Source of the DNA: a virus
Lineage: Duplodnaviria > Heunggongvirae > Uroviricota > Caudoviricetes
Reading direction: 5' to 3' (one strand)
Virus record (IMG/VR): IMGVR_UViG_3300045988_003641
Location: 1 to 64,000 of that record
DNA: 64,000 nucleotides
Part shown: positions 1 to 64,000 of the stretch, in pieces
How the letters are laid out: each line of letters begins with the position of its first letter
How positions within the stretch are numbered: position 1 is the first letter of the stretch
Notes under the pieces: model-generated
What the model saw: only the letters and a program-made list of their open reading frames with translations
Told to the model about the DNA's origin: nothing
The model's database searches: none
Made by a program: the position numbers and the translations under genes

Positions 1-63
1 GCAGAAGACGGCATACGAGATGTAGCTCCGTCTCGTGGGCTCGGAGATGTGTATAAGAGACAG
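1..63. other. Illumina Nextera-type sequencing adapter (P7 flow-cell segment + 8-nt index GTAGCTCC + transposase mosaic end); not biological
   Basis: Matches GCAGAAGACGGCATACGAGAT-[index]-GTCTCGTGGGCTCGGAGATGTGTATAAGAGACAG from memory of the Nextera i7 adapter. Confidence 0.9.
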
Positions 64-188
64 CCCCAAAAGTCAAGAGAAAAATTTGTAGCGGATTGAA
101 AAATAATTCTTGATTTGCGTTCTGTTTTGTGGTAGTCGTGCGCACCCGTTTCATTACAGTTTTGCCAAAAATATTTTTAAAATTTTTA

Positions 189-248
189 TTGACTCTTTGA
201 ACGTGGTTATCTAATATTTACATCAACGGGGAGGGAATGACCTTCCCC
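189..248 (+). promoter_or_regulatory. Early cassette type A: sigma70-like promoter (TTGACT-17-TAATAT) + GGGGAGGG/CCTTCCCC hairpin + conserved leader
   Basis: -35 at 189-194, 17-nt spacer, -10 at 212-217; hairpin 228-248; leader CACTAAATAAA..CCTAAACTGGAGATTCAAAAATG. Confidence 0.7.
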
Positions 249-280
249 ACTAAATAAAATCCTAAACTGGAGATTCAAAA

Positions 281-469
281 ATGGCATCAAGAAAAATTAA
301 AGTTGGCGATGAGGTTAACATTAAGCACGAATACTCTTACAAAATGCTAACTATACGCTCTTATAAGGTTTATCAGGTGGAAGCTATCCACAAAGATAAT
401 ACTTTTTCCTTAAAAGGGTATAGCGAACGTTTCCCTGCTGAACTCTTTGAGAAATGGAGCGTGAAATAA
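281..469 (+). CDS. hypothetical early protein
   Basis: ORF 62 aa behind cassette leader/RBS GGAGATTCAAAAATG. Confidence 0.6.
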   Translation: MASRKIKVGDEVNIKHEYSYKMLTIRSYKVYQVEAIHKDNTFSLKGYSERFPAELFEKWSVK

Positions 470-675
470 TGCTTTACAGTCGTGAATTGATGGTTACAAC
501 TAACGTTAACACAAATGCAAAACGTTTTTACATGCAAATTTGTGGCGTATGGTCTAGAATATCAGAAGCTGACTATTGCAACTATGTAGAAACAGCTATA
601 AACTCTAATTGCTACCTTACAAGAAATACTAAAAAATTTACGAGACAGACAGCAATTTACTACTACGATAAATAA
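469..675 (+). CDS. hypothetical early protein
   Basis: ORF; start probably ATG 469 overlapping upstream stop (TAATG), GGAG 9 nt upstream; track start 454. Confidence 0.5.
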   Translation: MLYSRELMVTTNVNTNAKRFYMQICGVWSRISEADYCNYVETAINSNCYLTRNTKKFTRQTAIYYYDK

Positions 676-682
676 AAAGTAC

Positions 683-718
683 TTTACAAGGGGCTTATAG
701 TTCGATAAAGTAAGCCCC
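683..718 (+). promoter_or_regulatory. Early cassette type B: TTTACA-17-TAAAGT promoter-like element with GGGGCTTA/TAAGCCCC hairpin
   Basis: Recurring about 50-bp element; 8-bp stem; no T-tract so not a simple terminator. Confidence 0.55.
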
Positions 719-765
719 AGATAAAGAGCTTTACCAAATTAACCCTTAAACTAGGAGATTCAAAA

Positions 766-1149
766 ATGGCATATCGTGCACCTAAATTCATCAACAAAGA
801 CAACTTTCGCAACACACTGGAGAAGTCACTTGATGAAAATTTTAAAGGTAACATTATCGTTGTTCACGCATTCAATTTTAAGTATGATGTAAACGGGAAT
901 AGAATCAACCATTACACGGCAACCATGTTAGATGGTACACTTTCAAGTGAAAAAGCCGTACTAAATGCACTGGCAGGACGTGGAAAGGTATTAGTAAGAT
1001 GTGATAAGAGACGTTATCAGGGCGGTGCATATGGTTATGATGATGCTGTTTACCATCTTGAAAATATGGGCTATCAAGTAGAAAAAGCTGGAGCATCACA
1101 AATCATCGGCAGTGATGGTTATGTAACTATCTTCAAAATTAACAAATAA
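766..1149 (+). CDS. hypothetical early protein
   Basis: ORF 127 aa behind cassette leader. Confidence 0.6.
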   Translation: MAYRAPKFINKDNFRNTLEKSLDENFKGNIIVVHAFNFKYDVNGNRINHYTATMLDGTLSSEKAVLNALAGRGKVLVRCDKRRYQGGAYGYDDAVYHLENMGYQVEKAGASQIIGSDGYVTIFKINK

Positions 1150-1154
1150 AGTAC

Positions 1155-1190
1155 TTTACAAGGGGCTTATAGTTCGATAAAGTAAGCCCC
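1155..1190 (+). promoter_or_regulatory. Early cassette type B
   Basis: Near-identical copy of the 683-718 element. Confidence 0.55.
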
Positions 1191-1220
1191 AGATAAAAAG
1201 CTTTACTACTCAATCCTAAA

Positions 1221-1529
1221 TTGGAGAACTTAAAAATGGCTATTATCAAAAACGTTGTAATTACTGCAAAGACTCGTGATGACGCTCGCGTTATGGCTAA
1301 AAAGTTATGCGGTAAAGTGGTTGACAACGGAAAACAATCTGCTGTAAGGTGGGGTGTGAAGGTTGATAAACAGTTGAAGTTAAAAAATTCACCGATAAAC
1401 CTTTTTACATGTGTAAACACTATCGGGAAGACAAATGTATACACGAAAAAGGCATACATTAGACGCGTAGCATTAACATCCCCCATTCGTACAATGAGAA
1501 GTTATGCAAAGCTGAAAATTAACAAATAA
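1221..1529 (+). CDS. hypothetical early protein
   Basis: ORF 102 aa behind cassette leader. Confidence 0.6.
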   Translation: MENLKMAIIKNVVITAKTRDDARVMAKKLCGKVVDNGKQSAVRWGVKVDKQLKLKNSPINLFTCVNTIGKTNVYTKKAYIRRVALTSPIRTMRSYAKLKINK

Positions 1530-1534
1530 AGTAC

Positions 1535-1570
1535 TTTACAGGGGGCTTAAAAGCTGATACCTTAAGCCCC
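1535..1570 (+). promoter_or_regulatory. Early cassette type B (variant stem GGGGCTTAA/TTAAGCCCC)
   Basis: Covarying stem, same flanks. Confidence 0.5.
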
Positions 1571-1614
1571 AGATAAAGAGCTTTACCACTAAATCCTAAA
1601 CTGGAGATTCAAAA

Positions 1615-2127
1615 ATGAAAACTGTAGACGCTACCTTTGAAGTTGTAAAAGAAAAATTCACTATTATTTATGAAGCTGTCAATTGCTTTGAAGCAAGCCA
1701 TAATCTTGATAATTGGGAATTTACAGATGACCATCAAGGCGGTGTGACGATTAAAAATCCTAACTGTCAGCGTAATGAATTTAAATATGCAATCCCTTTA
1801 CATTACAGCCTTAAACAGCTTTCAAGTGACTATGCAAAACAAGGCCGGGCAAATCCATCAAAAGAGGCTTACATCAGCTTACAGAAAGAACTAGAAAGAG
1901 ATTTAGAGGCTTCAGAATATAACATTGCCGCGAAAGTTGTAGATGCAAATGGCAGCACTGTTTTAGAAAGTTTTTATATTGGTTACGCTTTCGATTGGTG
2001 CTACAGTGACGGCGATGATTTAGAGGATAGACTAAAAGAAGAGGTGAACAACGCAGACGCAGAATCTGAAGTATTAGAACGTTTGGAATCGTTGAAAGAC
2101 TCAGTGATGAATATCTTTAAGAACTAA
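1615..2127 (+). CDS. hypothetical early protein (acidic C-terminus)
   Basis: ORF 170 aa behind cassette leader. Confidence 0.6.
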   Translation: MKTVDATFEVVKEKFTIIYEAVNCFEASHNLDNWEFTDDHQGGVTIKNPNCQRNEFKYAIPLHYSLKQLSSDYAKQGRANPSKEAYISLQKELERDLEASEYNIAAKVVDANGSTVLESFYIGYAFDWCYSDGDDLEDRLKEEVNNADAESEVLERLESLKDSVMNIFKN

Positions 2128-2136
2128 ATAGATTCC

Positions 2137-2170
2137 TTTACACGGGGTTATCAAGCTGGTAGGATAGCCC
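2137..2170 (+). promoter_or_regulatory. Early cassette type B (variant)
   Basis: TTTACA + GGGGTTATC/GATAGCCCC hairpin + AGATAAAGAG flank. Confidence 0.45.
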
Positions 2171-2219
2171 CAGATAAAGAGATTTATCAAATAAAGCCCT
2201 TAAACTAGGAGATTCTAAA

Positions 2220-2516
2220 ATGAAATTATCAAATAAAGTCCGTGAAAATTTAAGCAAGTTACTTAATAAAATTGATTTCATTGAAACATCAAGAAATAGT
2301 CATGATGTTATGGAATGGTTACACGGAAAAATCAAAGGCCGTCGTGTAGTGATTTGCTTATGGAACAGTTGCAGGGAGTATAAAAAACCTGTATTGCAAG
2401 TCAATATTTATGATGATACTTTTAAAAGTCCTGTAAAATCTAAAAGCGATTTATTAGAATCCTATGAGATAACTGTAAATGGCAAAGTATCACGTAAAGA
2501 GGAAACACCATGTTAA
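2220..2516 (+). CDS. hypothetical early protein
   Basis: ORF 98 aa behind cassette leader. Confidence 0.6.
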   Translation: MKLSNKVRENLSKLLNKIDFIETSRNSHDVMEWLHGKIKGRRVVICLWNSCREYKKPVLQVNIYDDTFKSPVKSKSDLLESYEITVNGKVSRKEETPC

Positions 2517-2842
2517 TGACTGGTATCACTGCAATCATTGCCATTTTCGCTCTATATAAGGCATATAAAGCCTATAATCTAGCAAATAAGGCAACCACCC
2601 AGCAGGTTAGCAATAGCCTTGTAGAAAGCTTTCTAGGGCGTTTAAGTGATGAGCAAATAAAGCGGCTAGAGATGAGCTTCAGATATAAAGCGAAAACCTA
2701 TCAGATAAGTGACATCTTCAAAGATAATTTTCAGTTAGTGGATGATTATAATTCTCTGATAAATGCTTTAAATGTCAGTGACTTAAAAGACTACTACGCT
2801 GTAATTGTTCAAGAATTGAGCAAACGAAAACAAAACTGTTGA
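2510..2842 (+). CDS. hypothetical early protein, N-terminal hydrophobic segment
   Basis: ORF 110 aa, start overlaps upstream stop (ATGTTAATG); likely TM helix ITAIIAIFALY. Confidence 0.55.
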   Translation: MLMTGITAIIAIFALYKAYKAYNLANKATTQQVSNSLVESFLGRLSDEQIKRLEMSFRYKAKTYQISDIFKDNFQLVDDYNSLINALNVSDLKDYYAVIVQELSKRKQNC

Positions 2843-2898
2843 CACTGGTTTTTAGATAGATTAAATTACACATCAACGGGGAGGGAATGACCTTCCCC
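2839..2898 (+). promoter_or_regulatory. Early cassette type A (TTGACA-17-TAAATT + hairpin)
   Basis: -35 2839-2844, -10 2862-2867, hairpin 2878-2898. Confidence 0.7.
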
Positions 2899-2932
2899 AC
2901 TAAATAAAGCCCTTAAACTAGGAGATTCAAAA

Positions 2933-3091
2933 ATGTTTTGTGCAGGTGATAAAGTTGTCTGGAATGATATAGATGACGGTTTATGTACGAAAGTTGTTGT
3001 TATCTTAGAAATTGATTATATCACTGGTGTTGCAACTGTAGCAGATAATGATATAATCTTTGATGTCTTAATTAGTGAACTGTCAAAATAA
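2933..3091 (+). CDS. small hypothetical early protein (52 aa), not in supplied ORF track
   Basis: ATG directly behind cassette leader CTAGGAGATTCAAAAATG; 52 sense codons to TAA. Confidence 0.5.
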   Translation: MFCAGDKVVWNDIDDGLCTKVVVILEIDYITGVATVADNDIIFDVLISELSK

Positions 3092-3117
3092 AATCCTTAA
3101 ACTAGGAGATTCTGAAA

Positions 3118-3390
3118 ATGTATACTACTAACAACGGTCGCACTTTAAACGTAACCCTGCGTCACTATGTGAATGGTGTGATGCACTTTGATGATTTACA
3201 AGCTGAGCAACACATCTTAAATTGGCAAGTTGCAGGACTCCAAAAAACTGCTACAGGATACGGGAAAAAGATTCCAACCAGTTGGAAAGTATACTACGCA
3301 GGACGTTTACGCAGAATTTATCAAGATGTGCAAAGCAATAGCGCATCGAGTTACATTATAGTAAAAGGCAAAAAACTGCATTTAATGTAA
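3118..3390 (+). CDS. hypothetical early protein
   Basis: ORF 90 aa behind leader CTAGGAGATTCTGAAAATG. Confidence 0.6.
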   Translation: MYTTNNGRTLNVTLRHYVNGVMHFDDLQAEQHILNWQVAGLQKTATGYGKKIPTSWKVYYAGRLRRIYQDVQSNSASSYIIVKGKKLHLM

Positions 3391-3395
3391 AGTAC

Positions 3396-3430
3396 TTTAC
3401 AAGGGGCTTATAGTTCGATAAAGTAAGCCC
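3396..3430 (+). promoter_or_regulatory. Early cassette type B
   Basis: Copy of the 683-718 element. Confidence 0.55.
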
Positions 3431-3461
3431 CAGATAAAGAGCTTTACTACTCAATCCTAAA

Positions 3462-3881
3462 TTGGAGAACTTAAAAATGGCTATTAATAACCGTGAATTA
3501 TCAATTTTAAAAGCACGTTTGACCGTTAACCGGATTAATGTTATCACGTCATCAGCACCAGATGAAACACTACAAAACATTATTGGGAAGATTCAAAGTG
3601 TTATCTTAGACGTTGAAAGCGTAAAAAACTCATTGACTGACGTTGCAGCAGGTATCACGCTAGATGGTGCACAACATGAAATGGCCGACATGTTAGGCAA
3701 ATCTAAGGTAATGAATAAAGAGTTAGATTTGAAAATGTTCCGATTTGCTGTTAAAGTGTGGTTATCTGTCGAGTATGATGCTAACTTTGCAATCGCTGAC
3801 TTTTTCGCCACTTGGTTGCAGCGTAATTTGGCAAATCACGATTTCCGTAATATCTGCGATGCAATTTATGCAGAACTATAA
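3462..3881 (+). CDS. hypothetical early protein
   Basis: ORF 139 aa behind cassette leader. Confidence 0.6.
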   Translation: MENLKMAINNRELSILKARLTVNRINVITSSAPDETLQNIIGKIQSVILDVESVKNSLTDVAAGITLDGAQHEMADMLGKSKVMNKELDLKMFRFAVKVWLSVEYDANFAIADFFATWLQRNLANHDFRNICDAIYAEL

Positions 3882-3891
3882 AAAATTTTTG

Positions 3892-3951
3892 TTGACACTG
3901 GTTTTTAGATAGATTAAATTACACATCAACGGGGAGGGAATGACCTTCCCC
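3892..3951 (+). promoter_or_regulatory. Early cassette type A
   Basis: TTGACA 3892-3897, TAAATT 3915-3920, hairpin 3931-3951. Confidence 0.7.
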
Positions 3952-3984
3952 ACTAAATAAAGTCCTAAACTGGAGATTCAAAAA

Positions 3985-4188
3985 ATGGCTATTATTAATG
4001 GTTTAACCATTGAAACTACACACATCAAAGATATCAAAGTTGGTGATATAGTCCTTTCCCACGGCGTAGAAAAAACTGTCACTGCAAAGGATATCAAAGA
4101 GGATTCTTTCATGGGTAGGACTCTCTTCGGTGATTCTTATTGCTTAGGCTATCTTGCAGTTTTAAAAGTTGTCAAAAATAACAAATAA
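3985..4188 (+). CDS. hypothetical early protein
   Basis: ORF 67 aa behind cassette leader. Confidence 0.55.
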   Translation: MAIINGLTIETTHIKDIKVGDIVLSHGVEKTVTAKDIKEDSFMGRTLFGDSYCLGYLAVLKVVKNNK

Positions 4189-4193
4189 AGTAC

Positions 4194-4229
4194 TTTACAA
4201 GGGGCTTAAAAGTTGATAACTTAAGCCCC
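4194..4229 (+). promoter_or_regulatory. Early cassette type B (variant stem)
   Basis: GGGGCTTAA/TTAAGCCCC hairpin with conserved flanks. Confidence 0.5.
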
Positions 4230-4274
4230 AGATAAAGAACTTTACCACTAAATCCTAAACTGGAGATTCTAAAA

Positions 4275-4451
4275 ATGATGAACTACTTTAACATTCCCGA
4301 TACCTGTAGATTATTGACACAAGAAGAAAATTTGGGTAAACCTTTCATTTACCACATGCCAGATAACACGGCAAAAACTTATAGTTACAATGTTAACCGT
4401 TTCACCGCATACGCTGCAAAGAACGGCTATAGGTTGGTTACTCAAAAGTAA
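4275..4451 (+). CDS. small hypothetical early protein (58 aa), not in supplied ORF track
   Basis: ATG behind leader CTGGAGATTCTAAAAATG; open to TAA at 4449-4451. Confidence 0.5.
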   Translation: MMNYFNIPDTCRLLTQEENLGKPFIYHMPDNTAKTYSYNVNRFTAYAAKNGYRLVTQK

Positions 4452-4527
4452 TGCTGGTTACAACTGCTGGCGAGATTCCTACAGTTGCAGTCAAACTAGT
4501 TTTCTCAAAGAAAGTTAAATAAAGCAC

Positions 4528-4562
4528 TTTACAAGGGGTTTATAGTTCGATAAAGTAAGCCC
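4528..4562 (+). promoter_or_regulatory. Early cassette type B
   Basis: GGGGTTTA/TAAGCCCC hairpin with conserved flanks. Confidence 0.5.
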
Positions 4563-4609
4563 CAGATAAAGAGCTTTACCACTCAATCCTTAAACTAGGA
4601 GATTCAAAA

Positions 4610-5152
4610 ATGAAATGTTATCACGGAACTACTCAAGAAAATTTCCTCAACCTGATTAATAACGGTGATAAACCATCAGGCGCATGGAATTGTTCGGATA
4701 TGGACGGCAATTTTTACGTGTATCCAGAAAATAAAATCTATGGCGACGATGATGAAGAGATAACATCGGAGGGCATTCAGCAAGCTCTAGGGAACGCCAC
4801 TATTACGGCGGCCTTCCAGATGAAAACCCAAAATATTGTTATCTTAGAACTCGATATTCCAGATGATGAGCTAAATGATGATTATTCTTGTGATAATATG
4901 TCGAGTGTAGCAAGTTTTACAGAGTACTTTGATGTAAACTGGATTAAAAAGGTCTATACAACAGAGTTTAACGCTATGTATTCGCCTTTTTGTCTTCCTT
5001 CACTGGATAACCCAAATATGAACTATCTTGATGAGACATTAGAACTACTTGCTAAAAGTGTTCAACAGTCGGACAGTATTCAGGTTTTTTGTGACATCAT
5101 AGATACACTGACAGGAAACATTGCAGAAGAGGATTTAAAGAGCTTTTTCTAA
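4610..5152 (+). CDS. hypothetical early protein (acidic)
   Basis: ORF 180 aa behind cassette leader. Confidence 0.6.
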   Translation: MKCYHGTTQENFLNLINNGDKPSGAWNCSDMDGNFYVYPENKIYGDDDEEITSEGIQQALGNATITAAFQMKTQNIVILELDIPDDELNDDYSCDNMSSVASFTEYFDVNWIKKVYTTEFNAMYSPFCLPSLDNPNMNYLDETLELLAKSVQQSDSIQVFCDIIDTLTGNIAEEDLKSFF

Positions 5153-5185
5153 AAACCTATGCAATCACCTTATAAACACTAATCA

Positions 5186-5204
5186 GCCCCTTGTAGGGGC
5201 TTTT
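5186..5204 (+). terminator. putative rho-independent terminator
   Basis: GCCCCT-tgt-AGGGGC hairpin followed by TTTT. Confidence 0.5.
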
Positions 5205-5218
5205 AGAGGGCTTAAATC

Positions 5219-5452
5219 ATGCTTACAACCATTTATCTCATCCTCTCAATTTGTAATGGCCATTCATGTGACTTTAAAGGGCTTGAAGAGTTTACAGGAA
5301 GTAAAGAAAATGCTATTCAAGTTTGCCAGATAGCAAGGCAAGACTATCCCGCCAGTGATGATATACAATGTTACTTTAAGACAGAAGATGACGACGGAAT
5401 CTATTTCGACAGTGTTGACGGTCAATATGAAATTATCATTGAAAAAGACTAG
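5219..5452 (+). CDS. hypothetical early protein
   Basis: ORF 77 aa with AGAGGG RBS. Confidence 0.5.
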   Translation: MLTTIYLILSICNGHSCDFKGLEEFTGSKENAIQVCQIARQDYPASDDIQCYFKTEDDDGIYFDSVDGQYEIIIEKD

Positions 5453-5509
5453 ACAAGCCTGATAAAAGTCTGTAAATTGTCAATCAACGGGGAGGGAATG
5501 ACCTTCCCC
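5450..5509 (+). promoter_or_regulatory. Early cassette type A (TAGACA-17-TAAATT + hairpin); promoter overlaps 3' end of upstream CDS
   Basis: -10 5473-5478, hairpin 5489-5509. Confidence 0.6.
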
Positions 5510-5543
5510 ACTAAATAAAACCCTTAAACTAGGAGATTCAAAA

Positions 5544-5885
5544 ATGGCTTATGTAACCGTAATTACCGATAAAGCTGGCGCATCTTGGTCAACTCAAGTA
5601 AGTGATAAGATGTCACCTATGCAGTGCCTAAAATACTTTGAACAGTGGAACAAAGGCGAGGACACAAGCCCCTTTCAAGTGATGCAGATTATCCATGTAG
5701 ATAACGAAGGGAATAAAACGGTTTTAAATAGTGAATACTACGCAAGCCGTTTTGAAACGAGAAGTAAAACAATGAAGCTTTTACGTGAATCCGGTTATGC
5801 CCATATCGCCGCGTTAATCTGGGATGACCTGCTAAAAAGTCAGCGTATCAGCTATGTAAAGCCTGAAAAAATATTCATCAGTTAA
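5544..5885 (+). CDS. hypothetical early protein
   Basis: ORF 113 aa behind cassette leader. Confidence 0.6.
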   Translation: MAYVTVITDKAGASWSTQVSDKMSPMQCLKYFEQWNKGEDTSPFQVMQIIHVDNEGNKTVLNSEYYASRFETRSKTMKLLRESGYAHIAALIWDDLLKSQRISYVKPEKIFIS

Positions 5886-5917
5886 TCAATAACTTACAAA
5901 AAACTTTTAAAAAAGTG

Positions 5918-5946
5918 TTGACAATACCCCTTGACATTGGTAACTT
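5918..5946 (+). promoter_or_regulatory. sigma70-like promoter with tandem TTGACA boxes
   Basis: AAAAAGTGTTGACA...TTGACA; -35 5918-5923, 17-nt spacer, -10 TAACTT 5941-5946. Confidence 0.45.
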
Positions 5947-6014
5947 TGTTCGAGGGGGCTTATCTAAAAGGGATTCACTTAAAAGATTCTTTATAGATAA
6001 GCTCAAAAAATTAC

Positions 6015-6073
6015 TTGCAATCAACTATCAAAACAAGTAAATTACTAATCAACGGGAAGGCAATAACCTCCCC
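6015..6073 (+). promoter_or_regulatory. Early cassette type A variant (TTGCAA-17-TAAATT + GGGAAGG/CCTCCCC hairpin)
   Basis: Covarying hairpin arms, same leader. Confidence 0.6.
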
Positions 6074-6105
6074 ACTAAATAAAGTCCTAAACTGGAGATT
6101 CTAAA

Positions 6106-6636
6106 ATGAACAAATTTCAAGCTATCAACTTCATTCGTTCAAATGCTGTAATGTCTAAGCCTGTAAAAGATACATACGAATTCCGTTGTAATGGGGTACA
6201 TTTCGCAACAATCACCAAATCAGAAAACGGGGCTTATTACGTTCATCGTCGTAATGTTTCCACTGTTGTAGTCTCTCACTTTATGCAAGCTGTAGCGGAA
6301 TTATTACCGTTATTCTTAGAGATTTACTTAGATGAGTGTAAAAACGTTCACAACCACGTTAAAAACCTTTTAAACGGTTATAAAATGGCTTATGAACGTT
6401 CTATCAAGTCCTTAAACAAGTTCTATAAAGCCCCTGAAAACTCTGTTGCTTCAGCCTATGGCGTAGGCGGTTGGACTGTTAGTCTCTTCGAAGTGGAAGA
6501 AATCGAGCTTTACGACCATCGACCTAACGGTTACTCTAAGACTCTCGGTGAAGGTTTAACGTTCAATATCAAGAACTTAGAAAAAACTTTAAAAGATATT
6601 GAAAAAGATATTGACGAGACAATAAAAAGTCTGTAA
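6106..6636 (+). CDS. hypothetical early protein
   Basis: ORF 176 aa behind cassette leader. Confidence 0.6.
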   Translation: MNKFQAINFIRSNAVMSKPVKDTYEFRCNGVHFATITKSENGAYYVHRRNVSTVVVSHFMQAVAELLPLFLEIYLDECKNVHNHVKNLLNGYKMAYERSIKSLNKFYKAPENSVASAYGVGGWTVSLFEVEEIELYDHRPNGYSKTLGEGLTFNIKNLEKTLKDIEKDIDETIKSL

Positions 6637-6670
6637 ATTGTCAATCAACGGGGAGGGAATGACCTTCCCC
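6611..6670 (+). promoter_or_regulatory. Early cassette type A (TTGACG-17-TAAATT + hairpin); overlaps 3' end of upstream CDS
   Basis: -35 6611-6616, -10 6634-6639, hairpin 6650-6670. Confidence 0.65.
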
Positions 6671-6702
6671 ACTAAATAAAGTCCTAAACTGGAGTTATCA
6701 AG

Positions 6703-6966
6703 ATGGAAAACGTAGAATTAACCACACTTTTACAAATTGCAACTGACAAAGAAGATGTAGCACTGTTTCACCGTATCGAAAGCGATTTATTCAATGGTGA
6801 AATCATCAAAGAGTCTTACGAAGTTGTCGGATTCAAAGATGGTAAAGCGTTTGGCTTTTTTGACCTCGACAAAGGCAACGCTGTCACAAAGTATGATGTC
6901 GTATCTTGTGAGATTCTTACAAAATACAACGAAAAAAGGCTTGCAACATACGCCAATATGCAGTAA
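6703..6966 (+). CDS. hypothetical early protein
   Basis: ORF 87 aa behind cassette leader. Confidence 0.6.
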   Translation: MENVELTTLLQIATDKEDVALFHRIESDLFNGEIIKESYEVVGFKDGKAFGFFDLDKGNAVTKYDVVSCEILTKYNEKRLATYANMQ

Positions 6967-6997
6967 ATTACTAATCAACGGGAGGCGATAACCTCCC
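6941..6997 (+). promoter_or_regulatory. Early cassette type A variant (TTGCAA-17-TAAATT + GGGAGG/CCTCCC hairpin)
   Basis: -35 6941-6946, -10 6964-6969, hairpin 6980-6997. Confidence 0.6.
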
Positions 6998-7032
6998 TAC
7001 TAAATAAAACCCTTAAACTAGGAGATTCAAAA

Positions 7033-7281
7033 ATGGCAACTATCCGCGCTACTGTCAATGCCTATGGCTGTTATACTCTGGACGTTAAATTCGATATTGG
7101 TGGAACTGATGAGTGTTTTTCATTAGTGAAGACAGTTATCAAACAAGTTATTCCAGATTATAACCCTACTGATGACTTCTGGAAAGATGCTGTAAAAGAG
7201 GCATTAAACGACGAGCATCACTATCATTACTGGGGTGACTTGATTGTTTCCCTGTACTACAATAAACAAGGTTACAACTAA
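7033..7281 (+). CDS. hypothetical early protein
   Basis: ORF 82 aa behind cassette leader; last gene of plus-strand early block. Confidence 0.6.
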   Translation: MATIRATVNAYGCYTLDVKFDIGGTDECFSLVKTVIKQVIPDYNPTDDFWKDAVKEALNDEHHYHYWGDLIVSLYYNKQGYN

Positions 7282-7320
7282 TCGACGCAACGGGGCTAAA
7301 TAGCCCCAGATACCTGAACA

Positions 7321-7370
7321 GCCCCTATTTAGTATGGATTCGATAGAATCTATCTCATAGGGGCTTTTTT
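7321..7370 (+). terminator. rho-independent terminator closing the early plus-strand block
   Basis: GCCCCTAT...ATAGGGGC stem followed by TTTTTT. Confidence 0.6.
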
Positions 7371-8963
7371 ACGTCTATCGAATCCTTATACAATCTCTTT
7401 CCATCACCTTTCCAGAATCTATCTCATACCTTAAAAGCAATAACTCTATAGTCTACTCTATAACCTCTTATCAAATCAACTTAAATAAAAGCCCATAACC
7501 CGAAAGGGAAGGGCAACCGTTTAAACGCTCTATAAAGCTCTATAACAGCCTTATCAACCTAACTTAAGGGATTGCATTAACTCACCCTTAAAAGCTCTTT
7601 ACAGGGCTTTATAGAGGCTTAAAAGAATCTTATAAGGGTGTAAGCTTTATTACCTCGTTAGCTATCTTGTGAACTACTAAAAAGGGCTTGTTAGTGTCTT
7701 AAAAGTATGTTATAGGGGCTTAAAAGTTACGTAAAAGAGGCTATAAAGTTACGTAAATACTAGCCCCCTTAACATTTTCTTAACATTTTCTTAACAATTT
7801 CTTAACAATCCCTACATAGTTATTCTTTTAAGGCACTTGTTAGCAACTTGTTAGCACCTTGTTAAATCTCTGTTAATACCACGTAAAAGCCTTGTAAGAG
7901 TCTTTGACATAGCCTTAAAAGCTCCTGTAAAGCCCTATAAAGAGTTATCTGTACAGTTGGGGTGTAACTACTAGGAAGAGACTTAAAAGAGCTTATAAAG
8001 AGCTATAGAGAGCTTTTAAGAGGTATGTTTAGAGAATCACTAAGAAAGGAAAGGAACGATAAGGAAGAAGTAGTGACCATGTTAACAGCTTGTTAAAAAG
8101 ATTAAATACTTGTTAGAAACTTGTTAATTATCTTAACAAGATAACTCTTAAAAATTAACTTGTTAGCTCTTGTTAGTCATCTGTTAAGATTCTGTAAAGC
8201 CTATGTATCAACTGTTAAGAAACTGTTAAGCCCTTGTTAGTTCTGTTAAGAATCTGTTAAGACCTTTGAAGAGTTGTTAAGAGCTTGAGAGAGCTGTTAA
8301 GAGATTGTTAAGGATATTTTAAAATTTTGCAAAGTACTTGTAAGGGAGCTGTTAAGGGCTACCAAGCAGATATACATCTTCTACAGATATTTTTCAGTTC
8401 CTTCAAAGACCCTAAAAAATGACTTGATAGTCCTATTTTATAAAAATTTTAAAATTCTGAATAATTACCTAGACAGTCTTTTAAAAATACAGGTAATAAC
8501 AGGCTTATAAGATACCTTGTTAGTACCGTGTTAGACCTTGTGAGATAAGGTCTGTAAAGATATTCCTGTTAAGTTTGTTAAAACAGTCTATATAGAGGCT
8601 TAGTAATACCTAGTGAACACCTATAGAGGGTATCATAGGTAACATAGGGATTAAGAGGTGTATAGGAGCTTCTAAGAGGGTATAGAGAGATGGTTAAGGT
8701 GATTGTATAGGTTGTTTAGAAGGCTTGTTAGAAGAGTGTTTAGAAGGGCTATTTAGAAGGGTTATACAGAGGGCTATTAAGACCACTAGATAGTTACTAA
8801 GATACTATATAGTACTATATAACTATATAGAGAGTAAGATTAAGAAGGTTGTTAAGAAGGATAGATATTTTATTCACATATGATGGTGACCAAGAGGTTG
8901 GGACAACCGATAAAATTTTATAAAAATTAAAAAGCCCCCAATTAAGGAGGCTCTTAAGATATT
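7371..8963. repeat. 1.6 kb ORF-free tract with dense short repeats: 30 or more TGTTA(A/G) copies in both orientations, plus TTAGAAGG x4, ACTATATA x3, AAGTTACGTAAA x2
   Basis: No ORF of 60 aa or more on either strand; motif spacing 10-12 bp in the 8100-8360 core. Confidence 0.7.
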
Positions 8964-9587
8964 TTAAATCAGTGTTTCCAGAACTGTCTTCAGTGATGAC
9001 TTGGTTGTCTGATAAAAATGAGTAAATCCATTGTTGTTATCGAATATCTGCATCATGATATCATCACCCTTGATTGGGTAAACTCGGATATCATAGTGAA
9101 AACCATTAAAGACACAAGAGCCATTACAGAATGCACTAAAGTCATCAACTGAGATATACTCTTCATGTCCTGTGATTTTTATACAAACGCCTTTACTCGG
9201 TCTCTTAGGGTTGATATCTTCCATCACAGACATACTCTGTCCACCAAGAGATACCATAGTGACCACTTTACGGTTCTTCTGTTTAAAGTACATCTTAACT
9301 TTCTGCAAAGTGTCTTCATAGAATGGATAAGACTTCTCTACAAAGATTCCTTCAAGTGGCTCTTTACCATTTTCAACTTCTCGGTTATGCCGTACTGCAA
9401 AGATAATTTGTTCGAACCAGTCAAGATTTTCTTCGGAGAGTGCTTCCCGAACATCCTTCCAGTCAAGTACTAAGTAGTTACCTTCAACTTCTTTTAAGTT
9501 ATCTTTTTCCATATCTATCACACCATTATCGTAAAACTTGATATTCTGGTACTGCGAATTTATTACTATTATTCTTGATGAGGTCAT
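8964..9587 (-). CDS. hypothetical protein
   Basis: ORF 207 aa; alternative start at 9512 would remove 62-nt overlap with upstream gene. Confidence 0.5.
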   Translation of the reverse strand: MTSSRIIVINSQYQNIKFYDNGVIDMEKDNLKEVEGNYLVLDWKDVREALSEENLDWFEQIIFAVRHNREVENGKEPLEGIFVEKSYPFYEDTLQKVKMYFKQKNRKVVTMVSLGGQSMSVMEDINPKRPSKGVCIKITGHEEYISVDDFSAFCNGSCVFNGFHYDIRVYPIKGDDIMMQIFDNNNGFTHFYQTTKSSLKTVLETLI

Positions 9588-9990
9588 CCTCTGAAACTAA
9601 AAATGTAATACCACATAAGTGTCTGTAACGACTATCATACTCGAATATCTTAAACAGATATTTACCATCATGATAAACCTGTTGCACTTCACCTTCTGCA
9701 ACAATCTCGCCTGTAATAAAATTTTTTAGTTTATACACATTACCAACCTTAGGTACTGTTTTCATCTCAGGCTCTTTTAGTGCTACACCTATTTTTACAT
9801 CACCGAGTAAATGAGAACTCTCAAAAGCTACGTGTTTCATATAGGCTTCTGAGCATTCCCAAATAAAACAATGTACAAGAACCTTAGCAGCATGTCTTGA
9901 GCAGTTCAACTTATCACAAATTTCTGTGTACATCTCATCTTTAGTAGAATTGTCAAGCATTGCTCTTTGCACTACTTCTTTAATTTTCAT
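9526..9990 (-). CDS. hypothetical protein
   Basis: ORF 154 aa. Confidence 0.55.
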   Translation of the reverse strand: MKIKEVVQRAMLDNSTKDEMYTEICDKLNCSRHAAKVLVHCFIWECSEAYMKHVAFESSHLLGDVKIGVALKEPEMKTVPKVGNVYKLKNFITGEIVAEGEVQQVYHDGKYLFKIFEYDSRYRHLCGITFLVSEDDLIKNNSNKFAVPEYQVLR

Positions 9991-10408
9991 AAGCTCTCCG
10001 AATAACCCTATTAAGCATCTCTAAAGTCAGCTTTCCAGATTCTAAATGTGGCATAACAAGCTTTAAAGCTTTTTCAACATCATGCACAACATCTATTATA
10101 CCTTCCGCGTAGGCTTCTACAAGGATATCTTTTACATTTTGTGATTTACCTTTTTGTGGTATCACTAGACGCATATCAAACTCATTTGCTTGAGGATGGT
10201 TCTTACCACGCCAGAAACCGTCCTTATCAAAGCTTATAAAGTTATCCTCATTAAAATTAATACCACAAACCTTAAACTTATCTAAAACTATGCAGTTGAG
10301 AGGGTAATCATCACTTGCATCATTCATTCCAAGAAACTTAACAGTAGTTATATACCTCTGTGTCTTTGCATCTACAACGTCAAGCTCTTTACCTATAAGT
10401 TCTTTCAT
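9980..10408 (-). CDS. hypothetical protein
   Basis: ORF 142 aa, operon-style overlap with neighbour. Confidence 0.55.
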   Translation of the reverse strand: MKELIGKELDVVDAKTQRYITTVKFLGMNDASDDYPLNCIVLDKFKVCGINFNEDNFISFDKDGFWRGKNHPQANEFDMRLVIPQKGKSQNVKDILVEAYAEGIIDVVHDVEKALKLVMPHLESGKLTLEMLNRVIRRAYEN

Positions 10409-10461
10409 TTCGCTACCTTCTAAGTTCCTACAAAGGGGCTATCAAGTAACCCCTCAAGTTA

Positions 10462-10686
10462 TTACTCAGATTTTTCAGTCTTCTTATCAGATTTCTTACT
10501 AGTCTTCTTCTCAGCTTTCTGTTCAGGCTCCTTCTCAGAAGTTGCCTTAATAACCATATCAAGAAGCTCTGATAAGTCACTCTTCAGAAGTGTTACAGGC
10601 TGCTCGTTGTAGAAGTTTTTGTCAAGATAAACTTTGAATTCTTCTATAGAAGGAAATCCAAAAATTGGTACAGGTGTCTTAATCAT
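10462..10686 (-). CDS. hypothetical protein with Lys/Glu-rich C-terminal tail
   Basis: ORF 74 aa. Confidence 0.45.
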   Translation of the reverse strand: MIKTPVPIFGFPSIEEFKVYLDKNFYNEQPVTLLKSDLSELLDMVIKATSEKEPEQKAEKKTSKKSDKKTEKSE

Positions 10687-10762
10687 TACTTAGTCTCTCC
10701 ATAGGCATCTTTTAAGATTGCCTTGTTAATCATTTCAGCGATTGCAAAACGAACACATACAG

Positions 10763-11296
10763 CTATAATTGTAGGTTGCATTCTTTACTTACCTCTTCAA
10801 GTTTAACCTCAGAATCCTTAAGTCGTTTCTTATGAACTCTGAACCTCATTAGTGAAATGATGATACCAGCTAAAGGAACAGCATACAAGTACCAAACATC
10901 ATGTACCTTTGCAGTAATCTGTGTAATGGTCAAGTCTTGAGCTATACAACTGATTGCTGATACTGTCAGTAACATTGCTAAGAAGAACGCCAGTACCATA
11001 ACAATACTTAGGCAGCCTCTGGCATGGTGTTCATGCTTAATACACTTGTTCTTTTCGTCAACAACCCTGTTGTAGTCGTTTGTAAAGTCTCTGTAGAAAG
11101 CTTTCAAGTACTCTTGACTGTAGCCCTCAAAGCAACCTGTACCGTACCAATAATCACCACCAAAATGTGCTATGATACCGGTATCTCCATTCGGTTTGGT
11201 TACTCTTAGTGAAGTATGATGACCAGTCTTCTGATAATCTATCTTGTATCTTTCTTCGTAAATCATTTCCCAACCCCTCTCAATCGTTTGTTCCAC
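10763..11296 (-). CDS. putative membrane protein (two hydrophobic helices)
   Basis: ORF 177 aa with segments LSIVMVLAFFLAMLLTVSAI and YLYAVPLAGIIISL. Confidence 0.5.
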   Translation of the reverse strand: MEQTIERGWEMIYEERYKIDYQKTGHHTSLRVTKPNGDTGIIAHFGGDYWYGTGCFEGYSQEYLKAFYRDFTNDYNRVVDEKNKCIKHEHHARGCLSIVMVLAFFLAMLLTVSAISCIAQDLTITQITAKVHDVWYLYAVPLAGIIISLMRFRVHKKRLKDSEVKLEEVSKECNLQL

Positions 11297-11481
11297 TCAA
11301 GGTCAACAAGCCTTTGCAGGACTTTACCTCTAGGTGTTACACCTTTTAAATCTGCATCGTAGCAACGGTAAAAGTCACCTTCAGCGTGTTTACCGTAGCA
11401 TTTTCTGATATTCTGGCTCCTACGATACTGCTCTAACAGGGACAGTTTGTAGTAGTCTTCAACTGTAGTTAGTTTTTTCAT
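11263..11481 (-). CDS. hypothetical protein
   Basis: ORF 72 aa. Confidence 0.4.
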   Translation of the reverse strand: MKKLTTVEDYYKLSLLEQYRRSQNIRKCYGKHAEGDFYRCYDADLKGVTPRGKVLQRLVDLEWNKRLRGVGK

Positions 11482-11564
11482 TCTTTTACCATGTCTCTTA
11501 TCTAGAAACTAAAAAGGGAACTACCTCTCGATAGCTCCCATCATAATCAGTGTTGTATACTCGG

Positions 11565-12146
11565 TCAAGAGTATTTTTTAGGCAGCAATGCACTGCGCTT
11601 GTTACTCTCTTCACTCAATAGTGCAATGAAATCATCACTTTTACCTTTCCACGGGCTGAATGAAGGGATATGTTCGCGGATAGCCTCAATCACTGTTTTA
11701 AGTGCTGTGTTCTTCATCCACCAATCAGAATCTGCTGATGCTACCACGTAGTATCCACCGTCATCAGTTAAAATTGGCTCTGAAATACATGGTGAAATCA
11801 AAGTGGTGATGATTGAACCGTTGTTCATGTAGTATGTGCGCTTCATAACCTTTTCAAGAAGCTTGTGAAGGTCACCAAACAGTGTTACAAGTTCTTTGTG
11901 GTCGATGTCTTTTTCGAGGCTTGCTCGGTACTTCAATAGTGCGGCATCAACCTCTCTGTCATTGAACTTGAAATATTGAACTTCTTCAACAAGGCAAACA
12001 CTGATGTTGTTAACATTCATAGTCAACTTACAAACTTTTACAGGAGAGTTGATATTTGGTTGAAAAAGTGCAATACACCCTTCAATATTTCCAAAATGCT
12101 GTACCAGTGTTACTTGTGGAGTGATATTCTGTTGCTCTTCGGACAT
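11565..12146 (-). CDS. hypothetical protein
   Basis: ORF 193 aa. Confidence 0.55.
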   Translation of the reverse strand: MSEEQQNITPQVTLVQHFGNIEGCIALFQPNINSPVKVCKLTMNVNNISVCLVEEVQYFKFNDREVDAALLKYRASLEKDIDHKELVTLFGDLHKLLEKVMKRTYYMNNGSIITTLISPCISEPILTDDGGYYVVASADSDWWMKNTALKTVIEAIREHIPSFSPWKGKSDDFIALLSEESNKRSALLPKKYS

Positions 12147-12490
12147 TACAGGTTCCTCATTAAATACTTTTTAAGTTGTGTGTTTGGTTTCTCAAAAACT
12201 TCTATAGAAGATATCTTTACAGATTCACCACGCATACCAGTATGTTTGAATATATAGTACTCTAACATCCCTATGTACTTTGCTGGCAAGTCATACTTGA
12301 CATACACCGTTACAGAATCTTCAAACTCAACAACCTTTGTACCATCTTTGTAGTTAAACTCTTTAGGATGGTTGTAGTTGTCTATATCGTACATTAAAAA
12401 GAGTCTTTTCCGTTGCATATCAAGCTTATTGGTTAAAGACTCTTTGATATCTGAGAAGTTTTTGTACACTGTGACATGGAGCTTACTCAT
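12146..12490 (-). CDS. hypothetical protein
   Basis: ORF 114 aa. Confidence 0.55.
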   Translation of the reverse strand: MSKLHVTVYKNFSDIKESLTNKLDMQRKRLFLMYDIDNYNHPKEFNYKDGTKVVEFEDSVTVYVKYDLPAKYIGMLEYYIFKHTGMRGESVKISSIEVFEKPNTQLKKYLMRNL

Positions 12491-12776
12491 CGTTAAACTC
12501 TCTGACGAAGAAATAGTTGACTTTATTATTACCTACCATAAGGTCAAAGCAGGTGTTCTCAAAAGGCTTGTTGTAGGCATCATATGAAGTGTACGTATCA
12601 GCTACTTGCTTAGTAGTGAGCTTTTTACTTGATGGATTTAAGAGGCCACCATACAGTTTCTTGATAGCCTCTTCTACAACAGACCAGATGATTTCGTCAG
12701 TAATTTCTTCGTACAGGTCAAGTTCACGCTCTAGTGAGAAGTCACAAATTGGGAAAATAACCTGTACTTTACTCAT
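12483..12776 (-). CDS. hypothetical protein
   Basis: ORF 97 aa, 8-nt overlap with neighbour. Confidence 0.55.
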   Translation of the reverse strand: MSKVQVIFPICDFSLERELDLYEEITDEIIWSVVEEAIKKLYGGLLNPSSKKLTTKQVADTYTSYDAYNKPFENTCFDLMVGNNKVNYFFVREFNDE

Positions 12777-13171
12777 TAACGAATAACCTGTGAGACTTGA
12801 ATTGCTTCAGTTACTGATAAGTCACCCACTTTCTCTTCTTTGATAAAAGTGAAGGTGAGTTCAACAGGCTCTTGCTCTTCTTGCTCAACAGGAACACCAT
12901 TAAGCTCATCAAAGATTGATTGAGTTGTCCAGTCTTCTCCACCATCTGGGTAGTGGATGGCATAAAGAGGAAACTCTAAATTATACCAAGCAAAAACAGG
13001 GCAACCATCTACATCATCTCGGCATCTGTGGAGATATGTGTTTGTACCTTCAAAATGCAAATGTAGATTACCATTCTTCTCAAAGAGAATAGCATCTTGC
13101 AGGTCTAATTCCTCATTTTCGCTGTAACGGCTGACATCAACTTTAACGTGAATATGACTGTTATTATTCAT
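12776..13171 (-). CDS. hypothetical protein
   Basis: ORF 131 aa. Confidence 0.55.
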   Translation of the reverse strand: MNNNSHIHVKVDVSRYSENEELDLQDAILFEKNGNLHLHFEGTNTYLHRCRDDVDGCPVFAWYNLEFPLYAIHYPDGGEDWTTQSIFDELNGVPVEQEEQEPVELTFTFIKEEKVGDLSVTEAIQVSQVIR

Positions 13172-13562
13172 AAAAACCTCTCTCTGCTTGTTCGATTTTC
13201 GCTTTTAGAACTTCACACCGTTCAATGTGATATCTGGCTTCATTCTCATGTGTCGCCAAAGTTCTTTCAAGAATGGTTTTATAGTAACCTGCAAGCTGCT
13301 CTCTTGTCAATGGGTTCTCTGAAATAATATCGAGACCACTTTCACCCAGAGTATTAAACTGCCCATGTTCATTTACATGATAAGTCTCAAACTTGAATAA
13401 ACCGTTATTAGCAGCCTCAATAGGTGAGAGTTCAACCAACTCAACGGTGAACATTGTATGCACCCTATCACCAACTGTAACAATGTTACTTCCAATGATG
13501 CGTACAAGCGAACCATTACGAGTGTACTTAAAAGTCCCAAAGTCACTAGCCCAAAGCTTCAT
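13164..13562 (-). CDS. hypothetical protein
   Basis: ORF 132 aa with AAGGAG-type RBS. Confidence 0.55.
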   Translation of the reverse strand: MKLWASDFGTFKYTRNGSLVRIIGSNIVTVGDRVHTMFTVELVELSPIEAANNGLFKFETYHVNEHGQFNTLGESGLDIISENPLTREQLAGYYKTILERTLATHENEARYHIERCEVLKAKIEQAERGFYE

Positions 13563-13576
13563 AGTTTTCTCCTTAG

Positions 13577-13603
13577 AAAATAAAAAAGGCTCCCGAAGGA
13601 GCC
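13577..13603 (-). terminator. rho-independent terminator (minus strand) downstream of endolysin gene
   Basis: GGCTCC-cgaa-GGAGCC hairpin followed by T-tract on minus strand. Confidence 0.6.
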
Positions 13604-13613
13604 TATGAAGATA

Positions 13614-14078
13614 TTACTTTGGATATACGCTGTCAAGATAAATATCAGCTTCCATTCTACGTCTGTTTTTCAGACCGTTTGAAGTGACCTTCTTACCTTT
13701 GACTGTAACCTTGTTCCACCACTGCATAGCTTCTGCACAACCTACCTTATTACCAGCATTGTGGCGCTTGATAAATGTAGAATCCTGCATAGCTGTGATA
13801 CCGATGTTGTATGTTTCACTTACAAGTGCATCGAACTCATTCTGAGAAGTTGGAACCTTGATAGATTTGTTCACTGCTGCGACAAACTTTTCAACATCTG
13901 CAAGAAGATACTGTTCAGCCTGTTCAGCAGTAATTTTCATACCCATCTTAACAGGTTTTCCGTCAATACGGATTGTACCATACCCGATTGTTGGGATTCC
14001 GGCAGAGTCTTCGTAAGCCTCTAACTTCAGACCTTCAAAGAACTTAATAGCTTCTAAACCTTTTCTTGAGAGTTGCAT
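13614..14078 (-). CDS. endolysin, T4-lysozyme-like (GH24 muramidase)
   Basis: N-terminal FEGLKLEAYEDSAGIPTIGYG reproduces the Glu-8aa-Asp-5aa-Thr catalytic spacing of T4 lysozyme. Confidence 0.85.
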   Translation of the reverse strand: MQLSRKGLEAIKFFEGLKLEAYEDSAGIPTIGYGTIRIDGKPVKMGMKITAEQAEQYLLADVEKFVAAVNKSIKVPTSQNEFDALVSETYNIGITAMQDSTFIKRHNAGNKVGCAEAMQWWNKVTVKGKKVTSNGLKNRRRMEADIYLDSVYPK

Positions 14079-15211
14079 TATGCCTCCCCTGCTGGGTTAA
14101 CTGTAACTGTTGCCGCATTAGATGTTACAGAGCCACCTGCACCAGTAACTACACAAGTGTAGCTTCCTGCATCAGCAGCAGTTGCACCTTCTTTGGTGTA
14201 AGTTGCAGTAGTTGCGTCTAGGATGTTTTCCTCACCCTTCTTCCACTGATAACCTGTTGCACCAGTAGCCACAACATTCAGCGTTAAGGTCTCACCTTCG
14301 GTGATTTCTTGATTGGTTGGCTGCTGAGTGATAACTGGCAAAGCATTTACCGTGATTGTTGCAGGGTTAGAAGTAACAGAACCTCCAGCACCAGTTACAA
14401 CACAAGTATATGAGCCTGCATCTGCTGGCAGTGCACCAGACTTGCTATAGGTAGCGTTTGTAGCTGAAGGGATGTCAGAGCCATCTTTCTTCCACTGGTA
14501 ACCTGTTGCACCTGTTGCAGTCACTGATAGACTGATGTTTCCACCTTCATTAATGGTCTGGCTAGAAGGTTGCTGTGTAATCACAGGCAGTGCGTTAACA
14601 GTAACCGTTGCTGCATCTGAGGTGACACTTGTTCCACCCTCTCCAGATACAACACAAGTGTATGAACCAGCATCAGAAGGTGCTACGGATTGTTTTGTGT
14701 AAGTTGCAGAAGTGGCACTGGAGATGTCCTCACCATCCTTCTTCCACTGATATCCAGTGGCGTTAGTTGCTAGAACACTTAAAGTAAGTGTGCCACCCTC
14801 ATTGACTGTTTGGCCTGTTGGTTGCTGAGTAATTACTGGTGGCTTAATAGCATCCTTCAGCTTAGCATTCAACATTGAGAACGGCTTAACTCTTGCCAGC
14901 CATTCACAATACACTGTGTCAACGTCTTTACCATTGATGATTGCATACTGTAAATCCATGAAGAAATCAGCAGTCCTCATCTGTGCACCAACACTGTAAA
15001 GGAGTTCATCACTAAAAGGAACTTTGTAGTCTGGTTTGTAGTCAAACTTCGCAACCTCTGCAATATCAGCTTCAGGCCAATATGAGCTATAGGTGAGTGG
15101 TAAAATAGCTTCTTGATATGTTCTAAAATCATATCTCTTACCAGCCTTTACATTTGCAACGAAGCCCTTTACAAATTCTTTGAAGTCTGGGTAAGTCTTT
15201 GCTTTAATCAT
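14078..15211 (-). CDS. protein with N-terminal domain plus three tandem Ig-like repeats
   Basis: Three about 90-aa repeats PVITQQP...ATGATGYQWKKDG...AGSYTCVV; N-domain paralogous to 15208-15579. Confidence 0.7.
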   Translation of the reverse strand: MIKAKTYPDFKEFVKGFVANVKAGKRYDFRTYQEAILPLTYSSYWPEADIAEVAKFDYKPDYKVPFSDELLYSVGAQMRTADFFMDLQYAIINGKDVDTVYCEWLARVKPFSMLNAKLKDAIKPPVITQQPTGQTVNEGGTLTLSVLATNATGYQWKKDGEDISSATSATYTKQSVAPSDAGSYTCVVSGEGGTSVTSDAATVTVNALPVITQQPSSQTINEGGNISLSVTATGATGYQWKKDGSDIPSATNATYSKSGALPADAGSYTCVVTGAGGSVTSNPATITVNALPVITQQPTNQEITEGETLTLNVVATGATGYQWKKGEENILDATTATYTKEGATAADAGSYTCVVTGAGGSVTSNAATVTVNPAGEA

Positions 15212-15579
15212 TTCTTTTTAGCCTCTAAACGTGCGTTTAATCTAAAATAGCCTTTGTGTTGTGGAGACACATCACCAACAACGATACCTTCAACCTTATA
15301 ACCTTTACCGATTACATACTGGATATCCATAAGAAATGTACCAAGTCCGACAATGTGGAACATTGGGTACAATAACTTATCTGAATCTGGGAGATTAATA
15401 TCTGGGATGTAGGTAGGTTGTTTACTAGTGGGTGTGATATCTTCTTCAGGCCATTTGCTAAGTCTCCATGTTAAAGGTGATGCAATAACATCATTAAGAT
15501 TATATCTCTCACCTTTCTCCACAGAATTAATATAGGATTGTAGGAAGCAATAAAAGTCTTTTGCACTCTTAGCCTTCAT
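15208..15579 (-). CDS. hypothetical protein, paralog of the N-terminal domain of the Ig-repeat protein
   Basis: Shares FMDLQY core and flanks with N-terminus of 14078-15211. Confidence 0.6.
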   Translation of the reverse strand: MKAKSAKDFYCFLQSYINSVEKGERYNLNDVIASPLTWRLSKWPEEDITPTSKQPTYIPDINLPDSDKLLYPMFHIVGLGTFLMDIQYVIGKGYKVEGIVVGDVSPQHKGYFRLNARLEAKKK

Positions 15580-15626
15580 TAAATATCCTTATAAATAGAT
15601 AAAGGGGCATTAGCCCCTGTTTATAC

Positions 15627-16217
15627 TTAAGCTTTGGTCTTAAGTAGGTTTTTAAGCTTTTTGAGATTCATGCTCTCGTCAAACTTAAAACCAAATCCAT
15701 TGACATAATCAATGAACTCGGATTTCTTGCTAAGTGATAATGCGTAACTCATATCAAAGTTATTACTTGTTTCTGCGTCTGGACTAGAGTTCACATCAAA
15801 TGAAATCTCTGTAGGCTCTTGCTTGCTACTTCTCATATTGTCAATCAATAGACAGGTATAGTTCGCTGGATAGAAGTTAACACTCCCATCAACATACCCA
15901 TACTTATTATTATGAATAAGGTTTGAAAATACCTTAAGAAATGTTTCTGAGTCGTGGCATACAAGTTTGAATTGACTGCATTCCCCAAGAGCCACTAAAG
16001 AGTAAGGGCTTTCACTATCAATGTCATAGTTTGGATTTGATGTTGTAACCGTCACACGCATCAAGTTATTAGCGATAGTCTTCTGCTTGAAAGAATTTGG
16101 GACATAGTGAAGACCTCTATCACACTGATTAACTAACTCTTTAAGTAGGTCGTTTGCATATGGTGAATTAATTGATACAGAGCCATCACTATTATAATTA
16201 AAACTTACTGTTAACAT
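15627..16217 (-). CDS. hypothetical protein
   Basis: ORF 196 aa. Confidence 0.55.
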   Translation of the reverse strand: MLTVSFNYNSDGSVSINSPYANDLLKELVNQCDRGLHYVPNSFKQKTIANNLMRVTVTTSNPNYDIDSESPYSLVALGECSQFKLVCHDSETFLKVFSNLIHNNKYGYVDGSVNFYPANYTCLLIDNMRSSKQEPTEISFDVNSSPDAETSNNFDMSYALSLSKKSEFIDYVNGFGFKFDESMNLKKLKNLLKTKA

Positions 16218-16444
16218 TTTTCAGTTCTCCTGCGATTTATGATTTTGCTGCAATAGAGAAACGAAGTAAACTCACTGGAAGAAACCATTAAGTGTTGTTC
16301 ACTAGATTGAGCCATTGCCCTGAAATACATTCCAGTCAAAGCATCGTAGTGACTATTCTTTCCAATTGAGGTTATATAGCCATGACTCTTTGCAGTTTTA
16401 TATAAATCTATAATATCTGCGATTTCTAATTGGGAACTACACAT
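16211..16444 (-). CDS. hypothetical protein
   Basis: ORF 77 aa. Confidence 0.45.
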   Translation of the reverse strand: MCSSQLEIADIIDLYKTAKSHGYITSIGKNSHYDALTGMYFRAMAQSSEQHLMVSSSEFTSFLYCSKIINRRRTEKC

Positions 16445-16608
16445 AGATAATCCTCTTGTCTTCTGTAATTTTGAAAGAACAGGTACAGACCAATTTCAGA
16501 GGATGAATAGTAGAGTAACTCTACCCTTTTTGATTCCTTACAGTGATTGGTATTTTTACCTTTCTTCGGGTTGTTTGATTTTCTCATTAAGTCTCCTTTG
16601 TAGAACAA
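16426..16608 (-). CDS. hypothetical protein
   Basis: ORF 60 aa, first gene of minus cluster. Confidence 0.35.
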   Translation of the reverse strand: MFYKGDLMRKSNNPKKGKNTNHCKESKRVELLYYSSSEIGLYLFFQNYRRQEDYLCVVPN

Positions 16609-16684
16609 GGCAGACCTACAGCTTTAAGTAAGATGGTACAGTAATCCATACAACAAGTCAAGAACTATTGCAAGTTAAAAAAGT

Positions 16685-16727
16685 TGTTGACAAAGTACTT
16701 GACAAGGTGTAGGCTTATAAATACTTA
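16685..16727 (+). promoter_or_regulatory. conserved tandem-TTGACA element with candidate promoter in divergent intergenic region
   Basis: GTTGACAAAGTACTTGACAAGGTG, near-identical copy at 59415-59440. Confidence 0.45.
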
Positions 16728-16836
16728 GAAGATAACTTAAAAGGTTCCTCTAAAAAGGCTATTTAAACAGATATCTTTCTGGATATCTATCTTTTATCTT
16801 AAAAGCCTTTTAAGAGGTCTTATAAGAGGCATACCA

Positions 16837-17208
16837 ATGAAAAACAGAACAAACAAAGGCCAGTTTAAAAAAGGCCAGTCTGGAAACCCATCTGGAAGAC
16901 CAAAAGGCTCTCGTAACAAAAGCTCACTTGTAAAAGCTCAACTGACCATTGATAATTCTGCTGAGTTTGCTGCAAAGTTGTTTGAGGCGGTTGTTACAAG
17001 GGATGCTGCTAAGCTTGCAGAGTTCGGTTTGACGACTGACGATGTAAACCTGAAGTCGATGATGGAGGCTGGTAAAACCATCATGACTCACTCAGCAGGT
17101 GAGATGAAAGCGATTGCAGCAGACACTAAGAAGACCCCTGATAATGGTGGTCAGTCTCAGACAGATAACAAACCAACGTTCTCTGCTGTAGCGACTCTCA
17201 AAAAATAA
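16837..17208 (+). CDS. hypothetical basic protein with GNPSGRPKG motif
   Basis: ORF 123 aa; N-terminal KGQFKKGQSGNPSGRPKGSRNK. Confidence 0.55.
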   Translation: MKNRTNKGQFKKGQSGNPSGRPKGSRNKSSLVKAQLTIDNSAEFAAKLFEAVVTRDAAKLAEFGLTTDDVNLKSMMEAGKTIMTHSAGEMKAIAADTKKTPDNGGQSQTDNKPTFSAVATLKK

Positions 17209-17220
17209 TTTTAAAAGGTG

Positions 17221-17256
17221 TTGACAGACTCTACAAAGTTGCTCTAAAGTCTGTCA
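17221..17256 (+). promoter_or_regulatory. promoter (TTGACA-18-TAAAGT) embedded in 9-bp inverted repeat, candidate operator
   Basis: TGACAGACT at 17222-17230 and AGTCTGTCA at 17248-17256 bracket the -35/-10. Confidence 0.45.
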
Positions 17257-17289
17257 CATCAACAAACAAATGAGAGAAGAGAGTAAAAT

Positions 17290-24265: not shown

Positions 24266-24357
24266 GAAGATTAACCCTAAAAGGTAAGGGAGCAGTTTGC
24301 TAAACTGCCAGTAGCTGAGAAATCGGTGTACCAGTTCAAGTCTGGTATCTTCCTCCA
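24266..24357 (+). tRNA. tRNA-Ser (anticodon GCU), class II
   Basis: 92 nt; acceptor GGAAGAT/ATCTTCC, stem GCAGT/ACTGC, loop TTGCTAA. Confidence 0.6.
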
Positions 24358-24361
24358 ATTT

Positions 24362-24436
24362 GAATCCGTGACAGAAATGGCTATGTGCCTGTCTGCAAAA
24401 CAGGTTTATAAGGGTTCGAGTCCCTTCGGATTCTCC
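24362..24436 (+). tRNA. tRNA-Cys (anticodon GCA)
   Basis: Acceptor GAATCCG/CGGATTC, stem CCTGT/ACAGG, loop CTGCAAA. Confidence 0.6.
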
Positions 24437-24473
24437 AAGTTATTTTACTCTCTCTCAATTAAAATAATAATAA

Positions 24474-24533
24474 TGCCCTGCTATAAGTATTCTTCCTTTC
24501 GCTACCGAAGAGTATTTTTAGACAGGGCTTTTT
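24474..24533 (+). terminator. rho-independent terminator after tRNA array
   Basis: GCCCTG...CAGGGC extended hairpin followed by TTTTTT. Confidence 0.6.
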
Positions 24534-24599
24534 TACAGAGTTATACTTTATAGGAAGACTTATACAGTATGTCTCTGACGTACATTGTGGTTTCTCCTT

Positions 24600-24624
24600 G
24601 ACGGTCTCTGTGCCGTCTTTTTTA
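24600..24624 (+). terminator. second rho-independent terminator
   Basis: GACGG-tctctgtg-CCGTC followed by TTTTTT. Confidence 0.55.
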
Positions 24625-24659
24625 AGGGGAAACATGGTTAATTATTTGGAGAAAACATA

Positions 24660-24860
24660 ATGAGTGAGACCGTTTACAAAGAACTTTATGAAGCTAATAA
24701 AAAGCTAGAATTTATGCAGAATACTATCATGGCAATTGCAGACAGATTGTCTGTAGCAACAGGTATTGATATTAAAGAAGCATCTATGGATGCACTTCTT
24801 GATGCTGTTGATGCAAAGTTCGAAGTTAAGAAAGAAGAGACTGCTACAGACTCTGAATAA
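24660..24860 (+). CDS. hypothetical protein upstream of terminase
   Basis: ORF 66 aa. Confidence 0.45.
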   Translation: MSETVYKELYEANKKLEFMQNTIMAIADRLSVATGIDIKEASMDALLDAVDAKFEVKKEETATDSE

Positions 24861-24881
24861 TTCTATTTGCGGAGGTGCTTA

Positions 24882-26483
24882 ATGGACTTAAATGCTGTTA
24901 AGCAGAAGCGAGTGGAAGATGTTAGGAAAGTCCTAGCTGGAGAGTTGGGGCTTTCTGATGAAGTAAAAGAAATTATTAAATCATTCGGTAAAGACCCCTC
25001 TAAATTCCTTCCAACTCAAATTCTGACTTTATTAAGATACACACCAGACCAAGTTCGCCTTATCTTTAAATTGATGACTGATAAGAACTATGTAGCCCCT
25101 CAGCCGGGTTCTCAAGAGGTCTTTTTAAATACTAATGCTGACTTGGTACTCTATGGTGGTGCTGCTGGTGCTGGTAAGACTGCCGCATTGTTAATGGACT
25201 CTTTAAGATTTATTGAAGACCCTAACTATAATGCTGTATATTTCCGTCGAAATACAACACAGTTACAAGGTGGTTTATGGCCTGCTGCAAAGAAACTATT
25301 TGGTAAGTTTGGTGGAATTCCTCACGAGCAGAAGATGACTATCACATTCCCTTCTGGGGCAACTATCAAGTTTACCTATCTAGAACTTGAAAAGCACGCT
25401 GAAGGTCATCAGGGTATTGAATACTCAGCTATTTACTTTGACGAAGGCACACACTTCTCTGCTTCACAGATTTCATACCTACAAACCCGTCTACGTTCTG
25501 GTGCTGAAGGCGATTCATACATGAAGATTTCCATGAACCCAGACAGAGACCACTTTATTTACGATTGGGTAGAGCCATTCTTAGATGAAGAAGGCTACCC
25601 AGACCCTGAAAAATGTGGTCGTATTCGTTGGTATGTGATGAACGATGGTGTGATGGTTTCTGATTGGGAGAGAGACAAGATTCTTGAAATGTTCCCCCTT
25701 GAGATTCCTCAAACATACACCTTTATTTCTGGTACGATTGATGATAACCCAATCCTTGACTTCTTAGAGCCTAAGTACCGTGGTAAGTTGGAAAACAACA
25801 CTCCTGTAAACGTTGCAAGACTTCGTTTCGGTAACTGGAAGGCTCGTGCAGAAGGTTCAAACTATTGGCAAAGACAATGGTGTGAAATTGTTGATTCACT
25901 CCCAGAAGATGTATTTGATGTTAGAGCATGGGACTTAGCAGCAACTTTACCATCTGAGATTAACCCTAATCCAGACTGGACAGCAGGTGTTAAGATGGGT
26001 AAATCTAAAAAAGACGGTTGCTATTATATCATTGATGTAGTAAGATTTAGAGATAGACCCTCTGGAGTCGAAACACAAATTAATTTGACTGCTGAAAGTG
26101 ACGGTAAGCGAACTGGTATTTTTATCCCTCAAGACCCAGGCGCTGCTGGTAAATCCTACGCAACATCCCTCATCAGGAAACTTGCCGAGAAAGGTTATCG
26201 AGCAAGAGCCAAACCAACAAATAAAGATAAAGTTACCCGCTTTGCGGGATTTTCTGCTGCTTCTGAAGCTGGACTTGTAAAAGTCTTGAGAGGTAGTTGG
26301 AATGAAGCTTACTTTCAAGAACTTGAAGGCTTTTGTGGTGACGGTAAAACTAAAGATGACCAAGTGGATGCTACCAGTGATGCTTTCAACAGTCTTAACG
26401 AAGTTAAATTATTCAAGCCACCATCAATGGGTGCTCACACAGATTTAGTGAGAGGAAACCCATATGAGGGGCTTAGACGTTGA
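24882..26483 (+). CDS. terminase large subunit
   Basis: Walker A VLYGGAAGAGKTAA; about 530 aa; start moved to ATG 24882 behind GGAGGTG. Confidence 0.85.
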   Translation: MDLNAVKQKRVEDVRKVLAGELGLSDEVKEIIKSFGKDPSKFLPTQILTLLRYTPDQVRLIFKLMTDKNYVAPQPGSQEVFLNTNADLVLYGGAAGAGKTAALLMDSLRFIEDPNYNAVYFRRNTTQLQGGLWPAAKKLFGKFGGIPHEQKMTITFPSGATIKFTYLELEKHAEGHQGIEYSAIYFDEGTHFSASQISYLQTRLRSGAEGDSYMKISMNPDRDHFIYDWVEPFLDEEGYPDPEKCGRIRWYVMNDGVMVSDWERDKILEMFPLEIPQTYTFISGTIDDNPILDFLEPKYRGKLENNTPVNVARLRFGNWKARAEGSNYWQRQWCEIVDSLPEDVFDVRAWDLAATLPSEINPNPDWTAGVKMGKSKKDGCYYIIDVVRFRDRPSGVETQINLTAESDGKRTGIFIPQDPGAAGKSYATSLIRKLAEKGYRARAKPTNKDKVTRFAGFSAASEAGLVKVLRGSWNEAYFQELEGFCGDGKTKDDQVDATSDAFNSLNEVKLFKPPSMGAHTDLVRGNPYEGLRR

Positions 26484-26499
26484 TAGCTAGGTGAGAAGA

Positions 26500-27966
26500 A
26501 TGGCAGATATTACAGAAACACAAGAAAGCTTACCACCATTTAGAATGGGTGAAGTAGGTTCTTTGGGTCTGAAGGTTAAGAATGGAAGAATCTATGAAGA
26601 ACCTCGTCAGGCACTAAGGTTCCCTGAAAGTATTAAAACTTTCCAATTAATGATGCGTGACCCTGCTGTAGCAGCATCTGTAAATATTATTAAGATGTTT
26701 GTCAGAAAAGTCAACTGGAGATTCGTACCTCCAAAGGGAAAAGAGCAAGACCCTAAAATGCTTGAAAGAGCAGACTTCTTTAATTCTTTAATGGATGACA
26801 TGGAGCATGATTGGGCAGATTTTATTAATTCTGTAATGTCATTCTGCACTTATGGGTTCTGTGTTAACGAGAAAGTTTATAAGAAGCGACAGGGTAAAAA
26901 AGGAAAGTACCAGTCAAAATTTGATGATGGTCTAATTGGATGGGCTAAATTACCAATCAGAAACCAATCAACACTTGATAAGTGGTATTTTGACGAAGAC
27001 TTTAGAAAAGTTACTGGTGTTAGACAGAATCTGAGAAATGTTTCACATATTGCTGGAGCAATTAATCTCGGAGAAAGGCCACTAACAAGAAAACTTCCAC
27101 GAGCTAAATTCATGCTGTTTAAGTATGATGATGAATATGGAAACCCAGAAGGTCGTTCACCATTACTTAATGCCTATGTACCGTGGAAGTATAAAGTTCA
27201 GATTGAAGAGTACGAAGCCGTTGGTGTTTCAAGAGACTTGGTAGGTATGCCAAAGATTGGTTTACCACCAGATTATCTGGATGAAAATGCAGAACCTGAA
27301 AAGAAAGCTTTCGTACAATACTGCAAAACTGTTGTTAACGATATGATTGCTAATGATAGAGCAGGTTTAATCTGGCCTAGATATATCGACCCAGATACTA
27401 AAGAGGATATTTTCGAGTTCTCATTAGTTTCTAGACAGGGTGCTAAAGCATACGATACAGGTTCTATTATTGACAGATATTCCAAGCAGATTATGATGGC
27501 ATTTATGTCAGATGTTCTTGCTATGGGTCAGTCAAAATATGGTTCATTCTCTCTTGCAGATTCTAAGACAAGCTTACTAGCAATGTCAGTGGATATTCTG
27601 CTGAAGCAAATTAAGAACGTAATTAACCGTGATTTAGTTGCACAGACTTATGCTCTTAATATGTGGGACGATGAAGAACATGTACAAATCACTTATGATG
27701 ATATCGAAACTCCAGACCTTGAAGCAATTGGTTCTTATATCCAGAAGACTGTTGCAGTAGGTGCTTTGGAAGTTGACAAAGAGCTATCTAACAAGCTTAG
27801 AGAGCATATTGGTCTTCCTCCTGCTGATGAGTCTCAACCAGTATCTGAAAAGCTTTCTCCAAATAGTCAAAGCCGTTCAGGAGATGGTTATAAGACCGCT
27901 GGAGAAGGTACTGCAAAGACACCTTCAGCGAAAGACCCAAGCACAGCAAATAAGGCAAATAAATAA
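26500..27966 (+). CDS. portal protein (putative)
   Basis: About 490 aa directly after TerL; acidic/basic C-terminal tail; function by position and size. Confidence 0.6.
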   Translation: MADITETQESLPPFRMGEVGSLGLKVKNGRIYEEPRQALRFPESIKTFQLMMRDPAVAASVNIIKMFVRKVNWRFVPPKGKEQDPKMLERADFFNSLMDDMEHDWADFINSVMSFCTYGFCVNEKVYKKRQGKKGKYQSKFDDGLIGWAKLPIRNQSTLDKWYFDEDFRKVTGVRQNLRNVSHIAGAINLGERPLTRKLPRAKFMLFKYDDEYGNPEGRSPLLNAYVPWKYKVQIEEYEAVGVSRDLVGMPKIGLPPDYLDENAEPEKKAFVQYCKTVVNDMIANDRAGLIWPRYIDPDTKEDIFEFSLVSRQGAKAYDTGSIIDRYSKQIMMAFMSDVLAMGQSKYGSFSLADSKTSLLAMSVDILLKQIKNVINRDLVAQTYALNMWDDEEHVQITYDDIETPDLEAIGSYIQKTVAVGALEVDKELSNKLREHIGLPPADESQPVSEKLSPNSQSRSGDGYKTAGEGTAKTPSAKDPSTANKANK

Positions 27967-28466
27967 TGGCTGAAGTTATCTCTATTTCAAATGCTACACG
28001 AGTGCATTCGTATAGAGGTGTTCTTATTATCACTGACAAATTATCTGTAGGGGCTGGCTCAAGGGTCAGCCTTTCAGGTTATGTAAGTGATGGTGGAACC
28101 TCTGACGTTTTCACTATTTGTAGGTTACTTGATTCTCCAATGAGTGGAAAACCGTTTATTTCAGGAAATTGTAGTGAAATTGTTAAAATTCCATTTGACA
28201 GTTCATGCCTTTTGGGTGTAAAGTTATATAACTGCGAGAATAAACGTATCAATGTTAATAGCATTGAAGCCGCTTTCATTACCCTCGACACTGCATTTCA
28301 ATCTCCAATGACAGTTAATAAAGAAACAAACAGACTTGAATACATTTTTTCACAAAATGATTACAAAGTACTTGTCAAAGGCAAAGTATATGATATGATT
28401 GTAAATGTGGTAGATGAATCTGGTAACCATTCAACAGTCCTTAAACAAAAAGTAAGGTTTAATTAA
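27966..28466 (+). CDS. hypothetical head-module protein
   Basis: ORF 166 aa. Confidence 0.5.
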   Translation: MAEVISISNATRVHSYRGVLIITDKLSVGAGSRVSLSGYVSDGGTSDVFTICRLLDSPMSGKPFISGNCSEIVKIPFDSSCLLGVKLYNCENKRINVNSIEAAFITLDTAFQSPMTVNKETNRLEYIFSQNDYKVLVKGKVYDMIVNVVDESGNHSTVLKQKVRFN

Positions 28467-28798
28467 TGGGAACATTAACTATTGATGGTAAGAATAAAAT
28501 CCTCGCCACGCTAACCCCAACGACTATTATTTTACACAATGTAGACCCAACGGCAGACCCTACAGCAAATAAGGTTACTCAGCCAGTGGCTATTTATTTT
28601 TCTGAACCGGATAATGGCTTAATTGCCTCAGAAGATACAGTTAATATTACTGTTCCAGCTTCTGCAACGGTCTCACACTATAGCTTGTGGGATGCTAACG
28701 ATAAATGCGTGGCAACTGGTGCTCTTAGCAAACCTCAATTCTTTGCTGAAGAAGGTATCTATGTTATCTCTTCAGTCTCTGTAGATTTAAACAAATAG
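28466..28798 (+). CDS. hypothetical head-module protein
   Basis: ORF 110 aa. Confidence 0.5.
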   Translation: MGTLTIDGKNKILATLTPTTIILHNVDPTADPTANKVTQPVAIYFSEPDNGLIASEDTVNITVPASATVSHYSLWDANDKCVATGALSKPQFFAEEGIYVISSVSVDLNK

Positions 28799-28809
28799 GG
28801 TGAGTAAAA

Positions 28810-30156
28810 ATGAGTTCGAATATCTTCAGACTTGCTGATAGATTATTCAACCAACCTTTACTAGCCACTGAATCATTAGCTCACTCAGCAGCAACTTATG
28901 TGAATAACAGATTGCTGGGTGATGTCCAAGCAGCAGTAAACTTTGATAAACCCAAAGGTGAAGCAAGAAGTCTTTTAAAAGTAAAAGATGACATTGCTAT
29001 TATTCCTATTATGGGTGGTTTAACCCATCGTATGACATTCATTGATGCAATGTGTACAGGTGGATTAAGCTCTTATGAAGGTTTGCGTAGAGGCTTTGAC
29101 GAAGCTTTAGCAGATGAGTCAATCAAGACTATTGTTCTGCACATCGATTCTGGTGGTGGTGAAGCTTCAGGTTGCTTTGAATTAGCACGTCACATTATGG
29201 CTTCAAGAGGCCAAAAGAAAATTATTGCTTATGTAGATGAGTTCGCTTGTTCCGCTGCATACGCTCTTGCATCTTCTGCTGAAGAAATTATTGCATCACC
29301 AGATGCAGATGTTGGTTCTATTGGTGTAATTATGGTTCATCAGGAATTAACTAAGGCATTTGAAAAGAATGGCGTAACAATTAACGTCATCAAAGCTGGT
29401 GAGTTTAAAGGTATGGGTTCACCATTCCAAGCACTCTCAGAAGAAAGCAAAGAAAGACTTCAAAAGAGAATTAATGATACCTACGCAACCTTTACAGGTT
29501 TTGTAGCCGAATCTCGTAATCTCTCTGAAGAAGCTGTAAAGAATACTGAGGCGAATGTTTATTCTGCTCAGGAAGCTCTTGAACTTGGTTTAATTAACTC
29601 AATCATGTCTCAAGATGATTTCTTAAATTACTTACAAGGTTCTGAAGAGGCTCCTGTAAGTTTAAACGTTAACAATTCAGGTGAAGAAATGACTGAACAA
29701 GAAAAGCAAGAACTAGAAGCTTTGCGTCTTCAGGTTGCTCAAATGAAAGCTAAAGAACAGGAAGCTGCTTTGTCAGATTTGACTAATAAGATTTCTGCTT
29801 CTGCTGAAGCTTTTGGATTTGATGCAAAAGAAGCTGCAACGACTATTTTAGGTGCTGGTCTTGACAACCCTCTGAGTGTTCTGTTTATGAATGCTATGGA
29901 AGGTGCTAACCAGAAACTTAATGAAACTATCGCGTCCCATGCTTCTGCAATGGAAGAAAAAGAATCAGAAATTACCAAGCTGAAAGAAACTGCTGGTGCT
30001 GTTCTTGAACATTCCAATGCTATGGAAGAAATGGGTAATGACGGCGAAGCTGATTTGGTTGAAGAAGAAAAAGAACCAGCTAAGAATGCTTCCGAAGACA
30101 CCGCTGAACAACGCAAACTGGCTCTCCAGAATGCTCTAAAATCTCTTATTAAATAA
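28810..30156 (+). CDS. prohead protease (S49/ClpP-like) fused to scaffold-like coiled-coil C-terminal domain
   Basis: TIVLHIDSGGGEASG and VDEFACSAAYALASSA segments typical of S49 peptidases; C-terminal half Glu/Ala/Lys-rich. Confidence 0.7.
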   Translation: MSSNIFRLADRLFNQPLLATESLAHSAATYVNNRLLGDVQAAVNFDKPKGEARSLLKVKDDIAIIPIMGGLTHRMTFIDAMCTGGLSSYEGLRRGFDEALADESIKTIVLHIDSGGGEASGCFELARHIMASRGQKKIIAYVDEFACSAAYALASSAEEIIASPDADVGSIGVIMVHQELTKAFEKNGVTINVIKAGEFKGMGSPFQALSEESKERLQKRINDTYATFTGFVAESRNLSEEAVKNTEANVYSAQEALELGLINSIMSQDDFLNYLQGSEEAPVSLNVNNSGEEMTEQEKQELEALRLQVAQMKAKEQEAALSDLTNKISASAEAFGFDAKEAATTILGAGLDNPLSVLFMNAMEGANQKLNETIASHASAMEEKESEITKLKETAGAVLEHSNAMEEMGNDGEADLVEEEKEPAKNASEDTAEQRKLALQNALKSLIK

Positions 30157-30167
30157 GGAACACAATA

Positions 30168-30545
30168 ATGGCATATCAAGGTTTTACTAAGTTAGGTAAC
30201 AGAGAACCTCTGAATGATATCATTCTTTGGGAACAGGTTACCCCAACAGGCCACTCTCGTAAAGAGTATACTCCAAAAGCTTCTACAGAATACCGTGTAG
30301 GTGAAGTTCTGAAAGCAGATGGCTCTAAAGTTGCAGCAGGAGAAGAAGCTCAGGCTGATTCTGTATGTATCGTTAACTTTTATGCAGACCTGCAACTGTC
30401 TTACCACGGTCAGTTGAAAGTGGTTGGTATTTACCGCGACGCAGAACTGAAAGACATGCTTACTCTTGAGTCAGATGTTGATGCTGATGAAGTCAAGAAA
30501 GCACTGGCTGCTAAAGGTATTGATTTCGTACCAACTGGCCTGTAA
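30168..30545 (+). CDS. putative head decoration protein
   Basis: 125 aa between protease and capsid genes; call by position. Confidence 0.4.
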   Translation: MAYQGFTKLGNREPLNDIILWEQVTPTGHSRKEYTPKASTEYRVGEVLKADGSKVAAGEEAQADSVCIVNFYADLQLSYHGQLKVVGIYRDAELKDMLTLESDVDADEVKKALAAKGIDFVPTGL

Positions 30546-30578
30546 TAACAATAATAAGACATTCTGGAGAATTTTACA

Positions 30579-31685
30579 ATGTTGACTAATTCTGAAAAAA
30601 GCAGATTTTTCCTTGCTGACCTGACTGGTGAAGTCCAGTCTATCCCAAATACTTATGGGTATATTTCCAACTTAGGTCTGTTCCGTTCAGCACCAATCAC
30701 CCAAACTACTTTCCTTATGGACTTGACTGATTGGGATGTTAGCTTGCTTGATGCGGTAGACCGTGATAGCCGTAAAGCAGAGACTAGCGCACCTGAGCGT
30801 GTTCGTCAAATCAGCTTCCCAATGATGTACTTCAAAGAAGTTGAAAGCATCACTCCTGATGAAATTCAGGGTGTACGTCAGCCAGGCACTGCAAACGAAC
30901 TGACTACTGAAGCTGTAGTACGTGCTAAGAAGCTGATGAAGATTCGTACCAAGTTCGATATTACTCGTGAGTTCCTGTTTATGCAAGCTCTGAAGGGTAA
31001 AGTTGTTGATGCTCGTGGTACGCTGTATGCTGACCTGTACAAGCAGTTCAACGTTGAGAAGAAGACTGTTCACTTCGACCTTGACAACCCTAATGCTGAC
31101 ATCGACGCTTCTATTGAAGAACTGCGTATGCACATGGAAGACGAAGCGAAGACTGGCACTGTAATCAACGGTGAAGAAATTCACGTAGTTGTTGACCGTG
31201 TGTTCTTCAGCAAACTGACTAAACACCCTAAGATTCGTGACGCTTATCTTGCACAGCAGACTCCGCTGGCTTGGCAACAGATTACTGGTTCTCTGAGAAC
31301 TGGTGGTACTGACGGCGTTCAGGCTCATATGAACACTTTCTACTACGGTGGTGTTAAGTTTGTCCAGTACAACGGTAAGTTCAAAGACAAGCGTGGCAAG
31401 GTTCACACTCTGGTGAGCATTGATAGCGTAGCAGACACTGTTGGTGTTGGTCATGCTTTCCCTAACGTTTCTATGCTGGGTGAAGCAAACAACATCTTCG
31501 AAGTGGCTTATGGCCCATGTCCTAAGATGGGTTATGCAAATACACTTGGTCAGGAACTGTACGTATTCGAATACGAAAAAGACCGTGACGAAGGTATTGA
31601 CTTTGAAGCTCACTCTTACATGCTGCCATACTGTACTCGTCCTCAGTTGCTGGTAGATGTTCGCGCTGACGCCAAAGGTGGCTGA
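30579..31685 (+). CDS. major capsid protein
   Basis: 368 aa after protease/scaffold; call by synteny and size. Confidence 0.7.
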   Translation: MLTNSEKSRFFLADLTGEVQSIPNTYGYISNLGLFRSAPITQTTFLMDLTDWDVSLLDAVDRDSRKAETSAPERVRQISFPMMYFKEVESITPDEIQGVRQPGTANELTTEAVVRAKKLMKIRTKFDITREFLFMQALKGKVVDARGTLYADLYKQFNVEKKTVHFDLDNPNADIDASIEELRMHMEDEAKTGTVINGEEIHVVVDRVFFSKLTKHPKIRDAYLAQQTPLAWQQITGSLRTGGTDGVQAHMNTFYYGGVKFVQYNGKFKDKRGKVHTLVSIDSVADTVGVGHAFPNVSMLGEANNIFEVAYGPCPKMGYANTLGQELYVFEYEKDRDEGIDFEAHSYMLPYCTRPQLLVDVRADAKGG

Positions 31686-31705
31686 TAAATTTAGGAGGGT
31701 TATGA

Positions 31706-32155
31706 ATGTGTTATACAGGCGACCCAGCCAATAACCCTCTTGATAGAGTAAGAATCCTCTGCACAGACACTAATAATGATGAAATCCTTATTGAGCAGTC
31801 TGTGCTAGAGTGGTTCTATCTAGAATCTGGAAAGGATGAAAAGAAAGCAGCCATCAAAGCTCTTAAATATTTACTCTTTCAAGTAGCCAAGATGGGAGAT
31901 GAGAAGGTTGGTGGTGTTTATTTACGTAACTCTTCCAGATTCAAATCTCTGAAAGCTGTTTATGACGACCTTGTTAAAAGCTCTGTTTCAGGACTACCCT
32001 ATGCAGGTGGTATTAATCAGTGTGATATTGACATGCGTCGTCAGAATCCTTGCTCTGTCAAGAAATACACAGAATATGGTGATGCTGCCAGATACGAAGG
32101 CAGAGATTACTGCAACCGTGTTAATGGCGTATTTATTATCGAGCGAGATGAATAA
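31706..32155 (+). CDS. hypothetical head completion / connector protein
   Basis: ORF 149 aa. Confidence 0.45.
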   Translation: MCYTGDPANNPLDRVRILCTDTNNDEILIEQSVLEWFYLESGKDEKKAAIKALKYLLFQVAKMGDEKVGGVYLRNSSRFKSLKAVYDDLVKSSVSGLPYAGGINQCDIDMRRQNPCSVKKYTEYGDAARYEGRDYCNRVNGVFIIERDE

Positions 32156-32637
32156 TGGTTAAAAGGGTTATTCACCCCGCGAGAGCAAAATTAGTCGGGG
32201 CTATGAAGAACTTGCAAACGGCTAATGCTCAAGTTGGGTATTTTCAAGAACAAGGTCAACATAGCTCTGGTTTTTCTTATCCTGCTTTAATGTATTTACA
32301 AGAAGTTATTGGGGTTCCTTCAGCTTCTGGTAAAGTATATCGTAGGTTGTTTGAAATCACTATGATGCTAAACAAACAGACCTTGTTAGAGCAGACTAAG
32401 AAGAATCTATATAAGCAACTTAGCAGTCTCAACACAGACCCTTCAAATACCTTAGAAGCATTTGCAAAGAATACTCAAAAGGTAATTAAAAGGGGTTTTG
32501 GTAATTCTGCTATCCTCCCTCCTAACGCACCTTCCACAGTCAAGAAAAAAGGCTTTAACGCACCTCTTGTTGAGACAGGTGACTTAAGAGATAACCTTGC
32601 TTATAAAATTTCTACTAAGAAGGGTATTAAAAAATGA
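32155..32637 (+). CDS. hypothetical head-tail joining protein
   Basis: ORF 160 aa. Confidence 0.45.
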   Translation: MVKRVIHPARAKLVGAMKNLQTANAQVGYFQEQGQHSSGFSYPALMYLQEVIGVPSASGKVYRRLFEITMMLNKQTLLEQTKKNLYKQLSSLNTDPSNTLEAFAKNTQKVIKRGFGNSAILPPNAPSTVKKKGFNAPLVETGDLRDNLAYKISTKKGIKK

Positions 32638-33035
32638 GACTCTTAAACAGACACAGCTTTGTAGTAAAGCGTAAAGTCTCTGAAGATGGTTATTATAATG
32701 ATGATGGTGATTGGGTAGCTTCACAAGATATTGTAGAGGTTAACTGTAAAGGTAATATTCAGCCATATATCAAAGGTTCTGTAAAGAATGGTACACAGAT
32801 TGCTTTACCGGAAGGTATTAGGCTTACCGATACAAGAATCCTGTATACCACATATAAGCTTAGAACTTCAGATGATGTAGAGTGGAATGAGTCTGACATT
32901 GTTATGATTGATGGTCATGAGTATGAAGTATTTATGACTATGGATTGGTCACAGCAATTAGCCCATACATCCCATTATGAATATATCATTATTAGAAGGG
33001 ATAAAATGAATGCAGTTAGAAACAGCAGAACTTGA
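32634..33035 (+). CDS. hypothetical head-tail joining protein
   Basis: ORF 133 aa. Confidence 0.45.
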   Translation: MRLLNRHSFVVKRKVSEDGYYNDDGDWVASQDIVEVNCKGNIQPYIKGSVKNGTQIALPEGIRLTDTRILYTTYKLRTSDDVEWNESDIVMIDGHEYEVFMTMDWSQQLAHTSHYEYIIIRRDKMNAVRNSRT

Positions 33036-33609
33036 AAAAGGTCTAGTTAGAACCTTAGTGGATGTTATTGGTCACAGATTAGCTCGTGATAAAAATAATA
33101 GACCAAACGTAATTAGAGCTTACCCTTCTGATAACTCAAATGACAAAGGTTTAAAACCTGACCAGCCATTTATTACCGTATATTGTCAAGATGCTGCAAC
33201 ACCTTATGGTTGGGTTCTTGATAAGTTTGTTGAAGATGATGTAGCTTGTTACAGAATCGCTTTTCAGATTCCTGTATTGATTACGGTAAATGGTAAAGGT
33301 GCTCACAGTATTATGCTTGAGCTTAAACAAAGATTAGAGATGAGTTCAGTCAGAGATTTAATCCTTGAAGAAACAGGAGCTACAGTATTAGACACTGGAG
33401 CAATCCCTAACGATTACACTTATCTCAATACAGATTTCGAAAATTCTGCGCCTCTTGTTGTAACTCTTGTAAAAAACTCAGTCCTGAAAGATGAACGTGG
33501 AAGTATTATTGAGCGTGTCATTGTTGATGGTGAGTTGGTTTATGAAGAAGGGCAAGAGCCACCAGAATATACTATCCATCTAGATGTAGACTCCAAAGGG
33601 GTAAAATAA
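33010..33609 (+). CDS. hypothetical tail completion protein
   Basis: ORF 199 aa. Confidence 0.45.
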   Translation: MQLETAELEKGLVRTLVDVIGHRLARDKNNRPNVIRAYPSDNSNDKGLKPDQPFITVYCQDAATPYGWVLDKFVEDDVACYRIAFQIPVLITVNGKGAHSIMLELKQRLEMSSVRDLILEETGATVLDTGAIPNDYTYLNTDFENSAPLVVTLVKNSVLKDERGSIIERVIVDGELVYEEGQEPPEYTIHLDVDSKGVK

Positions 33610-34962
33610 ATGTGGAATCCAATTGTTAATGTAGATATTACATTGAACACCGCAGGAACTACAAGAGAAGGTTTTGGTTTGCCACTATTCTTAGCTTCAA
33701 CAGATAACTTTGAAGAAAGAGTGCGTGGTTATACTTCCTTAACTGAAGTTGCTGAAGATTTCGATGAGAATACTGCTGCATATAAGGCTGCTAAACAACT
33801 TTGGAGTCAGACTCCTAAAGTAACTCAGCTTTATATTGGTAGACGCGCTATGCAGTACACTGTATCAATTCCTGATGAGGTTACTGAGAGCACGGACTAC
33901 TCAATTACTGTAGCTGTCGGTGGGGGAATGTCACAACCATTCCAGTACACCTCACAAGGTGAAGATACTGCCGAGAATGTATTACAACAGTTTAAAACAC
34001 AGATTGAAGCTGACCAATCAATTAAAGATAAAGTTTCAGTCAATGTTACTGGTAGCAACGGTTCTGCCACAATGGTCATCTCCAAAGCTGGTGACAATGA
34101 TTTCGTGAAGGTAACCACTACAGCACAAACTGTGTCTATTGCAAGCACAACTGCTGATACAGCGTCAACTGCTCTGGCAGCTATTGAAGCTTATTCTACC
34201 GACTGGTATTTCATTGCAGCAGAAGACAGAACTCAACAGTTTGTTTTGGCAATGGCTTCTGAGATTCAGGCTCGTAAGAAAATCTTCTTCACAGCTAACT
34301 CTGATGTAGCAGCACTGCAAGGTACAGAATTAAATAGTGCAAATGATGTTCCAGCACAGCTTGCTAAGAGTATGTATACTCGCACAGTTTGCTTGTGGCA
34401 TCACACAGCGGCAGAAGATTATCCAGAGATGGCATATATTGCTTATGGCGCTCCATACGATGCAGGGTCAATTGCTTGGGGTAATGCTCAGTTGACTGGT
34501 GTAGCTGCTTCTTTACAGCCAGCTAATAAGAGACCTCTGACAAGCATTCAGAAGTCAGCTTTAGATGTACGTCACTGTAACTTTATCGACCTTGATGGTG
34601 GTGTTCCAGTGGTTCGTAGAGGGATTACTTCTGGTGGGGAATGGATTGATATCGTCCGTGGTGTTGACTGGTTAGAATCAGACCTGAAAACTTCTCTGAG
34701 AGACTTGCTAATTAACCAGAAGGGTGGTAAGATTACTTATGATGATACTGGTATTACCCGTATTCGTCAAGTCATTGAAACCTCTCTACAAAGAGCAGTC
34801 AACAGAAACTTCCTGTCATCTTACACAGTTAATGTTCCTAAAGCCTCTCAAGTTGCTTTGGCAGACAAGAAAGCTCGTATCCTGAAAGATGTTACCTTCG
34901 CAGGTATCTTAGCAGGGGCTATCTTGGATGTTGACTTGAAAGGTACAGTGGCTTACGAATAA
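33610..34962 (+). CDS. tail sheath protein
   Basis: 450 aa immediately before 148-aa tube-sized gene, chaperone pair and tape measure. Confidence 0.65.
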   Translation: MWNPIVNVDITLNTAGTTREGFGLPLFLASTDNFEERVRGYTSLTEVAEDFDENTAAYKAAKQLWSQTPKVTQLYIGRRAMQYTVSIPDEVTESTDYSITVAVGGGMSQPFQYTSQGEDTAENVLQQFKTQIEADQSIKDKVSVNVTGSNGSATMVISKAGDNDFVKVTTTAQTVSIASTTADTASTALAAIEAYSTDWYFIAAEDRTQQFVLAMASEIQARKKIFFTANSDVAALQGTELNSANDVPAQLAKSMYTRTVCLWHHTAAEDYPEMAYIAYGAPYDAGSIAWGNAQLTGVAASLQPANKRPLTSIQKSALDVRHCNFIDLDGGVPVVRRGITSGGEWIDIVRGVDWLESDLKTSLRDLLINQKGGKITYDDTGITRIRQVIETSLQRAVNRNFLSSYTVNVPKASQVALADKKARILKDVTFAGILAGAILDVDLKGTVAYE

Positions 34963-34977
34963 TAGAGGTAAATTGGA

Positions 34978-35424
34978 ATGGCTATGTATCAGCAATATTC
35001 CCCTAAAGACGTTGTATGTAGCTGGAATGGTATTGCCATTGAAGGCTTTGCCCCAGACTCATTTTTACGTCTACAGAGAACATCACCACTTATCACACCA
35101 GTTGTAGGTGCAGGTGGTCAGGTTGCTCTGACAAGAAATGCAGACAAGACAGGTACTATTGAGATTGAGCTAATGCAGACTTCTCTCTCTAACCAGATGC
35201 TTTCTGCAATTCAAGCTAAACAAGACAACATGGAACTTGAAGAAGATATCTCTTCTAACTTCGTAATCTACGACCCATCAGGCTCTGTTCTGGCAACTGG
35301 TATTAATGCTTGGTTGCAGGAATTACCACAGATTGAACTTGGGCGTGACCAGAACTCTAAAACTTGGATTTTTGGTTGTGAGAAGCTAGACTACACTTCT
35401 ACAATTCCAGCGTCAAGTGTTTAA
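34978..35424 (+). CDS. tail tube protein
   Basis: 148 aa after sheath, followed by strong terminator. Confidence 0.6.
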   Translation: MAMYQQYSPKDVVCSWNGIAIEGFAPDSFLRLQRTSPLITPVVGAGGQVALTRNADKTGTIEIELMQTSLSNQMLSAIQAKQDNMELEEDISSNFVIYDPSGSVLATGINAWLQELPQIELGRDQNSKTWIFGCEKLDYTSTIPASSV

Positions 35425-35436
35425 TAAATCCTATAA

Positions 35437-35468
35437 GGGGGAGACTTTAAAAGGTCTTCCCCTTTTTT
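35437..35468 (+). terminator. rho-independent terminator after sheath/tube genes
   Basis: 9-bp stem GGGGGAGAC/GTCTTCCCC followed by TTTTTT. Confidence 0.65.
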
Positions 35469-35497
35469 GTTTCTTTTAAAAGTATTAAGGAATCACA

Positions 35498-35896
35498 ATG
35501 AAAACAGAATCTAAAGTAATTAATGGTAAGAAAGTAAATATCGTTCTGCTTGGGGCAAGAGATGGGATTAAGATGTCTATGAAGCTGGGTAAAATTGTTG
35601 TTCCAACATTTGCACAGATGCTATCAAGTCTGACTGATAAAGATAAGAAAGAAGCTCCAATGGTTCCATTTAAAGACCTTGTTGAAGCTTGTTTTGACAG
35701 AATTGAAGAAATTAACCTTGAAGAAATGGCTACCCTGTTATTTCAAGGGGCAACTGTTGATGACTTCCCACTCAATATTGATACATACTTCCAAGCAAAC
35801 TACGGTGAGTTTATTGATTACTTAGCATTTGCGCTGGAGGCAAACTTCGGAAGTTTTTTCGAAGCAAGCATTTTCAAAAGCCTAACTTCTCAGTAA
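35498..35896 (+). CDS. tail assembly chaperone (gpG/E-like)
   Basis: 132 aa between tube and tape measure; slippery site near 3' end. Confidence 0.6.
   Translation: MKTESKVINGKKVNIVLLGARDGIKMSMKLGKIVVPTFAQMLSSLTDKDKKEAPMVPFKDLVEACFDRIEEINLEEMATLLFQGATVDDFPLNIDTYFQANYGEFIDYLAFALEANFGSFFEASIFKSLTSQ
35854..35860 (+). other. candidate -1 programmed ribosomal frameshift site (T TTT TTC)
   Basis: Heptamer in 0-frame of 35498-35896; -1 frame runs without stop into 35899-36138. Confidence 0.55.
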
Positions 35897-35898
35897 AC

Positions 35899-36137
35899 AT
35901 GGGTAATACTCTACAGACACCACTAACTGATGCTGCTGTAGAGGCAACCTATGAAGAAGCAGACGAGATGAAATTTGTGCTTGCTATTTATGGTATGGAA
36001 GGGTGTAAAGAAACACTTGACCAACTCTTTGCTATGACATTCTCTGATTTATTATCATTGAGACAATTTCTTGAAATTCAGAGGTCGTATAAAGAGGAAA
36101 TTGCTTACAACGAACTTAGAAGAGCAGGAAAAATGTA

Positions 36138-36138
<1 letters not shown>
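35899..36138 (+). CDS. tail assembly chaperone extension (GT/E'-like), probably made as frameshift fusion
   Basis: 79-aa ORF in -1 frame relative to upstream chaperone. Confidence 0.5.
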
Positions 36139-44208
<8,070 letters not shown>

Positions 44209-44210
44209 TA

Positions 44211-45383
44211 ATGGCAGTAGGTGAAATTCAAATTAGTGCCTTGCCTCAAGCATCCTTACCAATTGACCTTAGTGATATCTTCCATCTTAAGCAGGGTATT
44301 GAGGATAAGAGGTGTACTCTTGAGCAATTACTTGCTCCACACGCAAGCCTAAGAAATAACCCTCATGGTGTTACTAAAACACAAATTGGTTTAGATAATG
44401 TTATTAATGCTCTTCAGTTAGTCGCTGCAAATAACTTATCAGATATTGTTAATGTAGCTGAGGCAAGAGCAAATCTACAGATTATGTCTTCAGAAGAGGT
44501 TAATAACCTTGTCCAGCAACATATCAAGGACAAGAGTAACCCACACAATACAACTAAGGCACAGGTTGGTTTAAGTAATGTTCAGAACTGGACAACATCT
44601 AATCTGTATAACGAAGATGCAGATAAGTATGCTACAGCAAGAGCATTAAATAACTTGTACAAGGCTGTTCAGGCTTCTTATCCAGTAGGTACTATCCATC
44701 TTTCTATGAACTCTGCAAACCCTTCCACATACTTAATTTGTGGAGGTACTTGGGAGTTAGTTTCAAAAGGCAGGGCATTGGTTGGCTATGACTCTGATAC
44801 AAGACCAGCAGGTTCTATATTTGGCGCTTCAACTGTCACTTTGTCAGTTAATAACATACCTCAGCACTCCCACTCTGTGTCTCTTAGCGGTGGTGGTCAC
44901 ACTCATAATGCAACTGTGTCAATTTCAGCTTTTGATTATGGGACTAAGACTACAAACTCTTTTGACTATGGGACAAAAGCTACTAACACAACTGGTAACC
45001 ATACACACAGTGTGTCAGGTAACACTAGCACCAATGGTACTCACAACCATGATGTGTATCCTAGAGCAAATGATGGCTCTGGTAATGCTGTGGCTGACTC
45101 TGATGGTGGTGGTCCAAGAAGGACATCAAGGACTTCTAGTGATGGTGCGCACTCACACAGCTTTAACGTCACATCTGGTGCATCAGGTGACCACAGCCAC
45201 ACGGTTGGTATTGGTGCTCACAGTCATACAGTTGGTATTGGTTCACATACGCATAGTGGCACTGTAACAGTTTCTTCTTCTGAACATACACATAGTGGCA
45301 ATACAAATAGTGTTGGTGGAGGTCAGGCAGTTAATATTGAACAGCCATCCTTCGTACTGTATGTATGGCAGAGAACAGCTTAA
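44211..45383 (+). CDS. tail fiber protein with His-rich (HxH repeat) C-terminal domain
   Basis: C-terminus has HSHS, GGHTHN, NHTHS, GAHSHS, DHSHT, AHSHT, SHTHS, EHTHS repeats and FDYGTK motif, ends WQRTA. Confidence 0.7.
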   Translation: MAVGEIQISALPQASLPIDLSDIFHLKQGIEDKRCTLEQLLAPHASLRNNPHGVTKTQIGLDNVINALQLVAANNLSDIVNVAEARANLQIMSSEEVNNLVQQHIKDKSNPHNTTKAQVGLSNVQNWTTSNLYNEDADKYATARALNNLYKAVQASYPVGTIHLSMNSANPSTYLICGGTWELVSKGRALVGYDSDTRPAGSIFGASTVTLSVNNIPQHSHSVSLSGGGHTHNATVSISAFDYGTKTTNSFDYGTKATNTTGNHTHSVSGNTSTNGTHNHDVYPRANDGSGNAVADSDGGGPRRTSRTSSDGAHSHSFNVTSGASGDHSHTVGIGAHSHTVGIGSHTHSGTVTVSSSEHTHSGNTNSVGGGQAVNIEQPSFVLYVWQRTA

Positions 45384-45429
45384 TTTCTTTACAGGGGCTT
45401 TATAGCCCCTTTTAAGAGGAAAATTTATA

Positions 45430-47778
45430 ATGGCAGATTACAAATTGAGTGAGCTAAACTCAATCGACACAATCCGTTCAGATGACCTTCTTCATGTCAG
45501 AGTTAAAAAGAGACCTAAAATGCTGGGTGATGAAGACCGTCGAATGACCTATCAAGATTTCTTAGCATCTTTTAAGCTTGAAAGATTTGTTCAGATTGCT
45601 GGTAGCACTATGACGGGTGACTTAGGAATTGTTAAGCTACTTTACGGTGGCAAGGCTGTATTCGACCCCACAGGCTCTTCTGAGATTACTGTTGGTGATA
45701 TTTTAAAGACTTTTAAAATCAACGCAAACGACCTTAAACTAACTATTGCAGACGCTTCAAGGTCGGCAACTGTTTATCATACTTTGAATAAGCCAAGCCC
45801 TAATGAACTTGGGATGAGAACTAATGAAGAGAATGACGCAAGGTATGCAAGACTAGCCGTGAATAATACCTTTAGAGGTACTCAAGCTATCCTCTCTGAC
45901 AATGGAGCGCTCATTATTAAAAATATCACTCAAGGTGCTCCACTCTATCTTCGTGGTCAAGATGCAGATGGTACTAACAGATGGTATCTAGGTAATGATA
46001 ATAGGGGTACAAATAATCTTGTATTGAAGAATGTAAAGTCTGACGTTTCAATTGCTATTTTAGAGAATTTGGTGAAAGTCAACAGAACTCTTCAAATTGC
46101 TGGCCAAGTTCAGCCTTCAAGTTTTGCTAACTTAGATGCTAGGTATTTTACCCAGACAGCAGCTAATCAGAGATTTGCGCAGTTAGCTGGTAATAACACT
46201 TTTACTGGTACTAACACTTTCTCTAATTTTGTTGCTAAGAAGAATGCTGAAGCCATCACTCTGCGAAATGTGGACACTGCTCCCTCTTTATATATCCGAG
46301 CAAGAAAGTCAGATGGGAATTATAAGTGGTATATTGGTAATGACGGTGATGAGAACATTTTAAAAATCTATAACTATCTAACAGAAACACAAGTCTCACT
46401 AGGTAACACTATTGCCATGAGCAAAACAGTTCGAATTGATGGTCAAGTACAACCTTCTGATTGGACTAACATTGATTCTAGATATATTCCGGCAGCCACT
46501 TTGAGTAATCTCCCTAAACTTAATGTTGCTAATACTTTCACAAATGTGCAGACTATTGTATCAGATAATGAAGGTTTAGTATTAAGGAGCTTAACACAGG
46601 GACAGCCACAATATATCCGTGGTGTTGATACTGCGAATGTATCTAGGTGGTGGCTGGGCGTAGGAACTGCTAATTCTAACGTGGTAACCTTGAGCAACAG
46701 CTTTTCAGGCACTCAAATTTCCCTAGAGCCAACATTGGTTAGTATGAATAAGAATCTGTATATTAATGGGCAGGTTCAACCAAAAAATTGGTCTAACTTA
46801 GATGCTAGATACTTTGTTAAGACTCAGTTATTAAATCAATCTTTGATGACTGCATCTGTAGATAATCTTGAAAACCCTTCAGCATTTAATCTTGGGTATT
46901 CAGGTTTTGTCAGAAACAACAATGTGACTAGTGGTCTGAAAGAGTTGGCAATTCATGTTGCTCACTCTAGTAAGACTGCTGCACACGCAAGGGGTATCTC
47001 TTTTGTATACGGTTCAAACGGTTTGGCAACATTCACCTATGCCTATGACAAAAATGGTGACTATGCCGGAGAGGCACAGATTTACACAACTGATTTTAAA
47101 CCAACCCCTTCAGAGATTGGTGCATATACTAAAGCAGAAACTGACCAGAAATTTGCAACAGCAATTAGTGACTCTACAGACCTTAATAAAATCTATCCAG
47201 TAGGTATTGTAACTTGGTTTAACAGTGATGTTGACCCTAATACAGCACTACCTGGGTTAACTTGGACGTATCTTAACAATGGTGTTGGTAGGACTATCAG
47301 GATTGCAGCAGCAGATGGTTCAGATGTTGCTACAACAGGTGGTTCAGACTCTGTGGTGTTATCTGTTGGTAACTTACCGTCACACACCCATAGTTTCTCT
47401 GCTACCACTTCATCTTTTGATTATGGTACGAAGAACACTAATAGTACTGGTGCTCACACCCACTCAGTTAGTGGTACTGCTGCATCTGCTGGGCAACACG
47501 CACACAGAATTTCACAGGGTGACAACGCTAACGTTCCATCAGGTAGAGTTGCATCTTCGAACTCTGCTCAGACCCATGTTGGTTGGACTGAAAATGATGG
47601 TGCTCACACCCACTCAGTTAGTGGTACTGCTGCATCTGCTGGTGGACATGCTCACTCTGTAGGTATTGGTGCTCACAGCCACACAGTTAGTGGTAACACT
47701 GGTGGTACAGGCTCTGGTTCAGCATTTAGTGTTACTAACCAGTTCTACAAGTTAATGGCTTGGGTAAGAACTGCTTAA
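45430..47778 (+). CDS. long tail fiber protein with His-rich (HxH repeat) C-terminal domain
   Basis: 782 aa; C-terminus shares FDYGTK, AHTHSVSGTAASAG x2, GAHSHTVSG with 44211-45383, ends WVRTA. Confidence 0.7.
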   Translation: MADYKLSELNSIDTIRSDDLLHVRVKKRPKMLGDEDRRMTYQDFLASFKLERFVQIAGSTMTGDLGIVKLLYGGKAVFDPTGSSEITVGDILKTFKINANDLKLTIADASRSATVYHTLNKPSPNELGMRTNEENDARYARLAVNNTFRGTQAILSDNGALIIKNITQGAPLYLRGQDADGTNRWYLGNDNRGTNNLVLKNVKSDVSIAILENLVKVNRTLQIAGQVQPSSFANLDARYFTQTAANQRFAQLAGNNTFTGTNTFSNFVAKKNAEAITLRNVDTAPSLYIRARKSDGNYKWYIGNDGDENILKIYNYLTETQVSLGNTIAMSKTVRIDGQVQPSDWTNIDSRYIPAATLSNLPKLNVANTFTNVQTIVSDNEGLVLRSLTQGQPQYIRGVDTANVSRWWLGVGTANSNVVTLSNSFSGTQISLEPTLVSMNKNLYINGQVQPKNWSNLDARYFVKTQLLNQSLMTASVDNLENPSAFNLGYSGFVRNNNVTSGLKELAIHVAHSSKTAAHARGISFVYGSNGLATFTYAYDKNGDYAGEAQIYTTDFKPTPSEIGAYTKAETDQKFATAISDSTDLNKIYPVGIVTWFNSDVDPNTALPGLTWTYLNNGVGRTIRIAAADGSDVATTGGSDSVVLSVGNLPSHTHSFSATTSSFDYGTKNTNSTGAHTHSVSGTAASAGQHAHRISQGDNANVPSGRVASSNSAQTHVGWTENDGAHTHSVSGTAASAGGHAHSVGIGAHSHTVSGNTGGTGSGSAFSVTNQFYKLMAWVRTA

Positions 47779-47857
47779 TCCCTTGTTAACTGATTGTTAA
47801 GATGGTGTTAATATTCTTTATGGGTATTCTCACCATCTTGGCTGATGAGGTGATTAA

Positions 47858-48052
47858 ATGCCTACAATCCTAGCAATTCTTCTAAAAAATCTAGGTAGCT
47901 TCTTCTGGAAACTCATTTTATCCCTTCTAAGTGAATACATGATTGAGAAAGTGTTCTTTAAGCTTGCAAGATATCTTGCGAGTAAAACAGACACACCTAT
48001 TGATGATGAGTTCGTAGATAACTTAGAAAAAGCTTTTAAGGGGGAGAAATAA
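47858..48052 (+). CDS. small hydrophobic protein (possible holin-like)
   Basis: 64 aa, N-terminal hydrophobic stretch. Confidence 0.35.
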   Translation: MPTILAILLKNLGSFFWKLILSLLSEYMIEKVFFKLARYLASKTDTPIDDEFVDNLEKAFKGEK

Positions 48053-48424
48053 ATGAAGTGGCTAGAGGAAGCTTTTAAAAATAATATTGGTGCAATTGTA
48101 GTTGGTATTTTTAGTGTTATTGGGATGTATACCACCATGCAAGTTTCAAGTGGTAAACAAGAAGTGTCTGTCACAACAAAGTTACAGCAGCTAGATAATT
48201 ATTCAAAAAGTAACTATTCAGCTATTCATGATTTACAGTCTGACATGAGATTGATTCAGCTAGGGATGGAGAACCAGAAAGTTCAGTTAGAGAATGTTAA
48301 GGGCGAAAACGCAAAACTTACCAAAACTCTTGATAAATTCTCTGACAGTGTAAATAATCTGGCTCAATCAGTATCAGCCCTCCAAGCTATTACTGAGAAG
48401 AACACAAAGAATACTGAAAAATAA
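48053..48424 (+). CDS. membrane-anchored coiled-coil protein
   Basis: 123 aa; N-terminal TM IGAIVVGIFSVIGMY then heptad-like region. Confidence 0.45.
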   Translation: MKWLEEAFKNNIGAIVVGIFSVIGMYTTMQVSSGKQEVSVTTKLQQLDNYSKSNYSAIHDLQSDMRLIQLGMENQKVQLENVKGENAKLTKTLDKFSDSVNNLAQSVSALQAITEKNTKNTEK

Positions 48425-48431
48425 AATTTAA

Positions 48432-48457
48432 GGCTCCCGTAAAAAGGAGCCTTTTTT
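48432..48457. terminator. bidirectional rho-independent terminator between convergent units
   Basis: GGCTCC-cgtaaaaa-GGAGCC followed by TTTTTT; A/T-rich on opposite strand. Confidence 0.65.
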
Positions 48458-48460
48458 GTT

Positions 48461-49360
48461 TTACTTACCTACTGACAGAGGTGCTTCAATCTTCCCTGCA
48501 TGTTGGTAGTTGTTAATGCCACCAATAAAATCACTTGCAGTGAGATGTTTTAGGTCACTTAAAGTGTTAAGTGGGATACCAATCTCAAAAGTTGGTGCAT
48601 GGAACTCTTCATTGTTCATCAGTTCATAAACCTGCTTCATATGGTTCTGATAAATCTGAGTATCTCCAAAGACACCTATCAAATATCGTGGAGTGTATCC
48701 AGTCATCTTACAAAGGACTTCCAGAATAAAACCATAAGATGCAATGTTAAACGGAAGCCCTAAAAAGGTGTCTACAGAACGCTGATACCATTGTAAGTCA
48801 ACTTCACCCTCGTTGGTGATATAAATCTGAAACAGAACATGACAAGGTGCTAAAGCCATTGAGTTTGCTGCAATATCTGCTGCATTCCAAGCGTTAACAA
48901 GCATGTAACGGTCTGTGATATCACCCTTCATCTTCGCTACTAAGGTCTCTAACTGGTCTACAACACAACCATCATGACCCTCAAAGTTTCTCCACTGAAC
49001 CCCGTAGATTCTACCACCTGCATCCTCTAACCAGTCTTGTTCAGAGGAATAATTAGAGCTTAACCAGCGTTTAAAATCATCTGACCAGATAGTCCAGCGT
49101 TCCCCATCATTTTCACCCCAAGTACGGTAACGAAGTTCACCAAGTTTATTCTCACCATTCAGGAACCATAAAGCTTCCCCAATAACTTGCCGTGTAAACA
49201 CCTGTTTAGATGTTAAGAGTGGGAAACCAGTTCGCATATCAAAACGAAACTGTGGTGGAGCAAATGCAGAGATAACCTCTCCAGTTCGTGTAGTACGCAG
49301 TTCACCAACGGATAAAACATGGTTCAGGATATTTTTGTAACTCAAATCAGCTTGTGACAT
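48461..49360 (-). CDS. thyA: thymidylate synthase
   Basis: 299 aa with active-site LAPCHVLFQ motif. Confidence 0.85.
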   Translation of the reverse strand: MSQADLSYKNILNHVLSVGELRTTRTGEVISAFAPPQFRFDMRTGFPLLTSKQVFTRQVIGEALWFLNGENKLGELRYRTWGENDGERWTIWSDDFKRWLSSNYSSEQDWLEDAGGRIYGVQWRNFEGHDGCVVDQLETLVAKMKGDITDRYMLVNAWNAADIAANSMALAPCHVLFQIYITNEGEVDLQWYQRSVDTFLGLPFNIASYGFILEVLCKMTGYTPRYLIGVFGDTQIYQNHMKQVYELMNNEEFHAPTFEIGIPLNTLSDLKHLTASDFIGGINNYQHAGKIEAPLSVGK

Positions 49361-49361
49361 A

Positions 49362-49907
49362 TCAAAAGTGTCCTTTTACTTGTGGAACATAAATTTCAAA
49401 GGTTGCTTTACCATCATCCGATGGCCTTGACTGTACCTTTGCAAATACACGGCTATCATACAGCTTCTCAAAGAAGTTTTCAAAAGGTAAATGCACAGTG
49501 GCCTCTTCAGTAACTTTATGGAAGACTGTATGGAACACCACACCAGCATACGGTAAAGCATTGACAAGGACACCTGCACCACCAATTACAAAGACATCTT
49601 CATCAATAGAGCTATCAAGATACTTCAAAAATGCTCCAAATGACTCTTTACTGGCTTTAGCATACATTACATCATCTTTGCCAAAGTCTATGCCTAAGTA
49701 TGGTACAGAATTTGTTAAGATTAGGTTTGCACGTTCTGGTAGAGGTTTACTACCCAGAGTCTTAAAAGTCTCATTACCCATCACTACTAAGTTATTTTTA
49801 GTGAGTCTCTTAAACTCTTGCATGTCCTGTTTATGTCGAGGCCACGGCATACCAGTTGGAGTACCAAACTCACCATTTTCACCACTTGCAAAGATTAATT
49901 TAATCAT
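49362..49907 (-). CDS. dihydrofolate reductase
   Basis: 181 aa; N-terminus IKLIFASGENGEFGTPTGMPW...VVMGNETFKTLG matches DHFR fold signature. Confidence 0.8.
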   Translation of the reverse strand: MIKLIFASGENGEFGTPTGMPWPRHKQDMQEFKRLTKNNLVVMGNETFKTLGSKPLPERANLILTNSVPYLGIDFGKDDVMYAKASKESFGAFLKYLDSSIDEDVFVIGGAGVLVNALPYAGVVFHTVFHKVTEEATVHLPFENFFEKLYDSRVFAKVQSRPSDDGKATFEIYVPQVKGHF

Positions 49908-50164
49908 TTTGTAAATCCTTTCTTAATGAACCAGTTGATAACACTCTTCACAACTTTACTACGATGGTAGATAAAATGTGGAGAGGGTTGGTATGAACCA
50001 TAAGCCCAGAAAGCGATAATTTCATTACACACTGTGCATCGGGTACTTTCTTCAGCAATATGACCGTTAACTATTTCACTTACCTCACCTTGTAAGTCTG
50101 TACACCCACAATGTGGACAACGGATAGGTGTTCCATCAGACTCATAGCAGTGTTCAATTTTCAT
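49904..50164 (-). CDS. small zinc-ribbon protein
   Basis: CPHCGC...CTVCNE pairs. Confidence 0.5.
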   Translation of the reverse strand: MKIEHCYESDGTPIRCPHCGCTDLQGEVSEIVNGHIAEESTRCTVCNEIIAFWAYGSYQPSPHFIYHRSKVVKSVINWFIKKGFTK

Positions 50165-50680
50165 CTATTTAACCTCAAAAACTGGTTCAAGAACCAATAT
50201 AAAGTCTACACAGTCATCTTCTTCATCCAGAATACCATCAAAGTTCTTAGGTACAAAGTCGAAGAGACTCATAGAATATCGGTCAGAAGTAACCCTGATA
50301 GTGTTCCCTAGATTCTCTACAGTTAATATTGTACGGCTTTCTGTTACCTCACTTAGAAGATTACTCACAAAGTCATCTAAGAAGTGTTTCATCAGTGACT
50401 TGAAGCCTTTAGGGTAATCTGTACCAGAGTATGTTTCAATCTGAGGAACAAGCTTAACATTTATACTAGTCTTTGTTAAGAACGTTTTAGAGAACATGCT
50501 ATCAGGTAGCTTACAAACAGTCTTTCCAGTACCTTCATGTTCAATCTCAACAAAACCAGCTTCGTCGCCACATGTAACTATTTTAAAAGATGCTTCATTC
50601 TCATACTGTGAAGCCATAAACTTTTTAAGCATCTCTTTAAGGAAATCTGCATGAGCATCTTGTAAGTAGACATCAATCAT
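50165..50680 (-). CDS. hypothetical protein
   Basis: ORF 171 aa. Confidence 0.55.
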   Translation of the reverse strand: MIDVYLQDAHADFLKEMLKKFMASQYENEASFKIVTCGDEAGFVEIEHEGTGKTVCKLPDSMFSKTFLTKTSINVKLVPQIETYSGTDYPKGFKSLMKHFLDDFVSNLLSEVTESRTILTVENLGNTIRVTSDRYSMSLFDFVPKNFDGILDEEDDCVDFILVLEPVFEVK

Positions 50681-50693
50681 AGTTAATCACCTA

Positions 50694-51053
50694 TTATGGG
50701 AACAGACACTTAATGTCATCGTTTTTGAAAACGAAACTTGTGTAGTTGTGACCATCAACATCCAACCAAACAGCCTGAACATCTACACCATCAATATTCT
50801 GGTAAAGCTCTTTAATGAAGTGGTCTTTCACAAACTGACTGCTAGTGGTTTCCAGCTTGATGTTTGAGATTGCTGAACCTACAGCCATATAACCCATGAC
50901 ACGTTTCTTCTCAGTATGCTTAATCTTACCATCTTTGTAAGCCATAATGAGATTGGAGAGAATCTTCACACCATAATACTTTTCAAGGTGAGTAGGTACA
51001 CCGTAAAAGCCTAATGCGAAGTTTTCAGAGTGGATAATGTTTTCACGTTTCAT
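50694..51053 (-). CDS. hypothetical protein
   Basis: ORF 119 aa. Confidence 0.55.
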   Translation of the reverse strand: MKRENIIHSENFALGFYGVPTHLEKYYGVKILSNLIMAYKDGKIKHTEKKRVMGYMAVGSAISNIKLETTSSQFVKDHFIKELYQNIDGVDVQAVWLDVDGHNYTSFVFKNDDIKCLFP

Positions 51054-51054
51054 A

Positions 51055-51384
51055 TTAATCTGCCAACCTTAAATTAAAATTAACACCAAATTTTTCACAT
51101 ACTTCCAACATATACTCAAGGGAGACATTACCAGTGAGATGAATTATGTTGGACACACGAGCCTGAGAGATACCACAAATTTTAGCAACTTGCTCTTGAG
51201 AAAGACCTCTGGATTTAATCTCTCTCTTAAAACGATGTGCAACGAAGTCTCTCATTTCGTCTACATCCATTGGACAAATATAACTCTCCATTTCAGCCTC
51301 TCTATCAGCCTCCCAATCATCTTGTGGGGCATAAGGGTCAAAAACCTCATTCATCTTTCTTCTTCCGTTTGCGTGAAGTATCAA
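51055..51384 (-). CDS. helix-turn-helix DNA-binding protein (XRE-like)
   Basis: LSQEQVAKICGISQARVSNI HTH segment; alternative start 51354. Confidence 0.65.
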   Translation of the reverse strand: MILHANGRRKMNEVFDPYAPQDDWEADREAEMESYICPMDVDEMRDFVAHRFKREIKSRGLSQEQVAKICGISQARVSNIIHLTGNVSLEYMLEVCEKFGVNFNLRLAD

Positions 51385-51559
51385 TTAATGAGTCTATGTT
51401 AGTAGCCCTGACCTTTTCACGTTCATCGTTAAGATAATCATCAAGAGCCTTTTCAATCTGTGAATCATCTTGACAGATAACTGTAAAGACTGTAAAGCCG
51501 TCTGTATCGTCAATTATCTTACCATAACCGCTTCTGGGATGTAACTTTTTAAGAGCCAT
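51347..51559 (-). CDS. hypothetical protein
   Basis: ORF 70 aa. Confidence 0.4.
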   Translation of the reverse strand: MALKKLHPRSGYGKIIDDTDGFTVFTVICQDDSQIEKALDDYLNDEREKVRATNIDSLIDTSRKRKKKDE

Positions 51560-51560
51560 A

Positions 51561-51944
51561 TCAAATACCTGTGCAGCTTCTGTTTTCTAAGAAATACTCA
51601 ACACCATACATAGCTTTTTGCATCAAATCTTCTTTAAACTGAATACGATGATTAAGCATAGCCTGTACATCAATATCATCATGGTGCTTCTCTTTAATAT
51701 TTGCAGATTGCAGGAAATACTCTGCAAGAACACGATACTGATAGTCAGTTACCTTGTCAGTCATCTCTGTTAAAGACTCTTCAGAGATTGGTTTAAGTAA
51801 CTCACCATTAGCCAAAGCAACACCTTTAACAATCTGACAAGTGTCTTCTGGAACACCTGATAAGTCCACATTTGGAAGTTCTGTTGCATTGACTGGTAAA
51901 TTCATTGCCATAACCATTGCAGCAGCTAATAAAATCTTTTTCAT
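51561..51944 (-). CDS. secreted/periplasmic protein with signal peptide
   Basis: N-terminus MKKILLAAAMVMAMNLPVNA. Confidence 0.55.
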   Translation of the reverse strand: MKKILLAAAMVMAMNLPVNATELPNVDLSGVPEDTCQIVKGVALANGELLKPISEESLTEMTDKVTDYQYRVLAEYFLQSANIKEKHHDDIDVQAMLNHRIQFKEDLMQKAMYGVEYFLENRSCTGI

Positions 51945-51999
51945 AATGACCTCAAAGTTATATTGAATTTTGTATTACATTGAGTATAAAAATAAGCTA

Positions 52000-52430
52000 T
52001 AACACCTGACTTGTCAACAGACTTTATAGCTTATTTGGCAGATTTTTTATAAGGCTACTGCCATCCTTCCATACCACACCTCACCCAACCATACCATGCC
52101 TTACCAGACCGCACCTTGCCTCATTAAAAGACCCTCTTAAAAGACCTTTTAAAAAGGTAAGTCTCATTTTAATGTAGCTGAGACTAACTACCCGCACCGA
52201 ACCTCACCTGACCTGACCGCGCCATACCTAACCGCGCCTTACCACACCTCACTTAAAAACCCTATGAGATACTCTATCGAATATAATTTAAAGACTCTTA
52301 AGTGATGTAATCGAATTTTTATGTAGCTCCGATTAACTACCCGCACTTTACCAAACCTCACCCTACCCTACCAGACCTTACCTAACCGCGCCGTACCTCA
52401 TTAAAAGACCCTCTTAAAGACCTTTTAAAA
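52000..52430. repeat. intergenic repeat modules: CA-rich ACC(N) tracts flanking conserved palindromic core
   Basis: Core ACCTTTTAAAAAGGTAAGTCTCATTTTAATGTAGCTGAGACTAACTACCC at 52140-52192; variant 52320-52345; similar modules at 53575-53890. Confidence 0.65.
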
Positions 52431-52449
52431 AGGAGCCTCCGAAGAGGCT
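52421..52449 (-). terminator. rho-independent terminator (minus strand)
   Basis: AGCCTC-ttcg-GAGGCT hairpin followed by TTTTT on minus strand. Confidence 0.55.
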
Positions 52450-52460
52450 ACCTAGTCAAC

Positions 52461-52901
52461 TTAGAAAGGTTTTCTACGTTGCTTGTTAATGTTAGCTTTC
52501 ATAGCAGCTAAATGGTTTTGCTGTTCAATTAGTCGTGAACGTTCTTGATGGCTAAGTACCATAGTGTTCACATTCTCAATCGCTTGAGTGGCTTGCTTTA
52601 AAGCACGACCAATCTTACCAGACATTTTACGTTTTGCAATAGTTGCTTGATGCTTAGGTTCAACCACACGATAACCAACACCCATTGAAGCAACCAGATA
52701 AATCTTCTCTTCTTTAAGAAGCTTCTCAATAAACTTCTCAAGTCGATTTAAGCGTGTAAGTGCGTAAGCTTTCATTTCATCTTCGTACTTAACAATGTCA
52801 CCTTGATAAGTTGGCTTCACAATACCTAAGAAGGTATCCATCTCAGAGTGTGATACAGTGTCACCGTAACTAAACTTTGCTGCTAATGCTTTTGTATTCA
52901 T
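52461..52901 (-). CDS. hypothetical protein
   Basis: ORF 146 aa. Confidence 0.55.
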   Translation of the reverse strand: MNTKALAAKFSYGDTVSHSEMDTFLGIVKPTYQGDIVKYEDEMKAYALTRLNRLEKFIEKLLKEEKIYLVASMGVGYRVVEPKHQATIAKRKMSGKIGRALKQATQAIENVNTMVLSHQERSRLIEQQNHLAAMKANINKQRRKPF

Positions 52902-52903
52902 AA

Positions 52904-53509
<606 letters not shown>

Positions 53510-53574
53510 TTAGTTGATTGTTAAGTTGTTTGTAAAGAACCCTCAACAGAAGACTCTTTAGAAACTTGGTAGAT

Positions 53575-53890
53575 TTTTAACGTGGATACTACCATCCACC
53601 CATACCGTGCCACACCACACCGGACCGTACCATGCCCAACCCTACTACACCAGACCTTATTAAAAGACCCTCTCCAAAGACCTTTTAAAAAGGTAAGTCT
53701 CATTTTAATGTAGCTGAGACTAACTACCCATACATTACCGCACCATATTATACCCTACCCCACCATACTTCACTGCACCGAGCCACGCATTACATCACTT
53801 AAAAAACCTTTTCAAAGACTCTTAAGTGATGCTGGTGAGTACCCGTTGGTTTATGCTGCTCAGTATACTCACCAAATTTTCTATGTCAAC
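53575..53890. repeat. second copy of CA-rich / palindromic-core intergenic module
   Basis: Shares GACCTTTTAAAAAGGTAAGTCTCATTTTAATGTAGCTGAGACTAACTACCC with 52140-52192. Confidence 0.65.
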
Positions 53891-53895
53891 AACTT

Positions 53896-55032
53896 TTATT
53901 CGTAGTCTCGAATAACGAGACCAACAGGGAACTGTAAAGAACCCTTACGAGTCATCTTCTGGAACTGAACCGTTAAAGGTTTCCCGATAAACTCTTCAGG
54001 ATGCTCAGCAAGATACTGTTTCTTCTCGTGTGTAGTTTTCCATGAAACATCTACAAAGACGTTAGGAAGAGTCTCTACAACGAACTTACCATGACCACGC
54101 TTATCAGTCTTTACACCAGTCACTTTAAACTCTTCAGTGTGCATCTTCTTGTGCTTAATCAAGAAGTATGAACGGTGACCACACTCATAGAAAGATTCTT
54201 CAGAGATTGAACGGTACATTGCACCTTCAAACTTAGCTTCAACCCACTTATCATGAGCTTCATCAAACTCTTCCCAAGAATTTACACGGATAGTCTGTAC
54301 AGGAACAACTCTACAGGTATCCCCAAGCTCAACAATAGGTGAGTTATCAATAACTTCACGACGCTCAGGCCAAGATTTTGAATTGTCACAGATATCATAC
54401 CAGTAGAATTTAAGAAGGTGACGGTCTGGATTGTCAGCATTCTTAATCATAGATACAATATCTTCTAAGTCCCAACCATGAGCATAAATCTCTCCGTCAA
54501 AGTCTTCAACTTGCGGATGTAATTTAAGCAACAAAAGCAAATCTGGGATTAGTTCTGTTGGAACGTTGTAAACAGTATTCTCACGAGAATAAGCTGTGAA
54601 ACTGACTGAATCAGCATCTCTTGAGATTCTACAACGTACACCATCAAGTTTTGGTTGAGCATCAGCAGGGAACTTCAGATACTTTGCATGACTAACCTTT
54701 GCAGCATCATGAGCAAGCTGTACACCTACCTTCTCAGTATTCTGTGCAGACTCTTTTGTGTAAGCATAACCTTTACGGTCAACTTGCTTTTTATACTTAG
54801 CAGCAACTTCAAAGAGAGCTTGCTGTTCAGCGTTACGCTCATTCTTTTTACCGATGTTCTTAGGCTCTGCTGTATACTCTTCAAACATCATCTTGCCATT
54901 CTCTTTACCATAGGTTGTAATAACTTTGTCACCTACAGCAACACATGACCAGACGTTGAAGGAACCATCTTTATTTTGTTTGTACAGAATTGTCATTTTT
55001 AACCTCTGAGTGATACCAAGTATTGCAAGCAT
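53896..55032 (-). CDS. ATP-dependent DNA ligase
   Basis: KxDG adenylation motif PKLDGVRCRI; 378 aa. Confidence 0.8.
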   Translation of the reverse strand: MLAILGITQRLKMTILYKQNKDGSFNVWSCVAVGDKVITTYGKENGKMMFEEYTAEPKNIGKKNERNAEQQALFEVAAKYKKQVDRKGYAYTKESAQNTEKVGVQLAHDAAKVSHAKYLKFPADAQPKLDGVRCRISRDADSVSFTAYSRENTVYNVPTELIPDLLLLLKLHPQVEDFDGEIYAHGWDLEDIVSMIKNADNPDRHLLKFYWYDICDNSKSWPERREVIDNSPIVELGDTCRVVPVQTIRVNSWEEFDEAHDKWVEAKFEGAMYRSISEESFYECGHRSYFLIKHKKMHTEEFKVTGVKTDKRGHGKFVVETLPNVFVDVSWKTTHEKKQYLAEHPEEFIGKPLTVQFQKMTRKGSLQFPVGLVIRDYE

Positions 55033-55189
55033 TACATGCGTAAAGCTCTAAGTCATTTTTATCTGGTTTGTGGAAACAGTTTGACCCACAACGACACCGG
55101 AATAGCTTACCATCAACACGAAGAATGAATGTTTCAAGCTCACCATCTTCTGTAAGAACTGCGTTCTTAAATTTATCTTCTACAGTCAT
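54971..55189 (-). CDS. small Cys-rich protein
   Basis: CRCGSNC...CNACN. Confidence 0.45.
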   Translation of the reverse strand: MTVEDKFKNAVLTEDGELETFILRVDGKLFRCRCGSNCFHKPDKNDLELYACNACNTWYHSEVKNDNSVQTK

Positions 55190-55392
55190 TTTCTCTTACC
55201 ACCAATCTCTACGTCGATAACTTGAACATCGCCAGCAACATCAAACTTATGAATGATGCTTTCCACAGTGTAAGTCCAACCCTCAATGCGAACCAACTCA
55301 CCTTCTCGTGGGACGATTGGATTACGTTGAGCTACGGTTGTAGTGGAGTGAACAACATCATAACAATAGATGTAGTTTACTAAGACTTCCAT
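55186..55392 (-). CDS. hypothetical protein
   Basis: Track ORF extends to 55491 and overlaps upstream gene by 89 nt; internal ATG with GAGGT RBS chosen. Confidence 0.4.
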   Translation of the reverse strand: MEVLVNYIYCYDVVHSTTTVAQRNPIVPREGELVRIEGWTYTVESIIHKFDVAGDVQVIDVEIGGKRK

Positions 55393-55402
55393 CGTGAAAA
55401 CC

Positions 55403-55672
55403 TCACTCAATAACCGTAGTGTGTGATTGACCATTTTTGCCATAGCTATAAGATGTTGTTGTTTGGGAGTTTGGACATCTGACAACAACAATATCTCTGC
55501 TTATAGCATCACCATGTAACTTGTATACTCTGCAATCTTGCATCTCTGGTGGGAGACTGTAAGAAGCATTTTTATCTTCATAAGAAGGGTTGCAGCCAGA
55601 TAGAAAAACAACACCAAGCGCAATTACTGCTTTCCACATAATACTTCCCCAGAGACTGTACATTTTCTTCAT
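55403..55672 (-). CDS. small lipoprotein (lipobox LSGC)
   Basis: N-terminal signal peptide ending VVFLSGC. Confidence 0.55.
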   Translation of the reverse strand: MKKMYSLWGSIMWKAVIALGVVFLSGCNPSYEDKNASYSLPPEMQDCRVYKLHGDAISRDIVVVRCPNSQTTTSYSYGKNGQSHTTVIE

Positions 55673-55902
55673 AGCAACTCCAGAATATCAATACGTTCAC
55701 CTTTGAGTACTCCAGTACGGTCTTTTGCAATCTTACCGTCAACAATAAGAATGTGTGCAGACCTTAAAGTGTCGCTGTTAAAGGCTTTTACGAACTTGCT
55801 AGGCATCACTACAATACACATCTCCTGAATCAACTCTGGAGTATAGCAATTGTCGTGAAGTTGCTGAATAACGTCTGCAAGTGTCATTTTTGATGTCTCC
55901 AA
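55669..55902 (-). CDS. hypothetical protein
   Basis: ORF 77 aa. Confidence 0.45.
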   Translation of the reverse strand: METSKMTLADVIQQLHDNCYTPELIQEMCIVVMPSKFVKAFNSDTLRSAHILIVDGKIAKDRTGVLKGERIDILELL

Positions 55903-56093
55903 TATTCAATATCTACAAGTTCTTGTGCAATGCTTTTAAGGTTACTTTTGAGGAAAACTTTCTCACCACCAGACAGGGAAGTGTTATCAATGAGTCTATT
56001 CATTCTCTCAAACAACTTCTGCTTACGGTTCTTGATAGTTTCCTTTGAAGCACCTTTCATCATCGCTGCATGGGTTCTTCCACGGTGACTCAT
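55884..56093 (-). CDS. hypothetical protein
   Basis: ORF 69 aa. Confidence 0.4.
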   Translation of the reverse strand: MSHRGRTHAAMMKGASKETIKNRKQKLFERMNRLIDNTSLSGGEKVFLKSNLKSIAQELVDIEYWRHQK

Positions 56094-56144
56094 AAGCCCT
56101 CCTATATAAGATATAGTATAAGGTACTCTTCCATGAGCACCTTG

Positions 56145-56660
56145 TCAACTTAGTTTTGCAAACTCTCCGTGGAGTTTTACAGCAGCTTCACAGTAAGCTT
56201 TATGGGCTTCTTCTTCCGTTGTGTATGTTCCTATATGTATAGTCTTACCATTATGGTTAATCTGGGCTACCCACTTACCAGACTTGCTTCTACTTGTGCC
56301 TTTTAAGTTTTTTGATGTTCTAGGTTGTCTCCTATTAGACATGTTCTGTTCTTTTGTGGCCTCTCTTAAATTGTTCCAAGCGTTATTCAAGCCATCTCCA
56401 TCTTTGTGGTCAATGTGTTTATCAGGCCACTTGCCTGTCATCCAGAACCAAGCAATTCGGTGATTACCTGTCCTGTATCCTAAAATCTGTGTGTGCATAT
56501 ACACACCAGACCTTGTGCGCTTAATTGCTCCGGCTTGGCTTCCAATAACCACCCTACTACTATGTGGAGGTCTACCAATCCATGTTAAGACCCCTGTTTC
56601 GGGGTCATAATCTAACCAAGACTTTAACTGTTCATGTGTGAATCCACAATCTCTCATCAA
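56145..56660 (-). CDS. HNH homing endonuclease with AP2-like DNA-binding domain
   Basis: HIDHKDGDGLNNAWNNL HNH core; C-terminal GKWVAQINHNGKTIHIGTYTTEEEAHKAY. Confidence 0.75.
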   Translation of the reverse strand: MMRDCGFTHEQLKSWLDYDPETGVLTWIGRPPHSSRVVIGSQAGAIKRTRSGVYMHTQILGYRTGNHRIAWFWMTGKWPDKHIDHKDGDGLNNAWNNLREATKEQNMSNRRQPRTSKNLKGTSRSKSGKWVAQINHNGKTIHIGTYTTEEEAHKAYCEAAVKLHGEFAKLS

Positions 56661-59386
56661 TGTACCTCATACCAGCTCTTACCAACCTTACCTGTGCCAG
56701 TTACAAGCGTCTCACTCTTCAAACCTAAATTCTTAGATGCCTGACCATACATCCAGTCAGTTATGGCTTTAACTTCTTGAGTCATACTTTCTGGGCATTC
56801 CCAACTGTTTTCATCGTGGTATGCCAGCAAAAGCCTAGCACCGATTGCTGGTTTTCGTCCATTTAATTTTGTCAATCCTTCTTCACATGCTCTTCTACAA
56901 GCAAGATTAATTGCCTCATTTTGAATCTGAGCCTCTGAACCCATGAGCAAATAATTCAATAACTTATGTGGAGATTTACACCACAACCAAGCTCCAGCAA
57001 CCTTTACAAAACCACCTTTAGAGATTGCAGCAGTCTTACCAAATACCTCTTCAAGTGCCTTTTTAGTTGCTTTGTAGTCAGCTTCCAAGTCATCTAGCAG
57101 CTTTTTAATTTTAGGCAAACGAATAAAGTAAGTCTGTTTAGTCAGCGCACCTTCCTGAGTAGTTGCAGCTTTAATCGTCTTAGCAAACTTCTCATCACCT
57201 GCACCGAACAGCAGTGCATAGATACCATTCTTAGCTTTCTTACGACCCTTGCTAATCTCATGAAGAAGATTCTCATCCTGAGTAGCTCGACAAGTCAAGA
57301 TGTCCTGCTCATCGTTCAAGTTAAAGTAAATACTGTTCAGTGTATGTGCATCAGTCCCTGAATAGACAACGTACAGGTCATTCTCAGAGTCATAGCGAAG
57401 GTACTTATCAATCTCTGGGTTGAGGTACTCATCAAAGTGTTTACAGTAATAGCGTCCATCTTCTTGACGAATGAACTCAATTTCTTCTTTACCTTGCGTT
57501 ACCGCTTTGGTGAAGTCTTTATCACCCATAAAGTTACAAAGAAGAACTAGCTGGGCTGAGTTCATGTCTACAGAGACAACGTTAGTACCTTCCTCACAAA
57601 TCCACACTGCCCTCATTGGTTCCCCATAGACAGCAGCACCAGACGGTACGTTTACAATACCATACTGTGTCATACGTCCAGTTGAAGTACCAAACACCAT
57701 TGCACCAGCACTAAGGCGACCATCAGGACGAATCTGGTTCAACCAACCTTTTTCATCATCCTTTGAGTTCTCAATAGTTCTGCGTCGGTGCATCAAAGTG
57801 TAGTATTTAGCAATCTTCTGTCCAAGCTCACCTTCAATCGTATCGTAAGATGATTCAGTAAGTTTTGGTGAAGTACGGATTAAGCAAGGCTCAAGCAAAT
57901 CTGTGTACTTCTTCACAGACCAGTTATGCTCAATGTACTGGACGCCTTCGTGTTCAACATAACTCAAACCACACCGCTCAACCATTTCCTGCCACTTAGG
58001 ATGCTTTGTAATCATCTTTTTATTGTCTTTGAAACGACAAACTTTGACAGGGCGACCATCAGAGTCTTTCTTGTAGTTCCAGTCATCTGGAATCCAACCA
58101 ACTGATTTCAAGTAGTCTTTAACAACTGCTACCTGAGTCATACGAGAAACTTCAAACTCAATTGGTGTATATGGTGCATCAATCAAACCTGTGTAGCGAC
58201 TTGACTCAAGTTCAAAGTGGTTAACAACGTGGCTGTTATAGTACTTCACAGTTTTGACTGTTTTTACTGGCTTCCAGTCTTTGCATTTCTTACCAATCTT
58301 TGCGTTCAACTCATTGCAAATTGCACGAGCATCCTTCATTGCTACAAAGCCTTCCTTGTACTCTTCACCAGTTACAGAGTTGGTTGGTGTATAGCAATTC
58401 CTTTTTTCAATGTTAAAAATCTTTGTAGTTGGCTTACCAAATGGTTTGATTTCGTATGTCTGCATCTCGCCATTACGTACCTGCTGACGATACTTTGTCT
58501 TAGGGTACTTGGTAATTCTTTTCAGTCCATCTGCATGACCAAATGTTTCAACATACTCATTCCAAGCTTTTGCAAACTCTTCTCCAGTGACTTTACCTTT
58601 GGTCTTAATAGTTGGAGGTAGATGTGGTTCAACCTCTGAAGCAAGCTCATTAGTCAACTTGTCAAGTTCCTTTACATGGAACTCCATAAGCTCTTTATCA
58701 GCTTTCCAACCATTGATAGCTTGTTGACTCATCCAGAAAGATGTTTCTTTAGCTCGCATGTAGGTTTCATAAGTGTCTATGCCACACTTCTTAAGCTTGA
58801 GATACTCATTATCAAGTGCCCGTTTAGTTTTGGCGTTAATACGGATATCTTCTACAACACGAGTGAAGATTTCTGCATTCCACACACCCCAATGTTCAAT
58901 CTCTGGTTTACGAACACCAACACGAGCACCCCATGCAGCCAAGCCATGAGCACCTTTATAACCCTTTGGAGTTGGTCTATCCATCCACTGAACACGAGAC
59001 TGGATAAGAGAATCCTGAAAGAAATTACTCCACGGCTTACACTTTGGATTATCAAAGTTCCATAAATCCGGTGCAATGTGATTGAAAACCCACCAGTCAT
59101 AACCTAGACCATTATGAATGCAAAGACGTTTTGCCTTTAACGCAAACTCAATACCTTCACGTAAGCCACCCTTAATGTACTTGGTATACTTGTGACCGAG
59201 GATAGGCTCATCTGTAAAGACCCATACAGGTGGCTCTTCATCGTCAGATTTATAGTCTGCGAAAGCCATTACGTGCACTTTAGTGAACTCAAGGAGTAAA
59301 CCATCAGTTTCTGTATCACCAACTAAATGTAAGTTTTTAAAATCTACGTTTTCCATTTTTACTCCCTCTAAAATCATTAACCTCAT
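56657..59386 (-). CDS. DNA polymerase, family A, with 3'-5' exonuclease domain
   Basis: Exo I VGDTETDGL; motif A VVSVDMNSAQLV; motif B KNGIYALLFGAG; motif C YHDE; 909 aa. Confidence 0.85.
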   Translation of the reverse strand: MRLMILEGVKMENVDFKNLHLVGDTETDGLLLEFTKVHVMAFADYKSDDEEPPVWVFTDEPILGHKYTKYIKGGLREGIEFALKAKRLCIHNGLGYDWWVFNHIAPDLWNFDNPKCKPWSNFFQDSLIQSRVQWMDRPTPKGYKGAHGLAAWGARVGVRKPEIEHWGVWNAEIFTRVVEDIRINAKTKRALDNEYLKLKKCGIDTYETYMRAKETSFWMSQQAINGWKADKELMEFHVKELDKLTNELASEVEPHLPPTIKTKGKVTGEEFAKAWNEYVETFGHADGLKRITKYPKTKYRQQVRNGEMQTYEIKPFGKPTTKIFNIEKRNCYTPTNSVTGEEYKEGFVAMKDARAICNELNAKIGKKCKDWKPVKTVKTVKYYNSHVVNHFELESSRYTGLIDAPYTPIEFEVSRMTQVAVVKDYLKSVGWIPDDWNYKKDSDGRPVKVCRFKDNKKMITKHPKWQEMVERCGLSYVEHEGVQYIEHNWSVKKYTDLLEPCLIRTSPKLTESSYDTIEGELGQKIAKYYTLMHRRRTIENSKDDEKGWLNQIRPDGRLSAGAMVFGTSTGRMTQYGIVNVPSGAAVYGEPMRAVWICEEGTNVVSVDMNSAQLVLLCNFMGDKDFTKAVTQGKEEIEFIRQEDGRYYCKHFDEYLNPEIDKYLRYDSENDLYVVYSGTDAHTLNSIYFNLNDEQDILTCRATQDENLLHEISKGRKKAKNGIYALLFGAGDEKFAKTIKAATTQEGALTKQTYFIRLPKIKKLLDDLEADYKATKKALEEVFGKTAAISKGGFVKVAGAWLWCKSPHKLLNYLLMGSEAQIQNEAINLACRRACEEGLTKLNGRKPAIGARLLLAYHDENSWECPESMTQEVKAITDWMYGQASKNLGLKSETLVTGTGKVGKSWYEVH

Positions 59387-59414
59387 ACATTACTGCAAAA
59401 AATTATAAAAAGCA

Positions 59415-59446
59415 AGTTGACAATGCACTTGACAAGGTGTTAATCT
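59415..59446 (+). promoter_or_regulatory. conserved tandem-TTGACA element with candidate promoter
   Basis: GTTGACAATGCACTTGACAAGGTG; TTGACA-18-TAATCT. Confidence 0.45.
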
Positions 59447-59613
59447 TTGCGAAGTGGGTTTTTACTTAAAAGGTTACTTAACAGTTTAACTATACAGATA
59501 CTTTAAATCTCTTAAAAGATTATTTAATAGCTTTTAAAAAGCTTTAAAGTATAACGTATAGAATACGTTAAGATAAAAGATTAAAACTTAATAGTTACTT
59601 AAAAGAGGCTTAC

Positions 59614-60036
59614 ATGCAGAAAATGTTTGTTCACCCAGACATAGCTGACTTTGTTAGAGCTTTGCAGAAGTTGGAAGAACTTGACATTGCTGCTCAACGG
59701 GAATATGCTCACCATCACAGGAGAATGGTTGATATACAACATGAAATAGAGTTGTCTGAAAACTATGAAGATGACTTAAAATGCTCTGTATTTGAGCATA
59801 TGAAAGATGTTGCTACAGCAAGACGTAAAGCTAAAGACACAGTTGCTTTACTGGATTCTCTTAAAAAGAGGTTGCAAAGTGGTACAGACCTGTGTAATCT
59901 AGCGTCACTGATTAACGATGTTGAAACTTCTTGGGATAGGCACTATTATCCACGTTCTGAAAAGACACTTGACTTTTCTTCATCAGAAAACTTAAAATGT
60001 TCTAGAAAGAAACTTAACCAACTGAGAGAGAAATAA
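59614..60036 (+). CDS. hypothetical protein
   Basis: ORF 140 aa. Confidence 0.55.
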   Translation: MQKMFVHPDIADFVRALQKLEELDIAAQREYAHHHRRMVDIQHEIELSENYEDDLKCSVFEHMKDVATARRKAKDTVALLDSLKKRLQSGTDLCNLASLINDVETSWDRHYYPRSEKTLDFSSSENLKCSRKKLNQLREK

Positions 60037-60037
60037 T

Positions 60038-60850
60038 ATGAATATCAATGTGGAACAGATGCTTGAAGAGAAAGGTGTTGATGAAGCATTCTTAATCAAT
60101 GCCGTAGAAAGCATGGCTATGATTCTTCGTGGAAATAACTACACAGAACAGTTTATGCCTGCAAGCTACAACTTACCTGAAGACAAGTCTGATAGTAGTG
60201 CTTTTGCAGAGCAGGTTAATATGATGCTGTGTGACAAAACGCTTGCTTTAGCATCTATCGTTGTAGGTGTCGATGCTCTTGCAGAGTTCATTTTTTATGA
60301 GATGCAGAAAAATGACTATATTGCCATGACATCTGAAGAAAAAGACTCGCTGCTGCTCTTAGATAATGATGAGCTAGTTGGCCTGTTAATTTCTTCAACG
60401 AGTGCTGTTATGGCTGCTCTTGAGAAGCGTATGAATGAGAAGTTGTCACGGTATGAAAAACTTGATTGGGGCGTAGAAGAATTAAACCCACGAATCAAAG
60501 AGATTATCCAGCAAACCAAAGCTTCTTTGGAAGAAGCTGTGAAAGATGATTATGTAGCTGGCATAGAACCACTACAGGTGAAAGTTGCATTGATGATGCC
60601 AGCTATCTCTACGATGATGAATATCGTTGCATTAATCCAGCTTTCACAGATGATGGGTACAACCATCGAGTTCATTGAGAGTATGACTGGTGGTGTCAGT
60701 ATGCAAGCAATCAATGATGTTTTGGTGAGCATTGGAGCTTCAATCATTGAAGAGAAACTGCGCATTAACTTTGGTGACGATTTTGTGAAGCAAATCGCAG
60801 CTATGGCTGAAAAAGAACACTCACAGATTACCACTGAACAACTGCACTGA
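60038..60850 (+). CDS. hypothetical protein
   Basis: ORF 270 aa. Confidence 0.55.
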   Translation: MNINVEQMLEEKGVDEAFLINAVESMAMILRGNNYTEQFMPASYNLPEDKSDSSAFAEQVNMMLCDKTLALASIVVGVDALAEFIFYEMQKNDYIAMTSEEKDSLLLLDNDELVGLLISSTSAVMAALEKRMNEKLSRYEKLDWGVEELNPRIKEIIQQTKASLEEAVKDDYVAGIEPLQVKVALMMPAISTMMNIVALIQLSQMMGTTIEFIESMTGGVSMQAINDVLVSIGASIIEEKLRINFGDDFVKQIAAMAEKEHSQITTEQLH

Positions 60851-60911
60851 GTTTTTATAAATATTACAAGCCTCCTTAGTTGGGGGCTTTTTAGTAATTA
60901 AGGGAGATAGA

Positions 60912-61655
60912 ATGAGTAATATTATCGCATTTACTGGAAAGGCACGCTCTGGAAAAGACACCTCATGTTCTATTGTGAAGAACATCTTAGAGGATGAGTA
61001 CGGCTACAATGTTGCTGTAATGGCCTTTGCAGACAACCTTAAAATGTCTGCATCAAAGATATTTGACCTGACTTGGAATGACCTGTATGGTGAAACTAAA
61101 GAGACTCCACAGGTATTTGACTTATCATATCCTGAACTGATGTTTAAAGTTACGGAAGCTATGGAGTTCACCTTCAGAGATGAACGTTACCATATGGACT
61201 TCAAGCTTATGTCAGAGTTAACCGGACGATTAATCATGGAGCTTAAGAAGGTTGCTAAACCTACCCTATTAACACGTCTGGGATTTAGTAAAAAGTATAA
61301 ATTCTCATCAAGACAAATTCAACAGATTTGGGGTACTGAAGTTGTCCGTAAAGTAATGGGCGACAAGTTCTGGTCTAAAGACCTTGAAAAAAGAATGGTT
61401 AGATTCCATGAAATGTGCTCACTTAGAAATCAATATGGTTTTGTCTTAATCAGTGATTTAAGATTTGACTCTGAAGCTGAATGGCTGAGTAGATTTGCAC
61501 ACCAAACTATTGAAGTAAAAAGAGACAATGTGGACAAAGTTTCATCACATGTTTCAGAAAATGGGATTTCTACAAAATATGAGCGTGACATTATTCATAA
61601 TAATGGTACTCTTGCAGACCTTGAGAACAAGCTAAGAGCCATCATTAAAGTTTAA
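60912..61655 (+). CDS. deoxynucleoside monophosphate kinase-like P-loop protein
   Basis: N-terminal IIAFTGKARSGKDT resembles T4 gp1 dNMP kinase P-loop. Confidence 0.6.
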   Translation: MSNIIAFTGKARSGKDTSCSIVKNILEDEYGYNVAVMAFADNLKMSASKIFDLTWNDLYGETKETPQVFDLSYPELMFKVTEAMEFTFRDERYHMDFKLMSELTGRLIMELKKVAKPTLLTRLGFSKKYKFSSRQIQQIWGTEVVRKVMGDKFWSKDLEKRMVRFHEMCSLRNQYGFVLISDLRFDSEAEWLSRFAHQTIEVKRDNVDKVSSHVSENGISTKYERDIIHNNGTLADLENKLRAIIKV

Positions 61656-61663
61656 AAGAGAGA

Positions 61664-61864
61664 ATGAAGATGAGAGTAAAAGACAATTTTAAAGTTATTG
61701 ACCACCGTTTAGTGGAACTCTCATCTCTTTCCAATGAGGTAATGATTGAACGTCTTAAGAGAGTTGAATCACGAAGGAAAGAGATTGCAGATGAAATTCA
61801 TGAACTGGACAAGATTGAAAATGGATTGAAGGCAGAACTACAACGAAGAGGTGCTAATGTCTAA
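61664..61864 (+). CDS. hypothetical coiled-coil protein
   Basis: ORF 66 aa. Confidence 0.45.
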   Translation: MKMRVKDNFKVIDHRLVELSSLSNEVMIERLKRVESRRKEIADEIHELDKIENGLKAELQRRGANV

Positions 61865-63842
61865 AGGTCGTAAATTGAAAGAGGCTGGTCAGTTTGTTGG
61901 TCATTGCGCATGTCCACGTTGTGGTTCATCAGATGCTGGTTCAATCTATCATCATGACGATGATTCTTATTCAATGACTTGCTTTAGTTGTAACAAAGGT
62001 TTCCCAGAGTGGGATTTTGATAAAGGACAAATTGTGAGCACTTATTCTACTGGTTCAGACAATAAAAACCGTACTTTCCGTGGAATGGATTTAGACGATG
62101 TAAAAGAAAACCTAGAAGCAATGGACTTGAAAGATAGGAAGATTCCTGCAAAAGTCCTTGAACGCTTAGGTATCAAGGTTGACATTGACAGTGATGGTGA
62201 AATTGACGCGCATTTCTATCCAACTTACAAACGTAATGAAGATGGTAAGCTAGAGCACGTTGGCTACCGTGTTCGTCACCGTTACCCAGAAGACCATCCA
62301 AAAGAACACCTACGAGGTAAGTTAAAAGACTTTTCTGGTGGTGTTGGAGACATTAAAGGTGAACTGGCAATGTTCGGTTCATGGATTGCTCCAGAAGGTG
62401 GTAACCGTCTATTCATCTGGGAAGGTGAGATGGAATGTGCGACAGCAATCTATATGACTTCTCTTGCGATTAAGGATAAATCTCGTCGTAAGAATTACTG
62501 TCACGTATCTGTTCCATCAGGTGCAAACATCAAGTCTATCAAAGATAACTATCAGTACATTACATCATTTGATGAGATTTACTTGTGCTTTGATAACGAT
62601 GAAGCAGGTGCTAAAGCCACTAAAGATGCTGCTGGTATCCTACCTATTGAGAAGGTTCGTTTATTCCAGTATCCAGAAGGCGTAAAAGACCTTAACGAGT
62701 GGTGGACAAAGTTCTATAAAGAGAAAGACACAGTTCTGGAAGGATTTAAGCAGCGTATCTACAATGCACCTCGTTACTGTCCTGCTGGTATCAAGAACTT
62801 TGCAGATGGTTTTGAGGCAATGAAGAATCGTGGTCAGATTCCATTGATTCCTTTCCCAGAATCTTTCGGAGATTTGAACAGGCTGACTTATGGTGGTTAC
62901 GGTTTAGGTGAGATTACAACTATTGCAGCACCATCTTCAGTAGGTAAGTCAGCTTACACTCGTGAGATGATTTATTCAGCTTGGAAAGAAACTGATTATA
63001 ATATCGGTGTAATTCCTGTAGAAGATACTTACGAAGAACTTATGGAAATGCTCTGTGCAATCCACCTGAGCAAGCAGATTTCTGAGATTCCTTATGATGA
63101 ACGGGATTGGGATGAATTAAAAGGAGCACACGCAGAACTATCTAAAGGCCGTCGTATCCATATCGTTGACCATCAAGGGGCAATTGACCAAGATAACCTG
63201 CTAGAGTTTGTTGACTATCTTGTTAACAGTTTAGACTGTAAGATTATCATTCTTGACCCTATCACGTTAGCCCTGTCACGTTCTGATACGGATGAAGAAG
63301 AAGTTTTGTCTGAGCTATTGCGTCGTTGCAAACGCTACCAGTATGCGCAGGTAAACGTATGTCACGTTCGTAAGAGTGCAGGTGGTCAGAAAGCTAACTC
63401 TGAAGGTGGAGATATCTCTGAAGAGGATATTAAAGGTTCTGGTGCGTATTTCCAGATTTCTATGAACAACATTCTGTTAATGCGTAACAAGGTTGACCCA
63501 GACCCTGTTAAGAAAAACTTGACAAAAATCAAGTTAACTAAGTGTCGTCGTCATGGTAAGTCAACAGGTATTGCTGGTCATACTTGGTACAATCCAGATA
63601 CAGGACGTCTTATCAAAGCTTCTGGATGTGGTGTTGATATTGATGGTGCAGCAGAAAATATTCGCCAGCAGTTTGGTATTGGTGAAGCTGAAGACCATTA
63701 CGATGACTCTTTGCCACATTATGAGGACGAAGTGTTTGACCGTGAGACTGGTGAAGTCTATACTGAAGAGCAGCGTCAAAGCTCAACGATTCCACCTGTA
63801 TTAAGTGAGGATGCAGATGACTGCCCGTTCGAAACTGAGTGA
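61857..63842 (+). CDS. DNA primase-helicase (T7 gp4-like)
   Basis: N-terminal zinc ribbon CPRCGS...CFSCNKG, TOPRIM-like DNDEAG, Walker A SSVGKSAYT. Confidence 0.8.
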   Translation: MSKGRKLKEAGQFVGHCACPRCGSSDAGSIYHHDDDSYSMTCFSCNKGFPEWDFDKGQIVSTYSTGSDNKNRTFRGMDLDDVKENLEAMDLKDRKIPAKVLERLGIKVDIDSDGEIDAHFYPTYKRNEDGKLEHVGYRVRHRYPEDHPKEHLRGKLKDFSGGVGDIKGELAMFGSWIAPEGGNRLFIWEGEMECATAIYMTSLAIKDKSRRKNYCHVSVPSGANIKSIKDNYQYITSFDEIYLCFDNDEAGAKATKDAAGILPIEKVRLFQYPEGVKDLNEWWTKFYKEKDTVLEGFKQRIYNAPRYCPAGIKNFADGFEAMKNRGQIPLIPFPESFGDLNRLTYGGYGLGEITTIAAPSSVGKSAYTREMIYSAWKETDYNIGVIPVEDTYEELMEMLCAIHLSKQISEIPYDERDWDELKGAHAELSKGRRIHIVDHQGAIDQDNLLEFVDYLVNSLDCKIIILDPITLALSRSDTDEEEVLSELLRRCKRYQYAQVNVCHVRKSAGGQKANSEGGDISEEDIKGSGAYFQISMNNILLMRNKVDPDPVKKNLTKIKLTKCRRHGKSTGIAGHTWYNPDTGRLIKASGCGVDIDGAAENIRQQFGIGEAEDHYDDSLPHYEDEVFDRETGEVYTEEQRQSSTIPPVLSEDADDCPFETE

Positions 63843-64000
63843 TAGTTATAAAAGAGAGGGGTTCACACCATTCTTTGAAGAAAAAAGTTTAAATAAATTT
63901 CAGGAAGAGTGTTTGACAAAGATTGATAGGTTCTATAGAATGCTCCACATGAAATGCGATGGAGAAGTTGAAATAGAACAACAGTTCCATCAAAGTATGA

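Follow-up and report, generated by a model that had tools for sequence, protein, structure and literature searches.

In Felix O1-like phages, the packaged DNA has fixed ends with short direct terminal repeats, which mark the ends of the virion DNA. In UAB_Phi87, Bal31 digestion and run-off sequencing gave fixed ends and a terminal repeat of 608 bp (PMC4837284), and for Pr103Blw a terminal repeat of 581 bp was determined with PhageTerm (PMC8303462). The records of vB_EcoM_D4 and vB_EcoM_H12 are also based on PhageTerm (PMC11737134). For the Felix O1 reference, the opening upstream of rIIA was no more than a convention (PMC3185647), and record starts in this genus are therefore uninformative on the termini. 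Generally, termini are poorly called from read starts in transposase libraries (PMC13108922).

The DNA analysed here, in the following called the window, comprises the first 64,000 nt of an IMG/VR contig. Judging from its sequence, the contig is from base 64 on the genome of a Felixounavirus, i.e. of a Felix O1-like myovirus. Of the 64 kb, 60.8 kb are colinear with positions 7922-69500 of Escherichia phage vB_EcoM_ASO1A at 96.4% identity, the G+C content of the window is 38.9%, and every one of the best matches listed from the phage collection is a Felix O1-like phage with Escherichia or Salmonella as host, several of which are assigned to Felixounavirus. In the alignments, base 64 is the very first position with homology to related phages. 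Two records of other phages also match the intergenic region at this point, namely GU169904.1 (Staphylococcus phage SA1; positions 128189-129156, ~95% identity) and MG065664.1 (Campylobacter phage A132; positions 69996-70324, ~86% identity); the Felix O1-like sequence probably entered them by contamination or mislabelling.

The 63 nt in front of the phage sequence are synthetic and represent an Illumina Nextera XT i7 adapter, N718, followed by the Tn5 mosaic end, which is the transposase recognition end of Nextera adapters. They read GCAGAAGACGGCATACGAGAT, GTAGCTCC, GTCTCGTGGGCTCGG and AGATGTGTATAAGAGACAG, and in a string comparison all 63 bases agree with the series CAAGCAGAAGACGGCATACGAGAT, GTAGCTCC, GTCTCGTGGGCTCGG and AGATGTGTATAAGAGACAG minus its first three nucleotides (Table 1). 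The N718 primer of the Nextera XT Index Kit v2 is composed of CAAGCAGAAGACGGCATACGAGAT, the index GTAGCTCC and GTCTCGTGGGCTCGG (PMC9010798, Table 6), and the sequence of the Nextera i7 index primer is also given in PMC4730607. The window thus has the same parts in the same order, identical in all bases and abutting the insert. It differs from the primer in lacking the initial CAA, as would be expected for the outermost end of an assembled contig. By chance, a given 63-mer is expected ~1e-34 times on both strands of 64 kb. A second copy of the mosaic end or of the P7 part was not found in the window with up to three mismatches allowed, and neither TruSeq, P5 nor i5-side Nextera sequence occurs anywhere in the 64 kb. 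At the junction, GCAGAAGACGG...GAGACAG is joined to CCCCAAAAGTC, and the CCCC at 64-67 is what remains, as the final run, of a C-rich tract reading CCCCTCTCCCCCTCTTACTCCCCCTCTCCCC in relatives. The first 63 nt are a library-preparation and assembly artefact and no biological element. The preliminary description had taken them for library adapter and GTAGCTCC for a Nextera i7 index in adapter orientation; both assignments were correct, and the index can now be named. A resemblance of the mosaic end to the genomic sequence TATAGAGAGCCAG, ~35 nt upstream of the junction in a MAFFT alignment, was rejected as a chance partial match. The stretch shared by TATAGAGAGCCAG and the beginning of the read-through adapter is only six consecutive bases long, and no indication was found that this similarity leads to trimming.

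Table 1. Adapter parts, phage features and contig breaks at the locus. Positions refer to the window unless another record is named.
Feature	Position	Strand	Basis or remark
P7 flow-cell segment of the Nextera i7 index primer (CAAGCAGAAGACGGCATACGAGAT), lacking the initial 3 nt	1..21	+	exact, 21/21 bases
i7 index GTAGCTCC = N718 in adapter orientation; read form GGAGCTAC	22..29	+	kit list, PMC9010798 Table 6
Nextera i7-side (Read 2) primer-site segment GTCTCGTGGGCTCGG	30..44	+	exact, sole copy in the window
19-nt Tn5 mosaic end AGATGTGTATAAGAGACAG, joined directly to the insert	45..63	+	exact
First phage bases CCCCAAAAG, assigned as 9-bp Tn5 target of the read-through fragment	64..72	+	alignments with relatives and L007
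Sigma-70-like promoter TTGACT-17-TAATAT	189..217	+	consensus scan; ASO1A homologue annotated as promoter 8047-8073
Intergenic cassettes (examples), group 1	676-770, 1133-1238, 1515-1620, 2126-2231, 3388-3486, 4172-4285, 4510-4615		
Intergenic cassettes (examples), group 2	220-285, 2862-2935, 3915-3990, 5472-5552, 6036-6108, 6633-6705, 6962-7043		
Predicted direct terminal repeat, 601 bp, single (collapsed) copy	7763..8363	+	homology to PhageTerm-based termini
C-rich tract in relatives	L001 2974-3004 (ASO1A 7895-7925); L007 35-63; L025 60-79; L034 ~5733-5753		
Break 1, window start	base 64		N718 adapter
Break 2, L007 start	25 nt upstream of window junction		i5-side Nextera adapter
Break 3, L025 start (IMG/VR 3300045988_004180, 89,118 bp)	16 nt upstream of junction		N705 adapter
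Break 4, L034 end (IMG/VR 3300045988_009833)	in tract		read-through adapter, index GGAGCT(AC) = N718 read form
Break 5, LMP34 record end (MK482690, GenBank 'partial genome', L172)	in tract		
Break 6, TH10 record start (MT446388, GenBank, L175)	in tract		

The same adapter, with other standard kit indices, is present in 44 unrelated GenBank phage records, mostly at the record ends and including phages of Escherichia, Listeria, Bacillus, Streptococcus, Pseudomonas and other hosts, as well as in at least 120 IMG/VR contigs. Among the IMG/VR matches listed, 123 of 124 lie within 43 nt of a sequence end and point outward, as is characteristic of short inserts read through into untrimmed adapter and retained as tips of contigs. 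The adapter-tipped contigs of GenBank/INPHARED and IMG/VR thus resemble the window in having the adapter outermost and directed outward, and among them are two contigs of Felixounavirus, both with their break in the C-rich tract that is truncated in the window. Unlike the window, a few GenBank records have the adapter internally, under annotated genes. Examples are MK327946.1 (76697-76759), MT584805.1 (107523-107585) and MH973725.1 (6644-6706), the genes concerned including those for a baseplate hub/tail lysozyme and a DNA polymerase. Such internal copies suggest chimeric joins or unremoved adapter in published assemblies. An unrelated viral contig of 56 kb (L110, IMGVR_UViG_3300045988_060054, positions 1-120) likewise starts with an N705 adapter, directly followed by a sequence with many C-runs (CTACAACCCCTATTACCCCCTATAATCCCCCTAAC...CTCCCCCTTTCCCTCCCC); anecdotally, this is another case of a break with an adapter tip at a motif of the G4 type.

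The phage genome extends beyond base 64 on the left. A contig from ENA (ERZ651970 NODE_1493, here L007) is 100.000% identical to window 64-2384 over 2,321 nt; it extends upstream of base 64 by 25 further genomic bases, CCTCTCCCCCTCTTACTCCCCCTCT, before it ends in the i5-side adapter TCGTCGGCAGCGTC and a mosaic end. By this identity, L007 is another assembly of the phage in the window. The two contigs may stem from one library, in which case they represent separate fragments and not separate experiments. The upstream sequence also occurs in relatives, in that 208 of 225 related records run through the junction without a gap, among them that of UAB_Phi87, obtained on a Roche GS FLX (PMC4837284). 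Searches of IMG/VR and of the GTDB genomes gave no other sequence with the exact junction of the window, and protein look-ups returned relatives and L007. The 63 nt are absent at the junction locus in every related record matched there, UAB_Phi87 included. The preliminary description would have given up its claim if the 63 nt had been present in assemblies made with another library chemistry; they are absent there, and the claim stands.

The homologue of base 64 is intergenic in ASO1A and VpaE1_ev78, with a macro-domain phosphatase gene ~300 nt upstream of it and an annotated early promoter ~125 nt downstream. The corresponding promoter of the window heads a series of early-gene promoter cassettes. 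In relatives, ~8 kb of genes, including rIIA and rIIB, directly precede its homologue. Since the contig start is an artefact and these genes lie upstream in relatives, the promoter is not the first feature of the genome, as the preliminary description had already suspected for the element at 189. The array of small early genes at 220-7043 is interspersed with repeated intergenic cassettes of ~65-100 nt, and the annotation of ASO1A shows promoters and rho-independent terminators at the cassette positions. In the Logan short-read contigs L010-L012, the sequence breaks off at the first of these cassettes, where the repeated promoter lies near window 229.

The contig start does not coincide with the termini mapped in close relatives, which are 7.7 kb away. 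The records of Pr103Blw, vB_EcoM_D4 and vB_EcoM_H12 all start at the homologue of window position 7763 (GCCCCCTTAACATTTTC...), and in the Pr103Blw record a 581-bp repeat is annotated at both ends, the end of which corresponds to position 8363 (...GGGCTACC). The window therefore traverses a collapsed terminal repeat: the region homologous to the repeats of UAB_Phi87 and Pr103Blw is present once and is flanked as a collapsed repeat would be. By homology, the left end of the virion DNA is expected at 7763 and the right end at 8363, and base 64 is unrelated to these ends. The Bal31 and SpeI data of UAB_Phi87 are consistent with termini at the homologous positions, as its SpeI fragment over the repeat region measures 6,568 bp and the published terminal fragments predict 4322+2819-608 = 6,533 bp. 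The record starts of UAB_Phi87 (JN225449), beside the tRNA gene cluster, and of FO1a (JF461087), at rIIA, were considered as termini and rejected; as neither is a virion end, the PhageTerm-based records and the SpeI calculation were used instead. The repeat_region features of the MN850xxx records were likewise discarded, as they are small internal repeats and not terminal ones. The predicted repeat lies in a stretch of ~1.7 kb (7282-8963) without any ORF of at least 45 aa. At its left edge, tandem 11-nt units TTAACA(T/A)TTTC are found at 7769, 7780 and 7791, with a degenerate fourth at 7802, one unit more than in Pr103Blw, D4 and H12. Mapping the reads of a library of this type would be expected to show chiefly a twofold coverage of the terminal repeat.

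The preliminary description held that the contig start is an assembly artefact and does not define a genome terminus. The 25 nt by which L007 extends the sequence, the 208 contiguous records and the termini at 7763 and 8363 all bear this out. For the joint statement that the 63 nt are an adapter artefact, that the contig start is not a terminus and that the genome extends to the left, we estimate a probability of about 95%.

In relatives, base 64 is preceded by the conserved 31-nt C-rich tract CCCCTCTCCCCCTCTTACTCCCCCTCTCCCC, of which the window retains only the last four C. Closed through the tract, the continuation of the window would read CCAACCCCTCTCCCCCTCTTACTCCCCCTCTCCCC, followed by AAAAGTC. 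The complement of the tract, GGGGAGAGGGGGAGTAAGAGGGGGAGAGGGG (GGGG-AGA-GGGGG-AGTAAGA-GGGGG-AGA-GGGG), is by sequence a canonical G-quadruplex motif, defined as (G>=3 N1-7)x3 G>=3, that is, four runs of at least three G with loops of 1-7 nt. Both strands of the 87,613-bp genome of ASO1A contain no other motif of this kind, and with 21 C in 31 positions the tract is also the most C-rich 31-mer of this genome. By the same criterion, the window itself contains no canonical motif. Strong conservation of the tract was considered and ruled out, as Felixounavirus ZX4221 (L177, OR498728.1, ~81,700-81,760) has an unrelated sequence there that is not C-rich, and Mooglevirus Mordin (L176, ~8,400-8,440) has a variant with changes, in which the four C-runs are kept. 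This suggests little biological specialness of the tract, and nothing here requires a structural or regulatory role.

In a survey restricted to the tract locus, the 31 nt were found to contain six ends of contigs or records, which derive from at least four data sets; four of the six carry a Nextera adapter (Table 1). In the IMG/VR pattern scans, adapter junctions at this locus were found only in L025 and L034. Most Felixounavirus assemblies cross the tract, including 8 of 10 contigs of the IMG/VR set 3300045988. These ends show that short-read assemblies of Felixounavirus break repeatedly in the tract, which looks like a technical weak point and no biological end. For human DNA, the mean Illumina coverage of G4 motifs is only 0.81x that of controls (PMC10519405).

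How the adapter came to tip the contig can be outlined as follows. A tagmentation fragment with its left end cut by Tn5 at window position 64, shorter than the read length, would have been read through into the adapter. If the adapter was left untrimmed, the assembler may have retained its k-mers as an extension of the contig end. Contig tips from untrimmed read-through of short inserts are known from Nextera chemistry and de Bruijn assembly, and on this knowledge we infer a read-through origin of the first 63 nt. The assembly graph, circular or concatemer-like with the terminal repeat collapsed, would have been opened at base 64. Its break may be due to a small number of fragments spanning the tract, with amplification or sequencing dropout at this G4/i-motif-prone and locally GC-rich sequence, or to frequent cutting by Tn5 within it. 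In both cases, adapter tips could rival the true path through the graph, and we lean towards one of the two as the cause.

A first alternative accepts the adapter as artefactual and regards its position as arbitrary, the circular graph having been opened at random and the tract having no role. Assemblers do open circular paths arbitrarily, and the adapter-tipped ends in IMG/VR abut all kinds of sequence, with only one of the 124 flanks listed (L110) visibly rich in C-runs. However, the probability that a random break falls in one particular 35-nt stretch out of an 88-kb genome is only ~4e-4, against the six ends observed in the tract, and the tract is a compositional extreme of the genome in ASO1A. 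We therefore regard an arbitrary position as improbable.

Even less probable is that the contig start adjoins a real physical discontinuity of the virion DNA, be it a genome terminus or a nick or break at a specific site of the C-rich tract. As the outermost bases of a DNA end cannot be tagged by Tn5, contigs would terminate a few bases short of such an end and gain an adapter, and the clustering of several ends within 31 nt, from both sides, is what a fixed end would give in tagmentation data. Against this, the termini of UAB_Phi87, Pr103Blw, D4 and H12 all map to the homologue of 7763/8363, 7.7 kb off, and more than 200 assemblies are contiguous at the tract. The record of TH10, which starts in the tract, reads through the whole of it at its other end and overlaps its own start. 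Furthermore, the last nine genomic nucleotides of L034, CTCTTACTC, are identical to the first nine of L025. Tn5 makes a 9-bp target duplication; the duplex was therefore intact at this site when it was tagmented. On the strength of the target duplication and the mapped termini, a physical end was rejected.

That the 63 nt are true phage DNA, e.g. a Tn5-derived insertion or an engineered construct, has nothing in its favour but the presence of transposon-end sequence and has practically no chance of being correct, as the 19-mer is the synthetic mosaic end fused to Illumina P7 and a kit index, the adapter sits at the extreme contig end and points outward as in 123 of the 124 listed IMG/VR matches, and the other assembly of the same phage, L007, has genomic sequence in its place. 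We know of no natural or mutagenesis transposon that bears a mosaic end fused to P7 and a kit index.

For the handling of such records, the adapter artefact means that the 63 nt should be trimmed prior to deposition or annotation and that base 1 of the contig is not to be taken as a genome end. A better opening of the genome would be the predicted terminal repeat at 7763 or, following the Felix O1 convention, a position upstream of rIIA. Dozens of phage records in public databases are contaminated with this adapter, which makes it a data-quality issue. It seems very unlikely to us that the tract adopts a non-B structure (G-quadruplex, i-motif or H-DNA) or carries a site-specific nick in the phage DNA, with a possible role upstream of the early-gene array, e.g. 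in transcription control or Rho loading; if this were true, the assembly breaks would report a real physical property of the virion DNA. For Felix O1-like phages, the recurrent breaks mean that short-read assemblies, especially those from tagmentation libraries, tend to break in the C-rich tract, and that a break found there should be closed by PCR or long reads and not read as a terminus.

Follow-up and report, generated by a model that had tools for sequence, protein, structure and literature searches.

Repeated promoter-hairpin-leader units as probable sites of single-gene shuffling in a Felixounavirus genome

The 64,000-nt viral DNA analyzed here (the window) comes from a Felixounavirus of the subfamily Ounavirinae; it is 98% identical to Escherichia phage ASO1A, and 259 Ounavirinae records match it. 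Between positions 189 and 7281, 18 small genes are interspersed with recurring promoter-like sequences and hairpins, which raises the question of whether these repeats are expression signals only or also the means by which the genes were gained and lost. Promoter-early stem-loop (PeSL) cassettes have been described in the T4-like phages RB49/phi1, T4/PST, and KVP40/nt-1 (Arbiol 2010, PMC2839356; Comeau 2014, PMC4122927). We proposed that 189-7372 is probably a hyperplastic early-gene region in which promoter-hairpin-leader units shuffle single genes by the PeSL mechanism, with each unit comprising a putative promoter of the host sigma-70 type, a G+C-rich + strand stem-loop, and an unstructured leader that the units share.

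Units and genes of the region

Exact pattern searches retrieved seven type A and seven type B units in 189-7281, all on the + strand, and none on either strand in the rest of the 64 kb, which bears out the counts of the preliminary description; the chance expectation, from 100 dinucleotide shuffles, was 0. No unit was present in 7.4-64 kb of the window or in the other 24 kb of ASO1A, and the unit-bearing region, one per genome, spans ~7 kb. The promoter spacer was exactly 17 nt in 14/14 units, as had been claimed for both types, and each hairpin tested folded, with a dG of -8 to -15.2 kcal/mol and z of -2.1 to -4.9, in agreement with the hairpins first proposed.

Each type A unit opens with its -35, followed by 17 nt, TAAWWT, 4 nt, and ATCAACGGG, and resembles a sigma-70 promoter with a hairpin beginning 10 nt past the -10. 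Unit A1 (189-280; -35 TTGACT 189-194, -10 TAATAT 212-217, hairpin 228-248, leader up to the ATG at 281) precedes g1 (281-469, 62 aa, phrog_15633). The -10 of the other six is TAAATT. A2 (2839-2932; -35 TTGACA, -10 2862-2867, hairpin 2878-2898) precedes g8 (2933-3091, 52 aa, matching neither PHROGs nor Pfam), A3 (3892-3984; TTGACA, -10 3915-3920, hairpin 3931-3951) precedes g11 (3985-4188, 67 aa, phrog_3623), and A4 (5450-5543; TAGACA, -10 5473-5478, hairpin 5489-5509) precedes g15 (5544-5885, 113 aa, phrog_4318). A5 (6015-6105; TTGCAA, -10 6038-6043), with the weakest hairpin (6054-6073, dG -8), lies ahead of g16 (6106-6636, 176 aa, phrog_4725), whose TAA stop forms bases 1-3 of the -10 of A6 (6611-6702; TTGACG, -10 6634-6639, hairpin 6650-6670). 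The latter precedes g17 (6703-6966, 87 aa, phrog_7022), which ends within the -10 of A7 (6941-7032; TTGCAA, -10 6964-6969, hairpin 6980-6998), the unit of g18 (7033-7281, 82 aa, phrog_4559).

Type B units follow the pattern TTTACA, N, GGGG..., with a 17-nt spacer and TAnnnT, so that the hairpin is embedded within the spacer and -10; they begin with AAATTAACAAATAAAGTAC. Unit B1 (683-765; -35 TTTACA 683-688, -10 TAAAGT 706-711, hairpin 690-718, leader up to the ATG at 766) precedes g3 (766-1149, 127 aa, phrog_4495). B2 (1155-1235; TAAAGT 1178-1183, hairpin 1162-1190) precedes g4 (1236-1529, 97 aa, phrog_5089), and B3 (1535-1614; TACCTT 1558-1563, hairpin 1542-1570) precedes g5 (1615-2127, 170 aa, phrog_4190), which also has homologs outside Ounavirinae. 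B4 (2137-2219; TAGGAT 2160-2165), whose hairpin (2144-2171, GGGGTTATC/GATAGCCCC) is compensatory with respect to B1, serves g6 (2220-2516, 98 aa, phrog_4401), and B5 (3396-3476; TAAAGT 3419-3424, hairpin 3403-3431) serves g10 (3477-3881, 134 aa, phrog_4327). B6 (4194-4274; TAACTT 4217-4222, hairpin 4201-4229) is followed by g12 (4275-4451, 58 aa), a truncated member of an 82-aa family, and B7 (4528-4609; TAAAGT 4551-4556, hairpin 4535-4563 with U.G at stem position 5) by g13 (4610-5152, 180 aa, no Pfam match). The modeled fold of g13 appears ADP-ribosyltransferase-like, and its homolog Bas63 gp107 is discussed in PMC11482910.

One unit per small gene had been proposed; this holds for 14 of the 18 ORFs, all on the + strand, and fails for g2, g7, g9, and g14. 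Two of these are translationally coupled to the preceding gene: the start of g2 (469-675, 68 aa) overlaps the g1 stop (TAATG), and g7 (2510-2842, 110 aa) starts within the 3' end of g6 and terminates with a TGA within the A2 -35. Ahead of g9 (3118-3390, 90 aa, phrog_3436) lies a leader (CCTTAAACTAGGAGATTCTGAAA, 3092-3117, + strand) without promoter or hairpin. The fourth, g14 (5219-5452, 77 aa), has its own RBS, which differs from the unit leader, is preceded by a terminator-like hairpin, and ends with a TAG within the A4 -35. The 18 proteins had been called uncharacterized, correctly: none matched Pfam, and all PHROGs matched are of unknown function. The Bas63 screen indicates only indirectly that these ORFs are non-essential.

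The leader, described as the same for all units, proved common in its core, CCT(T)AAAYT(A)GGAG, present in 15 copies, all on the + strand within 261-7024, with GGAG 8 nt upstream of the ATG in 15/15. The form CACTAAATAAA was exact in type A only, and type B variants include CCACTAAATCC and CTACTCAATCC.

Three further + strand features accompany the units. An additional promoter-like site without an ORF (5925-6004; TTGACA-17-TAACTT at 5925-5953 and a 49-nt hairpin at 5956-6004, dG -20.6, z -4.6) is conserved in Michonne. The only canonical-looking terminators in the region are the hairpin ahead of g14 (5183-5209, AGCCCCTTGTAGGGGCT then TTTT), which is not a cassette, is annotated as a terminator in wV8, and was called by the terminator scan in its - strand version, and a strong intrinsic terminator at 7320-7372 (GCCCCTAT...ATAGGGGC then TTTTTT), which closes the region and is annotated as such in ASO1A and as t23 in Felix O1.

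Conservation of predicted promoters and hairpins

We examined whether the hairpins might be terminators or insulators only, the type B "promoter" being a conserved flank and type B genes being read through from type A promoters. In support of this, type A hairpins are annotated as rho-independent terminators in ASO1A (WebGeSTer) and XTG1, PeSL stem-loops lowered lacZ expression in T4-like phages (PMC2839356), and the type B -10 hexamers are weak. However, no T-run follows any unit hairpin, none was called by the terminator scan, and the type A and type B hairpins are followed by ACTAAATAAA and AGATAAAGAG, respectively, which do not provide the U-run of an intrinsic terminator. Moreover, a terminator 10 nt past the -10 of a promoter would abort the transcript of that promoter.

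The promoter elements were themselves conserved. Among 59 type A variants the critical promoter positions were conserved. The upstream context of these units took six unrelated forms, of which four were the 3' ends of coding sequences, and each offered, exactly 17 nt from TAAATT, a hexamer that agrees with TTGACA in 4-6 of its 6 bases; we estimated a chance of ~0.04 per context. The type B signature set comprised 45 distinct variants from three genera, in which the -35 was TTTACA (42/45) or TTGCAA (3/45), the 17-nt spacing held in 44/45, and the -10 retained T1 (42/45), A2 (45/45), and T6 (45/45) with positions 3-5 variable. Because T1 and A2 sit in the unpaired loop, the hairpin cannot explain their invariance; a purely terminating function likewise accounts for neither the constant TTTACA nor the spacing of 17 nt nor these loop bases. 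Two observations run against promoter function in type B: some -10 hexamers (TACCTT, TAGGAT) match TATAAT poorly, and a stable hairpin spanning the -10 could impede initiation instead of promoting it.

Covariation of the arms, attributed in the preliminary description to type A, was instead well supported for type B. All 59 type A variants still fold, and their arms differ mostly through indels or slippage within runs of G and C, which makes alignment-based covariation uninformative; that it was not demonstrable by alignment in type A counts against our reading. In contrast, the 17 distinct type B arm pairs from Ounavirinae had 147/153 stem cells paired, compared with 121 +/- 4.6 after permutation of the arms, and none of 5000 permutations reached 147; changes on both sides occurred at stem positions 3, 5, 7, and 8. 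G.U pairs outnumbered A.C (14 vs 2), and only 135 cells paired on the minus strand, which points to a + strand structure, with the asymmetry fitting + strand single-stranded DNA and RNA equally.

These data also bear on the idea that duplex or extruded DNA is the form in which the inverted repeats function, as binding sites for a phage protein (a repressor, nuclease, or recombinase) or as hairpin-type promoter elements. The type B repeat overlaps the -10 as operators typically do, a recombination protein binding the stem-loops was speculated on by the PeSL authors (PMC2839356), and G.T pairs are tolerated in single-stranded DNA too. Nevertheless, arm sequences vary while pairing is kept, which favors structure over sequence recognition, and the better pairing of the + strand would not arise from a symmetric duplex site. 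We regard action as DNA sites as quite improbable, including the cases in which a repressor shuts off the early promoters or the units are actively mobilized by a structure-specific nuclease or recombinase.

Published endpoint RT-PCR of Felix O1 bears on the term "early". The homologs of g5, g10, g15, and g16 were maximal at 5 min, in line with the term; those of g6, g9, and g18 peaked at 25 min despite the units, which departs from it and from our reading. Felix O1 genes 16 and 20, which lie behind type B units, were maximal at 5 min, contrary to what a terminator-only function predicts, and we consider that function unlikely. The searchable literature yielded no 5'- or 3'-end mapping for Ounavirinae phages.

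If the units are promoters, as we infer, a type A transcript from the predicted start (~A225 in A1) would carry its hairpin 2-4 nt from the 5' end, a position that suggests a role as 5' stabilizer; for RNA arriving from upstream the same hairpin would form a 3' structure. As the type B hairpin spans the spacer and -10, it is present only in RNA read through from upstream, where it would likely serve as a 3'-end barrier or attenuator insulating the units, and transcription from the unit itself would begin directly after the hairpin (~A719/G720 in B1).

Gene exchange among relatives

Alignment of the cassettes across related phages, named beforehand as a check on the proposed shuffling, revealed differences of cassette plus gene with chimeric junctions. 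Thirteen relatives had 13 distinct gene contents: g1 and g2 were both missing from EcoM2, VpaE1_ev78, LMP33, and Ro111lw; g3 from ASO1A; g8 from LMP33, XTG1, Felix O1, Ro111lw, and Seyj1-1; and g17 from Felix O1, NBEco004, and Seyj1-1. In 9/9 indel classes examined, the junction lay inside units or leader and left a single seamless chimera of normal unit length, which follows one parental unit on the left and the other on the right and switches between them within a stretch of identity. Crossover points were scattered over the -10, hairpin, leader, and SD-ATG interval; the loss of g17 had three, at the -10 in Felix O1, in the hairpin-leader interval in NBEco004, and at the leader CCT in Seyj1-1. 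This spread, with no single fixed site, is a further point against recognition of the repeats as DNA sites. In addition, the hairpin class, or the choice of A or B, differed between genomes at g3, g9, g10, g12, g13, and g15, and within the window B2 and B5 are 99% identical across 99 nt and A2 and A3 98% identical, with unrelated genes downstream.

Could the repeats be kept only as strong expression signals, with the indels being illegitimate recombination events that survived between genes? About 19% of the region, almost the whole of its intergenic space, is occupied by cassettes, and breakpoints within them are therefore partly expected from selection for intact genes. Against this explanation, all junctions are seamless single units of normal length with the parental switch within identity, paralogous units are near-identical even at non-functional loop positions, and hairpin classes were exchanged between orthologous positions. 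We judged it very improbable that expression alone maintains the repeats.

Thus, the comparisons suggest that relatives gained, lost, and swapped single genes via recombination within the unit repeats. The units are near-identical repeats of 60-100 nt that end in one leader, and as such are homology patches for general recombination, which was probably of the ordinary homologous kind and may have involved co-infecting relatives or units within one genome; single genes would be deleted, inserted, or swapped, each already carrying its expression signals. The cassettes, called mobile at first, appear so in the sense of recombination at repeats and not of autonomous mobility. A bolder proposal, to which we give little credence, is that a structure-specific phage or host factor acts on the hairpins, in RNA or extruded + strand DNA, and drives excision and insertion of gene-plus-cassette circles, with type B as a silencing switch. 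If true, it would imply an integron-like, recombinase-independent gene capture common to unrelated lytic phage lineages, and a type B hairpin that silences its own promoter when transcribed through from upstream.

Comparison with known systems

The units resemble lambdoid morons in equipping single accessory genes of a variable region with expression signals. Morons, flanked by their own promoter and terminator, have no conserved flanking repeat, and their insertion is thought to be illegitimate recombination, whereas the flanks here are the repeated homology. Stem-loops at the 5' end stabilize certain mRNAs, such as that of E. coli ompA through its 5' UTR, and the type A hairpin, stable and predicted ~2-4 nt from the transcript 5' end, is similar; its function is deduced from position, and the same hairpin also occurs in read-through RNA. 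Integron gene cassettes likewise form arrays of single, promoter-dependent genes with repeated recombination sites at their borders; here, each unit has its own promoter, and there is no integrase or attC-type site, exchange apparently being general homologous recombination.

A PeSL cassette opens with an AT-rich stretch that contains the upstream stop codon and closes with an SD and ATG; its other parts are a sigma-70-like N17 promoter and a GGGG...CCCC stem-loop, which either overlaps the -10 or follows shortly after it (PMC2839356). The T4/PST promoter consensus is TTTACW-N17-TAYWAT (PMC4122927). PeSL are further characterized by promoter strength and by terminator or attenuator activity of the stem-loop in reporter assays, and by mini-circles of cassette plus gene that form during infection. 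The likeness extends to every PeSL feature that sequence can reveal: a predicted sigma-70-like promoter in all 14 units, stem-loops over the spacer and -10 (type B) or past the -10 (type A), the AT-rich start with upstream stop and the 3' SD with ATG, clustering among small ORFans in a hyperplastic region, and unit-bounded indels or replacements with chimeric junction cassettes and crossovers between the -10 and ATG. The PeSL-like modular shuffling first proposed is thereby supported, as it is by the confinement of the units to one region of small unannotated ORFs. The two systems differ in layout, with several regions and five positional subclasses in T4-likes compared with only two sharply defined architectures in one region per genome here. 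They also differ in that one leader is common to both types and that the -35 and spacer of type A fall within the 3' coding end of the gene before them. PeSL occur in T4-like myoviruses and these units in the unrelated Ounavirinae, which separates the two by lineage but not by mechanism, and single-gene shuffling via promoter-hairpin repeats had previously been reported for T4-like phages only.

Setting and anatomy of the repeated units

Window bases 60-7400 matched 259 phage records, all of them Felix O1-like myoviruses (Ounavirinae), with Escherichia phage vB_EcoM_ASO1A as the top match at 98% identity. Only 4 of the 259 records covered at least 80% of this query in one place, which indicated that the region is highly mosaic inside an otherwise conserved genus. 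In ASO1A, it follows rIIA, rIIB, the spanin genes and a macro-domain gene, and a strong terminator stands at its end. The phage sequence begins at ~63, 125 nt upstream of the first unit's promoter; positions 1-62 are an Illumina Nextera P7 adapter (GCAGAAGACGGCATACGAGAT, index, GTCTCGTGGGCTCGGAGATGTGTATAAGAGACAG) at the contig start, that is, assembly contamination.

Exact pattern searches of the 64 kb identified seven type A units, seven type B units and 15 cores of the leader, the ribosome-binding segment ending at ATG that both types share. All mapped to the + strand within 189-7032, and the spacer was exactly 17 nt in every unit, in agreement with the preliminary description. No further copy of the units or the leader core was found in the rest of the 64 kb, none in 100 dinucleotide shuffles, and no unit in the 24 kb of ASO1A that lie outside the window's coverage. 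The unit hairpins folded as proposed (dG -8 to -15.2 kcal/mol, z -2.1 to -4.9), and none of them was followed by a T-run. A generic promoter/terminator scan was non-discriminating in this AT-rich DNA (45 promoter-like sites vs 29 expected) and recovered only 10 of the 14 units.

Type A units (A1-A7) consist of a -35 element (TTGACA, TTGACT, TTGACG, TTGCAA or TAGACA), 17 nt, TAAATT or TAATAT, 10 nt ending in ATCAAC, the hairpin, ACTAAATAAA and the leader. With a predicted start 6-9 nt past the -10, the hairpin would lie 2-4 nt from the transcript 5' end. Commonly, the -35 and spacer overlap the 3' part of the preceding coding sequence: TTGACA contains the TGA stop of g7 and TAGACA the TAG stop of g14, and the TAA of TAAATT serves as the stop of g16 and again of g17. 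Six unrelated upstream contexts still provide a 4-6 of 6 match to TTGACA exactly 17 nt away, each with an estimated chance of ~0.04. Type B units (B1-B7) begin with the 3'-terminal codons of the preceding gene (AAC AAA TAA), followed by AGTAC, TTTACA, 17 nt and TAnnnT; their hairpin spans spacer base 2 through 7 nt beyond the -10, after which come AGATAAAGAGCTTTACC and the leader. Since the predicted start is just 3' of this hairpin, it can form only in RNA coming from upstream. The leader occurs as two alleles, CCTAAAYTGGAG (8 copies) and CCTTAAACTAGGAG (7 copies), and each is found behind both unit types, suggesting that the units are themselves mosaics.

The proposal of one unit per small gene held for 14 of the 18 ORFs (g1-g18). 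It failed for g2 and g7, each of which overlaps the preceding gene, for g9, which has a leader alone, and for g14, which lies downstream of a canonical-looking terminator (5183-5209) and has a different ribosome-binding site; none of the four has its own unit.

Several other elements were observed in or near the region. At 5925-6004, a promoter-like TTGACA-17-TAACTT is followed by a 49-nt hairpin (dG -20.6, z -4.6) and no ORF; this element is kept in the Mooglevirus Michonne (locus L011, 10377-10573), has no Rfam match and is a candidate for either a structured leader or a small RNA. At 7290-7306, directly before the terminal terminator, GGGGCTAAATAGCCCC followed by AGATA forms a type-B-like hairpin and tail with neither promoter nor gene, and may be a cassette remnant. 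Beyond it, a 1.5-kb non-coding gap (7400-8930) separates convergent transcription units and is full of TGTTAAG/CTTAACA motifs in both orientations with a 10-11-bp phase, together with CTTAAAAG/TATAAAG repeats. Its layout resembles an iteron-type array for protein binding, perhaps serving origin or packaging functions, and many public assemblies are opened within the matching gap. Outside the window, TTTTTCATTTTCAAnnTGTGCA(G/T) occurs four times at intervals of ~45-60 nt (L011, 3958-4300; L013, 4410-4640), immediately ahead of the early region and upstream of its first unit, and is kept between Mooglevirus and Kolesnikvirus. Rfam gave no match in 1-9 kb of the window, its only matches being 25 tRNA genes on the + strand at 18.9-24.4 kb (18871-24434).

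Conservation of promoter positions and stem pairing

We compared the region with that of 13 other Felixounaviruses, two Moogleviruses and two Kolesnikviruses. In this alignment of the cassettes across related phages, the unit architecture was found in all three genera and the promoter positions were conserved. Among 45 distinct type B variants, the -35 was TTTACA in 42 and TTGCAA in 3, and the spacer was 17 nt in 44. In the -10, T1 was kept in 42/45, and A2 and T6 in 45/45 each; positions 3-5 were variable (TATCTT, TAAGAT, TAAAGT, TAGTAT, TACCTT, TAGGAT and others). As T1 and A2 lie in the unpaired loop, their invariance is explained only by selection on the promoter. This signature agrees with the consensus TTTACW-N17-TAYWAT of the promoter-early stem-loop (PeSL) cassettes of T4 and PST (PMC4122927).

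The type B stem is maintained by compensatory change. Position 3 switches from G-C to U-A in Kolesnikvirus (GGTG...CACC), position 5 is C-G, U.G or U-A, and positions 7 and 8 alternate between U-A and A-U. Over 17 distinct arm pairs, 147 of the 153 cells were paired, compared with 121 +/- 4.6 when the 3' arms were permuted, and 147 was reached in 0/5000 permutations. We used this outside-in register count because RNAalifold returned only 6 pairs for type B, owing to gap placement. G.U exceeded A.C (14 vs 2), and the complementary strand paired only 135 cells; the better + strand pairing and the G.U excess indicated that selection acts on the + strand structure, in RNA or perhaps in single-stranded DNA. 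The hairpin (dG -5.7 to -15.6) is kept at a constant distance from the -10 in all 59 type A variants, which likewise show G.U, at stem position 6. Covariation analysis of type A with RNAalifold was uninformative, as the alignment slips in G/C runs and the arms change by slippage.

Gene content and chimeric junctions

Gene order was kept, and the 13 genomes had 13 distinct gene contents; every module seen among the compared genomes was present in the window. We aligned the junctions for nine indel classes, and each junction was a single chimeric unit of normal length. Where g1-g2 are missing (EcoM2, VpaE1_ev78, LMP33 and Ro111lw), A1 runs to GGAGATTCAAAAATGGCAT and then into g3; where g3 is missing (ASO1A), B1 runs to CTTTACC and continues as the B2 leader. 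The absence of g8 in LMP33, XTG1, Felix O1 and Ro111lw corresponds to a crossover between two leader copies, and by gene content g8 is also missing in Seyj1-1. B6 and B7 join in the SD-ATG segment where g12 is missing (finno, Seyj1-1 and NBEco004), A3 and B7 in the leader where g11-g12 are missing (Ro111lw), A3 and A4 in the leader where g11-g14 are missing (Felix O1), and A5 and A6 in the hairpin or leader where g16 is missing (VpaE1_ev78). Loss of g17 shows three different crossover points, in the -10 (Felix O1), between hairpin and leader (NBEco004) and in the leader CCT (Seyj1-1). In the ninth class, an additional 48-aa gene between g14 and g15 of Seyj1-1 carries its own A unit.

The units and leader make up ~19% of the region, and viable breakpoints would fall in the units also from selection for intact genes. 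However, exchange driven by homology is favoured by the seamless switches inside identical stretches and by the three independent ways in which g17 was lost. Two further observations support it. Within the window, paralogous units share 98-99% identity, loop positions included, despite serving unrelated genes. The units upstream of g3, g9, g10, g12, g13 and g15 differ between genomes in hairpin or -10 class, or even in being type A in one genus and type B in another. In Citrobacter phage Michonne (L011, 5485-5656), two type B units stand in tandem, the ATG of the first leader being fused to the next CTTTACA; this "empty" cassette resembles a scar left when an entire gene was deleted. We rejected VpaE1_ev78 and VpaE1_ev035 as laboratory-evolved VpaE1 descendants recording shuffling in real time, since they are only 84-96% identical to VpaE1 and a search for their provenance gave no result.

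The 18 proteins were uncharacterized, as previously noted: 0/18 reached the Pfam threshold, and all PHROG matches were of "unknown function". Homologs of g5 occur in Vequintavirinae and Casjensviridae phages; a fold search with g5 was uninformative, and neither g5 nor g13 had a sequence match in the PDB. The modelled fold of g13 resembles that of ADP-ribosyltransferases, and g13 is a putative enzyme of this kind. In the window, g12 (4275-4522) ends after 58 aa, compared with 82 aa in its family and 81 aa in the ASO1A homolog, and the remainder lies in another frame (4451-4522), reflecting either a frameshift/pseudogene or a sequencing error. This 18-gene accessory pool supplies candidates for host-takeover or anti-defence screens.

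Proposed working and comparison with PeSL cassettes

We infer that transcription by the host RNA polymerase would begin at each unit shortly after infection. In Felix O1, RT-PCR placed the peak of the g5, g10, g15 and g16 homologs at 5 min and that of the g6, g9 and g18 homologs at 25 min, the gene numbers being mapped via the repeat positions given in the Felix O1 paper. The hairpins may mark transcript boundaries. In type A, the hairpin would form a 5' stem-loop on the unit's own mRNA; 5' stem-loops shield mRNA from 5'-end-dependent decay. In both types, it would form a 3' stem-loop on RNA from upstream, and could attenuate read-through or hinder exonucleases. In lacZ assays, PeSL stem-loops from RB49 and phi1 acted like this (PMC2839356). 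The common leader would give uniform strong translation starts and could provide the homology for recombination between A and B units.

Our literature search found no description of PeSL or stem-loops in Felix O1-like phages and no transcription start data for them. A 57-bp and a 39-bp "direct repeat" listed without interpretation in the Felix O1 paper correspond to the type B and type A sequences; the wV8 record marks the repeats as DR_1 to DR_9, and the wV8 paper nowhere mentions them. The ASO1A record annotates some type A promoters and labels type A hairpins as terminators. Our analysis corrects public annotation, in which type A hairpins appear as terminators, type B promoters are unmarked and the repeats are merely "direct repeats". 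The phages concerned are much used; among them are Felix O1, Bas63 from BASEL and numerous isolates for therapy and biocontrol. For engineering of Felixounaviruses the units offer defined, naturally tolerated insertion points and ready-made, predicted expression units.

Related layouts were observed elsewhere. In the Seunavirus GEC_vB_MG (Vequintavirinae; L017, 1345-1443), TTGACG-17-TACTAT precedes a g5 homolog, with a GGGCG..CGCCC hairpin 11 nt later, a type-A-like arrangement; a Providencia phage (L018, 1370-1443 and 2175-2248) carries a repeated hairpin unit of its own between genes. Units that combine promoter and hairpin may thus be widespread in early regions.

PeSL units are defined by five properties: a promoter, a stem-loop, a hyperplastic location, association with indels, and an AT-rich 5' portion combined with a 3' end that bears SD and ATG (PMC2839356, PMC4122927). 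At the sequence level, the window units show all five; they differ in lineage, being carried by Ounavirinae and not by T4-like phages. The PeSL-like modular shuffling proposed in the preliminary description is thus supported by the anatomy, the conserved promoter positions and pairing, and the chimeric junctions. Taken together, the units fit the known PeSL kind and are not a new mechanism, a solid result that is expected in kind. With them, PeSL-type modular shuffling reaches beyond the T4-like phages to a second, unrelated subfamily. This suggests that lytic phages in general use promoter-hairpin repeats to exchange accessory early genes.

Follow-up and report, generated by a model that had tools for sequence, protein, structure and literature searches.

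Candidate packaging signals at phage genome ends

In phages with short exact direct terminal repeats (DTRs), the recognition of the concatemer junction, the placing of two cuts hundreds of bases apart and the duplication of the repeat are poorly understood, even in T7. The T7 DTR is 160 bp long and holds three copies of CCTAAAG, and a further 12 copies of YYTAAAG lie beside it (positions 175-355) at a spacing of about 13 bp. At lambda cosB and at SPP1 pacL and pacR, the small terminase subunit binds to several short sites beside the cut, and bending or wrapping of the DNA positions the large subunit; lambda has three R sites, an IHF site and 12-nt cohesive ends, while SPP1 packages by the headful mechanism. 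Headful packaging with permuted ends is also the rule in P1, whose pac site has only 7 copies of a hexamer in 162 bp and is regulated through Dam methylation of the GATC that the hexamer contains. This hexamer, TGATCA/G, forms clusters that flank the region of terminase cleavage on either side (Sternberg and Coulby; Skorupski et al.).

Here, we describe a repeat-rich, non-coding tract in a 64,000-nucleotide stretch of viral DNA (referred to as the window) and discuss its hexamer arrays as a candidate packaging signal. Judged by its sequence matches, the window is a Felix O1-like myovirus (Felixounavirus): 257 phage records match the tract, the best of them 91-93% identical, nearly all are named Felix O1-type enterobacterial phages and all of those inspected belong to the Ounavirinae. 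Phages of this type are widely used for the typing of Salmonella and E. coli, for biocontrol and for therapy, and are now engineerable.

The non-coding tract and its surroundings

The ORF-free tract spans 7282-8963 (1,682 bp), between the last plus-strand ORF, which ends at 7281, and the first minus-strand ORF, which ends at 8964. The initial annotation placed its end correctly but had it start at 7371, thereby skipping the terminator hairpins at 7292-7370. As that annotation had it, the flanking gene blocks are convergent, with the genes of each arm running towards the tract and stopping at a terminator, and there is no ORF of 60 aa or more in 7371-8963. Even in the wider 7282-8963 the longest ORFs have 31 aa (8327-8422, plus strand) and 30 aa (8694-8786, minus strand), and neither is kept open in relatives, where stop codons break both.

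The plus-strand genes of the right arm are closed by terminator-like hairpins at 7292-7370, read from the sequence: GGGGCT..AGCCCC at 7292-7307, and AGCCCCTAT..ATAGGGGCT followed by a T-run at 7320-7365. Opposite them, a terminator-like hairpin with a T-run on the minus strand (8930-8955) closes the left-arm block. A rho-independent terminator is annotated at the place homologous to 7292-7370 in phage ASO1A, and both ASO1A and Mordin have a terminator annotated at the place homologous to 8930-8955. Promoter matches within the tract are weak (9 of 12 positions only), and the likeness of TTAACA to the -35 hexamer TTGACA accounts for most of them. DnaA, IHF, Chi and GATC sites are either not conserved or not present in the tract, GATC being absent from both the tract and the whole window.

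Two non-coding spacers flank the predicted DTR. The first, 7371-7762, closes the right arm of the virion genome and borders on the DTR from outside; 7-8-mers of the CTTAAAAG, CTNTAAAG and TATAGAG type are abundant in it, and AAGTTACGTAAA occurs twice (7724, 7746). In the tract as a whole, CTNTAAAG/CTTAAAAG occurs 17 times against 0.5 expected, and TATAGAG 10 times against 0.3. The second spacer, 8364-8929, is the left end of the virion genome, inward of the left DTR copy, and comprises an AT-rich stretch (8382-8481, 25% GC), TGTTAR pairs at 8518/8529 and 8567/8576, four copies of TTAGAAG (8716-8759), three of ACTATATA (8804-8829, at 8804, 8814 and 8822) and a single, non-conserved DnaA-box-like TTATTCACA (8870). 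The two- and threefold minor repeats had been listed correctly beforehand, while a supposed fourfold repeat at about 15-bp spacing turned out to consist of three exact copies of TTAGAAGG and one TTAGAAGA, spaced 12-13 bp apart.

The tract as a concatemer junction

On comparison with relatives, the tract is the concatemer junction, at which the right and left ends of the linear virion DNA adjoin. Positions 7763-8363 (601 bp) are the predicted short DTR, which would stand at both ends of the packaged DNA; the window has it in a single copy, as expected of concatemeric DNA or of an assembly that has collapsed the repeat. The DTR itself is already known, having been reported with its size in several relatives, and 7763-8363 aligns end to end with the DTRs of relatives. 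Exact repeats at both ends of the record are found in Pr103Blw (581 bp), Ro111lw (613 bp), HP1 (570 bp), Erwinia phage M7 (444 bp) and SPARTY (439 bp), with boundaries homologous to those in the window; the DTR sizes published from PhageTerm are 581 and 613 bp (PMC8303462; PMC6454146). Records opened at determined termini, among them Pr103Blw, Ro111lw, CRP22, NBSal004, BPS15Q2, GE_vB_7A, ECP2307, HP1 and SLAM_phiST56, start at the homologue of window position 7763 or 7774 and end at that of 8363. The single DTR copy of the window is flanked by homologues of the last right-arm genes and the first left-arm genes of Pr103Blw.

The termini of UAB_Phi87 have been determined experimentally: Bal31 digestion and run-off sequencing of virion DNA gave a DTR of 608 bp that reads AACATTTTCTTAACA...GTTAAGGGCTACCAA (PMC4837284 Fig. 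S1). It agrees with 7763-8363 within 8 nt on the left, where the experimental DTR begins 8 nt further in, at AACA, and within 2 nt on the right. The boundaries predict SpeI end fragments of 2747 and 4435 bp, and the fragments reported as Bal31-sensitive measure 2819 and 4322 bp (PMC4837284). Both boundaries, cta/GCCCCCTTAACA on the left and GTTAAGGGCTACC/AAGCAGATATACA on the right (the slash marks the edge), recur in conserved form in 10 genomes and can still be made out in Kolesnikvirus. DTR-homologous segments measure 569-614 bp, the motif copy number of close relatives differing by whole 11-bp units.

A phased lattice of TGTTAR hexamers

The tract contains 33 copies of TGTTA(A/G), 27 on the plus and six on the minus strand, against a mean of 3.2 (sd 1.7, maximum 10) in 1000 dinucleotide-preserving shuffles, and the density is 19.6 per kb in the tract compared with 1.85 per kb elsewhere in the window. 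The enrichment over shuffled sequence that the initial annotation proposed to check is thus real, and copies occur on both strands as claimed; its count of at least 30 holds for the bare hexamer, as only 29 copies remain if a leading C or T is required. The spacing, given earlier as often 10-12 bp, is exactly 11 bp in 13 of the 32 gaps, most of the others being 9-10 or about 20-22 bp, and Tandem Repeats Finder returns a period of 11 for the tract.

Most copies (26 of 33) lie inside the predicted DTR. The only other cluster of at least three in the window is a TGTTAA trio with 11-bp spacing at 47784, 47795 and 47806, previously noted after the tail fiber gene and confirmed here. This trio was considered as a possible second binding locus. 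In Pr103Blw, its first copy is TTGACT, which yields a promoter-like TTGACT-17-TAATAT, with a small ORF and the holin gene following downstream; in the window, the trio matches a promoter at 8 of 12 positions and was not called by the promoter scan. Across the complete Pr103Blw genome, clusters of at least three copies are confined to the two DTR copies, except for one mixed-orientation trio within a CDS.

The left edge of the DTR (7763-7807) begins with GCCCCC, followed by four copies of the reverse motif TTAACA at exact 11-bp spacing (7769, 7780, 7791, 7802), the first of which begins 6 nt inside the boundary. Four forward TGTTAR copies, again 11 bp apart, follow at 7838-7876. A central segment (7908-8026) is free of TGTTAR and carries instead CTTAAAAG, CTGTAAAG and CTATAAAG units in both orientations; it forms an imperfect dyad with 11-nt perfect arms, CTTAAAAGCTC and GAGCTTTTAAG, that is not significantly stable when folded as single-stranded DNA (z -1.4). 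Next come six TGTTAR copies at 8080-8140, including GTTAAC (8081-8086) and the perfect palindrome CTTGTTAAttatcTTAACAAG (8120-8140), in a block conserved in Felixounavirus, Suspvirus and Mooglevirus. The main forward array (8161-8311, plus strand) has 11 TGTTAR copies in register, with gaps of 9-11, 20 and 31 bp; it is the array best conserved across genera, and seven of its copies are kept in at least 10 of 11 compared genomes.

The most conserved block, GATATTTTAAAATTTTGCAAAG (8313-8334), contains the 10-bp palindrome ATTTTAAAAT; within the repeat, 29 nt separate it from the right DTR boundary, compared with 31 nt in Erwinia M7. It is nearly invariant in 12 aligned genomes of four genera and is present in Pectobacterium phage Arno18 too. 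The right edge (8350-8376) consists of the last TGTTAA, which ends 8 nt inside the boundary, and GGGCTACC, with which the DTR ends at 8363, followed by the conserved AAGCAGATATACA (8364-8376). The two boundaries are the same sequence inverted, TAGCCC(CC)TTAACA on the left and its reverse complement TGTTAAGGGCTA on the right. Felixounavirus, Suspvirus and Mooglevirus show this inverted repeat clearly; the Kolesnikvirus boundaries share only TTAG and, at about 20 nt from either end, a GTTAAC on the inward side.

TGTTAR arrays persist in five Ounavirinae lineages, with a 6- to 10-fold enrichment of the hexamer, while the spacers diverge. Twelve genomes of four genera have 24-33 copies against about 3 expected, and Arno18 has 18 against 2.7; the motif is common to phages of Escherichia, Salmonella, Citrobacter, Erwinia, Hafnia and Pectobacterium. 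Motif columns are more conserved than spacers in Suspvirus and Mooglevirus (0.90 versus 0.70) and in Kolesnikvirus (0.69 versus 0.34), values somewhat inflated on the motif side by the tendency of the alignment program to pair repeated motifs. All five DTR indel events of more than 1 nt are 11 or 22 nt long, a pattern that slippage between 11-bp units could also produce without selection on phase.

A putative platform for the packaging machinery

Our analysis favours, with a probability of roughly 0.6, the reading that the TGTTAR lattice is a phased binding platform of the packaging (terminase) machinery that would fix the two DTR cut sites. The initial annotation had proposed an array of cooperative binding sites, with a packaging site among the options; the arrays of phased short sites are of the type that such proteins use, and what it missed is that the physical ends of the virion DNA lie here. 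Multiple copies of the short motif adjoin both predicted cleavage positions, as in iterated terminase recognition sites. The lattice appears to be undescribed: a literature search of incomplete coverage found no description of the motif arrays, only reports of the DTR and its size.

In the proposed mechanism, the lattice would be the place at which the small terminase subunit, or another factor that confers specificity, recognises the DNA and assembles, working with the large subunit TerL. Subunits bound on one face of the helix may wrap or stiffen the DTR and thereby position the nuclease, which would make one cut in the top strand, at 7762/7763, and one in the bottom strand, at 8363/8364. 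The repeat would then be duplicated by strand-displacement synthesis over the ~600 bp between these staggered cuts, supplying each packaged genome with a DTR copy at both ends, as in the classical T7-type scheme.

TerL is encoded at 24867-26483 (phrog_979; Terminase_6N/6C), and its putative assignment to a DTR-generating clade is based on the tree of PMC4837284. No small terminase subunit is recognisable among the annotated ORFs beside TerL. A 66-aa ORF just upstream (24660-24860) was considered and set aside: it falls in phrog_4397, a family of unknown function, no Pfam family matches it, its AlphaFold2 single-sequence model is a bare two-helix hairpin, and tblastn traces it no further than Mooglevirus and one Yersinia phage. 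The HTH_3 protein at 51055-51384, which the initial annotation had put forward as the binder, was rejected because it is not co-conserved with the arrays; its homologues are found in Felixounavirus, Suspvirus and Mooglevirus only, and it is undetectable in Kolesnikvirus and in Arno18 of the Pectobacterium lineage, both of which have arrays.

Alternative readings of the lattice

A rather unlikely alternative is that a non-terminase protein binds the lattice, which would make it an end-organising or host-factor array. The binder might be a conserved enterobacterial DNA-binding protein or one encoded by the phage, which would pair the ends after injection or protect them (e.g. against RecBCD). 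On a speculative extension of this idea, the lattice would be a 'phage telomere' and not a terminase site, with 26 phased sites per repeat and 52 per virion. Its reader might conceivably be an Ounavirinae-wide conserved protein or a hijacked host winged-helix regulator that caps, pairs or tethers the ends after injection, and, if this were true, the telomere binder would control end protection, circular or concatemer synapsis, or the start of replication. The 52 sites would be divided between the genome ends, and one end presumably enters the cell ahead of all other DNA; the retention of the motif across phages of six host genera fits a conserved host protein and a conserved phage protein equally. 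The 11-bp direct-repeat unit CTGTTAAGAAA bears an apparent likeness to the Pho-box unit CTGTCATAAAA of winged-helix response regulators; against a host factor, the motif is tied to no specific host protein. In favour of an end-protecting role, the relative Bas63 has no apparent RecBCD inhibitor (PhageMaP study). It is important to point out that mirror-image copies lie directly on both cut sites, which makes the cutting machinery a simpler explanation than an end-organising array.

A replication origin, one of the options in the initial annotation, is quite unlikely. The 11-bp units would here be initiator iterons and the adjacent AT-rich DNA (8082-8181 and 8382-8481; 24-25% GC in the 100-bp windows at 8082 and 8382) the unwinding element, so that replication of the linear genome would start in or beside the terminal repeat. 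Many phased direct repeats do lie beside AT-rich DNA in a transcriptionally quiet spacer with no strong promoters and no Rfam match, and some phages have an origin near the genome end, as exemplified by the T7 secondary origin at phiOL (position 405). However, specific support is lacking: the sole DnaA-box-like site, TTATTCACA, is not conserved among relatives, the tract has no match to the IHF consensus (WATCAANNNNTTR), the flanking genes have no initiator-like family matches and the neighbouring ORFs no family annotation, and the repeat core of 6-8 bp in an 11-bp unit compares with the 17-22 bp of typical iterons. The GC-skew check suggested earlier does not point to an origin either, since skew follows gene orientation and its changes coincide with changes of orientation. 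The AT-richest divergently transcribed spacer lies elsewhere, at 59387-59613, beside the DNA polymerase gene. The arrays end exactly at the DTR boundaries, which a terminus function would account for and an origin function would not.

Neutral repeat expansion, in which slippage and unequal recombination would have piled up 11-bp units with no sequence-specific function, is very unlikely and already disfavoured. Copy number does vary in whole 11-bp units among close relatives, but individual copies stay in place between genera whose spacers share only about 34% identity, the same hexamer is enriched in five lineages, and copies of fixed orientation stand at both boundaries. Small proteins or a structured non-coding RNA as products of the tract are extremely improbable: some GenBank records annotate small hypothetical CDSs in it (e.g. 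Phi87_32-34, M7 gp001-002), but the longest ORF across 12 tracts has 56 aa, window ORFs of at least 30 aa are broken by stops in relatives, no Rfam family matches at E < 0.1 (best E = 0.16), sliding-window folding z-scores are unremarkable save for one dyad, itself not significant as DNA, and terminators face the tract from both sides. A T5-type first-step-transfer or injection-stop region, an initial guess from the repeat-rich non-coding DNA, was dropped because the window is a Felixounavirus.

Implications

If the packaging reading holds, the tract provides an unusually explicit candidate signal, with a hexamer in 11-bp register, mirror copies on the cut sites and a 22-bp core 29 nt from one cut. 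The arrays offer concrete edits for the staggered-nick model and, because no small terminase has been identified in the Felix O1-type group, concrete probes for the recognition protein. Felix O1-type genomes should be opened at the equivalent of window position 7763, the small 'hypothetical proteins' annotated in the tract are probably spurious, and engineering within it risks harm to packaging.

Comparison with known systems

Iteron origins such as lambda ori and plasmid oriV resemble the tract in having phased direct repeats beside AT-rich DNA. They differ in that the unit in the tract is much shorter, is accompanied by neither a conserved DnaA box nor a neighbouring initiator gene, and forms arrays delimited by terminal-repeat boundaries. 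As in lambda cosB and SPP1 pac, several short sites adjoin the cut site, the binder being only putative in the tract. Unlike these systems, the tract lacks an IHF consensus and a recognisable TerS gene, and it has two cut sites about 600 bp apart rather than one. The P1 pac hexamer shares with the tract the A/G wobble at its last position (TGATCA/G in P1, TGTTAA/G here), whereas the tract has 26 copies in 601 bp, fixed ends and zero GATC in the 64-kb window.

The T7/T3 junction differs from the tract in several respects. The tract belongs to a phage of an unrelated family (a myovirus, Ounavirinae) with a T4-type TerL (Terminase_6N/6C), its DTR is about four times longer, its dominant motif is TGTTAR, most copies of which are within the DTR and not next to it, mirror-image copies stand at both boundaries, and no promoters point outwards from the end, the genes on both sides running inwards to the tract. 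To our knowledge, the function of the T7 heptamer arrays was never established; therefore, the T7 analogy is no proof of a packaging role. The likenesses are those of overall design: both junctions have a short exact DTR with unique, non-permuted ends and one copy per concatemer junction, both carry a 7-bp motif repeated at intervals of roughly one helical turn, within the repeat and next to it, and the T7 heptamer is resembled by the second repeat family of the tract, CTTAAAAG/CTNTAAAG, with its 17 copies.

Terminal tract of Felix O1-type genomes

The gene-free tract at 7282-8963 matches 257 phage records, nearly all of them named Felix O1-type phages of enterobacteria; the top matches reach 91-93% identity and all matching records that were inspected are Ounavirinae (Felix O1-like myoviruses). 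Most of these records leave the tract unannotated or mark just a 'repeat_region' or the flanking terminators, and many records of the genus are opened arbitrarily (at rIIA or the tRNA cluster) rather than at mapped termini. The decisive clue to the identity of the tract as a genome end came from the records opened at determined physical termini, which start at the homologue of window position 7763 or 7774 and end at that of 8363. Exact repeats are present at both record ends of Pr103Blw (annotated 581-bp short direct terminal repeats, DTRs), Ro111lw (613 bp), Citrobacter phage HP1 (570 bp), Erwinia phage M7 (444 bp) and Hafnia phage SPARTY (439 bp), and the first two lengths are the published PhageTerm values (PMC8303462 and PMC6454146, respectively).

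For UAB_Phi87, Bal31 digestion and run-off sequencing located the ends experimentally, and the 608-bp repeat is printed in supplementary Fig. S1 as AACATTTTCTTAACA...GTTAAGGGCTACCAA (PMC4837284). Between PhageTerm-type boundaries the same segment measures 614 bp; relative to these, the experimental repeat loses 8 nt at its start and gains 2 nt at its end, exactly the 608 bp printed. From the boundaries, terminal SpeI fragments of 2747 and 4435 bp are predicted, within ~0.1 kb of the reported Bal31-sensitive fragments (2819 and 4322 bp; PMC4837284), the residual mismatch probably reflecting differing sequence versions (87,603 vs 87,669 bp). The figures for UAB_Phi87 do not fully agree: the 87,669 bp of the paper include the 608-bp DTR, the GenBank/RefSeq record has 87,603 bp and one DTR copy, and on the deposited sequence the reported fragments imply a 573-bp repeat, against 608 from the Fig. 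S1 boundaries (PMC4837284).

Homology identifies the tract as the genome-end (concatemer-junction) region; the DTR homologue in the window spans 7763-8363 (601 bp), its left boundary falling between cta and GCCCCCTTAACA and its right boundary between GTTAAGGGCTACC and AAGCAGATATACA. Short DTRs of Felix O1-type phages are already published and annotated in several records, so the identity of the tract was known, though neither most records nor the initial annotation show it. Iterated short sites in a DTR or packaging-signal region are not surprising in kind; the literature searched has no account of the phased lattice, of its inverted copies at the boundaries or of its conserved core, all set out below.

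A phased and conserved repeat lattice

As initially described, the tract is free of ORFs and lies between convergent gene blocks; it extends over 1,682 bp, from a + strand ORF ending at 7281 to a - strand ORF ending at 8964, and its longest internal ORFs are 31 and 30 aa. Copies of (C/T)TGTTA(A/G), claimed at 30 or more in both orientations, number 29, and TGTTA(A/G) (TGTTAR) occurs 33 times (27 forward, 6 reverse), compared with a mean of 3.2 +/- 1.7 and a maximum of 10 in 1000 dinucleotide-preserving shuffles, and their density is 19.6 per kb vs 1.85 per kb in the remaining window. The proposed helical-turn spacing is borne out: of the 32 gaps between adjacent copies, 13 measure exactly 11 bp and most of the remainder 9-10 or 20-22 bp, and Tandem Repeats Finder, independently of the motif count, reports period-11 arrays. 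The minor motifs are also present, but TTAGAAGG, listed as four copies about 15 bp apart, occurs as three exact copies and one variant at 12-13 bp.

Three parts, each with a distinct repeat vocabulary, make up the tract. Terminator hairpins (7292-7370) precede the right-arm spacer (7371-7762), which is rich in CTTAAAAG, CTNTAAAG and TATAGAG units. Of the 33 TGTTAR copies, 26 fall in the predicted DTR, among them four in reverse orientation at its left edge (7769-7807), four forward at 7838-7876, and a long forward array at 8161-8311. Between these lie a central dyad of CTTAAAAG-type units (7908-8026) and a block with the palindrome CTTGTTAAttatcTTAACAAG (8120-8140); the long array is followed by a nearly invariant core, GATATTTTAAAATTTTGCAAAG (8313-8334), and then by the last copy (8350-8355), which stops 8 nt short of the right boundary. 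The left-arm spacer (8364-8929) opens with the conserved AAGCAGATATACA, contains AT-rich DNA, two TGTTAR pairs, four TTAGAAG and three ACTATATA, and runs up to the terminator (8930-8955) that serves the leftward genes. The DTR boundaries are one sequence, inverted (left TAGCCC(CC)TTAACA, right TGTTAAGGGCTA), so that inward reading from either virion end begins nearly alike. At the left edge the window carries one extra 11-bp TTAACA unit (7774-7784), with four copies vs three in 11 relatives.

Enrichment of TGTTAR recurs in 12/12 genomes compared across Felixounavirus, Suspvirus, Mooglevirus and Kolesnikvirus (24-33 copies vs about 3 expected), and the more distant Pectobacterium phage Arno18 has 18 copies vs 2.7 expected; they likewise lie in an ORF-free gap (1.46 kb) where convergent genes meet, and the core block is shared. 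Within the DTR, column conservation of motif vs spacer is 0.90 vs 0.70 for Suspvirus plus Mooglevirus and 0.69 vs 0.34 for Kolesnikvirus, values to be read with the preference of aligners for pairing repeats with one another in mind. Towards the right edge, seven forward copies persist in 10 or more of 11 genomes. The five DTR indels longer than 1 nt all measure 11 or 22 nt, a pattern that slippage alone can yield, whereas flank indels have many lengths; DTR lengths in relatives therefore range over 569-614 bp, changing within the group by 11-bp steps only. The TGTTAR lattice is real, phased, concentrated in the DTR and conserved. In the complete Pr103Blw genome, clusters of at least three copies occur in the two DTR copies only, bar one mixed-orientation intragenic trio.

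Other features of the window

The three TGTTAA copies noted after the tail-fibre gene are real (47784-47806) and form the sole other cluster of at least three in the window. They lie at 11-bp spacing within 47784-47811, with the tail-fibre gene (ending at 47778) on one side and a small ORF and the holin-like gene on the other. In Pr103Blw the counterpart of the 47784 copy reads TTGACT, giving a promoter-like TTGACT-17-TAATAT; the window version matches at 8/12 and is not called by the promoter scan. The trio may be a promoter, a site for the protein of the DTR lattice, or chance.

A conserved leader of ~20 nt, (A/T)AATCCTAAACTGGAGATTC(A/T)AAAATG, directly precedes the start codon in at least seven small genes of the right arm (261, 1215, 1595, 3456, 3964, 4254 and 6086, + strand), with a weaker copy at 7012, and matches the 26-bp 'start-associated sequence'-like repeat of Citrobacter phage Mordin (PMC4611695). 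GATC is absent from the 64-kb window (226 expected from base composition), while other 4-bp palindromes are just mildly depleted (e.g. CTAG 109, GGCC 35 of 92); this composition points to strong selection against targeting of the Dam/MutH or Sau3AI/DpnII type.

Proposed packaging and alternative functions

The initial annotation read the arrays as cooperative protein-binding sites at an origin, a packaging or partition site, or a host-protein sink, and missed the DTR. We infer that the lattice is the assembly site of the packaging machinery. There is a small chance that it instead binds a non-terminase protein, either one that protects or pairs the ends or a conserved host regulator; the 11-bp unit bears a possible likeness to a Pho box. 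Homologues of the HTH_3 protein (51055-51384) suggested as binder turned up in Felixounavirus, Suspvirus and Mooglevirus only; Kolesnikvirus and Arno18, which both have arrays, yielded none. The 66-aa ORF upstream of the large terminase gene (TerL, 24867-26483), a predicted, unannotated helical hairpin, was considered as small terminase, and neither candidate was upheld as the lattice-binding protein.

A replication origin is improbable, since the tract has no conserved DnaA box or IHF consensus, the neighbouring genes include no initiator-like member, and GC skew, proposed as a check, tracks transcription direction. AT content in the window peaks elsewhere (about 75%), in the 227-bp spacer at 59387-59613 that separates the divergent DNA polymerase gene (56657-59386, -) and 59614-60036 (+); cumulative GC skew turns there, and it is a more conventional early-promoter or replication-origin candidate than the terminal tract. 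Neutral repeat expansion is highly improbable given that TGTTAR copies are conserved in position, and a coding or RNA function is hardly credible, as tests of ORF conservation, RNA family match and folding were all unfavourable. Several GenBank records annotate small hypothetical CDSs in the terminal tract (for example UAB_Phi87 1183-1970 and Erwinia M7 636-845); the ORFs lack conservation between relatives, and the CDSs are probably spurious.

For packaging, sites spaced by 11 bp would face the same side of the helix, fitting an oligomeric protein whose subunits bind DNA, for instance a small terminase, and the mirror-image boundary copies suggest one recognition and cutting complex, oppositely oriented on the two strands. 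Cuts would be expected at 7762/7763 (top strand) and 8363/8364 (bottom strand), and strand-displacement synthesis over the intervening ~600 bp would double the repeat so that both daughter genomes receive it. The lattice makes an unsolved step of packaging usefully accessible to testing, in a phage group of practical importance. Staggered cutting with duplication of the repeat by strand displacement is the classical scheme proposed for T7. Inspection of the T7 junction shows the same arrangement, with three CCTAAAG inside a 160-bp DTR and, directly beside it, twelve YYTAAAG at ~13-bp spacing. P1 pac, with TGATCA/G clusters around the cut, and lambda cosB are functional analogues.

Follow-up and report, generated by a model that had tools for sequence, protein, structure and literature searches.

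Hex-Dec of phage Bas63 and gp20 of phage Sf14 are capsid decoration proteins of the Ounavirinae. The cryo-EM papers on the two phages (Sf14: PMC11821841) describe an architecture of capsid-binding domain (CapBD) plus Ig-like domains and binding at the centres of the edge hexamers, with Arg79 and Arg107 as the salt-bridge anchors to Asp221 of the capsid protein (PMC11821841). Both papers place the protein on edge hexamers only, and the Bas63 paper reports no density on the other hexamers. By mass spectrometry (MS), Sf14 gp20 has been detected (PMC11821841), and Felix O1 gp36 has been identified in virions at a coverage of 44%. It is for these orthologues that a monomer on the 60 edge hexamers of a T=9 capsid has been established, by cryo-EM (Bas63 and Sf14) and MS (Felix O1 and Sf14). 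The 60 edge hexamers are occupied by Hex-Dec and the 20 three-fold hexamers are bare. In both cryo-EM papers more than 10 kb lie between the Hex-Dec gene and the structural module (Bas63; Sf14, PMC11821841). Publications of February 2025 (Sf14) and November 2025 (Bas63) already cover the protein with its fold and capsid-binding site, the variation in its number of Ig units, and the unusual place of its gene in the genome.

We analysed a 64,000-nucleotide stretch of viral DNA (the window), which belongs to a Felixounavirus, a Felix O1-like myophage, and is 97.8% identical in nucleotide sequence to vB_EcoM_DE7. A 377-aa open reading frame (14078-15211, minus strand) and a 123-aa one (15208-15579, minus strand) lie exactly where a preliminary description of this DNA had placed them. 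The longer encodes a Hex-Dec, a Hoc-like decoration protein of hexamer centres, and the shorter a free-standing, Ig-less paralogue of its CapBD (phrog_4463). An endolysin of the T4 lysozyme type (13614-14078, minus strand; PF00959, E 1e-40; phrog_7 endolysin) completes a block that reads paralogue, Hex-Dec, endolysin; the structural module is on the other strand. The TGA stop of the paralogue overlaps the ATG of Hex-Dec, and the endolysin ATG, with GGAGG upstream of it, overlaps the Hex-Dec TAA by one base. A terminator scan delimits the block by two terminator-like hairpins, one upstream of the paralogue (15603-15618, minus strand) and one just past the endolysin stop (13587-13604, minus strand). 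At the equivalent sites vB_EcoM_AYO145A carries annotations of a rho-independent terminator and a terminator, respectively. Sigma-70-like promoters inside the block show no excess over chance (6 found, 8.8 expected).

The same gene order is found in Sf14, Moogle, SUSP2, HY02, Mushroom, Felix O1 and Bas63 as well as in a divergent 87-kb metagenomic contig. Transcription of Felix O1 ORF36 and ORF37 peaks at 60 min together with the structural genes, and that of ORF35, the lysin, at 25 min. The three-gene block is conserved and late-expressed. As the preliminary description had remarked, the pair sits beside the lysozyme, which is directly downstream, and outside the structural module: about 15 kb separate the Hex-Dec gene, flanked by the CapBD paralogue and the endolysin, from the capsid gene. 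The puzzle that it implied has already been solved: the protein decorates capsid hexamers, and its location, though odd, is conserved and published.

Using phmmer against the PDB, we matched the 377-aa protein to Bas63 Hex-Dec (9ncf_S, E 5.5e-292) and to Sf14 gp20 (9c2d_S, E 3.6e-173); it also matches phrog_3995 (E 4e-210). Its residues 1-122, the CapBD (14846-15211, minus strand), are near-identical to the modelled parts of 9ncf_S and 9c2d_S. Both Arg79 and Arg107 are present, and both are invariant across the Hex-Dec clade. The binding partner of the CapBD, the major capsid protein, is encoded in the same window (30579-31685, plus strand) and matches 9ncf_A (E 2e-246) and 9c2d_A (E 3e-232) in phmmer. 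The alignment is gap-free before residue 221 and reads KIRD221A, with Asp221 conserved under the same numbering. The anchors, the Ig string, the CapBD homology and the gene position together place the protein in the Hex-Dec/Sf14 gp20 kind, and no finding contradicts this identification. The 377-aa protein is the Ounavirinae Hex-Dec orthologue, the counterpart of Bas63 Hex-Dec, Sf14 gp20 and Felix O1 gp36. The expectation that an Ig-domain protein of this type decorates virions is borne out by these orthologues, which MS detects in virions and cryo-EM places on the capsid.

The remainder of the protein consists of Ig-like units. Pfam recognises three Ig stretches (Ig_3, 3e-34; Ig_2, 8e-29; I-set, 6e-25), and the first residues of the repeats are 125, 209 and 292. 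All on the minus strand, domain 1 covers residues 125-208 (14588-14839; Ig_3/I-set), domain 2 residues 209-291 (14339-14587; Ig_2, best stretch 209-288) and domain 3, the terminal unit, residues 292-377 (14081-14338; I-set, best stretch 292-366). The AF2 model of Hex-Dec, with a pLDDT of 90.4 overall and 94-97 over the repeats (91-97 over Ig1), folds into three beta-sandwich domains; in the PDB, its closest structural matches by Foldseek are tandem I-set proteins such as LRIG1, Robo1/2 and titin. The units are acidic (pI 4.1-4.7). The preliminary description had read these repeats as Ig-like and proposed an HMM search as a check; the Pfam stretches, the predicted beta-sandwiches and the I-set matches agree with it. 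Both points on which it had staked this reading, an Ig fold and presence in virions, came out in its favour, since the fold is predicted and the orthologous protein is found in virions.

Its account of the history of the repeats has to be revised. Described as near-identical, the repeats share 67-73% amino acid and 63-67% nucleotide identity in pairs. The duplication was also said to be visible at the nucleotide level. Tandem Repeats Finder reported no repeat in positions 13500-16000, and recurrence is limited to a 41-nt stretch at 78-80% identity with a spacing of 249/252 nt. Nor is the duplication recent. Each unit has a positional counterpart in other phages that is 92-99% identical: Ig1 is 93-98% identical to Ig1 of mio, AYO145A, Felix O1 and Bas63, Ig2 is 92-98% identical to Ig2 of AYO145A, Bas63 and HY02, and the terminal Ig3 is 99% identical to Ig4 of Bas63. 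The divergence of the units accordingly predates that of these phages. Relatives have between 1 and 4 Ig units, whole units having been gained or lost in register.

We give almost no credence to two other identities for the 377-aa protein: a tail protein, or an accessory to lysis whose Ig domains would direct the neighbouring endolysin to the cell wall. The label 'tail protein' is widespread, in most GenBank records and in PHROG 3995, and the gene adjoins the endolysin. Against this, cryo-EM puts the orthologues on capsid hexamers, the Bas63 paper calls 'tail protein' a mis-annotation, the Felix O1 lysin peaks at a different time from ORF36 and ORF37, and no holin, spanin or other recognisable lysis gene is nearby. 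For the orthologues, PDB 9NCF and 9C2D refute the tail or lysis reading. A lysis cassette was considered for the locus itself and set aside: the neighbours have no Pfam matches, there is no adjacent holin, and the lysin is expressed at a different time. As a practical point, the common 'tail protein' label on the Hex-Dec gene is wrong.

By extension from the orthologues, the T=9 capsid would carry 60 Hex-Dec monomers, one in the middle of every pentamer-proximal (edge) hexamer. The N-terminal 122-residue CapBD would hold each in place by the salt bridges that Arg79 and Arg107 form with Asp221 of the capsid protein, and the three acidic I-set Ig-like domains would point outward as a flexible fibre. 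The analogy with T4 Hoc, together with one conditional-fitness result, suggests that this fibre probably lets particles adhere weakly to surfaces, mucus or cells, or controls their aggregation. The function of Hex-Dec is non-essential; according to the PhageMaP preprint, Bas63 gp124 matters on host S17-1 only.

The 123-aa protein upstream has orthologues in Felix O1 (ORF37), Sf14 (gp21) and Bas63 (bas63_0125). The preliminary description had taken it for a paralogue of the Hex-Dec N-domain and suggested an alignment of the two. Aligned by BLASTP, they are indeed paralogous over their full length (36% identity over 121 aa, E 2e-17), and PHROG cross-matches between paralogue and CapBD are reciprocal (1e-15 to 3e-15). 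In phmmer the paralogue finds 9ncf_S at 7e-12 (9ncf_S and 9c2d_S both at about 1e-11). An AF2 model of the paralogue, built on a shallow 14-sequence alignment with a pLDDT of 59 and used for its top fold match only and not for surface analysis, has 9ncf_S and 9c2d_S as its only significant Foldseek matches in the PDB (TM 0.65; all others E >0.3). The FMDLQY core that the two were said to share is present in the long protein (FFMDLQY) and altered in the short one (FLMDIQY). The capsid anchors are not conserved: the Arg79 column of the paralogue is an invariant Gly, and the Arg107 column is Q, H, K or R. The paralogue is basic (pI 8.9, charge +2.7), and its most conserved segments, residues 71-90 and 111-120, have a sequence of their own.

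The paralogue and the Hex-Dec CapBD fall into two distinct clades, and all four lineages are represented in each. Selection is purifying, with a dN/dS of 0.15 for the paralogue (0.07-0.22 across all 21 pairs compared, at a synonymous divergence close to 1) compared to 0.034 for the CapBD; identity to the divergent metagenomic lineage is 46% for the paralogue and 57% for the CapBD. A profile search of 1.84 billion representatives returned 13 family members. In the distant ones the CapBD is joined to Big_2 or I-set domains or has a Lys-rich tail; on the available DNA, which includes some short contigs, each has one CapBD-family gene, and they offer no hint of what the paralogue does. Judged by its sequence, the paralogue is a true, ancient duplicate of the CapBD, never with Ig domains. 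It is made together with Hex-Dec.

Around 20 of 253 related phage records (~8%) retain a remnant of the paralogue only, with the ATG lost, an internal deletion of ~220 bp and frameshifts. The presence of this pseudogene in a lineage of ~20 phages indicates that the function of the paralogue is dispensable. The sampled records without the paralogue break at one point (query 1204-1208), and mio and fBSPA4 have identical deletion boundaries, which suggests one loss event rather than recurrent decay.

The virion data speak against the paralogue, though indirectly, and the literature is silent on it. The Felix O1 virion list, restricted to proteins with at least 25% coverage, does not contain it although proteins of 9.7-13.7 kDa appear there, and the new proteins of VpaE1 virions do not include it either. 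The gene is present in both phages whose capsids have been solved, and their symmetrised cryo-EM maps contain no unassigned capsid density (Bas63; Sf14, PMC11821841). The words 'paralog' and 'duplication' are absent from the Bas63 paper, phage gp21 is never mentioned in the Sf14 paper (PMC11821841) or its supplement, and the discussion in the PhageMaP preprint is limited to gp124. Our search found no mention of the paralogue and no experimental data on it; the UAB_Phi87 paper contains no proteomics and the wV8 paper no relevant list, and a search for paralogues of the capsid-binding domains of decoration proteins returned nothing relevant. Neither structural paper mentions that these phages carry a conserved, late, translationally coupled copy of the CapBD without Ig domains and without Arg79.

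For the locus as a whole, the explanation that we favour combines decoration of edge hexamers by Hex-Dec, which we hold with high confidence, with a tentative reading of the paralogue as acting in the cell on the capsid/Hex-Dec system. Inside the infected cell it may, for instance, bind capsid-protein hexamers or Hex-Dec transiently while the head matures; it has replaced the Arg79 anchor, and would be dispensable and not a stable virion component. In a more specific form, the paralogue would be a dedicated, hitherto overlooked partner in a Hoc-like decoration system, either helping to set which hexamers take up Hex-Dec, by transient binding to hexamers or Hex-Dec as the head matures, or weakly occupying the three-fold hexamers. 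We put this forward tentatively, as possible but doubtful. If true, it would make Hex-Dec the first decoration protein known with a paralogous accessory factor. A stronger claim would have the paralogue as a second, 'bald' decoration protein that caps the 20 three-fold hexamers or competes with Hex-Dec to tune Ig density, and that was missed because a monomer on a three-fold axis, present in few copies, is smeared by icosahedral averaging. The paralogue shares the CapBD fold, its late expression coincides with that of Hex-Dec and the structural genes, its translation is coupled to that of Hex-Dec, and its basic charge suits the acidic Asp221 ring. Moreover, the three-fold hexamers of Sf14 differ in the orientation of Asp221 towards Arg79 and Arg107 (PMC11821841), the very positions changed in the paralogue. 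Yet Sf14 and Bas63 both encode it and decoration was reported on edge hexamers only, with the others devoid of density in Bas63; the Felix O1 list lacks it although proteins as small were detected, and so do the new VpaE1 proteins. We therefore consider a second cap quite improbable.

Two further readings detach the paralogue from the capsid. Recruitment to an unrelated job, such as host takeover, anti-defence or lysis timing, with the CapBD fold alone kept, would fit the replacement of both anchors, the faster evolution compared to the CapBD and the lack of detection in virions, and has a precedent in the decoration protein Psu of P4, which inhibits an intracellular target, Rho, according to PMC11718236. 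However, every lineage examined has the paralogue directly before Hex-Dec, its stop overlapping the Hex-Dec start, and the late timing matches that of Hex-Dec, which argues for a functional link between the two; no Pfam or PHROG match suggests another activity, and we regard this reading as unlikely. That the gene is a functionless leftover drifting to loss appears highly improbable. The remnants and the tiny size of the family could be taken that way, but purifying selection is seen in every pairwise comparison, the frame is intact in four lineages that split after the duplication, the paralogue has strongly conserved segments of its own, and the remnants point to one loss. The paralogue is a cheap and well-defined target for asking why Hex-Dec occupies edge hexamers only, for which natural knockouts (mio, fBSPA4), structural models and a barcoded Bas63 knockout library exist.

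Among better known decoration proteins, T4 Hoc is likewise a non-essential monomer at hexamer centres with a small capsid-binding domain, a string of Ig domains and an acidic fibre. Its capsid-binding domain is C-terminal, however, the reverse of the order in the window protein; the Bas63 paper finds the capsid-binding domains of Hoc and Hex-Dec topologically distinct with minimal shared sequence, and the Hoc-like PHROGs 2973 and 4069 match the window protein in its Ig part only (residues 120-290). With reversed order, Ig-only similarity and distinct topology, the protein falls outside the T4 Hoc family and works like Hoc. T5 pb10 also binds hexamer centres and has the same order, an N-terminal capsid binder and then a C-terminal Ig-like domain (5lxk_A, E 3.5e-12; 8zvi_a, E 1.2e-11), but a single Ig domain compared to three. 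It was rejected as a family as well: the match is confined to Ig (query 215-292 to residues 80-158 of the 164 in the chain) and the capsid-binding domains have no detectable similarity.

The closest relative is Hex-Dec of Bas63 (Escherichia phage JohannRWettstein; bas63_0124, PDB 9NCF chain S), whose CapBD, Ig1 and Ig2 are about 92-95% identical and whose terminal Ig is 99% identical to those of the window protein. Its neighbours are alike (the paralogue bas63_0125 upstream, the endolysin bas63_0123 downstream), as is the capsid protein with Asp221. Bas63 Hex-Dec has four Ig units, and the three of the window protein lack exactly its third. In Sf14, a Shigella phage of another genus (Mooglevirus), the orthologue gp20 (PDB 9C2D/9C3A chain S) conserves Arg79 and Arg107, stands between the paralogue gp21 and the endolysin gp19, and has three Ig units that are about 61-69% identical to ours without one-to-one pairing. 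The Felix O1 locus has the same layout, with ORF35 as lysin, ORF36 as Hex-Dec (gp36, 'tail protein') and ORF37 as paralogue; gp36 has two Ig units in 294 aa, compared to three here. The main feature of this locus is ordinary and belongs to an already-solved system, and the undescribed part is the small upstream gene only.

The phage belongs to the genus Felixounavirus (Felix O1-like myophages). A 2.8-kb region of the window matches 249 phage records and shares 97.8% identity with Escherichia phage vB_EcoM_DE7. A 377-aa ORF (14078-15211, minus strand) and a 123-aa ORF (15208-15579, minus strand) exist exactly where the preliminary description placed them. Directly 3′ of the longer ORF lies that of a 154-aa endolysin, a T4-type lysozyme (13614-14078, minus strand; PF00959, E 1e-40; PHROG 7, endolysin). 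The three reading frames overlap at both junctions: the 123-aa stop codon runs into the 377-aa start (…AAATGATT…), and the 377-aa stop shares one base with the 154-aa start (…GCATAATG…). Terminator-like hairpins (13587-13604 and 15603-15618) flank this three-gene block, and terminators are annotated at both sites in the close relative vB_EcoM_AYO145A. The capsid gene is 15.4 kb from the 377-aa gene on the opposite strand, with a cluster of 26 tRNA genes between them.

A sequence search of the 377-aa protein against all PDB chains gave two overwhelming matches, 9ncf_S (phage Bas63 'immunoglobulin-like domain protein', 460 aa; E 5.5e-292) and 9c2d_S/9c3a (phage Sf14 'putative tail protein', 372 aa; E 3.6e-173). 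These are the decoration proteins of two recent cryo-EM papers, Hex-Dec and gp20, respectively. The main feature of the window is already known, as a solved and published decoration protein of hexamer centres (Hex-Dec hereafter). According to the Bas63 cryo-EM paper, Hex-Dec of felixounaviruses carries 1 to 4 Ig units, its Bas63 gene lies >10 kb outside the structural module, and the gene is mislabelled 'tail protein' in most genomes. The first 118 residues of Sf14 gp20 form the capsid-binding domain (CapBD), whose anchors Arg79 and Arg107 engage Asp221 on three subunits of the capsid protein; gp20 is restricted to pentamer-proximal hexamers and was detected in Sf14 particles by mass spectrometry (PMC11821841). 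The window Hex-Dec carries both Arg79 and Arg107, and residue 221 of the major capsid protein (30579-31685, plus strand; 9ncf_A, E 2e-246, also matching 9c2d_A) is Asp, in alignments to 9ncf_A and 9c2d_A that are gap-free before this position. Compared with its Bas63 orthologue, bas63_0124, the window protein is in effect the same protein minus the third Bas63 Ig unit. In the PhageMaP screen bas63_0124 is 'gp124', which is generally dispensable and scored more important on E. coli S17-1. In Felix O1 the orthologue is gp36, encoded beside the gp35 lysin and detected in virions (44% coverage) already in 2010. The preliminary description had noted that Ig-like domains in phages usually decorate virions. 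Overall, its observations hold in part, and so does its interpretation.

Its three Ig-like repeats are real. Pfam finds three stretches each of Ig_3 (3e-34), Ig_2 (8e-29) and I-set (6e-25), and the motif PVITQQP opens each unit, at residues 125, 209 and 292. Modelled in full by AF2 (mean pLDDT 90.4; repeats 94-97, all-beta), the protein finds its closest PDB folds in LRIG1, Robo1/2 and titin I67-I69, all with tandem I-set domains (E 1e-18 to 1e-20). The Ig fold is therefore predicted, and its absence, which had been proposed as a refutation, is not borne out. The repeats were, however, also called near-identical, and the units share only 67-73% identity in protein and 63-67% in DNA. Nor did the recent duplication said to be visible at nucleotide level hold up: Tandem Repeats Finder reported no repeat, and recurring DNA is limited to a 41-nt stretch (78-80% identity, 249/252-nt spacing). 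Every unit is far closer to its positional counterpart in other phages than to its sister units, with identities of 93-98% for Ig1 (mio, AYO145A, Felix O1 and Bas63), 92-98% for Ig2 (AYO145A, Bas63 and HY02) and 99% for Ig3 against Bas63 Ig4. The Ig units therefore diverged before these phages separated. All three window units are acidic (pI 4.1-4.7). When 60 of the 222 matching records were sampled at even spacing, the span of the gene pair fell into four classes, corresponding to one Ig unit in 7 records, two in 18, three in 20 and four in 3. One Hex-Dec variant (cluster representative P0053, 209 aa) has a frameshift inside Ig1, so that an intact CapBD is followed by an out-of-frame tail; some 'short' database Hex-Dec proteins may be truncated rather than true one-Ig forms.

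The adjacency to the endolysin is an old, conserved synteny. The order paralogue-Hex-Dec-lysozyme is found in Felixounavirus (Felix O1, AYO145A, HY02, Mushroom and Bas63), Mooglevirus (Sf14 and Moogle) and Suspvirus (SUSP2), and extends to a divergent metagenomic contig of 87 kb. In a relative still further removed, the lysozyme is immediately preceded by a single CapBD-family gene that lacks Ig domains. The arrangement is not a lysis cassette: by RT-PCR in Felix O1, the lysin ORF35 belongs to the 25-min class, and ORF36 and ORF37 are late (60 min), like structural genes; no lysis function is recognisable in the neighbouring genes; and the Felix O1 paper reports no adjacent holin.

Several annotations near this locus deserve comment. 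The phage mio homologue of a 131-aa ORF (12776-13171, minus strand) is annotated 'D-alanyl-D-alanine carboxypeptidase', a label that looks unsupported; Pfam gives the ORF no match at E <= 0.01. A 471-aa DUF2828 + DUF7788/vWA protein (17290-18705, plus strand), labelled 'RNA-binding protein' in relatives, is encoded immediately upstream of the tRNA cluster (18871-24437, plus strand; 26 genes, of which Rfam gives 25, three at only 31-33 bits). Even in the distant metagenomic relative L015, its gene and a DUF5681 gene keep their linkage to the CapBD/lysozyme block. Finally, the 147-kb record GU169904.1, 'Staphylococcus phage SA1', contains a Felix O1-type locus at 142306-143558 (86-87% identity) and is probably chimeric or contaminated.

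The 123-aa protein is, as the preliminary description held, a paralogue of the Hex-Dec N-domain (36% identity over 121 residues by BLASTP, E 2e-17), with reciprocal PHROG cross-matches (phrog_4463 on the long protein, 9e-16; phrog_3995 on the short one, 3e-15). The 'shared FMDLQY core' reads FFMDLQY in the 377-aa and FLMDIQY in the 123-aa protein. The paralogue matches 9ncf_S and 9c2d_S directly by sequence (E about 1e-11), and these are also the only significant PDB folds for its low-confidence AF2 model (pLDDT 59; TM 0.63-0.65, E 1e-4), all remaining matches having E above 0.3. In a CapBD-domain tree, paralogues and Hex-Dec CapBDs form two separate clades, both including Felixounavirus, Mooglevirus, Suspvirus and the divergent metagenomic lineage; judged from this topology, the duplication is ancient. 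Across 21 genome pairs the paralogue has a dN/dS of 0.07-0.22 (pooled 0.15), compared to 0.034 for CapBD, 0.10 for Ig1 and 0.09 for the lysin, which indicates that it is functional where present. Between genera (loci L001 and L004-L008), synonymous divergence is saturated in the Hex-Dec CapBD (14846-15211; pS 0.72-0.83) and only 0.5-0.6 in the flanking paralogue (15208-15579) and lysin (13614-14078), which hints at a mosaic or recombinant history of the Hex-Dec gene. The family is tiny, with 13 matches to a profile among 1.84 billion representative proteins; its distant members are single-copy genes in which Big_2 domains, I-set domains or a Lys-rich tail are joined to the CapBD. In three metagenomic phages the C-terminal modules differ, namely a Lys-rich tail without an Ig domain (L015, 6001-6462), a Big_2 domain (L012, 869-1489) and one I-set domain (L013, 2179-2868). 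Various types of display domain have evidently been attached to the capsid-binding module.

The paralogue is the only undescribed element of the locus. Both structurally studied phages encode it (Sf14 FDI99_gp021 and bas63_0125), and the literature we found leaves it unmentioned: the Bas63 paper contains neither 'paralog' nor 'duplication', the Sf14 paper and supplement are silent on phage gp21, and the discussion in the PhageMaP preprint is confined to gp124. In paralogues, the Arg79 column is an invariant Gly inside a conserved HIVGLG motif and the Arg107 column is Q, H, K or R. Conservation is highest at residues 71-90, corresponding to the Arg79-bearing segment of Hex-Dec, and at 111-120, just past the Arg107 position. 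The paralogue is basic (pI 8.9 versus 6.3 for CapBD). Its altered binding surface looks like changed specificity rather than decay. Published data, as far as they reach, show no stable place for it in the virion: the list of Felix O1 virion proteins lacks it, though proteins of 9.7-13.7 kDa were detected; VpaE1 virions, where it is ORF40c, yielded only gp54, gp58 and gp68 beyond the Felix O1 set; and neither capsid map (Bas63, Sf14) has unassigned density on other hexamers. It is also dispensable. By tblastn, 20 of 253 related records give only the cross-match to the Hex-Dec CapBD, and mio (L002, 2306-2498) and fBSPA4 (L003, 2305-2498) retain a remnant with a lost ATG, a ~220 bp internal deletion and frameshifts. 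The break point is common to the sampled paralogue-less records (REP6, REP8, REP11, Tf and SP116 as in mio and fBSPA4), suggesting that the gene was lost once. Such phages amount to natural knockouts.

That the paralogue acts in the same capsid-decoration system is suggested by its late co-expression with Hex-Dec, their conserved translational coupling and their common fold. Its absence from virions and its altered anchor speak against its being a second, stable decoration protein. We therefore tentatively favour a dispensable role inside the cell, exerted transiently on Hex-Dec or on hexamers of the capsid protein. That it is instead a moonlighting protein unrelated to the capsid ranks second and seems doubtful. 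A 'bald cap' on the three-fold hexamers is improbable. Pure decay is the least credible reading of all, against which stand the low dN/dS and the conserved segments of its own. The choice between a transient role and its rivals can be addressed with the existing natural knockouts, structures and barcoded mutant library.

For Hex-Dec itself, CapBD would plug the acidic centre of edge hexamers via its two arginines, as shown for the orthologues and with the residues conserved in the window, and the three acidic Ig units would extend as a flexible fibre. Both cryo-EM papers draw on the analogy of T4 Hoc to propose adhesion or aggregation sensing, a role that the window protein may share. Hex-Dec works like Hoc and yet lies outside the Hoc family: its domain order is reversed, the capsid-binding domains are topologically distinct, and sequence similarity to Hoc-like PHROGs, as to T5 pb10 (5lxk_A, 8zvi_a), is limited to the Ig part.

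Follow-up and report, generated by a model that had tools for sequence, protein, structure and literature searches.

Phages of the G/GT type reportedly make both proteins of their tail-chaperone pair at a fixed low ratio; by the account of Xu, Hendrix and Duda from 2004, the two are said to be needed for tail assembly and to be absent from virions. The slippery sequence in lambda is G_GGA_AAG. The E/E+E′ frameshift of phage P2, with the slippery sequence T_TTT_TTG, is said to have been supported experimentally by Christie and colleagues in 2002. The tail-chaperone frameshift is conserved among long-tailed phages, with lambda G/GT and P2 E/E+E′ as examples (Xu, Hendrix & Duda 2004, as summarised in PMC5009743), and the −1 frameshift of lambda gpG/gpGT is described in a series of papers (Levin, Hendrix & Casjens 1993; Xu, Hendrix & Duda 2004, 2013, 2014; via PMC5009743). 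Another −1 signal is that of Escherichia coli dnaX, which consists of A_AAA_AAG, an upstream Shine-Dalgarno (SD)-like element and a downstream hairpin. Motifs of the H_HH.U_UU.Y class, U_UU.U_UU.C included, are among the most efficient −1 motifs in E. coli (Sharma et al., PMC4066793). IS elements make use of U_UU.U_UU.C, which is under-represented among the genes of E. coli (PMC4066793).

The DNA studied here (the window) is the whole stretch of 64,000 nucleotides that makes up positions 1 to 64,000 of the IMG/VR virus record IMGVR_UViG_3300045988_003641. It is assigned to Felixounavirus (subfamily Ounavirinae): positions 34900-36400 match Escherichia phage VpaE1_ev035 at 100% identity and over 200 Felix O1-like phages at 95-99%. 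The tail assembly chaperone (TAC) gene of this Felix O1-like myovirus very probably undergoes a programmed −1 ribosomal frameshift of the lambda G/GT (P2 E/E+E′) type, as judged from comparative evidence.

A frameshift is already annotated and published for this genus and its relatives, and the interpretation is not new. The RefSeq record of Salmonella phage Mushroom (NC_041923.1; Felixounavirus) is identical in sequence at the site, and its joined CDS has the length expected for 213 aa. The joined CDS of Citrobacter phage Moogle (KM236239) encodes 212 aa and is found in UniProt and BFVD as A0A0A0RQ75. The genome announcements of the Citrobacter phages Moogle and Michonne (KT001916) state a −1 translational frameshift (PMC4319497, PMC4591319), and a 2025 study describes an invariant GTTTTT motif at the 3′ end of the chaperone gene in 231 Andersonviridae and also in Vandenendeviridae (PMC12846349). 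The annotated Felix O1-like frameshift and that of the window share the gene, the heptamer and the −1 extension, and nothing substantive differs. Published statements on it rest on bioinformatics, and the literature searched held no experimental evidence for the fusion protein in Felix O1-like phages.

VpaE1_ev035, Felix O1 itself and most other records of the genus carry two separate ORFs or misnamed ones; the names given to the two ORFs in LR699048.1, OK040807.1 and MN227145.1 include ‘Hc1 head closure protein’, ‘head closure protein’, ‘tape-measure protein’ and ‘Tail sheath protein’. The main value of the present analysis is one of annotation, in that a single chaperone gene with a 213-aa −1 product takes the place of two small genes. 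Since Felix O1-like phages are used in Salmonella and E. coli typing, biocontrol and therapy, correct structural-gene models are of practical value. The additions made here are modest, namely the unusually deep conservation of one heptamer, a candidate 5′ SD-like stimulator and a two-gene replacement in a Buttiauxella prophage that serves as a natural control; the scientific gain is otherwise small. A side observation concerns the record GU169904.1 (‘Staphylococcus phage SA1’, 147 kb), in which a chaperone 97.7% identical to the Felixounavirus protein is encoded at 74360-74755, suggesting a mixed or misassigned record.

The chaperone locus and its reading frames

The tail module of the window contains the following genes and ORFs:

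33610-34962, plus strand: tail sheath gene (DUF3383, phrog_205)
34978-35424, plus strand: tail tube gene, the upstream boundary of the G/GT-type position (PF11681, phrog_280)
35498-35896, plus strand: TAC-N, a gpG/E-like short tail assembly chaperone of 132 aa with an ATG start (PF21822, phrog_1613)
35899-36138, plus strand: 79-aa ORF with an ATG start (phrog_4963, ‘tail assembly chaperone’)
36138-38420, plus strand: tape measure protein gene, a 760-aa ORF and the downstream boundary (PF20155 TMP_3, phrog_4036)
38420-39217, plus strand: gene for a Dit-like protein (PF21821)

Two ORFs thus lie between the tube and tape measure genes, which is the placement described for the G/GT type (Xu, Hendrix & Duda 2004) and the position that G/GT occupies in lambda, between the major tail protein and tape-measure genes. 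The original prediction had recognised this G/GT (E/E′) arrangement, and gene order together with the PF11681, PF21822 and PF20155 matches supports it. As in G/GT systems, the upstream ORF is a tail assembly chaperone, an assignment that draws on PF21822, the PHROG TAC families and the fold of BFVD models. It matches PF21822 (Phage_TAC_15) with E=1.2e-19 and 71.6 bits (gathering cut-off 22) and the phrog_1613 tail assembly chaperone family at 7.5e-49. Its AlphaFold model (pLDDT 80.5) resembles predicted phage tail assembly chaperone structures in BFVD; nothing significant was found among solved structures, and an NCBIfam search returned nothing.

P2 is a close parallel, being a myovirus with two ORFs between its tube and tape-measure genes and a T-rich heptamer; the window differs from it in protein family and in the last base of the heptamer. 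Compared with lambda, the slippery sequence differs, the PF21822 protein has no detectable sequence similarity to gpG, and the phage is contractile-tailed with a possible 5′ SD-like stimulator.

The frameshift proposed here involves three further features:

35854-35860, plus strand: slippery heptamer T_TTT_TTC (U_UUU_UUC), on which two tRNA-Phe are proposed to slip in tandem by −1 (sequence, register and conservation)
35860-36138, plus strand: −1-frame extension of 92 codons plus stop, which contains the 79-aa ORF (open −1 frame, phrog_4963)
35899-35901, plus strand: ATG of the 79-aa ORF, probably not a primary initiation site (no SD, start unconserved)

The bases at 35854-35860 read TTTTTTC, and the 0-frame codons are AGT (35852-54), TTT (35855-57) and TTC (35858-60), which gives the register T_TTT_TTC, or X_XXY_YYZ. 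The earlier claim that this heptamer lies in the 0 frame of the 132-aa chaperone ORF is borne out by bases and codons read directly. Its placement 39 nt before the stop was approximate: 33 nt (11 codons) separate the end of the heptamer from the TAA at 35894-35896. The −1 frame does continue into the 79-aa ORF without a stop, as had been proposed, and is open from 35818 to the TAA at 36136-36138. It is therefore open back across the end of the upstream ORF, a G/GT trait found both here and in all relatives. The +1 frame is shut within a few codons at the site, and the downstream ORF stands in the −1 frame relative to the upstream ORF. Within the overlap there are no further heptamers; a U_UUC tetramer (ATT TTC, 35872-75) is conserved among close relatives only. 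The −1 extension matches phrog_4963 at 2.8e-55.

The mechanism is envisaged as follows. The majority of ribosomes would translate 35498-35896 and release the 132-aa TAC-N. A minority would slip when the P site is occupied by UUU (35855-57) and the A site by UUC (35858-60): the two tRNA-Phe(GAA) would move back one base onto UUU-UUU (35854-59) and re-pair perfectly in the −1 frame, after which decoding would restart at CGA (35860). The predicted product is a 213-aa fusion of about 24 kDa, TAC-NC, composed of 121 residues in the 0 frame that are common to TAC-N, followed by 92 residues in the −1 frame that end at 36138. In the long chaperone, the extension would make up a C-terminal ‘T/E′-like’ domain. 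If the parallel with lambda gpG/gpGT holds, the N domain common to both forms may coat the tape measure protein while the C domain recruits the tube protein, and the slippage rate would set the long-to-short chaperone ratio, as in lambda. What is shown directly is the sequence anatomy, its conservation and the absence of separate start signals; the ribosomal slippage and its efficiency, as well as the protein functions and the stimulatory role of GGAGG discussed below, are inferred.

Conservation of the heptamer across relatives

T_TTT_TTY occurs in the same codon register in 21 of 22 non-redundant lineages, down to 22-28% protein identity, so that the overlap contains a conserved in-register slippery sequence as in G/GT systems. 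The relatives of this frameshift type span Felixounavirus, Suspvirus-like phages, Mooglevirus, Kolesnikvirus, a Yersinia phage, Vequintavirinae and distant contigs. Named carriers include Felix O1, Salmonella phage Mushroom and two Vequintavirinae (22-28% identity), as well as Citrobacter phage Moogle, Yersinia phage P778 and Erwinia phage Roscha1. The heptamer is also kept across a set of lineages (L039-L042) with three metagenomic phages. Among IMG/VR relatives carrying the chaperone protein it is invariant (30/30), and three of these proteins are 41-47% identical to that of the window. Eight distant uncultured phages from the same resource (26-35% identity) have T_TTT_TTC in four cases and T_TTT_TTT in the other four. 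Both loci obtained from contigs of metagenome-assembled genomes (MAGs), binned with Erwinia and with Flavobacteriaceae, carry the heptamer.

The reading frames around the site follow the same pattern. All the frameshift-type relatives examined have a −1 frame that stays open for 61 to about 90+ codons, and a closed +1 frame. A −1-frame stop lies directly 5′ of the heptamer in three lineages (L039, L084 and L088); in the Yersinia phage (L035) a −1 stop lies one codon before the heptamer and the 0-frame stop comes 27 nt after it. Together, these stops confine the shift site.

Synonymous positions were compared across 12 codon-aligned lineages. At third positions the pairwise identity climbs from 0.35-0.5 along the gene to 0.75-0.88 over about 12 codons from the site. 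The AGT, TTT and TTC codons are each identical in all 12 sequences; elsewhere in the alignment, conserved Phe columns mix TTT with TTC and Ser columns mix codon families. When the locus was compared with Erwinia phages by blastn, the segment 35843-35883 was its sole detectable DNA, at 92.7% identity. Dual coding, not a signal, accounts for much of the nucleotide conservation seen 3′ of the heptamer. As judged from these alignments, protein coding by itself would by no means call for so strong a conservation of heptamer, register and open −1 frame, and this comparative evidence is decisive for the frameshift reading.

The downstream ORF and its start codon

One alternative to a frameshift is that the locus encodes two independent proteins, the 79-aa ORF being translated from the ATG at 35899, either de novo or by termination-reinitiation after the TAA at 35894-96, with the heptamer an incidental Phe-Phe pair. 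This explanation can draw on the position of the ATG, which is 2 nt past the TAC-N stop in this window and in most Felixounavirus genomes, and on the annotation of two separate genes in most GenBank/RefSeq records. It is nevertheless improbable, and independent translation from ATG 35899, which the original prediction had named as the outcome that would overturn it, is disfavoured by several lines of evidence.

First, no SD sequence precedes the ATG. The anti-SD duplex of the preceding 20 nt has a value of +0.7 kcal/mol, a pairing weaker than that of about 90% of random 20-mers from the window, against −5.1 to −10.7 kcal/mol for the 14 neighbouring genes; the 79-aa ORF is alone among 15 consecutive genes in having no SD. 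The downstream ORF of the window thus lacks initiation signals of its own, as G/GT downstream ORFs do, although an ATG does exist here. Second, this ATG is poorly kept. It is ATA in a 98%-identical phage (L014), and three lineages (L032, L039 and L047) have no ATG, GTG or TTG in the first 40 −1-frame codons. The start is displaced in Moogle and in L042, and in L031 and L040 the first start comes about 39-41 codons in and would truncate the domain. Where the start is present in other lineages, it again has no SD. Gene callers leave the space of the downstream ORF blank in L036, L039 and L040.

Third, the −1-frame residues encoded upstream of ATG 35899 (…HFQKPNFSVN…) are conserved. An alignment of the conceptual fusions gives the pattern F-F-R-x-x-x-x-Q/E-K/R-P-x-F/Y, in which Pro129 is nearly invariant and, at the DNA level, its CC dinucleotide is invariant. 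The 0-frame tail, beyond about 10 codons, is variable among relatives in both sequence and length. These −1-frame residues would be present in a tryptic peptide of the fusion, HFQKPNFSVNMGNTLQTPLTDAAVEATYEEADEMK, whose first ten residues come from the −1 frame upstream of ATG 35899 and need a frame change. Two independent proteins also fit poorly with the synonymous sites of the heptamer, which are invariant over 21 lineages. A full-library search with the 92-aa −1 extension returned eight 50%-identity clusters, all of them short ORFs, and no single-ORF fusion of the C domain.

The RNA around the start may be structured as well. In a hairpin at 35898-35953 (plus strand), CAUGGGU, which includes ATG 35899, pairs with ACCUAUG (z = −2.46 against shuffles for 35861-35960); by this folding prediction, the start annotated for the 79-aa ORF would be occluded in this window. 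The downstream ORF is thus probably not an independent gene, nor ATG 35899 a primary start, and reinitiation there retains some plausibility as a minor extra route in this genus.

The remaining argument comes from the only lineage without the T-run, a Buttiauxella noackiae prophage (L038; JPRU01000001.1). In place of the slippery sequence, Ser-Phe-Phe is encoded as TCA TTC TTC. The genes in question are:

L038 3001-3986: a 126-aa TAC gene, which contains the TCA TTC TTC codons, and after it a separate 201-aa gene

The 201-aa gene has its own ATG, preceded by AAAGGTG, which is read as an SD sequence. Its product has a weak PF21822 match and consists of a TAC-N-like domain plus the C domain. Across the junction the protein is colinear with the 213-aa fusion predicted for the window (BLASTP E=4e-13); there, NFGSF--FRSKHFQKPNF aligns with NFGVFLSFVVKPFVKPDF of the prophage; this fusion-like homologue was visible by pairwise BLASTP only. 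Since the prophage lacks the slippery run and encodes a full-length fused homologue, the sole frameshift-less lineage found supplies the long form from a second gene, which also counts against two independent proteins. No sheath-sized gene was called in the 3 kb upstream of this locus, and the element may therefore be non-contractile-tailed.

Elements around the heptamer

A second alternative keeps the fusion but attributes it to transcriptional slippage, in which RNA polymerase would add one U while copying T6 (35854-35859), so that some of the mRNAs would carry the fusion in one frame. This run is short, since bacterial RNA polymerase as a rule slips efficiently on runs of about 8-9 or more. 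The run is also always placed in the X_XXY_YYZ register, and most lineages have an SD-like element, which plays no part in transcription, at a spacing that stimulates ribosomal −1 shifts. What speaks for polymerase slippage is that the conserved feature is itself a homopolymeric T run of 6-7 bases, that U7 and A7 runs have been called prone to it (PMC4066793), and that a terminator scan flags a weak hairpin plus T-run at 35834-35860. The resulting protein would be identical to the ribosomal-frameshift product, so its sequence suits either route. The fixed register, short run and SD-like element provide circumstantial evidence favouring the ribosomal over the transcriptional route, and polymerase slippage is likewise improbable.

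The last alternative, that heptamer and open −1 frame arose by coincidence, with a downstream ORF that is dispensable or not expressed as a fusion, is the least probable of all. Across the ORFs of the window in-frame X_XXY_YYZ sequences occur at 0.0038 per codon, so that about 0.1 are expected in the 26-codon overlap, the prior for a −1 relation is 1 in 3, and a long open −1 frame follows 2 of the 63 in-frame heptamers; a chance heptamer in this one genome is mildly improbable, not negligible, but the reading is effectively refuted by comparative conservation, since site, register and −1 ORF persist at 22-28% protein identity and across host groups and the C-domain sequence is conserved.

The flanking sequence contains one candidate for a stimulatory element:

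35836-35840, plus strand: GGAGG, an SD-like sequence that precedes the heptamer by 13 nt and might be a dnaX-type 5′ stimulator (anti-SD duplex)

Its anti-SD duplex of −9.3 kcal/mol ranks among the strongest 0.6% obtained with random 20-mers of the window. SD-like motifs (GGAGG, AAGGAG or GAGGT; ≤ −5 kcal/mol) are found at this spacing in 14 of 19 lineages, compared with 9.8% of control positions, and the Glu codon at the motif is GAG in 11 of 15 cases (32% elsewhere in these genes). The motif is missing in the other five lineages, those of the Erwinia and Yersinia phages included. Because of these absences, and because lineages are not independent samples, it is a plausible accessory element and not an established one. 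From its sequence and position, GGAGG may act as a 5′ stimulator of the dnaX type.

The possible likeness to dnaX lies in the heptamer being preceded by an SD-like sequence at about 10-14 nt; a dnaX-like signal would carry such an element about 6-17 nt before its heptamer. Unlike dnaX, the window has no conserved downstream hairpin, its SD-like element is not universal, and the shifted product is longer rather than shorter. RNAalifold, run on 13 diverse sequences, detected no conserved 3′ stimulatory hairpin or pseudoknot (−5.25 kcal/mol, 0 compensatory pairs), and its weak consensus fold buries the heptamer itself. Local folding of the single sequence around the site is no better than that of shuffles (z-score 0.08), and a stable hairpin or pseudoknot 5-9 nt after the heptamer, as a dnaX-like signal would have, is not present. 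The start-codon hairpin at 35898-35953 was considered as a stimulator and rejected; it begins 37 nt downstream, which is too far, and was not recovered by RNAalifold in diverse relatives.

A wider proposal can be put forward tentatively, with somewhat less than even confidence. The PF21822 signal would be a two-part, dnaX-like cassette, made up of an SD-like element 11-13 nt upstream and U_UUU_UUY, that persisted nearly unaltered in Ounavirinae, in Vequintavirinae and in uncultured phages whose hosts belong to other phyla; upon its loss, as in the Buttiauxella prophage, a duplicated full-length chaperone gene would take over. Anti-SD pairing would then tune the long-to-short ratio. The published notes on the site that were found make no mention of the SD-like element or of the two-gene replacement.

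Several minor observations were made at and around the locus. The segments CUUCGGAA and UUUCGAAG at 35845-35864 (plus strand) could pair over 8 bp into a hairpin that takes in the 3′ half of the heptamer. RNAalifold recovered this hairpin with no compensatory changes, and its support thus comes from sequence conservation only. A second candidate frameshift site, A_AAG_GGG at 39202-39208 (plus strand), is found in frame at the end of the Dit-like gene (38420-39217), four codons ahead of its stop, and its −1 frame enters an ORF at 39217-39558. This site was discarded, as it serves the following gene as ribosome-binding site (AAAAAGGGGA, 8 nt before ATG 39217); the frame relation is not conserved in an Erwinia phage.

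The window also has a cluster of 26 tRNA genes at 18871-24437 (plus strand). Among the phage tRNAs are tRNA-Phe(GAA) at 23434-23509 and tRNA-Arg(ACG) at 22185-22260, the species expected to read the slip codons and CGA, with which the −1 frame would begin. Finally, the 73-nt gap between the tube and chaperone genes contains a strong hairpin resembling an intrinsic terminator (35435-35464, plus strand), with 13 pairs, 6 of them GC, followed by TTTTGTTTCT and a T-tract that extends to about 35474. This hairpin may attenuate transcription into the chaperone and tape-measure genes.

Follow-up and report, generated by a model that had tools for sequence, protein, structure and literature searches.

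The 64,000-nucleotide window analysed here contains two tail fibre genes (Table 1) whose products both end in a histidine-rich domain, which raises the question of what this shared domain is and whether it passed recently from one gene to the other. Tail fibre tips determine which bacteria a phage infects, and Felix O1-like phages serve in Salmonella and E. coli typing, biocontrol and therapy. The source of the window is evidently a Felixounavirus (Felix O1-like) myophage of E. coli: Felixounavirus genomes match it at 92.6-97% identity (megablast), the gene order is that of gp23-gp27 of Bas63 (Escherichia phage JohannRWettstein, MZ501086) followed by thymidylate synthase and DHFR, and the synteny and gene sizes (wedge gp23, wedge gp24, platform gp25, short fibre, long fibre) are identical to those of Bas63. 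The role of gp25 in Bas63 is that of a platform for the long fibre on the baseplate (PMC12609058).

The two proteins are orthologous to Bas63 gp26 (short fibre, 75% identity, with a full-length PHROG 2097 match) and gp27 (long fibre, 63% identity) and carry the same described tip. The short fibre is also 98.7% identical to the tail fibre of ULIM8, and both exact fibre proteins are already present in public metagenome assemblies.

Table 1. Features of the fibre module and its upstream neighbour (positions in the window; aa, residues of the respective protein).
Feature	Position	Strand	Basis or remark
100-aa protein, orthologue of Bas63 gp25	43906..44208	+	size and position as bas63_0025; full-length PHROG 4141 match
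Short tail fibre gene, 390 aa, Bas63 gp26 orthologue	44211..45383	+	PHROG 2097 'tail fiber protein', E=4.5e-135
Short fibre N-terminal part, aa 1-150: baseplate-binding region and two ~60-aa repeats with NPHxxTKxQxGLxNVxN	44211..44660	+	
Short fibre collar, aa ~154-215, gp10/gp11/gp12-type fold	44670..44855	+	
Spurious +1-frame ORF, 161 aa, within short fibre needle	44782..45267	+	no PHROG match
Short fibre ascending needle strand, aa 219-280: four HxH and two xFDYGTK repeats	44865..45050	+	2XGF alignment
Short fibre head/turn, aa 281-313, hypervariable, presumed receptor-contacting tip	45051..45149	+	lowest conservation in protein
Short fibre descending needle strand, aa 314-361: five HxH	45150..45293	+	motif positions, 2XGF alignment
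Short fibre C-terminal return to collar, aa 362-390 (...EQPSFVLYVWQRTA), and stop codon	45294..45383	+	conservation 0.76-0.92
Long tail fibre gene, 782 aa, Bas63 gp27 orthologue	45430..47778	+	PHROG 4277 full length, 1232 bits
Long fibre shaft, three ~110-aa repeats, aa ~137-466, each with GQVQPxxWxNxDxRY end	45838..46827	+	Pfam PF20744
Long fibre hypervariable domain, aa ~467-555, then conserved KPTPSEIGAYTKAETDQKF junction	46828..47094	+	conservation 0.33-0.36
Long fibre collar, aa ~586-648	47185..47373	+	aligns with short fibre collar; conservation 0.87-0.89
Spurious +1-frame ORF, 127 aa, within long fibre tip	47279..47662	+	no PHROG match; not conserved
Long fibre ascending needle strand, aa 652-692: three HxH and one SFDYGTK	47383..47505	+	
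Long fibre head/turn, aa 693-725, hypervariable, lone H716	47506..47604	+	conservation ~0.45
Long fibre descending needle strand, aa 726-751: three HxH	47605..47682	+	
Long fibre C-terminal return, aa 752-782 (...FYKLMAWVRTA), and stop codon	47683..47778	+	conservation 0.93-1.0

Both fibre ORFs are real, and the His-rich C-terminal domain that the original prediction had seen in each of them is indeed shared. Nine HxH motifs occur in the short fibre (H219, 230, 264, 278, 314, 328, 337, 346 and 359) and six in the long fibre (H652, 676, 690, 726, 740 and 749), compared with means of 1.4 and 0.4 and maxima of 8 and 4 in 5000 residue shuffles. The other two signatures named at the outset are likewise present in both proteins: FDYGTK (at residues 241 and 251 of the short fibre and 663 of the long fibre) and a common W-x-R-T-A end (...YVWQRTA and ...MAWVRTA, respectively). 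The homologous part comprises the C-terminal ~200-240 residues of each fibre, and residues 157-341 of the short fibre align with residues 589-753 of the long fibre at 37% identity (BLASTP with composition-based statistics, E=5e-27). Since a non-repetitive collar (YPVG...TW...) lies within this alignment, the similarity is not one of low complexity only. The needles are strongly biased in composition, with an HMMER bias term of 32-35 bits in their matches to the T4 gp37 structure 2XGF, as would be expected of two unrelated Gly/Ser/Thr/His-rich low-complexity tails that resemble each other in composition alone; but that explanation can be virtually dismissed, given a BLASTP score that survives compositional adjustment, an alignment that covers the collar and the C-terminal W-x-R-T-A, a motif register kept with respect to T4, a collar that scores above the threshold of a curated Pfam family, and HxH counts that no residue shuffle reached. 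Collar homology and motif register were decisive in rejecting it.

Two long ORFs in the +1 frame overlap the tips (Table 1). The stop-free run of the first spans 168 codons, marginally longer than in synonymous shuffles (110±30, p=0.04), and this frame is broken in ULIM9, much shorter in other relatives and interrupted in a 96%-identical relative; that of the second spans 133 codons (102±26 in shuffles, p=0.14). They were rejected as real overlapping genes on the basis of the shuffle lengths, poor conservation and the lack of PHROG matches. The suggestion that biased codons create spurious ORFs here was therefore right about their being spurious, but the cause lies mainly in amino-acid composition and not in codon choice (T occupies position 2 in 15% of needle codons versus 26% elsewhere). 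A promoter and terminator scan of 43800-48500 gave counts no higher than the shuffle expectation and no terminator separating the two fibre genes; the sole hairpin in this interval lies at 48430-48453, downstream of the fibre module.

The N-terminal parts of the fibres differ, as had been proposed, with no significant BLASTP similarity between them (E=0.26). In the short fibre, residues 1-150 have a mean column identity of 89% among 10 Ounavirinae, contain both copies of DNA repeat D7 (44357-44402 and 44537-44582), and include the first of two predicted helical regions (residues 66-106 and 143-156 in the AF2 model). The long fibre has a shaft matching Pfam gp37_trimer (PF20744) in three stretches (182 bits, gathering threshold 21.7 bits), a family that a Pfam search did not find in the short fibre; this shaft varies among relatives, and the segment at residues 481-579 matches the Mu tail fibre S (8ju3, E=4e-4 by phmmer). 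Alignment of two 10-sequence alignments by hhalign yielded 40 columns (E=0.004, probability 8.6%), too weak for N-terminal homology to be claimed. This weak result is compatible with baseplate-binding domains alike in structure and not in sequence, as those of the two Bas63 fibres are (PMC12609058).

The His-rich modules of both fibres are evidently homologous to the receptor-binding tip of T4 gp37, the structure of which was reportedly determined by Bartual et al. in 2010 (PDB 2XGF). Residues 146-362 of the short fibre match residues 18-228 of 2XGF (phmmer, E=1.5e-28) and residues 647-761 of the long fibre match its residues 94-218 (E=2e-14), so that the likeness to T4 noticed in the original prediction is upheld, with the motifs in register. 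The seven HxH motifs of T4 gp37 (H883, 915, 929, 966, 980, 989 and 998) align with H230, 264, 278, 314, 328, 337 and 346 of the short fibre, which has two more (H219 and H359), and the first six of the seven align with H652, 676, 690, 726, 740 and 749 of the long fibre. The HxH span of the outward strand and that of the return strand vary in parallel (62/48 residues in the short fibre, 49/35 in T4, 41/26 in the long fibre), that is, in pairs of +13/+13 and -8/-9 residues, and in all three proteins the outward span exceeds the return span by 14-15 residues and the segment between the two spans measures 33-34 residues, which indirectly supports a hairpin course of the chain. In the short fibre this head/turn aligns with the T4 gp37 segment between H931 and H966, has a conservation of 0.40-0.53 per 10-residue bin, and falls below a pLDDT of 50 at residues 285-303 of the AF2 monomer model. 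That model recovered only the collar fold, which matches T4 gp10/gp11 and superposes on 2fkk at 2.5 Å, the needle being low-confidence with no match to 2XGF. The short fibre collar scores 64 bits with Pfam Gp10_C (PF21939), above the gathering threshold of 27 bits; the long fibre (residues 586-696) scores 22.1 bits, below this cut-off, yet aligns with the short fibre collar.

Taken as a whole, the locus very probably encodes the Bas63-type short and long fibres, both trimeric, with gp37-type tips that combine a metal-stacked needle and an exchangeable head. By analogy with the known structures, each fibre would form a homotrimer whose N-terminal end is fixed to the baseplate, with a tip in three parts: a gp10/gp11/gp12-like collar, an out-and-back needle and a hypervariable head. 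The needle chain would run outward, turn in the small head and return, and the head would contact the host surface, presumably LPS, on which Felixounaviruses depend (PMC8594841; bioRxiv 10.64898/2026.04.02.716166). Each HxH motif, contributed by three chains, would place six imidazoles octahedrally around a metal ion lying on the three-fold axis, as in the trimeric T4 gp37 needle, where HxH motifs coordinate iron ions, namely Fe2+ (PMC12609058). By motif count the short fibre could have up to nine such sites (four outward, five on the return) and the long fibre six, and the metal stack would stiffen a thin beta-structure with almost no hydrophobic core.

The fibre density of Bas63 is too poor for rotamers (PMC12609058), and some relatives still make fibres in which xDYGxK repeats replace distal HxH motifs (only two outward motifs in Bas63 gp26, and four HxH in total in the long fibres of HY02 and SFPB), which leaves some room for a gp37-like fold whose HxH layers bind another metal (Zn2+, Ni2+) or none, the histidines serving in packing, hydrogen bonding or pH sensing. 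This alternative is very improbable, however, because the equivalent T4 motifs coordinate Fe (PMC12609058) and 81 homologues, down to ~30% identity, keep the histidines of H219/221, H314/316 and H346/348 at 90% or more. W386 and R388 of the short fibre are invariant in the same 81 homologues. Nine HxH layers are found in the short fibres of the window, ULIM3/8/9, HY02, BPS17L1 and LMP33, two more than in T4 gp37 or Bas63 gp26. It is conceivable, though rather doubtful, that all nine bind metal, which would give this lineage a longer stack of metal ions than any other fibre tip compared, and the paired length changes of the two strands would then mean that needle length is tuned in whole HxH units; if so, needle length perhaps sets the reach of each fibre into the LPS layer.

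The original prediction took the shared module as a sign of domain exchange between two receptor-binding proteins. A recent exchange between these two genes is not borne out. The genes are adjacent and co-oriented, repeat families D1-D6 connect the two needles, and short near-identical stretches such as GIGAHSHTV are common to both fibres, all of which might suggest that the tip was recently swapped or gene-converted between them; but identity between the tips is only 42% at the protein level and 51% in DNA, no exact DNA match exceeds 17 nt, and where the residues are identical, third codon positions agree at a rate of 0.56. Moreover, when tips from 12 Ounavirinae are placed in one tree, all those of short fibres form one clade and all those of long fibres another, and the difference in needle length (nine versus six motifs) is present in most relatives examined. 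A recent swap is thus very improbable and was rejected on clade separation and low DNA identity, and the same divergence and separate clades indicate that the shared tips probably go back to an ancient duplication or to common ancestry.

Between phages, each of the two genes does show exchange, and it is the distal-needle and head cassettes that vary. Both tips have a variable distal head, seen as conservation minima between conserved flanks on both sides (residues 261-330 of the short fibre and 681-735 of the long fibre, with the heads themselves at 281-310 and 693-725), and conserved junctions in the fibres include KPTPSEIGAYTK and GIGAHSHTV. The short fibre of the window's lineage has a T4-like distal needle cassette (GNHTHSVSGNTSTNGTHNH) that is absent from Bas63, and the long fibre is a ULIM8/ULIM9-type mosaic in which the segment at residues ~467-555 is 98-100% ULIM9-like and only 40-68% ULIM8-like. 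The conserved collar, proximal needle and C-terminus would accordingly constitute a constant scaffold on which the distal needle and head may be replaced as cassettes by recombination between phages, changing host range. This map of scaffold and cassette offers cut points for host-range engineering. The layout had been worked out before, at the level of the genus in the Bas63 structure and at that of the fold in T4 gp37.

A gp37-like tip shared by both fibres is already known, having been published for Bas63: cryo-EM (Sci Adv 2025) revealed both fibres as trimers bearing a collar, an HxH needle and a T4 gp37-like head, and the same study described the fibre tips as highly variable (PMC12609058). 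Because the same arrangement has been published for this relative, the finding made here is correct but ordinary, and the window contributes only one further allele combination. Bas63 belongs to the same genus and has the same two-fibre arrangement, with collar, HxH needle and head on both fibres and six HxH motifs in its long fibre as in that of the window. The short fibres differ, with nine motifs in the window (four outward, five on the return) versus seven in Bas63 gp26 (two and five), where xDYGxx repeats replace two distal outward-strand motifs and the head is different. The long fibre of the window has Q-H-A-H where that of Bas63 has H-H-N-H, and the two differ strongly at residues 461-555.

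More distantly, residues 234-343 of the short fibre have counterparts of 44-54% identity in lambda Stf, phage 9g and many T-even gp37 proteins (tblastn), and the long fibre as well as T4 gp37 has matches to the Phage_fiber repeat (Pfam PF03335). Lambda Stf, the phage 9g fibre and other Tevenvirinae gp37 proteins share the HxH tip module but differ in N-terminal shaft and mode of attachment. Lambda Stf uses the Tfa chaperone, and folding of T4 gp37 requires gp57A and gp38. The gp38 gene adjoins gp37 in T4, whereas no gp38- or Tfa-like chaperone gene was found adjoining the fibres in the window, where the two ORFs that follow have matches only to PHROGs of unknown function. The second of these ORFs carries a 'holin' annotation in relatives.

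The collars of both fibres match the C-terminal collar fold of T4 gp10, gp11 and gp12, but gp10 and gp11, unlike both fibres, are without an HxH needle. T4 gp37 resembles both fibres in collar, needle and head by sequence homology, in the FDYGTK repeat, in the GIGAHxHTV repeats and in a hydrophobic-x-R-x-A C-terminus, and it differs in having seven HxH motifs versus nine or six. It forms the distal quarter of a kinked long fibre made of four proteins, whereas here each fibre would be a single protein placed directly on the baseplate. The receptor of T4 is OmpC/LPS. Felixounaviruses, in comparison, are LPS-dependent (PMC8594841).

Megablast assigned the window to the genus Felixounavirus, with ULIM9 matching the fibre region over its full length (92.6% identity) and VpaE1_ev035 being 97% identical across a 24-kb stretch. 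Two co-oriented fibre genes are separated by 46 nt, and the exact sequences of both proteins already occur in public metagenomes, on contigs of about 89 kb. The mechanically assigned start of the 287-aa baseplate ORF is a GTG overlapping the upstream stop (43043-43049); the 285-aa form, with an ATG two codons later, is annotated in relatives and has the size of gp24 of Escherichia phage JohannRWettstein (Bas63). On the 3' side are two small ORFs and then, on the opposite strand, the genes for thymidylate synthase and DHFR; no gp38-like chaperone gene was found adjoining the fibre genes. At 48430-48453 lies a perfect, GC-rich hairpin flanked by T-runs. It coincides with a GC-skew sign change, on the border between the rightward structural/lysis block and the leftward thymidylate synthase/DHFR block, and could be a bidirectional terminator.

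Fibre genes and upstream neighbours in the window
Feature	Coordinates	Strand	Product	Position
Baseplate_J protein	41577-43046			upstream of fibre genes
Baseplate protein	43043-43906		285/287 aa	upstream of fibre genes
100-aa protein	43906-44208		100 aa	upstream of fibre genes
Short fibre ORF	44211-45383	+	390 aa	
Long fibre ORF	45430-47778	+	782 aa	

The original prediction described HxH-rich ends, a common FDYGTK motif and a conserved terminal W(Q/V)RTA in both fibres, with differing N-terminal parts, and this observation was confirmed in every detail. HxH motifs number nine in the short fibre and six in the long, confined to the last ~170 and ~130 residues, respectively; these counts were never attained when the residues of each protein were shuffled (means of 1.4 and 0.4). 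FDYGTK is present twice in the short fibre and once in the long fibre, and the C-termini read YVWQRTA and MAWVRTA, respectively. Residues 157-341 of the short fibre are 37% identical to residues 589-753 of the long fibre (BLASTP with compositional correction, E=5e-27), and because the alignment begins in a non-repetitive segment (YPVG...P.T....TW), the tips are truly homologous and a similarity due to low complexity only is ruled out. Between the N-terminal parts BLASTP detected no similarity, and profile-profile alignment gave a weak hint over 40 columns (hhalign E=0.004, probability 8.6%). This weak likeness (44211-44355, DIFHLK...GIEDKRCTLEQLL; 45430-45575, DLLHVR...GDEDRRMTYQDFL) fits the baseplate-binding domain of Bas63, described as conserved in structure (PMC12609058).

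Among all PDB sequences searched by phmmer, both fibres matched the receptor-binding tip of the T4 long tail fibre (2XGF, gp37 residues 785-1026), the short fibre over nearly the whole crystallised fragment (E=1.5e-28) and the long fibre with E=2e-14; the collars gave weaker matches to T4 gp10, and Pfam Gp10_C was found in both (64 bits in the short fibre; 22 bits in the long fibre, which is below threshold). HMMER alignment places the HxH motifs in T4 register: the seven of gp37 (H883, 915, 929, 966, 980, 989 and 998) pair with H230, 264, 278, 314, 328, 337 and 346 of the short fibre, and the first six with H652, 676, 690, 726, 740 and 749 of the long fibre. Relative to gp37, the short fibre has H219/221 and H359/361 in addition, an extra HxH on either collar-proximal end, and the long fibre is missing the H998 unit as well as one xDxGTK repeat. 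The strand lengths are balanced, since outward and return HxH spans always shift together (62 and 48 aa in the short fibre, 49 and 35 aa in gp37, 41 and 26 aa in the long fibre) while the segment between them keeps its size (33, 34 and 33 aa, respectively). This length count lends indirect support to a putative out-and-back hairpin as in the T4 needle, and homology to 2XGF backs the earlier reading of the tips as putative gp37-like metal needles.

A monomer model of the 390-aa fibre was mediocre (pLDDT 67.5, pTM 0.31): the collar was confident (pLDDT 82-90), the strands around the HxH motifs were moderate and the head was poor. For the needle the model is little guide either way; one extended chain taken out of an intertwined trimer makes a poor structural query. 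The proposed trimerization and metal binding rest on homology to 2XGF and the published Bas63 density; in T4, Fe ions are coordinated by seven di-histidine motifs (PMC12609058). By analogy with these homologues, both fibres would be homotrimers in which every HxH layer holds a single metal ion on the three-fold axis, at up to nine sites in the short fibre and six in the long, the head would be the receptor-contacting surface, and LPS would be the receptor class.

The shared module had been taken to suggest domain exchange between the two fibre genes, which the sequences do not support. Over 195 aligned codons, identity between the tips is 42% at the protein level and 51% at the DNA level, exact DNA matches reach 17 nt at most, and neighbour-joining of tips from 12 Ounavirinae, with T4 as root, placed all short-fibre tips in one clade and all long-fibre tips in another. 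Thus, the module reflects old paralogy, not a recent swap, and the paralogy predates diversification of the subfamily because the short fibre of Erwinia phage SunLIRen already has it.

Modular exchange is real between phages, within each fibre gene. In conservation profiles the head varies and the scaffold is kept: residues 261-330 of the short fibre and 681-735 of the long fibre are hypervariable, and the surrounding collars, proximal needles and C-termini are constant. In DNA, ULIM8 and ULIM3 are about 100% identical to the window between 43906 and about 46150; at about 46600-47150 the window is 98-100% identical to ULIM9, but only 40-68% to ULIM8 and ULIM3, and through the tip region it is again similar to all three. 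This switch makes the long fibre an inter-phage recombinant and points to recombination between co-circulating Felixounaviruses. The mosaic segment, 46150-47150, corresponds to residues ~240-575. The exchanged piece takes in a second hypervariable domain, 5' of the collar (residues 461-555, 46810-47095; conservation about 0.35), that weakly matches Mu tail fibre protein S (8ju3, E=4e-4); the strongly conserved KPTPSEIGAYTKAETDQKF junction after it may be a recombination joint.

Both fibres also contain internal repeats. The long fibre carries a Pfam Phage_fiber repeat and, in its shaft (45838-46827), three ~110-aa gp37_trimer repeats, each closing with GQVQPxxWxNxDxRY, that are only moderately conserved between phages, in agreement with the Bas63 study (PMC12609058). 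The N-terminal half of the short fibre has two ~60-aa repeats with NPHxxTKxQxGLxNVxN (44357-44402, 44537-44582); according to tblastn and PHROG, very distant phages (Goslar, a Klebsiella jumbo phage and Bacillus SPbeta-like) have similar segments in their structural or fibre proteins.

Both long extra ORFs are read in frame +1 relative to the fibre genes and were predicted to be spurious products of biased codons. They are spurious, being broken or much shorter in relatives, even in 96%-identical ULIM9, and having no PHROG match, and were rejected as real genes; they arise mainly from amino-acid composition. A stop in the +1 frame requires T at codon position 2, found in 15% of needle codons versus 26% elsewhere, and synonymous shuffles that kept the protein sequence gave stop-free runs of 110+-30 codons for the short fibre (168 observed, p=0.04) and 102+-26 for the long fibre (133 observed, p=0.14).

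Across relatives, short fibres have 6 to 9 HxH motifs and long fibres 4 to 6. The long fibres of HY02 (L006, 4223-6766) and SFPB (L009, 4221-6599) retain only four, with a different, His-poor, aromatic-rich head cassette (RGTMEITGSFGYFRSD...) between conserved flanks; thus, the distal needle is replaceable by a non-His structure. The second fibre gene of SunLIRen (Kolesnikvirus; L012, 4162-5670; 502 aa), with more fibre genes on its 3' side, is without any HxH tip, so that the arrangement of two HxH tips is not universal in Ounavirinae. A 76%-identical copy of the enterobacterial short fibre gene occurs in the 147-kb GU169904.1 ("Staphylococcus phage SA1"), an assembly that is apparently chimeric or contaminated.

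The feature is already known, in a known phage genus. Cryo-EM of the Felixounavirus Bas63 resolved a short fibre (gp26) of 430 Å and a long fibre (gp27) of 630 Å; the chain doubles back at the head, with seven motifs in the former and six plus one extra His in the latter, and high variability of both tips was found genus-wide (PMC12609058). Because Bas63 (MZ501086) has identical gene order and sizes, and its gp26 and gp27 are 75% and 63% identical to the window proteins, the present work rediscovers a previously described feature from raw sequence. Bas63 gp26 has two outward and five return motifs, with xDYGxx repeats on the distal outward strand, whereas the window short fibre has a T4-like distal segment (GNHTHSVSGNTSTNGTHNH, versus GGHTHSGSGSTSTNGEHSH in T4), common to the window, ULIM3/8/9, HY02, BPS17L1 and LMP33, that brings its motifs to 4+5 = 9.
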